The notes under the pieces: model-generated
Database searches by the model: none
Told to the model about the DNA's origin: nothing
The model's input: the letters and a program-made list of their open reading frames with translations, nothing else
DNA from: Folioceros fuciformis
Lineage: Eukaryota
Length of the DNA stretch: 38,383 nt
Direction of reading: 5' to 3'
Assembly (NCBI GenBank): GCA_049999805.1
Contig: JBNGIO010005089.1
Coordinates: forward strand, 1-38,383
Shown here: piece after piece, positions 1 to 38,383 of the stretch
Layout: every line of letters starts with the position of its first letter
Position numbering within the stretch: the first letter of the stretch is position 1
Translations under genes and position numbers: made by a program

Positions 1-3000
1 GGAACAGACTCTGGAGAGGGGGACTCAACTTTTGGGCAGTTCTGGAAACCGGTGATAGTAACGTAACTGCAACATTGAATGATACGATGGATGGCGCATA
101 CCTACTGTCTTATACCCATACAGTCAGTGGCAATCACACTATTCTGGCCTTTCTTGATGAGGAGCTGTTTTTCCAGGATTATGTTGTGGTTTATCCTGCT
201 GATGCTGATGTTGAGAGTACAAAACTTACGCTCAATTCCAATGGTTGTACGGTCGGCACCTGTTTTTTCAAGATTCAGCTCTTTGACCAGTTTCATAACA
301 ACGTTTCAATTGATGCTCTGGTACGCTCTGGGCTGGTGCTGTTCTTAGCATCGGACGACATTCCCCCTACATTCACTGCCCCCTACCCTTTTGTTGACAA
401 CAATGGGTTGCAATATGACGTGTATTTCAATACGAATCGCACCGGGGTTGTGCAAGTCCGGGTCAATGTCCTGGGGAAAGCTGTCAGAGATCCTTTTCTT
501 ATGCGCGTATTTCCGGGCAATCCGGATCCGCGCAAATTTGTCTTACTCGGAGCCGGCATTAATTCTGGTGGAGTAGTGAATCAGGTATGTCGTATGGGAT
601 AAGTTGTGAAACCTGCACGTGGAAGAGTGATCTGTTTCGCTCGGCTGCTTTTCTGTTTTCCCTGAAAGGGATCTCTTTTGTTGCTGACAGCAGTTTTCTT
701 GTCTGATCTTACAGCCTACCCTTTTCTATGTCCGCCTCATGGACTTTGGGAACAATATTGTGGTGACATGGCCTTCTAATATCTTAACCGCTGCATTCAG
801 TCCAGCATCAGTTGTGCCAAGCCCTCCCATCGTTACACAAATATGGAATGGGACAGCTCAGATTTCGTATGTGCCTGTCCTCGCTACGACCAACTTGGCA
901 GTTTCCCTCATGTATGGTGGGAAAGTGGTGGGACCAACAAGGTATGTTGCCGCTCAGAGACCGGTAGCCCATATTTATCAATTCTTACTTCATTTTTGCC
1001 GATCCTAACATGGATTGATTTGGCCTAGGTATGTGAGAGTGAAGTCACGGATTGGATCATGGTCCGTGAAAGACAGTGTCGCCCTTGATTCTCTGGGAGT
1101 GCCTATTGATCCGTTACGACCGGTAATGGGAGTGGTAGGCACTGACTTAATTCTGAATATCCAGCCCCGAGATGCTGATGGCATTGACTTGCCTGGATCT
1201 CCAGATCCAGGCACTGTTTCATTTGCTGTTAGAATTGGAGACAGATCATTTCCTGTTGGACCAACGAAGAAAGGACCTTTTGGATTTATCGTGAATCTCT
1301 TAGTGTCTCAAAAGTATGTTGTGGAGATCACGTCCCTTGACGGCAGCCTATTCATCAAAAACAGTGGATTTGTGGTGTTCCTCGTCCCTGGCCCTTCTCA
1401 CCCTTCAAGGACGTTGTATCTGAAATCTGTGTCAAGGTTCCTAACCTATGCACCGGACACTTATGCACCAGACACGTTGTACAACGAGGGTATAACATTT
1501 GATGAGCATGATGTCATTCAAGTGGGCAGTGAGCTAGCTATTACTCTGGTTCCATGTGACAAGTTTGGTAATCCCAAACTTTTCCAGCGTATACAAGGAG
1601 GGGATGCATTCACTGCACGAGCTATTCATATTCCCAGTTCTTCCCTGAGCAGTGCCTCAGTTTCGGTGAATAGTAGTGGTGCATTTAAGGTTTTGTATTT
1701 CACTCCGCTATTTGGAGGGATCTATGAATTGTCCATCTTCATGAATGGTGTACAAGCAAGAGCATTTTCCATTGCAGTGGAGTCCTCCCGTATTGATTTC
1801 TCAGAATTTGTCCTGTGGCCCTTGGACGACCTGGAAGCCGGGAAGCTAAGTGTTCTAGAGCTGGTATGCTTTTCTGCTCCGCTGAGGTCATTCCATGTTG
1901 TCATTCATTTGCTTTTGGGGATGTTAGGTCAGCTCCTGTTATGCGTTTTCTGATGTGAGTACGTATGTGGTCGACGTATGGTGGCACCAAACAGCATCAC
2001 AATGGTGTATACCTCATTCCAAACTTGATTGAGCATCTATTTGTCGAGTTTCACTCCCACATGAATGGTCTAAAGTTTTCAGCTGCCATTGAACCTGCGG
2101 ACAAGAGTTCCTCCTTCTCCATCTCGACACTTATCACAGTTGCAGATGTCTATGATGTTGTGCTCATCAATTCCCAAACACAAATTACTGGAGAGGGGCC
2201 TTTGTCTACAGTAGTTGGAACAGTGGAGATCGTTCCTGGAGCTATTTCGAATTTGACAAGTACAGTAAATGTATCACCTTCCTTCACTCGTGCAGGTGAC
2301 GAAATCCTACTCTCGGTAATGGGAAGAGATGTTTGTGGGAATTTAAACTGTTCTTTGCCTCTGGTTCTCTCGAGTCCCCCCTATTCACTGCATGTGGACT
2401 TCGGATGTACTGGAAATTTTTCTACAACTGTACAACTCTACCCTCAACCCAGGGAGTATTCTGGTTCTATTCGATTCACTCCAACAAGTCCTGGGTCGGT
2501 TAACATATCCATCATCTGGGTTAACACCGTCATAAAGGTTCAGATTGATGTCCTGAGCTATCATTCTCCCACTCTCATCGGTGCCATATTGTCCGATAAT
2601 CTCAACAGAATAAGGGTCTTATTTGACGAAGACACAGACAGTGGTAGGCTGAACTTTCCAATGCCTGTGCATTGGATTTTCTGAATGCCTCGGGCTTACC
2701 AGACTTTGATGATTTCCCGTCTCCGTGCAGGCTATTTCAGTGGAGCGTTCAACCTCAGTGGCGCAGATAGATGTGCAGCTTTTCTTGATGTCTCTGTTCT
2801 CCCAAAGCTCGGCTCAAACCCCTTGTGCACTTTCTATGATCCTAGGACACTCATCATTTCACTAGGATATGCTTCCCGAATTCTTCCCGCTGATTCCGGC
2901 TCGGGTGACTACATTACTATCAACGGTGGCAGCATTTTAAATGCTGAGGGTAATACTACTGCACTGTTGTTTTAGCAGTTGGTCTGGAAAACTGACTGTC

Positions 3001-6000
3001 ATGGAGTGTCATTCATTGGAATAATCCCAACGTTTGATAGAATAATTGATGATGACAATCAGGTACTTCTGATCCTGTGAAAGGACGGGTCCCCTTGCAG
3101 CAGCCTAACAGTCCTATTTCACCTGTTGCGAACCTCATTTGCCCAACTGCCATTGGCCCCTGTGATCCCCTATTCCTGGATGCCTCAGCTTCATCTGGGT
3201 CAGGGGGACGTGCCATGATATTCTCATTTTCAGTGCAGGGATCTGGTGATCAAAGTATAGTAAATTATGTGAGAGCTGTCTTGAGGAACTCCCCTTTAGA
3301 TCAAATGTGTGTTACGCTTAACCCAGGCATGCTTCAACAAGGTGAGGTCTATAAGTTCACACTGATTGTGGTAAACTTTAGAGGAGACTCGGCCAGCACC
3401 TCCAGGAGTGTGAAGGCGACTGCAAGTCCGGTCCCTTTACTTTCCATCTTCGGGTCTGATCAGGTGATGAATAAAATTTTGTCTTGCACTGGTCCTTCAC
3501 GGATTGAACAGGTCACGACGTTGGTAGCAAACGCGTCCCTAACCTTGTCATCGTTGTTTGAAGCAGATCCGGACCCGTTCTGAACTGATTCAAATTGAAG
3601 CAATTGGGACTCTTCCTTCCTCCAAGTCTGTTGATATATCTGGAAAATGCGTTAATGGTTCCAGCACTGCTGCGGCTTTATCTTCAACACTCGGTTATCA
3701 ATGGTCACAGTCAGCGGGAAAACTACTTGACCTGAAGGCTACAATTTTGAATGAGCGAGTGTTGAGCATACCAGGGAATCAGTTTGACACCAACAGTACC
3801 TACGCATTCATGGTTACATGCTACTTTGTTGGCTTCCCATCGATGCAATCGACGGCAGAGATAATTTTAACTTTTAAGTCTTCCTTCTTATTGTTGAGAA
3901 TCATAGGAGGAAGCAGAACTGTCAACTCAGCTGAAAGCTTTAAGTTAGAAGCCGTTGTGATCGATCCAGACGATTCTATTGATCCCTATAGCCTTCATTA
4001 CCAGATCGAGTATACTTGGAGGTGCGAACCTGACTTGGGGTCCAATGCCTTGTTCCTGTTTGAGAACCAACTATCTAATGATTATGGAAGAATAATTACT
4101 ATACCTGCTGGAGTACTTGGCACTGGGACATACAACTTTTCGGTATTGGTTTTATTCGTTTTCCTGTGATGGTTTTTGTTTTTTCGTTTTTTGTCTGTAT
4201 GCAATATTTTCGGTCTGTTGGCAATGTTTTTGCTGCTGTTGTCTTTGCAGGTGACTGTGAATAAGGAACCATTAACTGAAGGAAGAACTGGAGTGACTGC
4301 ATCATCCCTAATTGATGCCAGTCCATCTTATCTTCTCTCGGTGTCTTTGGTTCTCCAAAACGCAGCAGAATCTGCTCGCGGCATGTCAAGTGCTCAGGAG
4401 GTTATGCTGTCGTGTCTTTCCAAAGGGCTTAATCTGACGTGGTCCATCCAGTCAGGAACTGACCGACGGACGTTCTCAGATATTACAGCTGCTGCTATGG
4501 GACAACGTAATCTATTTATTCCGCCGCACACATTAGTCGGAGGTGCCTCGTACACTGTCTTCTGTTCTGCGAAGTCTGAAAGAGCTCACGGTGTTGCAAA
4601 GGTTGACTTCACAACGTGGTTTGATCCCTCTGGAGGCAGTGTATTGCTGACTCGATATCCTCGCGATGGGCCTGACATAGCTGGGCAGACACTTTATACA
4701 TTGGTGGCTCATGGATGGACACAGGATCAGGGGCAAGGAGCACTACAGTATGAGTTCAGATACATTACTGACAATAATACGCAAACAGTCATCCAGCGGT
4801 TATCGACTGTGAACGTAGCCCTTTTCTTCGTTCCCAAACCTGGATTGGTTACTTTCCAAGTATATGTGGCAAATCCTGGCCTTGTTGCTGTCAGGAGTGA
4901 AGATGCACCTCAGGGTACCTTGTATCAGCTGCCAAGCATAATTGTGATGGATTCTGGATCTAGAAGCAAATCTACAAAGGTTACTGGACGAAGTCTTCTG
5001 TCAACGAACTCATCAAATCCTTTGGTGGATAAGATTTTCATTCCAAGGGAGAGTCAAGATCACTATCACAGCGCACTGGAGGTAAGCGAGATTTTCGGTT
5101 CTCACTATATCGGTGAACGCTCACTTAACTGCTCACGGGAACCAGGCGTTGCCCAGATTTGTAAATGACATGCTCAGCATAATATCTACTGCAGACCCTT
5201 GGTACCCTCCTCCCTTTTTGAGTGACAATGTATCGGTAGGCACAGGACTTCATATGGCACTTGTAATCGCCTGTGCGTGCATCAAGATTGTTGGCAGCCC
5301 AGGAAATATGAGCGACAATGAACTCCATTCGTCCTTAGGTCTAGTCATTAATAACCTGCAGCCAATCGCTCTGCATCGACTTAAAGTATCATCTGTTTCA
5401 GGTTATAAAGAGGTCTTGGCTTGTGCTTTTGCATATATCTTGGTTTTCCAATATTTTACCATGTGCCGTCCTTCTCATTGCAGGACAACCGTACATCTTC
5501 ATCATCTTTGATGTAGTGGATGCTCTCCTGAATGCTGTACATCCTTGGTGCACTATGATCAGGGTCAGTGTCATGCATTTGGTCTCTAAAATATTCTGGC
5601 ACAGATTGGGGCAAACAACATGGGGTTGGGTGTGCAGCTCCAACGTATGTTTTTCGTGCGTCGTTCTCTCTTCTATCCGCTCAACAAGATCTACCTGAAG
5701 AAGGTGCATCAGTCAACTTCACTGGAAGTGTTGAAAACTTCAGATTTGATGTGAATCTACTCACCCCAGTTCCAAGGCAGTGTTAGTGTTGCTTTGGCAT
5801 GTTTTCCATCATTTGCACTACTTTTCGCCTGGATAGCTAGCTTCCTACTTCTACAAGGATTTACCATCAGTTATTGAGGTCCGTGAGTTGGCATTGTTGA
5901 GTCCAGAGGTCGGGCTCACGCACTTGATATCCTTGTTTGTGTCATTCCCCGATCTCGTACCACCCCTCAAAGATACGGTCAAAATACTTCACTTCGCAAG

Positions 6001-6198
6001 CGGCACTCCGAGTTGGAATGGCTTCACGGATAGCAACTGACGGACGGCACTGTGTCACTGCAGTTGATGACAGATTCTAACACTGTATCTAGGCTGGTGC
6101 TAGCCCAGGTTGCTAGTAGTGCATCAACCAGCTTCTCTTCAAAGATGCATACCTTGCTGTTACCTGGGTTTGCTCTAGTATGGCTGCAGTGCTGGTGA
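1..6198 (+). CDS. Large multi-exon extracellular protein (5'-truncated by window): filamin/Ig-like repeats followed by a PKD/REJ-like domain and a probable hydrophobic C-terminal tail
   Basis: Successive + ORFs join in frame across GT-AG introns (e.g. NQ|PTLFYV ~586-714, TR|YV ~942-1029, DS|GYF ~2643-2730, DQ|IRT ~3464-3566, FS|VTV ~4143-4250, ALE|ALP 5082-5145). Filamin-like motifs: 'NDTMDGAYLLSYT..SGNHTI', 'LVPCDKFGN..GGDAF..FTPLFGGIYELSIFMNG'. REJ-like motifs: 'LFLDASASSGSGGR', 'YKFTLIVVNFRG', 'LGYQWSQ', 'IIGGSRTV..IDPDD..YTWRC', 'NLFIPPHTLVGGASY', 'PSGGSV..GQTLYTLVAHGW..LQYEFRY'. Splicing after ~5560 is ambiguous; putative last exon 6034-6198 ends ...LLLPGFALVWLQCW*. Confidence 0.75.
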
Positions 6199-6830
6199 AC
6201 TCTCGTCGTGTTCAGGTTTTCTGCTACGGCCTGCAGCTGGATGGAATCAGGTCAAACCCTGTGTCTTCCACTTCGAAGGCAATATCTGGAATCACACTTC
6301 TTCAGAAAACGTGGTAGACTTCTTAATCTGGTTATTGCTAATGTTGAAAGGGTTCTGCAGGAAAATGCACGGATGGACAAGTAGAGAAGTATTTTCTCTG
6401 ACGCGGCTCAGTTATGCTTTGACGGATAGTTCGCTCGCACTGTTACCGTCCATGTAAGATGTTCTACTCAAATCCTAAACTGTTCGCACCCCTCACAGTC
6501 ATTTGCTGCATGGGGCTTTTCCACTGTTTATCCGGCATCGCAGGTATTGTGTAAAGATCATTGTCCATTGTTACACTGTCCGCTGGAGGCTAGTGATACG
6601 TTATCCTTCAATGAATTTTTGTTCGTCTGTGTCTTAGTGGTTGTAGTTGTGTCTTTCAATGAATCGCCGTCAAACGTCTGGGGCAGACCTTTCTTGGACG
6701 TATTTGGCTAATTTCAGTACTGCCTAATTGTGGAAGGGCTTTCGTATCTGTGTATAACTTTAAAAGGTTGATAGAACAAGAGTCTGAACCGAAAAACAAG
6801 TTAAATTGTGGGGAAAAGATGCGTATGCGG

Positions 6831-8399
6831 TTATAAGAGGAAAACCTCATATACGAGCCAGCAAAGGAGAGCTTGGAGCAGAACTGATTGTTTGTGACGT
6901 AAGCCGAAGTCCGCAGGTGGGGTGTTGTCAAGCTTGTTGATCTGAGCAAGTATTGTGATGCTGTCGTACAGAGCACCCATAAGGCTTTCTGGTGGCATGC
7001 TGTAGTTCTCTGTCCTTATGGCGTCGGGGGCAAACAACGAACCTTTGACGTTTAGTCCGGTGAAGAAGAGATCCGAGAATTCCCTGTCATTGTTTGCTCG
7101 ATCCATGAGCGCGTTGAACTCATCACGCTCCTCCTGCTTCCAGGACCTGGACACCATGATAGCATGCCCCGGAGCACGCCCAAAGTTGCAACTCAACCAA
7201 TTACTTGTGTCAGTACATTGGTGCTTGCCAGAGGGACAGACAATACGGTAGCTGGAGGAGGCTTGGGGGATTCGCTGTGCGGGAGCGAGTTCCTGCGCGT
7301 ATGCGAGCGGTATGGTGTGTTTGGTAAAGGCGATGTCGCACGCGCCTTCCACCAGACCACGGAAGGCGCCAGCGTAGTCATAATACTCGTCGGCCTCCGT
7401 GCAGCTACTTCCGGACTTGCAGGCACTACAGATGGAAGTTTCCGGATCCGTGCTAGCCGCACACGATTTGGAGAAAAAGGACTTCACGGACTTAATGTCT
7501 GTCTTTCCCTGGCCCCTGCGACAAAATCGTTCCAGTGTGCCTAATTTCAGGCATGATTGATCTCCAAGCTTCGAAATAACTGAGACTGGAGTATGCACAG
7601 GGGGGTCGTACTCACGATGTCACAATAGGCATGACCTTGGAGTCATGGATGAGCTTCGTCACAGGCAGCACCCAGCCGGCAGCTCTGCCATAGCCAGTAT
7701 GGCAGCTCCGTTTTCCCGCTAGCTTCTTCAGGCTTTCAGGACACTGTCCTTCCTTCACCACTCCCACACTGTAATAGAAGTGATCGTTGGAGAGTTCGGA
7801 AATCTCAACTCGAATGGGTTCCAATTGGAATTCGTCGCTAGCAGCAGTGAAGATCTCAGCCCCGTCCAGAGTCAAAAATGTCGCATAGCCATCCCTCACC
7901 ATCTGCATGCAGCCTTCCTCTCGCCTTCCTACTGTGCTGTACTGCACACATATAGGTCCAGCCTGGAGTCAAAAGTTCAAAATCAGAGTCCCAGTCACTC
8001 CAAATCGACATCACCATTTACCAGGCATGCGAATGTGCGGGGTTTGCATCGAGCCGATCCAGAATTGCCACCATCTGCTCACACTTCTCCTTGTCGGATA
8101 TGTCTTCGACACACCACGTCCACACTGCCTCCCTCCCGGTCAAGCACCGTAAGCCACACCACACCACACCACACCACACCACGTCAGAGCCATGGCCACG
8201 GTGACCTCACATGCATAGTCTGCTTGAATCGAGTACGTTCTATCCTTTTCAGAGGAACGTGCTGCACTGATTCTGAATTTCATGCACGATATGTTATCAT
8301 GTAACAACCTTGAGGCTCGGAACTTGGCTCAAGAGAACTCTGAGCAAGTGCAAATCGAAGAGCAAACAGAGCCAGGACTTCAACACCACGCAATGGCAT
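6831..8399 (-). CDS. Single-lobe transferrin-family protein with signal peptide and hydrophobic C-terminal (GPI-like) tail
   Basis: Exons ~8399-8309 (MPLRGVEVLALFALRFALAQ), ~8130-8022 (VWTWCVEDISDKEKCEQM..HAC), 7936-7616 and 7515-6831. Transferrin motifs: 'TLDG', 'YYSVGVVK', 'LAGKRSCHTGYGRAAGW', 'FFSKSC', 'YYDYAGAFRGLVEG..DIAFTKH', 'CNFGRAPGHAIM'. Linkage between the first two exons is not fully resolved. Confidence 0.9.
8155..8182. repeat. (CCACA)n pentanucleotide microsatellite in a transferrin intron
   Basis: ccacaccacaccacaccacaccacacca visible directly. Confidence 0.85.
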
Positions 8400-10028
8400 G
8401 GTCGCAATCAAGCCCTTGCCGTATCCTGTCAGGGACTTCCGTCTCGGTGGAAAATTCGAAGCTATCGCCATCGCCTCAACCTTCACAGAATGCGGAACGC
8501 ATATATTGAAAACGCTGAAAGTTCAAGACTTCCGGAAACGACGTCCGCCCGCGAGATGAAGCTGTAATTTCTGACTTGATTCACTTTACATACTGTTCCA
8601 AGTTCCTTGGGCCGAGCCCACTTTCTCCACGGTTGTATTTGTCGCGCACTTACCATCCACTAAAATGTTATCCTCAGGCCACCCTCAGGCCGCTACGGTA
8701 CTTGCTGTGACCTCACATGCGTGGAATATGCACCTATAAAAGATGCTTTCCTGCATCTTCCAAGGCTGTTAACTGTATCGTTGTGTGCTCAACGAATATA
8801 AGTCTTCTACCAGGTGATAATTCTAATGTATTATAATTAATATTAATATAAAAATCATTTAAGTTCCTTCTCATCCAATAGTTATCCATAATTTTGTGCC
8901 AAAAAGATGGCTTTGTGGTGTGAATTGTTTCTAATAATCGCATGGGATAACTTGGAATCCAAGAAAAGAACCAGAATATTATCAGGTGGAAAATCATGTG
9001 TAATATATCATATTATGATCCTAAAAATTATCCATATTTATTTTTAAAAGTTATGTTATCATAAAAATAATATGTACATGATAAATTATATGGTTTAAGT
9101 ATTTTAGAACAATAGAACATAGCACTTTCAATGTATTTGAAATTATCTTCTTTTTTTCTTTTCTTTTTTTTAGTTTTGCTCTAATGTACCTGGGTATACA
9201 TGCACCTAAACCAACCCTACTTCTAACTGAGTGTCTTCAGCACAAGTTGTTAGCATGTCCTTGTATAATGAGAGTGTACACTCATATCCATTGCACAATG
9301 TTTTCTAAAAAGTGATGAATTATAGAAATGCAGCTTGAATTGCTAGTCTTCCAAATGGCACTAAACAAGCCTTCTGGAATCCACACAAAGGATATCTACA
9401 GACCTTGTTCAACAAGCAAAGGGACCAAATTTAGGTGTTGGTTTGAAGGATGGACTAGCCTATTGTAGGGAATGAGCCTTGACGGCAAGAACATTGGTAG
9501 TCGAACGGACTTGGGAGTTAGAGGCTTCAGCTTCAAATTTCGAGCCACGAAGAGTCTTGGAGTTGAAGATCATGGTTGTCAAAGAGGTTGCAGAGGAAGG
9601 AGTTGGAGGACCTCTATCACACAGTGGAAGATAAGGTAGCCAAGCATGCAATAGTTTTGACGAATGATGGAGAACGGATTTAGCAGAAACCTATTCTATG
9701 GAGAACAAACCTACCCTTTACTACTTGGATGCATTTCTTATTGTGCAATTGTGGTTCTAAGTTGGTCTCCTCTATCTCATATTGTGACCTTTCATGCACC
9801 TCTCCTTCTGCCTTTCATGCATCCAATCCTTCAATTGTGTTTTCCTATCAATGCCTTTGCTTGAACCTTATGCAAAGAAGATTACACAAGTAGGAAAGAA
9901 GAATAGGACTTGGTACTTAACAACTTCTATACCAAAGACACCCTTTCCTTTCAAGCTCTAAGAGCGCGGGATGCTTAATTCCAGAGTAATGCACTGGCTA
10001 TAACATTTTAAACTTCATTTCCTAAAAA

Positions 10029-10122
10029 TAAGAGTTACGCCGAGATTTTGAGATTCATTCACCAAACGTAAGAGTCACACCGAGATTTTTAAACTCTATT
10101 CACTACACGTAAGAGTTAAGCC
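10029..10122. repeat. Imperfect ~40-bp tandem repeat (2 copies + partial)
   Basis: 'taagagt(t/c)ac(g/a)ccgagatttt...attcac..acg' starts at 10029 and 10069, with a partial third copy at 10110. Confidence 0.7.
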
Positions 10123-10840
10123 AGTATCTTTCATTGCGGAGTCGTAGGAGTAGGAACCCTCAACCCTGTCGGGGTACATTGCGTGTCCATGGTATCGGGT
10201 ATCGGGCATGGCCGTGATCTCCTGCTCTTCTGACTGAAAGATCTGCAAGCGGGGTGCCAACCTCGGCTGCCAGGATTGGGCTCCACCTCGCTGGGAACTT
10301 TGGGTCGTAATTCCGAACCATTGGCTGTTGGAATTGCAGTGGATCAGTGGGCTGTGGTGGTTGCGGTGCTTTCCGAGAAGAGCGGCGTGATGCCTGTGCA
10401 ACGAAGTGCTTGATCCCAAGTCTGAGATCTCCTCGCGAGGGTTGGGAACCTGGAGCGGAGTGGGTTTTGCCGCGAGGACTGCTTCACTACAGGTCAAAAC
10501 CCTACCAATTTGCGGGCTTTTCGATGTTTCGGAATTGCGTTTGTGCATGGCTGTGTGTCCTGTCCTGGAGGAAAAATTGTCTCTTGCGTGCTGTGCTGTC
10601 ACGGTGGTGCATTTGAGCTAGGCGAGCGTAGAGAATCTGCAGGCAGTGTCTCAAAGAAGGGTGAAGGGCCACAGCTGCTTGCTGTCGCGCATGTCTGAGA
10701 TTTTGTACGGCTGATGTATGTTGGAGCTAGGTGAGGACAGTAGACGTGTTTGGACCTTGATATGGCGGTTGTTTCTGCATGAAAGATTCCTTCGCCGGGA
10801 CCGTGAGATTTTCTCCTCTGTTGTAGGGGTGGCATTAGGA

Positions 10841-10940
10841 NNNNNNNNNNNNNNNNNNNNNNNNNNNNNNNNNNNNNNNNNNNNNNNNNNNNNNNNNNNN
10901 NNNNNNNNNNNNNNNNNNNNNNNNNNNNNNNNNNNNNNNN
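10841..10940. other. Assembly gap (100 N)
   Basis: N run; 'gtggcattagga' appears on both sides. Confidence 0.99.
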
Positions 10941-11143
10941 GTGGCATTAGGATGTGTAGATGTGTTTGGTGGGATCCTGATTGTTTTGGTTCTTAGACCA
11001 GCTGACTTGACAACTTGTACTGCAAGTGGTCTAGTCTTGTTGTACCAGGAACGGAATTCTTTTTATTCTCCTGCCTTGTGAGTTTTGGTTTCAAGTTGGT
11101 GTGCTCTTCTTGAGTGTAGAAGCCCTGAAGAGTAACAAGAAGA

Positions 11144-12271
11144 ATGGACAGTAACAAGGATGACGGCAGGAGATGTTTTGAGATTGGGCAAGCTGCGTTA
11201 GAGAGAGGAGATAAGGTTCGTGCCGTGAAATTTTTGACTAAGGCTCAGCGGCTGTTCCCGACTCCTCAAGTCGATGCTCTTCTCAAAATTGTGAACGGAG
11301 AGGATGGGAAGCAGGGATCAGAGGAGACAACTTCAGAAAATGGAGATGTGCAGAGGCCACTGTCTACAGCTAATGACGATGGAGAAAGCAGCGCGTCACA
11401 TGATTCCAGAGCTCACCGTCACAGTAACGGTGTGCATCAGTCTAATGGATCCAGTGCATCAGGCCCCACAGTTGAGCAGGTGGAAGTTGTGCGACGTGTG
11501 AGGAGAACCAAGGATTTCTACGAGATTCTGGGCGTATCGAAGACATGCTCAGAAGAGGAGGTAAGGAAAGCGTATCGGAAACTGTCTTTGAAGGTCCACC
11601 CCGACAAAAATAAAGCACAAGGTGCTGAGGAGGCATTCAAGGCGGTGTCAAAAGCGTTCATGTGCTTGAGTAATGCAGAGCGCAGGGCAAAATATGACCA
11701 GTGTCCAGAGGCGGAAGATGGCACTGAGGCTGCGCGTCAGAATCCATTTATGAGGCGGCGCCATGGAAACCCCATGTACTATGAGGACGTGTTTGATGCC
11801 AACGATATTTTCAACAGCTTTTTCTTCAGCGAGAATGGGGCGTTTCGAAGGGTTCATGTGAGGACCCCAGGTGCTCGTGCTGGGCGGACAGACACGCCTT
11901 CCAATAATCTGTTGGGTCTTCTGCAGTTGCTTCCAATCATTGCCTTGTTTGTTTTCACCTACTTCCCATTTTCTCGACCTGAGTATTCTTTAGAACAAGG
12001 TTCCCCTTACAACGTCCCGCAGGTAACTAGTAACCATGGGATCCAGTACTATGTGAGGTCGCCAACATTTGAGAAGGATTATCCAGTGGGAAGCCCTTCA
12101 AGAAGGTCACTTGAATATCAAGTGGAGAGCGAGTTCAAAGACTATCTTGTGCAGAGGTGCAAGTACGAACTCATGAATGCTCGTAGGTGGCGTGTAACAA
12201 GAGCTCAACAGTTAGCAGACAGTCCTGCTTGTGTAAGGCTGGAGCAGCAGTTGAAAGTACGGGTCTTTTAG
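11144..12271 (+). CDS. DnaJ/Hsp40 membrane co-chaperone of the DNAJB12/14 (plant DnaJ 49-like) type; intronless CDS
   Basis: N-terminal 'MDSNKDDGRRC..A..FLTKAQRLFP', J-domain 'DFYEILGV..RKAYRKLSLKVHPDKNKAQGAEEAFKAV', TM segment 'LLQLLPIIALFVFTYFPF', DUF1977-like tail 'YYVRSPTFEKDYP..LEYQVE..RC..PACVRL'. Confidence 0.95.
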   Translation: MDSNKDDGRRCFEIGQAALERGDKVRAVKFLTKAQRLFPTPQVDALLKIVNGEDGKQGSEETTSENGDVQRPLSTANDDGESSASHDSRAHRHSNGVHQSNGSSASGPTVEQVEVVRRVRRTKDFYEILGVSKTCSEEEVRKAYRKLSLKVHPDKNKAQGAEEAFKAVSKAFMCLSNAERRAKYDQCPEAEDGTEAARQNPFMRRRHGNPMYYEDVFDANDIFNSFFFSENGAFRRVHVRTPGARAGRTDTPSNNLLGLLQLLPIIALFVFTYFPFSRPEYSLEQGSPYNVPQVTSNHGIQYYVRSPTFEKDYPVGSPSRRSLEYQVESEFKDYLVQRCKYELMNARRWRVTRAQQLADSPACVRLEQQLKVRVF

Positions 12272-12322
12272 CAAATGGGGCTGGAAGACTGTGAGGGATA
12301 TGGGGGAAAATTGTAAGTTAGT

Positions 12323-13920
12323 CTAATTACGATGAAGGGCCAGACACATGAAGATGATGCTAACTGCATGTAGAGTTTCCTGCTGGACACGCAGGCACGT
12401 TATGAATTTAACAAGGTCCAGCGGCAATTGCCTCGTATCGTGCTCCTCCCTTTTGCACAGGATGGTCCGCTTGCTAGATTTCGGAAATCTTGAGAGATTC
12501 CTTGGCAAGTTCGGGTGTCTTGCGCACTTCCAACAAGGAAGCATCAGCGTTCTATTGCCTGTCCTGCCTTGTACGTTGTTGTTTCCGCTGCTTCTCCTTA
12601 GTTGTGAGTGGCCGGGGTGCTTCGTCTTTCTCATGTGCCTCAGCTTCGCCGTCCTCCTCCTTGCTGCTATCGCTTTCTTCCGCCTGTTGCTTGACTGTAA
12701 GCATTAGCCTTGGGGATCGTAGGTCGATTTATTTTCTCTTACGGTCAAGTGGCTTGAGTTTGAAAGCACTCTCTCTTGAGGATGAGCACCTGGGCCACAG
12801 TCGGAGCAGGACCAGTCAGGAAGTAATAAGCTTAAGCAAGAGTCAAAGCTGACGTTTGTCCTCGAATGCGGACCCCTCACCAGTATCCTCTGAGGCACCG
12901 GTTACTCGAATTCGAGTTTATCTCCAGGTGCAAACTGGTGATCTATGGAGTATTTCCACCGTCCCCCTCTGAATGCATTCCTCTCACGGAAATATACGAC
13001 GTTCCACGTCCTCCCATCATCATCCTGTAGCGTGATATTAGTGTGTGTGTGTTGGGAAGGTGATGGGCACCTCACTTGTCATATGCTGCACCCGACATTC
13101 AGCGGCATTTTCTTAGTACAGCCCTCGCAGCCATTCAGAGCCGCAACTTTAACACCATCTGACAAGGGACCGGTCTCCGGACACTGGAAGGCGCTTTACA
13201 GGTTCCCATCCAAGAACATGGCACACGAGGCAAGAAGGAGGACGGGAAGAAGGCAGTACACGGGGACTCACCAACCAGAATCTGCGATGGCAACAGCGGT
13301 ATCGATGTGAACAAAAATCTCCGGGGTACAAGGATGTCTGCATCATCGCGATCCCCATCCATGTTGCCGGGCCGCCCGTAGTAGGTTGTTGCCCACACAC
13401 CTACTGCAATATCGGGATTCTGCGTCCCACTGGACCTCCGCTCAGCACAAACTGGGCTGGCAGACCCCCAAAGACCCTGATTCTCTTCTGCACACGCCCT
13501 CGAGAACCGTCATCTCCCAAGCACAATCCACAATCGCAGCACACTTTGGAAACACGAGCAGCTGCGAGGGACGCTCACATCCTGATAGTCACGGGCTGTC
13601 GGCAGCGCGGGTGTGTGGAGTAGGTGTTGGGCAAGCAATCTGGCCTTCACAAGCTGTGCGGGGTTCGAATTTGCGTCCCCTTCTCGCAAGCCACAGCAGA
13701 AGGCGAGAGCAAGCGGGCCTGAGGTATGGTCAACTTTGGCTTCTTATCCTTCAAGCATCCTCGTGCCCGCCGTCTCCAGAGCGAATTCAAGCGGGCAGCC
13801 CCACCAGGCATGGCCAGCAGGGACGCCAACGGACGCCATGCCCCACAATCCTGACCTGCCCCCATCCCCTGCAATTCGCGTTTCTCCTCATCTGGCTTTC
13901 TCAGACTCTCCCAGCATTTT
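12323..13920 (-). pseudogene. Degenerate paralogue of the B3-domain gene at 20091-21993
   Basis: Exon-by-exon remnants: 'ESEKAR/EEKRELQGMG..KDKKPKLTIPQ', 'PALPTARDYQD|gt', 'CVGNN...RFWL|gtgagt', 'SSVRRPV..SDGVKVAA', B3 core 'HLPNTHTNITLQDDDGRTWNVVYFRERNAFRGGRWKYSIDHQFAPGDKLEFE*', and tail 'RNLSRFPKSSK' (vs RNLSNFLKSRK). Multiple frameshifts and stops. Confidence 0.8.
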
Positions 13921-14517
13921 CCGATTCGACCACCCCCACTCTCTCGCCCAATCCGCTGCCCCAGGAATCCAATTTCGACACAGCCAGAGCAGGACAGGAC
14001 TCTCTTGTGCGCATTAGCTACGCCACGTCCTGAATTCTTCCATCTTTCCGCTCCCCCCTGCTCGCTGTCTGTGTCACACCGGGCTTTCCTTCCGCAGCGG
14101 TCTTTCTGTATGGACATAGCGTTTTCACGTTCCCCGTTCCTTTTTCAAATCCGTTGCCCAGTAACTTAACGGTCACCCGCTCTACACAGTCTACACAGTG
14201 TGTTATGTTTTCTCTCTCCACATCCTAGGTTCAAAGCTACAAAAAAAACCATGGCTGTGTACGCGGATAATAGCCTGACCGGCGGGCTGAACTTACCCCA
14301 GTCTCCCCTTGCTCATTCTCATCCTGGTTTTTGAATGGTTCTTGACTCGAGCTCGAGGCTTAACCTTGATGTGTCCCTCGCTTGTCTCTTGTATTCTATC
14401 CTGACTTTTTGGGGCCTTTGGATGCAAGGAGTGCTGGATCCCAAGTTTGAGAACTCGGAACTCTGTGGATGAACTCGGAACTTTGACGGGTTCCGTATAT
14501 AACATACCACAACGAAC

Positions 14518-15293
14518 AGAGGGGAGGTGTTAGAATTTTAGAACTATCTCCCCAGGTATCTTCTAGCATATACCTGTTTTCGTCATTGTGGAGAGCTGTG
14601 CGCTGCGGGGCCTTCCCCGAAGAGGTCAGTGCACCCACAGCGGCCATGCTTTCAGAATTGTGCTCGTTTCATCTAAGAGAAGACAAAGGAAAAGGGTCTC
14701 AGAACAGTGTGTTTGGCAAGCTTCACGGTTTTTCTCCATGGTCTCAGCCCCCGCAGCTCATGCTCTCATTTCCTCTCAATTAGACCATGAGCCTTCGACA
14801 CCTGCACGCACCTAATGCCCCTCTATCTGCCTACGTTATCTCAGGGCATGAGGCTTGTGACTCGGGACCCTGGGATAAACGAGACATTTCTAAGGGGGCC
14901 TTGGTCTCTCGCCACTGCCAGGATAGAGGAGGCGTTTCTGAGAAGGGCCTCAGTCTCTCGCCATCTCCAGGATAGAGGAGACGTTTCTGAGAAGGGCCTC
15001 AAGTCTCTCGCCATCTCCAGGATAGAGGAGACGTTTCTGAGGGGGGCCTCGATCCCTCGCCATCGCGAGTGATTGAGGCCTGCCTCAATCACAGCGTTTA
15101 TCCAGGACCGCCCTCCCCTGCCTCATTTCAAGCATCGTTTCCGAAGCCCTGCGTGGCACAACGATCCCTTTCGATACCCATTCAAGGACATCTACTTCCC
15201 GCAAGGCTGAAATCTTCAAGCAGAATCTAGCTAGAGGTTGTATTCTCCAAAGCCCTGAACTCTCCTAAAGGTTACCCAGACACCATGCTGACA
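14518..15293 (+). mobile_element. Probable LTR-retrotransposon remnant: polypurine tract followed by a ~766-bp LTR-like segment
   Basis: 'agaggggagg' (14518-14527) directly precedes TGTTAG (14528). A near-inverted end CTGACA lies at 15288-15293, with internal tandem repeats. No second LTR, target-site duplication or pol ORF was seen. Confidence 0.45.
14873..15068. repeat. Four-copy 48-50-bp tandem repeat
   Basis: Unit 'ggatagaggagacgtttctgagaagggcctc(a)agtctctcgccatctcca' starts at 14873, 14921, 14970 and 15020. Confidence 0.9.
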
Positions 15294-17553
15294 GGTTTCT
15301 CAAGGATGTAATTCACAATCTCTGCTTGAATTTTGTTCTAAAAAGGGGCAAGCACTTCTGCTACTTCTAGTCATACCCTTCGTTCCACAACATGTATAGA
15401 CACCCCCAGGTATGTAGGAGCCTCAGTACATGTTGTGGGCACGTTCAATGTTTGCGGTAGTTCAAGTGACATGGCTTCAACAATTTTGCTTGCCATTATA
15501 TAGCGAGGTTCTATGTGTAAGTCTGACATGGCCATCAGCAAGCATGTTGTCTCCATTTCACAAATTCCATTACCCGTCTCCACTAAAGGCACCTTCCTAT
15601 CCCTACCACTCTAGTCGAAAACATATTCAGCGCCAGTCACAACTACCTACCAATTGTTCCCCTAGCCTCTTCCTCAACTTGCATACCACCACCAACGCTC
15701 ACGGTGACCCTCCATGACCGTTCTGCTCACACAAACCAGGTTCGAAGGAGGTTGATACCTCGCCATGTCCACATAGTGCACTCCTCTACAATCCAGACCA
15801 CAGTTGGTCTTCCAACCTCACACCCCTTCGTCGGCGGTCAAAGCACGATGCAGCCTACACAGATAAGGAAGGTAATTTGTGCACCGCATCCCAACCTTGA
15901 ATGCCGTGTCCCTTGCTTCTTTCAACTCCTAAACACATGCACATGCACGAGAACTCACTATCAGCACCTCCTGCATAGGCTCCTATGACCCTATCTTATT
16001 CAACATGTGTTGTACCCTAATGATCAGTTCCACCCTTGACAACGAAGGCGCCTCTGGTGCATCATTCCGGGAAAATTGTGGTCCTCATATACTATACTCC
16101 CCATCCTCGTCAACGTCCACACAATATACTGGAGGCCCCACCAACCCTGTCAGTCTCTTTTCTTCTTAGAACGCCTCTGCAGAACGTGGCCCGATATGTG
16201 GCCATCCGTAGATCTCATTCTTCGCACCCTATGAAAATTCCACACTTGCACGAAAGTTGCAAGCTCTTGCCGTGGGCATGAATGTTGTGTGCAGCGAGTG
16301 AATATACCAATGGTTTGTTAAGTGTAGCTCCAAACTTTGTTGTAGGTCTTATATATATACCCTTCATACAAAAAGTCCCATTTTTCAAACACAATCCTCC
16401 AAAAATGTTCTATCCTCTACACATCAAGCACCCACGCACTTGCAATCAGCACAACCATTCTCCCCAATTCCATCTGCTCCCCACCCTACATCTGCAAATG
16501 TGATCCATGTGACAAGCATACGATCACTTCCATGAGGATGGTTCAGATGTATTACATTGTATAGTCTGCCAAGGGGGATTGTGATCTTAAGCTTCTTTAG
16601 ATGCACACAGTCATGGGAGCCAGTGTTGCCTAGTCCCTTCCCATTCCCTATCATCCTATGGCGTCTACCTAAACTTGCACCAACAACCATGTGATTGCGT
16701 AGGAGAGTGATAGGAATGTTCCCAACAGCTGCCTGCACCAAGTTGGGCTCGAGTGGCACTTGCCGCACTGGGGTCTGCACTCCGTTCCCTTGAGGGAGAG
16801 GTAGGACGAGGCCTCTAGGGGTGAAGCCATGTTGGGGACCTGAGGGCCCGACCTCAGGCCATGGCATCACCGTTGTCTAGCACGATAGTCAATCACCTCC
16901 AGCGCTCCAATCTCTGTTTAGCGTTCATATTGTTGCACTGCGTTGAAGCTTGGCCTCGAGAAGTAGGTTGCAGTTTGAGAACGATAGTGGAGGCAGGGTT
17001 GTGACAATGGATGTGAAGTGCTGCACAATATTATTCTTTTATACTATGCCTGACGGGATTGTAATATATGTTTCTAAGTAATATGTTCTATGGACAACCT
17101 TACTTTGAATGCTTATGCGGTGGCAACAATGGAAGAAATATAAAAAGATACTTATATGACCTTTGGCAATAACGCAAGTTGGTTTGAGCGTTGTGAATAG
17201 TTTTCCATATTTCAGTTATTATGAAATTTATAAAATTATCTTCATGTTTTATTTCATACAAAATTCTTCCGCTTTTATGAATTTGAGCTGTTAACTATTA
17301 CCTGTTTGTATGTTGTAAAAATGATAAAAGTCCTATATTTAAGGACAAATGTGATAAGGCCTCCAAGTTAGGACGAAAAGGGTCTATTGGACCCGTTACT
17401 AAAATGTAATATACGTGGAGAACAAACCCTAAAGAAAGGCTTTGATCCCTCGGCTAATTGTTGTTTGCGAAGGTGTGAGAGATGACCTCCCACAGGATGG
17501 GACAAGACGTAGACGCGACAGCACGGGAACGGAAAGGGACGGGCAAGGGTGCA

Positions 17554-17724
17554 TGGGAGGGTTGGATCGGGGGGTTTGGGTTTGCTGTATCATGCATTTC
17601 GTGTCGCCTGCAGCGATCACCCTTGAACTGAGAGAGGCCTGGGAGGGTTGGATCCGGGGGTTTGGGTTTGCAGTATCTTGCATTTCATGTCGCGCGAGGG
17701 ATCATCCCTGAACTGAGAGAGGCC
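17554..17724. repeat. Imperfect ~86-bp tandem duplication
   Basis: 'tgggagggttggatc.gggggtttgggttt...gcatttc.tgtcgc...gatca.cc.tgaactgagagaggcc' occurs twice (17554, 17640). Confidence 0.75.
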
Positions 17725-18118
17725 AGTGAAAAAGTGGAATTGCGAATGACGTGAAAGGAACAGTCGGGTGGAAGGGAGGCGTCAAGGTTTCAGAGCTTGG
17801 ACGATGGAGGATGTCCGTTGTGGGGCATTCCTTTGAAAAACAATCTTCTCGTCCTATGCGCCACAGCGGCCTTGAGTGGTTTGTCAAGAAAGAATTCTGA
17901 CACCTCCCCTCTGTCCTCTGCCCTTTGCGTAGAGGAGTGGAGATGGTGGAGGTGTAGATAGTCATGCATGGATACATAGATAGGGTGCTTGGGGGAGTGG
18001 AGATGTAGATGGGGTGCGTACTGGGAGTGGATGGAGAGATCCCTCTTGTGCGATCAAATTAAGGATAACATTCTACACCTTGTGAAGCAGCAGTCGATGT
18101 CACGAAATTTCAGTCCAA

Positions 18119-18772
18119 TTAAGTGGACTTCAACACACTCGAGACTTCTTCCTCGCACCGTGTGTTACTAATAAGCTTAGGTCTCTTGAGGGCTACCTCC
18201 GAGGAATCATCTGTGTTATCTGGTATCCGTTTCTTGTTGTCCTGGACTTCTTCCAAGACACCGTGCCCCCTGACGATGTGCACCTGTGCCACAAGTCGGA
18301 GCAGGCGACGTCAGCAAGCAAGCAAGGCGAAGGATGAGTCAGAGCAGACTGCCGGCTTGGTGAGCCCGACTCTCACCAGAAACCTCCTGGGACGTACTAG
18401 CTCGAAGGTGACTATATCTCCCACCGCAAGGCGATGGTCTACGGAGTATTTCTTCCATCCTCCGCTGAGCGCATTCCTGCCATGCAAATAAACAGCGGTC
18501 CACGTCCTCCCGTCGTCATCCAGTAATGCGATATCAGAGTCCACAGCCGGAAGGTGATCCGACGTCCACCGCCTATCCAAAAGCTGCAACCAAGATCCGG
18601 CAGCATTCTATCAGCGCTAAACAACGAGTGTTACGCCCTTACACGACGCAAGAACATGTGACAAGGCAGCAGCGCGACTCACCACCATGAATACTCTGAC
18701 ACAGTGCCACTCCGTCATTTCCTTCTGGAAGAACGGCAGTCGCGGGAGCGCAGGATCACGAACCCCGTCCAT
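18119..18772 (-). CDS. Short B3-domain protein (REM/VRN1-like class); 5' end uncertain
   Basis: Exons 18772-18683 (MDGVRDPALPRLPFFQKEMTEWHCVRVFMV), 18583-18377 (69 codons: ..LLDDDGRTWTAVYLHGRNALSGGWKKYSVDHRLAVGDIVTFELV..) and 18283-18119 (VHIVRG..LKST*). All GT-AG, in frame, with the same intron positions as the 20-22 kb paralogue. Confidence 0.8.
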
Positions 18773-18904
18773 GGCGGAGGGCAATGGAGGATTTACGAGC
18801 GAGAGTGAGCCAGGTAGATGCATAAATCGCTGTGCGTGCTTGGCGTGCCTGAACGGATTTGCACCTGTTTATGACGCCGTGGTTGCCATGGACGGGGGTC
18901 TACT

Positions 18905-19250
18905 GAACCCTATGTTCCCTCATATGCACCTCGTATATGGAAGCCGAGAATAGTATACCGCAAAGTGGATAGAAAGCTCAAGCCCTCCCTTCCTAAGTGT
19001 AGGATTGAGGATGAGCTATGCAGGAAGTTGCCATGGACCAGGACTTCTAAACCCAATTTTCCCTTGTGTACACCTCATCTATGGAAGCTGAGAATAGTAT
19101 ACTACTGCAAGGTGGATACAAAGCCCTCCCCTTCCTAAGTGAAAGCTTTGTGAGGTGAGCTATGACAGGAAGTGGATAGAAGGTCAAGCCCTGGCTTTCT
19201 TTCCTTCCTTGTCGGTGAACTATTTAGGAAGTGCATACAAGGTCAAGCAC
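18905..19250. repeat. Imperfect ~143-bp tandem repeat with shorter sub-repeats
   Basis: 'cacctc.t.tatggaagc.gagaatagtatac..gcaa.gtggata.aaagc...cccttcctaagtg' at ~18927 and ~19071; 'gagctatg.caggaagt' and 'aaggtcaagc' recur. Confidence 0.7.
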
Positions 19251-20090
19251 ACAGGGACGGCAGCACACGAGCCAGCTCACCAGCTGAGCATGAGAGATCA
19301 CCGCCAAGATTCTCCTGACTACCCTTCTCCATTAGCCCAAAAGGACCTGACGTTAACTCCAGTGCTCAATCGCAGCGCAATTTGAAAACACAAGCAGGAA
19401 TTTCAAGGAAGGAAAAAGGGATGCACGATCACATCCCGANNNNNNNNNNAGCAGGAATTTCAAGGAAGGAAAAAGGGATGCACGATCACATCCCGAAGGT
19501 TGCAGGATCGCAGCATGCGAGTGTGGAGGACGGTTAGGCGCCGGGCCCAAGCTTCTGCATCTCGCGGGCCATGGCAGAATACCAGATCGAGGCAACGAAC
19601 AGCTTCTTATCCTCAACATCCTCCTGCTCCGTCCCCCTTCTCCGGAGCGCGCTCATGGGGCTGGCCACCACCAGGAAGAACGACGACAGATGCCACGACC
19701 TTCCACCCGCGCAATCCGCTGCTTGCCGCTCCCGAATCCGAATTGGGCAAGGCATGCACGAGGAGAGTGCAGTAATGCTACCGTCCATTGCCGAGGAAAG
19801 AGAGTAAGTGCAAAAATGCAAGTAGAAACTACAAATGCTCCTGTATGGGTTGCCTCGAGTGCACATTGGCTTTACCGAGCGTACGGGTTGTGAAATAAGG
19901 CCGGAATAGTAACTGAAAGGACAAACTTAAAGGAGAATGGAAAGCGTCTCGGGAGATGACGAAACACTGTACGCGTTGTCTTAACTGAAGACACCAGTGA
20001 AGCAGCCCAGCCAGTACTGCCACGTGAAGTTGGTACCAACGTGAATTCGCTTCCTGCCAGAAGTCATGCATAGAATTGTACAAGCTTGGT

Positions 20091-21993
20091 TTATTGGCGA
20101 TTGCCTCCCACTTTGCTCCCTTTCTTGGAAGTGGCGTTGTGCTTTCTAGATTTTAGAAAATTTGAGAGGTTCCTCGTTGCGATGGGCTTGGGTCTTTTGC
20201 GGGCAGGATTAGCCTCACTCACCTTTAGTTGCTCTCCGGCAGCAGCTCCTGCTACTTGTTCTTGGAGGCGGGAGGAAGCCGCCCTCTTCTTATTAGTGCT
20301 TTCCTGAACTGGCACCTTCACTTGCCTCCTATCCTTATTGCTCGCCCATGGCTGTTTCTGCTTCACTTGTTTGCTTACTTTGACAGCTGGTTTCGTCTTC
20401 CTGTCCTGCTTTGGCAATTGTTTCCGCTTGCCTTTCTCCCTTTCCTTGGCAGTACTTCTGACAGTCCTCCGTTCCAGCCTGTTGGGTCGTCTATCCTCTG
20501 ATTCATCCCGAGCTTCCTCTTCTTCCTCCTCCTCCTCCTCCTCCTCCTCGGACTCCTCGTCGTCACTGTCCTTCCTTGCTTTTGCCTGTCTCTTGACTGG
20601 ATGCTTCAACTTGAAGCGCTCATTTCGTTTTCCTGCGTTGTCTCCTGTACTGCTATCCTGGACTGCCTCGTGATCAGCTGCTCTGACAATGTGCATCTGC
20701 TCCACAGTCGTAGCAGGACAGGTTACGAGGCAGGCATACAAGCAAAAACAAAAGACCAAACCGTGTGCCCAACCGCTCACCAGGAACGTCGTCGGCTTCA
20801 CTAATTCGAAGGTGACTACATCTCCAACCTCAAGGTCGTGGTCTTTGGCGTATCCTCCCCATCCCCCGCTGAGTCCATTCTTGTGAAGGAGATACCGAGC
20901 CTCCCACGTCCTCCCGTCCTCATCCTGTAACGTCAAATCCGTGGTCTCGGCCGGCAGGTGCTCAAGACACCACTCCTTCGGCAAACCCTGCAACCAACAG
21001 GCGGCAGCATTTAGTCAGCACAAAAGAGATTCCAGGTGGATTGCCTCCCGCCAGACCCCGACTTACCATCCAAAAACACCCGGAAACGTGAGACGGCATC
21101 ATCTCACGAGACATGAACGGGTGCGCAGGATCCAGGGACGCCTCAACACGCCTCGCAGCCTTCCGTGCCGCGACGCGGACAGCGTCTGAGACCTCTCCAC
21201 GGACAAGTCTCCGGGCATTGGAATGCGCGCTGCAGACTCCCATAGGGAAACAAACAGACGGCGCAAAAATGAGGACGGGAAGAAGGCAGCACGCGAACTC
21301 ACCAACCAGAATCCTGCAGTCACATGCGATCTCAACATTTGCTTCACGGTGAACGGAAAGCTCCCAGACGCAAGGCGATCTGCAGCGTTCCAAGCCCCGT
21401 CCAATGCGGCGTTCGAAGGGCTGGGGGCCGCTGGTCGCACGTTCCTTCCCACACACCTAAGGCATCATCGGAATTCCATGCCCCTCCTCAGCTCACCACA
21501 ACACACGCAAGCCTAACCATAAGGAAACAGTAGCCCACCCACCTTCTGCGAGGTCCCCGAAGATCCACACTCTCCTTCTGCACCAACACACAAGGACCGT
21601 CATCTCCCAACCCCGAGCACATCGACTTTACAGACAAGAGCAACACTGAGAGAGAAAAAGGCACGGCCGCGCACATCCTCATAGTTGCAGGCGGGCAACA
21701 GTGCGACTCTGGAGGAGCGTCGTCTTTCGCCGCTAGGCACTTTGGGCTTGAGAACCTGTCATCAAGCAGAACTCGAATTGGCGTCTCCTTCTTTCTCACA
21801 GGCCACGAACATGAGCAGCAAGAAAGGCGAAGTCTAGTACCAGTACCTGAGGCCTGACAAGCTTGGGCTTCTTAGCCTTCCCAGCCTCCTCCGCGGCCTT
21901 CTCCAGACCGAGTTCCCGCAATTTCCTCTTGTTCTCCTCGATTCTCTTGATCCTGGCCTGCTCGTACTCGTTCAGCGCATTCTTCTGCCCCAT
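20091..21993 (-). CDS. B3-domain DNA-binding protein (REM/VRN1-like, At3g19184/At5g42700-type N-terminus) with two alternative fourth exons
   Basis: Exons 21993-21847 (LNEYEQARIKRIEENKRKLRELGL), 21755-21675 (RRRSSRVA..NYED), 21577-21543, then 21456-21303 OR 21229-21067, then 20987-20781 (GLPKEWC..LQDEDGRTWEARYL..GLSGGWGGYAKDHDLEVGDVVTFEL) and 20696-20091 (acidic tract + basic tail). Exon lengths and phases were checked by hand. Confidence 0.9.
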
Positions 21994-22811
21994 GGCTGCA
22001 CCCTTCTCCTTGCTCCTTCCTCCTCGCCTCGCCTCCCCTCGCCTCTCCTCGGCTCAACCGCCTGCGGGCCCCCTCTTCTCAGGCATTCTGGTTCCTCCCA
22101 CACCACGGAGCCGCGGTCTATGACGCAATTCCACGACCCGGTCCGCCTGCGGCCGGACACTGTCACTCCCTGATCGCTGCTTGCGCAATTCCGCTCCCGC
22201 CCCGGATTCGGCACAGGCACAGAGAGACCCTGTTCGCGCTCACGACCGGTTCTTCCATCTTTCTGCTTTCTTTCCCGAAGCTAGACCGGCCGCAGCCGTG
22301 CCGTCTTTCCCGCGGAAAGAGGTCCATCCAGAAGCCCTACCGTCCCCAAGTTCCCCCCCTTTTTTCAAATCCCTCTGTACTCCAACGGCCACCCGGTTGA
22401 CCGTCTTGTTCAATACTATGTACTGTATGTGGCGTGAATGTTTTAGCCGGTATGTGACCGGCGGGTTGGAAGTTGGAACTCGGGTTAGCATGGAACCAGG
22501 GATGGGTTTGGTGGTGGTGGGCGTGGTGACGTCCCGGCCTTGGGGCTGTGGGGGCCTTGGGCGATGGAGCTGGGAATGGTCTGGAATGCGTCCCTCGCGG
22601 GACAGGCTCGGGTGGGAGCTGCCTGGAAGCTTCCTGCATTTTGGGTGGCAGCGGGTGCAGAGGGCGGTGGAGTGGTCGCTGCTCTGGGGCAGGGTGCGAG
22701 GCCCGCGTCTCAGGATTATGTGATCGGGTTTGTGGTGGCACGAGGGGCTGGCATTCGCTGATTTTGGGGGGATGGGGCTTGCTGCAGGCTGCTCATGGAG
22801 GTTGATATTGT

Positions 22812-25073
22812 TTGCGTGCATGCAGCCAGCTGTGCAAGGAAGGGCAGCTGAAGGAGGCGGTTGAGGCAGTGGAGGGATCGAGGAAGGAGGGAATTCGGGT
22901 TTCCGTGAAGTTGTTTCTTCGGCTTCTGCAGGAATGTATCAAAAGGAAGGATTTGGTCCGGGGGAAGAAAGTGCATGCTCTGATTTGGAAGGATGGGTAT
23001 GGTGGCAACATGTTTTTGCAGAGCAATCTTGTGCGGATGTATGCGGTGTGCGGGAGCATGGGGGATGCTCGTGCCGTTTTTGATGGGATGGCTGTGAGGA
23101 ATGCCTTTTCGTGGACGGCGATTATTTCTGGATATGTTCAGGAGAAGCGGGGTGGAGAGGCTTTGAAGGTGTTTGGGAGGATGAAGCAGGAGGGAGTGCA
23201 GCCGGACAGCTATACGTATGTGAGCTTGATCAGAGCTTGTACCAGTCTGACGGCTTTGGAGGAGGGAAAGAAGATTCATGCTGCTGTTAAGCAGGCGGGG
23301 TTTGAGTCGGATGTGTTTGTGGGGAACGCCTTGGTGGACATGTATGCGAAATGTGGTGCGTTGCAGGAGGCTCGGCGGGTGTTTGATGGATTGCCGGCTC
23401 GGGATGTGGTTTCGTGGACCGCGCTGATTGCGGGGTATGCACAGAACGGGCATGGGGACACAGCTGTCTCTTTGTTTGGGAAGATGCTGGAAGGGGGAGT
23501 GAGCCCGAACGCCTTGACTCTGGTGAGTGTGCTCAAGGGGTGTCACGGTCCGTCTGATGCGAAGCAGGGGCAGCTCATTCATGAATACGTTGGCAAGAGC
23601 AGGTACAAGGCGGATTTGTTTGTTAGAACTGCCCTGGTGGATATGTACGCGAAATGTGGGAAGCTGGTGGAAGCGCGCCGTGTTTTTGATGAGTTGGAAG
23701 AACGAGACTTGGTTTTATGGAATGCCATCATTGGTGGGTATTCTCAGCATGGAGAGGGTGAGGAGGCTCTTCAGTTGTTCCATGCTATGCAGAGAGGAGG
23801 CAGCAAGGTGCAGCCGGATGCGGTTACCTTCGTTGGTGCTCTGAGAGCGTGTGCGAGCCCGCCAAACCTTGCAGAGGGCAGGTTTATTCACAAACTTGCT
23901 GGCAGGAGTGGATATGAGTCCAATGATTTTGTGAGGAGCGCTCTTATTGATATGTATGCCAAAGGTGGGAGCCTGGTTGATGCCCTCGAGGTGTTTGAGA
24001 AGGTGCAGAATGGAGATGTTGTGACGTGGACGGCCATGATTTTCGCGTATGTCCATCATGGCCAGAGCCAGAAGGCTCTCGAGTTGTTCGATCAGCTTCA
24101 ACGGCAGGGCTTGAAGCCGGATAATCTCACGTTTGCCAGTGTTCTCAAAGCTTGTGCCAGTCCAGAACATTTGGAGAGGGTCAAGGAGCTGCAGGCCCTG
24201 ATTAAAGGAGGGCCGTACGAGTCAGACGCGGTTGTGCAGAATACCCTGATTGCCATGTATGCTAAGTGCGGGAGCGTTGATGATGCTGTCCAGGTCTTCG
24301 ACAGAGCCAGCAAAGGAAACGTGGTGACATGGAATGCAATGCTGGCAGGGTATACGGAAGCTGGGCGTAGCGAGGAAGCTCGTGAGCTGTTTGATCGAAT
24401 GGGACGAGAGGGTGTAGAACCAGATATATACACGTATGCTACGCTTCTCAAAGGATGTTCTGGCGAAGCAGGCCTAGAACAGGTGAAGTCTATTCACGCC
24501 AAGATCAAAGAAGGGTCCATATTGCCCGACTTGTTCCTGGAGAACACCCTTGTGACAGTCTATTCTAAGTGTGGCAGCTTAGTCAATGCACGTGACGTGT
24601 TCGACCAGATGCAGAAACGGGATGTAGTCTCTTGGACTGCTATGATGTCAGCATGTGTGGAACATGGGCAGGAAGAGGAGGCCCATGCCTTGTTTCCCAG
24701 GATGCAGGAAGAAGGCGTTGTTCCAAACATCGCCACTTTTCTAAGCGCCCTCAAGTCGTGTTCTACTCCAGCTTCCTTGGAATACGGGAAACAGGTTCAT
24801 GCAGACATCATCAAAAGCGGGTCGGCGTCAAACCTTTACATCGGCAACTCCCTTGTCGACATGTATGCCAGATGTGGGTCGTTGGAGAGTGCTCGACAAG
24901 TGTTTGACAACATGCCTAATCGAGATTCTGTGTCTTGGAGCTCTCTCATCACAAGCTACGTCCAACAAGGCAAGCACGATGAGGCCTTGGCACTCTTCCG
25001 CAAGATGGAGCTGGAAGACTGGCTACCCAACAGCACAGCGCTCATCAAAATCATTAAAGCATGCTCTGGCTAG
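22812..25073 (+). CDS. PLS-class PPR protein without E/DYW extension; true start probably on an upstream exon
   Basis: About 7 P-L-S triplets ('DVVSWTALIAGY', 'TF..VLKAC', 'LVDMYAKCG.L..AR.VFD'). Ends 'IIKACSG*'. The ORF opens on a non-ATG codon just after an in-frame TGA (22803-22805). Confidence 0.9.
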   Translation: MRACSQLCKEGQLKEAVEAVEGSRKEGIRVSVKLFLRLLQECIKRKDLVRGKKVHALIWKDGYGGNMFLQSNLVRMYAVCGSMGDARAVFDGMAVRNAFSWTAIISGYVQEKRGGEALKVFGRMKQEGVQPDSYTYVSLIRACTSLTALEEGKKIHAAVKQAGFESDVFVGNALVDMYAKCGALQEARRVFDGLPARDVVSWTALIAGYAQNGHGDTAVSLFGKMLEGGVSPNALTLVSVLKGCHGPSDAKQGQLIHEYVGKSRYKADLFVRTALVDMYAKCGKLVEARRVFDELEERDLVLWNAIIGGYSQHGEGEEALQLFHAMQRGGSKVQPDAVTFVGALRACASPPNLAEGRFIHKLAGRSGYESNDFVRSALIDMYAKGGSLVDALEVFEKVQNGDVVTWTAMIFAYVHHGQSQKALELFDQLQRQGLKPDNLTFASVLKACASPEHLERVKELQALIKGGPYESDAVVQNTLIAMYAKCGSVDDAVQVFDRASKGNVVTWNAMLAGYTEAGRSEEARELFDRMGREGVEPDIYTYATLLKGCSGEAGLEQVKSIHAKIKEGSILPDLFLENTLVTVYSKCGSLVNARDVFDQMQKRDVVSWTAMMSACVEHGQEEEAHALFPRMQEEGVVPNIATFLSALKSCSTPASLEYGKQVHADIIKSGSASNLYIGNSLVDMYARCGSLESARQVFDNMPNRDSVSWSSLITSYVQQGKHDEALALFRKMELEDWLPNSTALIKIIKACSG

Positions 25074-25731
25074 CAGGTCCCACGAAGGCTTCATGATGAT
25101 ACCATGACGATGTCTGGTATACAGAGAGCTGTAACCACCAGGCAGGATCTCTCTTTCGTACCAGCCCTTAGCACCGCCAGCTAGTCCTTGATGGGGTGAT
25201 TCCCTCGTGAGTTTTCCCCCCTCCAGCTTGGGAGTCTTGTCTTGCTTCTGTTCCAATTTCTAAAGTCATCTGACATCTGTCCTGTGCAGGTCGTTGCAAC
25301 TCGAGTCGGGTCGTGTAGTCTGCTCAGCAAAGGGCTTGTGCTTGCCACAATGCACTGCGAAATGCACAGGTGGTGAGCTACTGCGCGGTTTCATTGCGTA
25401 GTTTGAGATGTGCCGTTGCAATCGAGACTTTCATCGTAAAGCATCACAACCAGGCAATTTTCACTGCCTGCTGCAGCTACACACACTCTCTCTGGACGCT
25501 GGCACCTATCACTAGCGCCTCCGTCATAGAATGCGTGTCGGCAGTGATGTCGGTGTCATTTGCTCGCGCATAATGGAGGCAAACAATTGTCCACTATTGC
25601 CCACGAAAAGCGCCTAACATGGCTTCAGCTTGAACATAAAATTTTCTGCATCTTCAAGCCTCAATACCTCGCCTGAGATGATGGCAGCGCACCTGAACAG
25701 CGTGTAGGGAAACAGGGGCTACGTACAATGC

Positions 25732-28008
25732 ATGCGCCCTCCTTCCATGGACGAATCCTGGTTACTGGGTTCCAGGAATCTTGTTGTTGGGAAGGGCTAC
25801 CCGCTTCCAACGTACAACATTCCATTGACATCACAGCAGTGGCTGTCGTTGAATGGGTGGCAAAAGAGACATCAGAGCTTGAAGTCTGATTGCAGGTGTT
25901 CTACATCCAACTGCAGCGTTGTGCAGGAAGATTTTGAACTCCGCCGTAGCAGGCGGGGCAGATTATTAACGGCTGACACGGTGAGAAAGCTATGTGAGCT
26001 GGGGCAGGTCGTGCAGGCTGTCGAGGGCCTGGGGCTTCTGGTGCAAACGGGGGACTCCTGTATACCACAGTCTCTATTGTACGCTGTGCTGAAAAAATGT
26101 GGGCTTCACAGGGATTTGTGTCTGGGCCGCCGTGTGCATGCTCTCATTTTGAAAGGAGGATACGAGTCGGATACGTTCTTGTGCAATCACATCCTGCGGA
26201 TGTATGCTGCTCATGGCAGATTGGAGGAAGCCAGGGAGGTTTTCACCCTGACAACTCGACCGGATGCCTTCACGTGGTCCTCAATTATATCTGCCCACGT
26301 TAAACACAACCAGGATAAGGAAGGCATAGAGCTCTATCATCAGATGCGGAGGTCCAGTCTGAAGCCAGACGGGCATGTCTTTGCAGCAGTCCTTCAGGCT
26401 TGTGCAGGGGCAGGAGACTTAAAAAGTGGGCAGCAGGTGCACGCGGATGTGCTGGCTAGTGGAGTCCGGCCCGATATGTTTGTCTGCAATGGTCTGGTAG
26501 ACATGTATGCCAAGTGTGGCAACTTGGACGAGGCTCGAAGAGTATTCGACGGCCTTGCTCGGAAGGATGTGGTCACTTGGACAGCTTTGATTGCAGGATA
26601 TGCCCAGCAGGGCATGGGTCAGGAAGCGCTGCTCCTTCACAGTGTTATGCAACAAGAAGGTGTGGCTGTACAGGACTCTGTGACTTTTGTGTCTCTTCTG
26701 CAGGCTTGTGCAAGTGTGGGTGCCCCTGCTCTGGAGACCGGAAGACAGCTTCATGTACAGATTGGAGAACGAGGGTTTCAGACTGATGTGAAAGTAAGCA
26801 CCAGCCTGGTGAACATGTATGCAAAGTGTGGCAGCTTGGAAGACGCTCAAAGGGTGTTCGACGGGCTTCGTCATAAGAATGTGGCCACGTGGACCGCGCT
26901 TATTGCAGGGCATGCAAAGTGTGGCAGCCTGGATGATGCCGAGAGATTGTTTGACGGGCATGCCCGCAAAGATTTGGTGATGTGGAATGCCATGATTGCA
27001 GCATACTCCCAGCAGGGAATGGGGCAGGAAGCGCTTCGTATATACAGGTCTATGCAAGAAGAAGGCATCTTTGCACCGAATGCTCGGACATTTGTGTGCC
27101 TTCTACAGGCATGTGCAAATGTGGCAGCGTTGGAGCTGGGAAGGGAGCTTCACTCGCACATAAAAGAACAGGGTCTCGAGGCTGATGTGCTTTTAGCCGG
27201 CAGTCTGATAAACATGTATGCAAAGTCTGGGAGCATTGTGGACGCACAGCATGTGTTTGACGCCATGCCCCAAAGAGATGTTGTGGCCTGGAATGCACTG
27301 ATCACAGGCTACAGTCGTCAAGGAGACGACGAAGAGGTCTTCGGCCTGTTTCACAGAATGGGAGAGGAGGGCATACAGCCAACCGGCCTCACCTTCCTTA
27401 GTGTACTCACACTGTGCAGTCATGCAGGGTTAGTAAACAAGGGGCAAGAACTCTTTGATGCTATGAGCAAATACCATGGCATTTCTCCCACCGTCGAGCA
27501 CTACATATGCATGGTGGACCTCTTGGCTCGTGCGGGCCAACTGGACGAGGCCCTTGGTGTGGTAAAGGCGATGCCTGTACCACCCATCGCCGCAGTTTGG
27601 CACGCAATTCTGGGTGCTTGTCGAAAATGGAGCAACGTAGAGGCGGGACGCCATGCGTTTGAAGAAGCGGTGAAGCTAGATGAGAAGGATGAGGCTGCCT
27701 ATGTCTTGATGTCGAACATCTACAATGCTGTCGAGATGTGGGAGCAGGCGGAAGAGCTGCGGTTAAGAAGAACCGCAATTGGGGCGTGGAAGGCCCCAGG
27801 GCAGAGTTGGTGGACAGACCTGAATGGCCAGGTACATACGTTTGTGGTAGGGGATAAAACGCATCCCGAAACCGAGGCTTTGTATGCAATGCTAGATCTG
27901 CTTATTTCCAAAATGGAGACACAAGGAGCTTTCACCAGGCCTAGACTAGATGTCCGAGAGCAATCTTCCTATTGTAGACTTTCATGTCAAGTTTGTCCCG
28001 ATCTGTGA
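25732..28008 (+). CDS. PLS-E1-E2 PPR RNA-editing factor with WW-type PG box and truncated DYW domain
   Basis: PLS triplets, L2 'TFLSVLTLCSHAGLV', S2 'EHYICMVDLLARAG', E1 'VWHAILGACRKW', E2 'AYVLMSNIY', then 'KAPGQSWWTDLNGQVHTFVVGDKTHP'. No HxE or CxxC deaminase core follows. Confidence 0.93.
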   Translation: MRPPSMDESWLLGSRNLVVGKGYPLPTYNIPLTSQQWLSLNGWQKRHQSLKSDCRCSTSNCSVVQEDFELRRSRRGRLLTADTVRKLCELGQVVQAVEGLGLLVQTGDSCIPQSLLYAVLKKCGLHRDLCLGRRVHALILKGGYESDTFLCNHILRMYAAHGRLEEAREVFTLTTRPDAFTWSSIISAHVKHNQDKEGIELYHQMRRSSLKPDGHVFAAVLQACAGAGDLKSGQQVHADVLASGVRPDMFVCNGLVDMYAKCGNLDEARRVFDGLARKDVVTWTALIAGYAQQGMGQEALLLHSVMQQEGVAVQDSVTFVSLLQACASVGAPALETGRQLHVQIGERGFQTDVKVSTSLVNMYAKCGSLEDAQRVFDGLRHKNVATWTALIAGHAKCGSLDDAERLFDGHARKDLVMWNAMIAAYSQQGMGQEALRIYRSMQEEGIFAPNARTFVCLLQACANVAALELGRELHSHIKEQGLEADVLLAGSLINMYAKSGSIVDAQHVFDAMPQRDVVAWNALITGYSRQGDDEEVFGLFHRMGEEGIQPTGLTFLSVLTLCSHAGLVNKGQELFDAMSKYHGISPTVEHYICMVDLLARAGQLDEALGVVKAMPVPPIAAVWHAILGACRKWSNVEAGRHAFEEAVKLDEKDEAAYVLMSNIYNAVEMWEQAEELRLRRTAIGAWKAPGQSWWTDLNGQVHTFVVGDKTHPETEALYAMLDLLISKMETQGAFTRPRLDVREQSSYCRLSCQVCPDL

Positions 28009-28143
28009 ACATTACAAATAGGTGGTGACACATCCCGCTCACTATCATGTTTTGTGCAAGCGGGACCTTTGAAGCATGTTCAGAAACTCACGAGACGAGC
28101 CGTCCTGAGCACCGCAAATTCTGGAGGGCTTACCACAGATCCT

Positions 28144-29888
28144 TCACAAGAAACTTGAAACGGGGAGCCCGTTCTTCTGTGCATGAGCTTGCACCAATGC
28201 CTATACGCGATAGAACTACTGTTAGAGATGGCGCTCTTGAGAGACTAATCAAAAGGCATGCCACATGTGGAGAGAACGATGGGCATCTTACGTAGAACTC
28301 CCTCGAAAGTCGCCCGTCACCCTGAAAGGGCATGATTTGCAGTGAGACACCGTTCTGCTCCATGTGACTGAGTTAACGAAACAAAATCCTCAAGTACCTG
28401 TAGGTGATGAATGTGCCAATCTGTCCTGCTCCAGAATTCAGAGCTAATGCTCCAAGACACAGGATGCACAACAGACATCACTGGCTGAACAAGTCTCAGG
28501 CTGCCTGCAGAGAACAGTCAGTCCGCAACCACGTAAGGCACTACCATTTGTACAGGCAGTGATGTCTGTTGAGGGTACATACTGGTAATGAAAGCCTCGA
28601 CCCACGTATCCCGCTTACTCCATGACGGAGGCACCTCCCGCAGTGGGATGCCTTCTTTCTGGCAAATCCTAGAAGACAACAAATCTGCTTACCACGCTGA
28701 GCTTGCTAGCTATCGGGTGATTCCACAACCGCTGGATTTCAACGAATTCATGTCTTGGCTCACTCAATTATCTGCTGCCTGACGACACCTGGCAGTACAC
28801 CAGCATCCAGAGGCGCCGTCTGAACCTCGATACCGGCCCACTTCGACTCCACTCCTTGCTTCACATCACTCCTGATATTGTCACCAAAGGCTGCATCATA
28901 CACAATGATGCAACTGCGGCAACTGTCAACTACATGGGCGATAGGACATCAGCTCCAAAGGAAGAGAGGTCTCGTCCGCAGAGCTAAGCTGCAGTCCTTA
29001 CGAGGCCACAACGAAGAAGTTGGTGATGGAACCCTCCAACAGCATGTCTCCATCATTGGACAAAACTATCTCGGAAACGTCCTGAGGCCGGGCCTGCTCG
29101 AAAACCTGTCGATCCCTGGAGCAGTAGACAGTGACTCAAGTCCAAGACCTTCGAACCAGTAACCAGGGCGACAGGAATCCAATCCAGAAAAAAAATGGCC
29201 TGCCTGACCCACGCCGAGAATTTAGCATGCGGGATGGATCTCCCTGGACCCATGACCGCTACCCGCACTGCAGGAGGTGTTGGCAGCGCTGGCCTGTACC
29301 TGGAGAAATGCACCGAGCAATCGCAAGTCCAATGCATGATCTGCTGCGGCATCACAAGCAGCAGCTGCACACAATCAGCCCGAGAGACCATGGCGGAGGC
29401 CACCTAGGCTAACAAGCTTCACCACTACCTCGGAGGCACTAACAACCCCGCTACCGCATGCTAGCACTGTGACAGCAACCTCCTCCCCGTCCTCACGCAA
29501 TTCACAAGCTCTGGCCATCCCAGCTCGCATAGACGAGTCTATCAAGCCATCCAATGCGCTCTTCCACATCGCTCCGGGATCGAGTCCGGGAGAGCTCCGT
29601 GCTCCAGGATACAAAGCGGGCAACTCGTCCGCCAGCAGGCTCACCGACTGCAGCAGCCGGGCCACATGCCTTTCCCACAGCAGGACCACGCCACCGCTCG
29701 TCCGCGTGGTGGTGTACGCTCCTGCAAGGTCTGCAATCCTCAGAACCCATCCCAGCACCCATCCCCAGCTCTCAGCACTGCATCTCTCACCCACCAGGCG
29801 GAGACGCCTTGAGGAAGCCAGCAGCCGTGCCAGGATCCACATGCTGCAGCACCCCGCTCCTGACAAGCACGCGCCACCCTTCCATCAT
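28144..29888 (-). CDS. Class-IV (D-amino-acid aminotransferase/ADC-lyase-like) PLP-dependent fold protein, At3g54970-like; ~9 exons
   Basis: Spliced reading: MMEGWRVLVRSGVL..PPG|AYTTTRT..LLWERHVARL..; ..VAVMGPGRSIPHAKFSAWVR|DRQVFEQARPQDVSEIVLSNDGDMLLEGSITNFFVV; EVQTAPLDAGVLPGVVRQQIIE|ICQKEGIPLREVPPSW..WVEAFITS|SLRLVQPV; ends ..LPVSSFL* at 28144. Confidence 0.88.
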
Positions 29889-30344
29889 TACGAACCTCCG
29901 TCAACAGGCGTCCGAGCATGTGCCACAGACCCCAATTTCAAGGCGAGAAGTAGGCTTCCATGCTTAGAGGTAGATAAGGAAGAAAGCAAGCAATCTGATA
30001 TAGGATGCCTGAGTTGTTCAAGTTGTGGAGAGTCCCTCTTCTGCAAACTGTCCCACCGGATCGACCACAGACCATCTTCTTGGCTGCACGAACTGTGCTC
30101 TCAGCTCTCCAGGTCGGGTCGCTTGGGAATGCCCAGCACTTCTTTAGTTCGAATCTGATCCTGCAGCTCGGCGGCACCAGGCACAGCAGATGCCAATGCT
30201 CACACAGTCCCTGATGCAGGATAGCCCAAGGGTCCCAATTGGATCCTTCACCAGGGAGCCGGCCAATAGCGCACCCGCACAGTCACAGACAAGGAGGCCC
30301 CAAAGTCCCACAAGCTGCTTGCAAGAGTTTCTGCTGCTCAGGAC

Positions 30345-33300
30345 ATGACCGCCTCCTCACCACTGATTGGGCACAAAACGCAGAGACAGCAATTCTGGAA
30401 ATGTCGCATGCTGGATTCCTCCCGCTTAGAAGGGGTAGCATTATGCCGGGAGGCTGCGGGGTCATCAAACTTGAGATTTGAATCAGCAGAAGGTAGTGTC
30501 GAGAGGGCCATCTCACTGAAGCAAATGGAGCATCGGATCATGCTCGACGATCCTGCCTCTCAAAGGCCTGTAGTAGGCGAAAGAGGGGTGACGGCAGACA
30601 CTGTGAGCAAGCTGTGTCAGAAGGGCTATCTCTCTGAGGCTGTCGAGGCTTTGGGAGTTCTGGTGCAGATGCACTGTTGTGTCTCCAAGGCATTGTTTTA
30701 TGCTGTTTTGAGGAAATGTATGGTGAAGAAGGATCTTGCTCTGGGTCGCCGTGTGCATGCCTTAGCGGTGAGAGAGGGGTACCAGTCGGATACGTTCCTG
30801 GGCAACCATATTCTGCGAATGTACGCTTCTCATGGCAGGTTGGAAGCTGCGATGGATGTGTTCACCATGGTTGTCAACCCCGATGCCTTCACGTGGTCTG
30901 CTATGATCTCTGCGCATGTCAAGCACGGACGCAACAAGCAGGCGATAGAATTGTATCATCGGATGCGCAGGTCAGGTGTTAAGCCAGATGGGCATGTGCT
31001 TGTGGCAGCTCTTCAGGCTTGTGCAAAAGGAGCAGACTTGAGAACAGGGCAGCAGGTGCATGCTTATGTGTTAGCCTGTGGGATTGAGCCTGATTTGTTT
31101 GTATGTAATGGCTTAGTGGACATGTATGCAAAGTGTGGCAGCCTGGAAGAGGCTCAAGGAGTCTTTGACGGGCTCGGTCGAAAGGATGTGGTAACATGGA
31201 ATGCTATGTTAGCAGCGTATTCTCACCAGGGCAGAGGTCAGGAAGCCCTTCACATTTACAGTGCAATGGAAGAAGAGGGCTTGGTTGCACCTGATTCCAA
31301 GACATTCGTGTCGCTCCTGCAGGCGTGTGCAAGCTTGGGCACTCCTGCTCTGGAGAAGGGGAAGGAGTTTCATGCGGACATTAGAGAACGTGGACATGAA
31401 GCTGACATGTTTGTAGCAAGCAGTTTGGTGAACATGTACACAAAGTGTGGCAGCATCGAGGATGCTCAGGATGTGTTTAATGGACTTAGTCAGAAAGGGG
31501 TAGTTGCATGGACTGCCATGATTTCAGGTTACTCCCAGCAAGGCAAGGGCCAGGAAGCTCTTAATCTCCACAGCGCTATGCAAGACGAGGGCATTGCTGT
31601 ACCTGATTCTGTGACATATGTGTGCCTCCTGCAAGCATGTGCAATTGTGGGTGCCCCAGCGTTGGAGAGGGGAAAGCAGCTTCATGTTCAAATCAGACAA
31701 CGAGGTCTACAAGCTGATGTGTTAGCCAACTGTCTGGTGAACATGTATGCAAAGTGTGGCAGCTTGGAAGAGGCTCAGAGAGTGTTTGATGGATTGGATA
31801 AAAAATGTGTGGTAACGTGGACTGCCCTAATAGCAGGGTATTCCCAGCAGGGCATGGGCCAGGAAGCCCTCCGTCTGTACAGTTGTATGCAAGAAGAGAG
31901 CATCATCGTACCTGATCCTGTGACATTTGTGTGCCTCTTGCAGGCATGTGCAAGTGTCGGCCCCCCGGCTTTGGAGGAAGGGAAGCAGTTACATAGACTC
32001 ATTAATGAACGAGGGCATCAAGCTGATGTGTTTGTAAGCAACAGTTTAGTGAACATGTATTCAAAGTGTGGCAGCTTGAAACTTGCGCAGATAGTGTTTG
32101 ATGGACTTCGTCAAAAAGACGTGGTTACGTGGACTGCTCTAATAGCAGGGTATTCTCAGCAGGGTATGGGCCAGGAAGCCCTTTCTATATACAGAGCTAT
32201 GCAGGATGATGGCCTCGCTGCACCTAATTCCGTGACATTTGTGTGCCTCTTGCAGGCATGTGCAAGTGTGGGCACTTCAGCTTTGGAAATGGGAAAGCTG
32301 CTTCATGCACAACTCAGGGAGCAAGGTCATCAGGTGGATGTGTTTGTAGCGAACAGTTTGGTGACCATGTATGCAAAGTGTGGCAGCCTGGAAGACGCTC
32401 AGGGAATGTTCGATGGACTTGATGGAAAAGATGTGGTGACGTGGAACTCCATGATAGCAGGGTATTGCCAGCAGGGCATGGGACAGGAAGCACTTCGTGT
32501 CTACAGTGCTATGCAAGAAGAATGTATGGCTGAACCTGATCCTGTCACATTTCTGTGCGTCCTCCAGGCATGTGCGAAAGTCGGCACACGAGCTTTGGAG
32601 ATGGGGAAGCAGCTTCATGCAACGATACGAGAACGAGGACTTCAGACTGAGGTCTTCATAGCCAACAGTTTGGTAGACATGTATGCAAAGTGTGGCAGCA
32701 TAGAAGACGCACGCCGTGTGTTTGATGGACTCGCTCAGAGAGATGTGGTGACGTGGAATGCCATGATAGCAGGATATTCCCAGCAGGGTCTGGGCCAGGA
32801 AGCCCTTCATCTCTACAGAGCTATGCAAGAAGAAGGAATTGCTGTAGCTGATGGTATCACATTTGCATGCCTGCTGCAGGCATGTGCAAGCATGGGGACC
32901 CTGGGTTTGGAGAAGGGGAAACACATTCACGCTCAGCTTCGAGAGCGATCAACACATGATACACGTGTCGCCAACAGTTTGGTGAACATGTATGCGAAGT
33001 GTGGCACCCTAGATGAAGCTCGCCGCGTGTTTGACGAACTTGATCAAAAGGATGCGGTGACATGGAATGCCATGATAGCAGGATATTTCCAGCAGGGCTT
33101 GGGTGAGGAAGCTCTTCGACTTTACAGTGCCATGCAGGACGAAGGCATTTCTGTCCCTGATGCTGCGACATTCGTATCTCTCCTGCTGGCATGTGCAAAT
33201 GTGGCAGCTCTGCATCTAGGAAGGCTGCTACATTTACAGATCGAAGAACGAGGGCTGGAGACTGACCCGTGTGTGGCAGGCAGTCTGATAAACATGTATG

Positions 33301-33977
33301 GAAAGTCTGGGAGCATGGCTGATGCACAACTGGTCTTTGATGCCTTGCCTAAAAGAGACCTCATTGCCTGGAGTGCTCTTATATCAGGCTATGCCTATCA
33401 AGGAGATACTAATGTGGTCTTTGACTTGATCCAGAGAATGAGAGAGGACGGCATAGAACCAGATGGTATCACCTTCCTGAGTGTTCTGAAAGTATGCAGT
33501 CATTCCGGCCTTGTGGACGAGGGGAGAGAGCACTTCGAGACTATGAGGAAACAGTATGGCATCCCTCCCCTGGTGGAGCACTACACATGCATGGTGAGCC
33601 TCCTGGGCCGCGCGGGCCATCTGGATGAAGCACTAGCTCTGGTGAGGACAATGTCTGTGCTGCCTACCGTTTCGATCTGGCACACTCTTTTGAGCGTTTG
33701 TGGAAAGTGGAGCAACGTGGAGGTGGGACGCCATGCTCTCCACCAAGCATTGAAGCTAGACAACAACGATGCCGCAGCATACGTGTTGATGTCAAACATA
33801 TACAGCGGTGCTCAAATGTGGGAGGAGGCAGAGGAGATGCAAGCAAGGAGGATAGGTATCGGGGCGTGGAAGGAACCTGGTCAGAGCTGGTGGACTGACT
33901 TGGACGGACATGTGCATAGCTTTGTGGTAAGGGATACGAAACATCCAAACTCAACCCACGCTGATCTCAGACTCTAA
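30345..33977 (+). CDS. Long PLS-E1-E2 PPR RNA-editing factor with WW-type PG box; DYW truncated
   Basis: Nine S-type 'MY.K.G/MYASHG' motifs in highly similar ~104-aa triplets, followed by L2/S2/E1/E2 and 'KEPGQSWWTDLDGHVHSFVVRDTKHP', with a stop 10 residues later. Close paralogue of 25732-28008. Start codon uncertain. Confidence 0.93.
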   Translation: MTASSPLIGHKTQRQQFWKCRMLDSSRLEGVALCREAAGSSNLRFESAEGSVERAISLKQMEHRIMLDDPASQRPVVGERGVTADTVSKLCQKGYLSEAVEALGVLVQMHCCVSKALFYAVLRKCMVKKDLALGRRVHALAVREGYQSDTFLGNHILRMYASHGRLEAAMDVFTMVVNPDAFTWSAMISAHVKHGRNKQAIELYHRMRRSGVKPDGHVLVAALQACAKGADLRTGQQVHAYVLACGIEPDLFVCNGLVDMYAKCGSLEEAQGVFDGLGRKDVVTWNAMLAAYSHQGRGQEALHIYSAMEEEGLVAPDSKTFVSLLQACASLGTPALEKGKEFHADIRERGHEADMFVASSLVNMYTKCGSIEDAQDVFNGLSQKGVVAWTAMISGYSQQGKGQEALNLHSAMQDEGIAVPDSVTYVCLLQACAIVGAPALERGKQLHVQIRQRGLQADVLANCLVNMYAKCGSLEEAQRVFDGLDKKCVVTWTALIAGYSQQGMGQEALRLYSCMQEESIIVPDPVTFVCLLQACASVGPPALEEGKQLHRLINERGHQADVFVSNSLVNMYSKCGSLKLAQIVFDGLRQKDVVTWTALIAGYSQQGMGQEALSIYRAMQDDGLAAPNSVTFVCLLQACASVGTSALEMGKLLHAQLREQGHQVDVFVANSLVTMYAKCGSLEDAQGMFDGLDGKDVVTWNSMIAGYCQQGMGQEALRVYSAMQEECMAEPDPVTFLCVLQACAKVGTRALEMGKQLHATIRERGLQTEVFIANSLVDMYAKCGSIEDARRVFDGLAQRDVVTWNAMIAGYSQQGLGQEALHLYRAMQEEGIAVADGITFACLLQACASMGTLGLEKGKHIHAQLRERSTHDTRVANSLVNMYAKCGTLDEARRVFDELDQKDAVTWNAMIAGYFQQGLGEEALRLYSAMQDEGISVPDAATFVSLLLACANVAALHLGRLLHLQIEERGLETDPCVAGSLINMYGKSGSMADAQLVFDALPKRDLIAWSALISGYAYQGDTNVVFDLIQRMREDGIEPDGITFLSVLKVCSHSGLVDEGREHFETMRKQYGIPPLVEHYTCMVSLLGRAGHLDEALALVRTMSVLPTVSIWHTLLSVCGKWSNVEVGRHALHQALKLDNNDAAAYVLMSNIYSGAQMWEEAEEMQARRIGIGAWKEPGQSWWTDLDGHVHSFVVRDTKHPNSTHADLRL

Positions 33978-34045
33978 GCAGGAAGCACCTAACCAGCACA
34001 CTCAATTATTCTCAAACTTTCTCCCAACACCGTGGGAGTGATAGT

Positions 34046-35482
34046 CTAGGATTTTCCTTCCGTGCTTTTGTTGTTGTCCTTCAGCTTCTCTAAAGCTTCA
34101 ATTACCACTTGGGCTGCTGTATTTTCAGCATGTTTCTTGCAATTTTGTACAGCCCCTGTGCCTTCAACAACGTCAATGATGGTACCCACACGTGAATCGG
34201 TCACCGTGACCTTTACCTTGCACTCGAATCTGCAGATAATATGGTTGTGAGCATAGCTTTAAGTCAGGGACTTCTGTGGTGGATGTATTGAAGCAGTATC
34301 TCACCTTCTTCGATGAGGGGGTCCTTCTTCGTGCATGGAGTAAACCGGTGAAAGCCAATGGTTTTGTGAACAAAGTTCATGGAGTTTGGCCTTATATCCA
34401 AGAGACGCATCTTTGCGTTTCTTCTTCTTGGATTCCACATCGTCCAGCTCTACGGAAAGAAAAATGTTAAGTCAACAACATGCAGTATGACAGAGGTGCA
34501 AGGGGCATAACAACAAGACTTACTTATTTTCTTCGGTGAAACTTCTGTATCTGCAGGTTCTAGCGTTCGTTTCTGGATCAAGTGAAAACAGAATCTTTAT
34601 TCACTTTCAAGAAATGTCAGCGTCAAGTTTGAATCAAAACTATCATTTCAATGCCTAAAGACAAAAAAAATGAAAGACTTTGTTATGACATGAAAACAAG
34701 GAACATAAGATTCTTACCAATGAGGGAGAACCTAAGAGCTCATCTAGAGTGACGACTGGCAACATAAGTGGATAGATAATGTTCCACGTTCTTCGAAAAT
34801 CATCTTTGGTATCAATGAAAATTGCAGCAACAATGCTTTCCACAATATCTGCCAAAACCTATTGAAAGAAACGCTATTCAATCGACATAGTCAGACACTT
34901 GGGTGCACATATAACACATAGAGGAGCATTGAGAAGAAGGCTACAATACCTTGGGACACTTCTCGCCATTGATGTCATCAATATTGCAGTTTGTGACCAA
35001 GGAATAAACGCTTCTCTCTCTATGCTGAATGTAGCGGCCAAGATCATGCTTGACAGCAACCTTTGCAAGTGACTCGTTGCTCACCATAATTGATCTCATA
35101 CGAGTCATGTCACCTTCAGAAGCCTTTGAATAATTTGCATAGAAGTACCTAGTTACCATGCCGCTGAGCAAAGTGTCTCCCAAATGTTCTAGCCGCTACA
35201 AGAGAAACATTGAACCATAAGACATGCTCCCAAAGGAAGAAAACCAATTGCAATGTTGGGCTTAAGTCGCACAAATATTTAGAAACATAATCAACAATAC
35301 ATTATAACAAAACATACCTCATAAGAACCCCATATGCCAGCACCTTCATGTGACTTATGAGTTATTGCTGCTAACAAAAGAGTCTTATCCTCAAAATTGT
35401 ACCCCAACTTTGCCTCAATTGACTTAACTGCCTCTTTCGGAGAAAAGTACACGTAGTCCTCCATTACTTCGACTCCATACAT
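34046..35482 (-). CDS. RNase III-like (RTL-type) protein: one RNase III domain, basic NLS-like patch, one dsRBD; possible extra 5' exon to ~35701
   Basis: 'IEAKLGYNFEDKTLLLAAITHKS..SYE|RLEHLGDTLL..SEGDMTRMRSIMVSNESLAKVAVKHDL..CPK|VLADIVESIVAAIFID'; 'SKKKKRK'; dsRBD 'YKAKLHELCSQNHWLSPVY..EGPPHRR|RFECKV..KKHAENTAAQVVIEAL'; stop TAG at 34046. Confidence 0.9.
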
Positions 35483-35525
35483 CTAAAAGAAAAATCACAT
35501 GACTGAGGAAAAGAAAACGTGCTTC

Positions 35526-35653
35526 AATGACCCCTAGATCATAACAGTTTTGCCATATGCACTTACATATATAGGGTAGATTGGCTCAAATGACCCCTAG
35601 ATCATAACAGTTTTGCCATATGCACTTACATATATAGGGTAGATTGGCTCAAA
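35526..35653. repeat. Perfect 63-bp tandem duplication
   Basis: 'aatgacccctagatcataacagttttgccatatgcacttacatatatagggtagattggctca' at 35526 and 35589. Confidence 0.95.
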
Positions 35654-36157
35654 CTGTCGCTCTTTCTGATGTGACCTTCGATAATGGAAACCAATATTCA
35701 TAATATCAATAAACAAAAGATCACTTCCCAAATTGAGGTAGATGAGACTTGTGTTAAGTTTATTGTATGTATATGTTGAAGCTTGACAGTGATTGAGACA
35801 AGGTTTTGTTTAGTCATCATCTAGAGACATGATTTGCATCTCTTCTTTTATCTCTGTAATAGAATCTAATGATGAGCTCAATTTGAAAAATACTGGAACC
35901 CTCTGATGTTCAAAGGAGCTAGCTAGCACCTCTTCTTCTCGCCCTGCTTTTGTTGTTCCTCCTTATCTTTAGAGTAGATGGACTTTCCATCTCTTTTTCA
36001 ATAATAGAAAGTATATTCTAACCAGTTTCATAAATACCAACTTATGCACACATTTCTACTGCTATAGAGAGAGTAGTCCCACCACACTTTTCATTGCATG
36101 GTTCTAGAGTGTGTGTCCCCAGGGCATCACATCATTCTTAAGTGTGTGAGGGGTTTT

Positions 36158-36312
36158 GGGAGTTGAAGAGGTTCTAGTTGTGGGAGTTCAAGGGATTCTA
36201 GCTAAGAGAGCTGCAAGTTGAAGGGGTTCTAGTTGCGGGAGTTGAAGGGATTTTAATTATGGGAGCTATAGGCAGAAGGGGTTCTGATTGTAGAGTTGAA
36301 GGAATTTTAATT
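36158..36312. repeat. Degenerate ~24-bp minisatellite
   Basis: About 6 variants of 'gggagttgaaggg(g/a)tt(c/t)ta(g/a)tt'. Confidence 0.7.
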
Positions 36313-36965
36313 AACGGATTCAAATGGCCAAGAGGTTGATCTAGAATTAGATAGTGTTTTTTTTGTTTCCACCCAAGTAGGCGGCATAGCTTTTTGGTTT
36401 AGGATTTTGGTAAAAAAAAGGCGATACCACTTTTTGGGTAGTTGAGAGGGAAGGTAGGGAGGAAGAGAGATCCATTGTGGGGAGATGTAAACAAATTACA
36501 AACATATAATAAATATTTCAATTAATAATGAACATTCATGTATATATGTTGAATAAACTAAAACTTACTCAAACATTATTCTACTCAAAGTTCTTTTAAT
36601 TATCATATTATGAATCATCATCCTTTTTAAACTAGTATTCTGAAGGAGTGTGACCTTTAACCTGACATACACACCCTAATGAAATAGTTTGTCCCCTTGT
36701 ATGATATTATCTAAAACCCTAAACCCTAAGTTCATATAAACAACACTTATAAGGGTCTATGAGCTTGGCAACTTACATGCCTATCTACTTGCAAGCTTAT
36801 GAGCTAGCTTGCTAGCTCTAGGATCTATAAGCTTTGCTCCTTGGATGCTGAATCTGAATCACACTTCCTCTTTTATTGTCCTGACTATGCCGATATGTGG
36901 TCTCATTACTCCCTTCTTTTTTAGTATGCCGACTTCTCGCTGTACAGATTTTTTTCTTCGCAAGT

Positions 36966-37070
36966 TCCTAGGCTCTCTAGACTATGTCATTTTTTTCTTT
37001 CCACATTCCTAGGCTCTCTAGACTATGTCATTTTTTTCTTTCCACATTCCTAGGCTCTCTGGACTGTGTC
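36966..37070. repeat. ~40-bp tandem repeat (2.5 copies)
   Basis: 'ttcctaggctctctagactatgtcat(t)nctttccaca' twice, plus a partial third copy. Confidence 0.85.
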
Positions 37071-37826
37071 TCTCTGAGCTTCTTGATCTTCGGTAGTCCT
37101 TGTTGGACTCCTTGTAGTCTTCGCCTTCTTTTCTATTTCCTTGGTATAGGTACTCCTTCTCTAGTTCAAACGTACATCATAAGTGTTCAAACATACATAA
37201 GTGTACTCGGTTTTCAAACCTCTTATACGCTGTACTATCTTGTGTCCATGATGGTTCTTCCATCCTTAGTGGACATAAATAAAATTGTTGTTGTTGTTGT
37301 TGCTACTCCTTTCTATCCCACCTAATGATTGGTGGAAACAGCATTTGCCTTTCAACAACACTTCTCTAGGTCAAGATCAATCTAGGCTTTTCTTTTCCAT
37401 AGGCGTTCTCAATGGTGCACACAAGTTTGAGAATGTCATATACGCACCATAAATAGTGTTCATGGCATCGTGAGCAATCCGTGAACATAAGGATACGGGA
37501 ACACAATATAGATAAGGGAAGACGGTGGGATGCATCCCAAATGCCGGTGCATCCCGGTGGTCAGAGCAACCTAGTATGAGTGGTGGGGCCCACGTCTGTG
37601 CACCAGTAATACGATAATATATGTACATCGCTCGACGAGTTTTAGGATCCGGCGTCGGGAATCGCACATCTGTTCTATCGGCCGTTCTCGGCAGGATCCG
37701 CTAGGCAAGTGGTAGAGGGAAACGTGNNNNNNNNNNNNNNNNNNNNNNNNNNNNNNNNNNNNNNNNNNNNNNNNNNNNNNNNNNNNNNNNNNNNNNNNNN
37801 NNNNNNNNNNNNNNNNNNNNNNNNNN

Positions 37827-38383
37827 TGCCGAGATTGTGGACGAAGGACACGTTAAACGTAGAGATGGGGAGGCAAACGAGGGGACGGAATGGCAAACAA
37901 GCGTCCGTCGAGCTTGTGGACGGCTCCACGCTGACGGGATGCTCCGGACTGGGCCGGAGATGAATGGAGTGCAGGAAGCGAGCCATGAGGAGGCCATGGA
38001 ACCGAGCGGCCAGCTTGTTGCTCACGCACCGGCGAAGGCCGGAGCTGAACACGAACAGCTCCATGTGCTGCCCGTTGGGTTCGATGTGGCTGGCGTGCCC
38101 GTGCCCGTTCATGAACCTCTGCGGCATGAAACGGTCGGGGTCGGGCCACACCGTCGGGTCTCGCCCGATGCCGTAGATGTTTACGATGACGGTTGTGCGT
38201 GCGGGGATGCGGTATCCGGCCACCTCCTGTTTCCACCAGGTTGAAATGCGGGGGACAGATGGGCTCCGGGGGGTGTAGCCGCCACGCCTCCTTCATCACG
38301 GCCCGGAGGAAAGGGAGGTCGGCCAGGTCCGATTCCCAGACCACCCGTTCCCGCCCCACCACTGCATCCAGCTCCTTGTACAC
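37827..38383 (-). pseudogene. 3' part of a cytochrome P450 (CYP71-clan-like) with a +1 frameshift at ~38230; pseudogene or sequence error
   Basis: '[34 protein letters not shown]' (ExxR), then in a shifted frame '[37 protein letters not shown]' and heme motif '[10 protein letters not shown]'. Truncated by the window end and followed by an N gap (37727-37825). Confidence 0.8.

Follow-up and report, generated by a model that had tools for sequence, protein, structure and literature searches.

A tandem pair of homologous exons at the start of a B3 DNA-binding domain in Folioceros fuciformis as candidate mutually exclusive exons

Gene 1, on the minus strand of Folioceros fuciformis contig JBNGIO010005089.1, carries two neighboring exons, A and B, that appear to be alternative versions of the segment leading into a B3 DNA-binding domain. 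The window referred to throughout is the whole stretch of DNA that was analyzed, 38,383 nt in length. Judged from sequence, A and B have the formal properties of homologous mutually exclusive exons (MXEs), being neighbors in the same frame, with a length difference of no more than 20 residues and with similarity to each other. Exon A is found spliced into a transcript, and the chances are about even (a probability of roughly 0.5) that exon B is still in use as a conditional alternative to it, with inclusion of either one excluding the other.

Organization of gene 1 and its paired exons

All exon borders of gene 1 are AG/GT, and the gene is organized as listed below, with a slash marking a junction or border and X1 denoting the transcript run described later.

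21847..21993, minus strand: exon 1 (e1), with the ATG at 21993; the donor junction is confirmed in the X1 contig.
21675..21755, minus strand: exon 2 (e2), 81 nt; the X1 contig contains both junctions.
21543..21577, minus strand: exon 3 (e3), 35 nt, ending in phase 2; X1 junctions 21577/21675 and 21456/21543.
21303..21456, minus strand: exon A, 154 nt (3n+1), coding for the pre-B3 helix, strand 1 and the N-arm; X1 contig and profile.
21230..21302, minus strand: spacer intron from A to B, 73 nt; about 45 nt at its start are pyrimidine-rich and kept in paralogs 2 and 3.
21067..21229, minus strand: exon B, 163 nt (3n+1), an intact second copy of the segment in exon A; profile match, skipped by the X1 contig.
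20988..21066, minus strand: intron from B to the core exon, 79 nt; homology to the gene 2 intron (3' end) over the final ~40 nt.
20781..20987, minus strand: B3 core exon, 69 aa, starting in phase 0; Pfam B3 model positions 18-91, junctions in the X1 contig.
20091..20696, minus strand: coding part of the last exon, with the stop at 20091-20093; junction 20696/20781 in the X1 contig.

Gene 1 encodes a B3 transcription factor of a land plant; the window is assigned to land plants by its B3 domain together with the three PLS-type pentatricopeptide-repeat genes nearby. The core exon of gene 1 matches Pfam PF02362 (B3) with 54.2 bits, against a cut-off of 30.1, over model positions 18-91 of 101, and because it starts at position 18, exon A or B would provide positions 1-17 (strand 1 and the N-arm) together with a family-specific stretch in front of them. 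The original prediction had likewise assigned the swapped segment to strand 1 and the N-arm, and this assignment agrees with the alignment of a homolog (P0034) to the VRN1 B3 chain 4i1k_A (residues 24-137, E 1.8e-5), which includes the segment before the core. Exons A and B, searched alone, are both too short and give no Pfam B3 match; their sole weak Pfam match, to an unrelated family (E 0.098), was rejected. The core exon was also searched against 1.84 billion representatives, which gave 1299 matches at E<=0.001, and the best 150 were used; among these 150, the closest single-domain homologs are 54-57% identical to the core exon. Word-index protein searches with the core exon and with exon B (longer proteins) were both blank, which is uninformative, as the core exon, common to the family, had no match there either. 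Exon 1 encodes an N-terminal YEQARIKRIEEN..LGL motif (YE..R..R..EN..LGL) that is also present in 16 of the 150 best-listed homologs (of 1299), and the combination of this motif with a single B3 domain about 150 residues in places gene 1 in a subfamily that we take to be the one named, for example, At3g19184-like. The last exon codes for a basic and acidic low-complexity tail.

Exons A and B are adjacent, both run from phase 2 to phase 0, and both are bounded by canonical splice sites, with the acceptor ..gccttag/G and donor TTG/gtgagt for exon A and the acceptor ..gtctgcag/C and donor ATG/gtaagt for exon B. The exon B donor matches the consensus and is the best within gene 1, and its acceptor is normal. 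The coordinates, lengths, phases and AG/GT borders originally proposed for exon 3, exon A, exon B and the core exon were all reproduced, as was the claim that only single inclusion preserves the frame. In conceptual translation, exon A alone gives a 409-aa open reading frame (ORF) and exon B alone gives a 412-aa ORF. Double inclusion meets a TGA inside B, with the stop at codon 167 and three junctions upstream of the end, skipping of both exons gives an early stop at codon 105, and retention of the 73-nt spacer also leads to a stop. As A and B are each 3n+1 in length, productive transcripts would carry exactly one copy.

The open frame of exon B is, by itself, weak evidence, with a chance expectation of about 0.2, and it is not evidence of use. 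Open frames of 54 codons are common by chance, occurring in 3082 of 15012 windows over the six frames of the whole stretch, and exon B remains open in 1048 of 5000 shuffles. The motif that the two exons had been said to share is present in both, with the spacing P-F-x4-M-x2-S-H-V-x2-[GC]-F-W according to the codon table, rather than with x3 between the F and the M as first written.

Origin and conservation of the exon pair

Exons A and B are genuine and old homologous tandem duplicates. A BLASTP comparison of the two aligns their final 18 residues (E 3e-6), and further support comes from a profile of 45 columns, built from 41 segments that end in F-W-L directly before the core and were cut from the best 150 of the 1299 homologs, all of them proteins of other plants. 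When the whole window was translated in six frames and searched with this profile, it matched exon B over columns 3-45 (48.4 bits, E 5.7e-14) and exon A over columns 11-45 (34.6 bits, E 1.2e-9) and nothing besides, the next best match having an E of 0.46. At the nucleotide level, blastn of A against B yields no HSP at settings that give nine HSPs between gene 1 and gene 3 (down to E 2e-19), and among the residues identical in A and B, four of the six degenerate codons differ; the duplication is therefore old. Both exons also have F29, a residue that is rare in the family (2 of 53 segments), and are thus sister copies. The homology of the two exons, as first proposed, is thus borne out by the BLASTP match, by the profile matches on both and by the shared F29.

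Compared with 53 family segments, exon B retains P28, M34, S37, H38, V39, F43 and W44, and has R in place of K32 and M in place of L45, each of which is found in 2 of the 53. In the B3 part, exon A is ordinary (mean identity to the family 58%, rank 18 of 55) and exon B is the second most divergent of the 55 segments (mean identity 42%), while in the helix part B is slightly closer to the family than A (mean BLOSUM 17.4 versus 7.6). The retention of invariant residues after an old duplication argues that each copy was long under purifying selection, through most of the time since the two arose. Selection on both copies had also been proposed originally, and this is favored by the invariant residues kept despite the lack of detectable DNA similarity, but it gains little from the open frames as such. 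The further suggestion, that the two exons confer different DNA-binding surfaces, is modestly backed. The N-arm residues are T-A-G in A and S-G-C in B, and strand 1 differs by a K-to-R change from A to B, but both N-arms are within the normal range of the family and the bigger differences between A and B sit in the helix preceding the B3 fold.

The exon pair can be compared with two further B3 genes, and the three paralogs lie on the same strand within 9 kb. The segments of gene 2 and gene 3 are as follows.

18823-18683, minus strand: gene 2, A'-type exon, by homology; the junction from A' to the core, 18583/18683, is in an X1 contig.
18682-18584, minus strand: gene 2, first intron, 99 nt; X1 contig junction.
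18583-18377, minus strand: gene 2, core exon, by homology.
18283-18119, minus strand: gene 2, last exon; the second intron is deduced from homology and GT/AG only.
13487-13461, minus strand: gene 3, e3'', by homology to gene 1.
13400-13272, minus strand: gene 3, A'', by homology to gene 1.
13271-13196, minus strand: gene 3, spacer'', by homology to gene 1.
13195-13124, minus strand: gene 3, B'' remnant (the first ~70 nt, with the 3' half deleted), by homology to gene 1.
13085-12881, minus strand: gene 3, core'' with an in-frame stop, by homology to gene 1.

Gene 3 (about 13800-12400, minus strand) is collinear with gene 1 over the whole span between e1 and the last exon, with 77% identity over 116 nt that span the end of A, the spacer and the start of B, and with 74% identity between the two spacers. 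Several gaps shift its frame, a deletion of 126 nt has taken out the 3' half of B along with part of the intron, and its core contains the in-frame stop; it is a decayed full-length pseudogene. Because gene 3 has the A-spacer-B arrangement, the exon duplication predates the split of genes 1 and 3. No profile match is listed for its A-type segment at E<=10. Differences between B and B'' over the ~70 nt that can be compared (an indel-broken stretch that codes for a poorly conserved linker) are, as judged by eye, mostly non-synonymous, though the stretch is too short for a count.

Gene 2 (18119..18823, minus strand) is without exons 1-3 and without exon B, and its start codon is inside the A-type exon; the conceptual product is 170 aa and consists of the B3 domain only. 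It is transcribed and spliced at 18583/18683. Its A' exon matches exon A (HSP E 6e-4) and contains one B-like 15-mer (14/15), and its intron resembles the start of the gene 1 spacer at the 5' end and the end of the B-to-core intron at the 3' end. In the A' exon S37, V39 and W44 are gone and the profile match is marginal (E 0.98), and the lost profile match in genes 2 and 3 shows what relaxed evolution does to this segment. With three sequences and no outgroup, gene 2 may either have lost B or have split off ahead of the exon duplication. In a three-sequence alignment of the core exons, which gives branch lengths only, without an outgroup, gene 1 has 49 unique changes, gene 2 has 33 and gene 3 has 55; the B3 core of gene 1 thus seems to have evolved quickly, the unique changes of the intact copy being near those of the pseudogene and above those of gene 2. 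The X1 contigs extend more than 1 kb upstream of gene 2 (18683-19800) into a leader with no long ORF, which holds repeated ~60-nt units (e.g., 'cttaggaagg..gagggctt').

A metagenome scan with the core exon gave 12 plant loci with 46-51% identity, several of them near-identical to one another. All 12 have a single N-terminal exon with its border after F-W-L/gt in phase 0, and the duplication is therefore specific to this lineage and not a family-wide feature.

Transcripts, the spacer and the use of exon B

Run X1 is a single sample in the form of contigs, in which 0.59 of the sampled words are present; that it derives from RNA is a guess, and contigs drop rare variants. Its contigs were aligned to positions 18500-22500. 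A contig of 1021 nt, at a depth of 23.7, runs through e1, e2, e3, A, the core and the last exon with borders exactly as predicted, and it is treated as spliced RNA because six introns are missing from it at GT-AG borders. The six introns of the A isoform are thereby confirmed, exon A is in use and the A isoform is real. The joint from A to the core in this contig, 20986>21302 (cut +1), skips 315 nt, which correspond to the spacer, exon B and the following intron. No B-containing transcript was seen among the X1 contigs of this one sample, and neither was an A+B transcript, a class that, if short-lived, would not show in steady-state contigs. Two other runs of the same study (X2 and X3), from other organisms, gave no alignment to the locus at 80% likeness. 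Of the four junctions on which the original prediction had hinged, 21543>21456 and 21303>20987 are present in the X1 contigs and 21543>21229 and 21067>20987 were not seen in this sample. The idea of one gene making two B3 proteins is accordingly upheld for the A isoform, but the contig runs from A directly to the core and use of B was not seen. Separately, the X1 contigs are broken, with loose ends, at two repeats of gene 1, one GAG/GAA-rich (poly-Glu) and located in the last exon (20510-20558), the other of GAGGCGAGG type and located in the 5' leader (22015-22055), and the transcript ends are therefore uncertain.

The spacer between A and B is 73 nt, as compared with 79-97 nt for the other introns of gene 1, and because it is close to these in size, nothing steric forbids the use of B and exclusivity cannot be steric. 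The intron that follows the A-type exon begins with a pyrimidine-rich stretch (gtgagt..cgcg.tgctgcctt..) that has been conserved across the three paralogs (21258-21302, 13227-13271 and 18640-18682), to a higher degree than most exon sequence. It is, speculatively, a candidate element for repressing B. A 13-mer near the 3' end of the spacer repeats one in the intron between e3 and A (21517-21529; blastn E 0.17). Folding of the pre-mRNA segment 20960-21580 gave no stability beyond that of shuffles (z +0.49, with 15 of 20 shuffles folding as well), and neither this fold nor a repeat search revealed a docking/selector or competing RNA structure. Inverted repeats of 17 nt (82%), 12 nt (83%) and 9 nt (100%) are short and mostly exonic and were judged to be due to chance.

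These features can be joined in a scheme in which the exon for the pre-B3 helix, strand 1 and N-arm was duplicated in tandem long ago, before the duplication that gave rise to pseudogene 3, with both copies remaining translatable. Inclusion of both exons, of neither, or of the spacer would end the frame early, far ahead of the last junction, so that NMD is expected, and exclusivity would then rest on reading frame together with NMD. Exon A, seen in the transcript, is the default and exon B would be conditional, and the B isoform would differ from the A isoform in the pre-B3 helix, in strand 1 (K to R) and in the N-arm (T-A-G to S-G-C). That gene 1 makes two isoforms by such frame-enforced exclusive use of A and B, swapping the helix, strand 1 and the DNA-contacting N-arm, with the beginning of the spacer acting as a switch that keeps B repressed by default, is a tentative proposal that falls somewhat short of even odds.

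Its most serious competitor, somewhat less probable again, is that exon B is a relic, once an alternative or the original exon, and is now always skipped and drifting, with no stop, indel or splice-site loss as yet. This reading draws on the same observations that count against use of B in general: the sole X1 contig joins A to the core and skips B, B is absent from gene 2, which is transcribed, and half deleted in gene 3, and the B3 part of exon B ranks second lowest of the 55 segments, with two near-invariant residues replaced (K32R and L45M), equally readable as early decay. A frame of this length would also be open by chance at about 0.2, and internal MXE candidates predicted by Kassiopeia in Arabidopsis are not among the annotated exclusive exons, with sequence criteria leaving use untested (PMC3923563). 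However, the duplication is much older than the split of genes 1 and 3, and exon B still matches the profile at E 5.7e-14, whereas the relaxed copies in genes 2 and 3 have lost their match; any disuse must thus be recent in comparison with how old the pair is. Exon B also has intact splice sites at both ends, its donor being the best in gene 1, and the changes at the two conserved positions are conservative and present in other members of the family.

A role for exon B mainly as a poison exon, in which double inclusion and the resulting TGA would lead to NMD and tune the level of gene 1 without a second protein, is improbable. The position of the A+B stop, inside B and three junctions upstream of the end, is as such a role would have it, as are the strong splice sites of B and the well-conserved spacer start between paralogs, and short-lived A+B transcripts would be invisible in steady-state contigs. 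Conservation at the protein level is not needed by a poison exon, however, yet B keeps its invariant residues in the single-inclusion frame and not in the frame that follows A, and the X1 contigs contain no A+B transcript. Finally, it is very improbable that A and B came together by unequal recombination between tandem paralogs, with their divergence reflecting paralog age and B perhaps a recent, never-used passenger, as three same-strand B3 paralogs within 9 kb and the mixture of A-like stretches (HSP E 6e-4) with a B-like 15-mer (14/15) in the gene 2 exon might suggest, since gene 3 already has the A-spacer-B arrangement with a homologous spacer, so that the arrangement is not recent, the rare F29 is common to A and B, and the 13-mer at the spacer 3' end repeats the intron between e3 and A as tandem duplication predicts (with a chance expectation near 0.1-0.2).

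Relation to known systems and neighboring features

In animals, homologous exons that are spliced in a mutually exclusive manner are well documented. MXE clusters are said to originate via tandem exon duplication, a model reportedly set out by Kondrashov and Koonin in 2001 and by Letunic et al. in 2002. Exons A and B resemble such clusters in being neighboring, homologous, of the same phase and within 3 residues of each other in length, with canonical sites and a frame that is open on single inclusion; they differ in that only A has been seen in a transcript, that no docking/selector RNA structure was found, and that exclusivity would come from frame and NMD rather than from steric constraint. 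The solved structure closest to the family is that of the VRN1 B3 domain (PDB 4i1k), on which, by the sequence match via homolog P0034, the A and B exons account for the N-terminal portion as far as the beginning of the core; unlike gene 1, which has one B3 domain, VRN1 has two.

The WebScipio/Kassiopeia criteria for MXEs are neighboring exons in the same frame with a length difference of <=20 residues and similarity; the same text describes 99 candidate exons predicted in Arabidopsis and calls plant reports of mutually exclusive splicing rare (PMC3923563). The closest plant example found is FLM/MAF1 (AT1G77080) of Arabidopsis, in which a mutually exclusive pair switches an interaction motif of the I-domain, and the 3' exon of the pair is a recently arisen cryptic exon with remnants only in MAF2 and MAF3 (PMC3266260). 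FLM is like gene 1 in being a plant transcription factor with adjacent alternative exons for a short functional segment, the second of them lineage-restricted, and is unlike it in that the FLM pair lies in the I-domain, whereas the gene 1 pair codes for the beginning of the DNA-binding domain and consists of old homologous duplicates of which only A has been seen in use (PMC3266260). Splice variants of ABI3 and FUS3 listed in a review truncate or remove the B3 domain by way of a cryptic intron or an alternative 3' site with a premature stop (PMC10060653); splicing alters the B3 domain in these genes as it may in gene 1, but without a swap of homologous pieces. A literature search over a limited collection found no report of homologous exons that swap part of a B3 domain.

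Were exon B in use, gene 1 would by itself specify two forms of a plant-specific DNA-binding domain, which would allow a direct test of how the N-terminal helix, strand 1 and N-arm bear on the choice of targets. Should exon B never be used, the pair would be a common remnant of exon duplication and a reminder that use cannot be concluded from intact frames and splice sites. The exon pair is intact in gene 1 and decayed in gene 3, and gene 2, like the distant plants, has one exon only; this natural series could serve to date the duplication and to measure constraint.

The window also contains several other features. There are 100-N gaps at 10841-10940 and 37727-37826, and a 10-N gap at 19440-19449 that has the same ~47-nt sequence (tcgggatgtgatcgtgcatccc..cctgct) on both flanks, a repeat that looks like a duplication artifact of gap closing during assembly. 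An ORF on the plus strand (11144-12271), between a 100-N gap and pseudogene 3, codes for a protein with a DnaJ domain and DUF1977. Three intron-less pentatricopeptide-repeat (PPR) genes are arranged in a row on the plus strand (22812-25073, 25732-28008 and 30345-33977), and are of the PLS class and RNA-editing type, the second with E and E+ motifs and the third with an E motif; the first of them starts about 0.8 kb from the gene 1 ATG, on the opposite strand.
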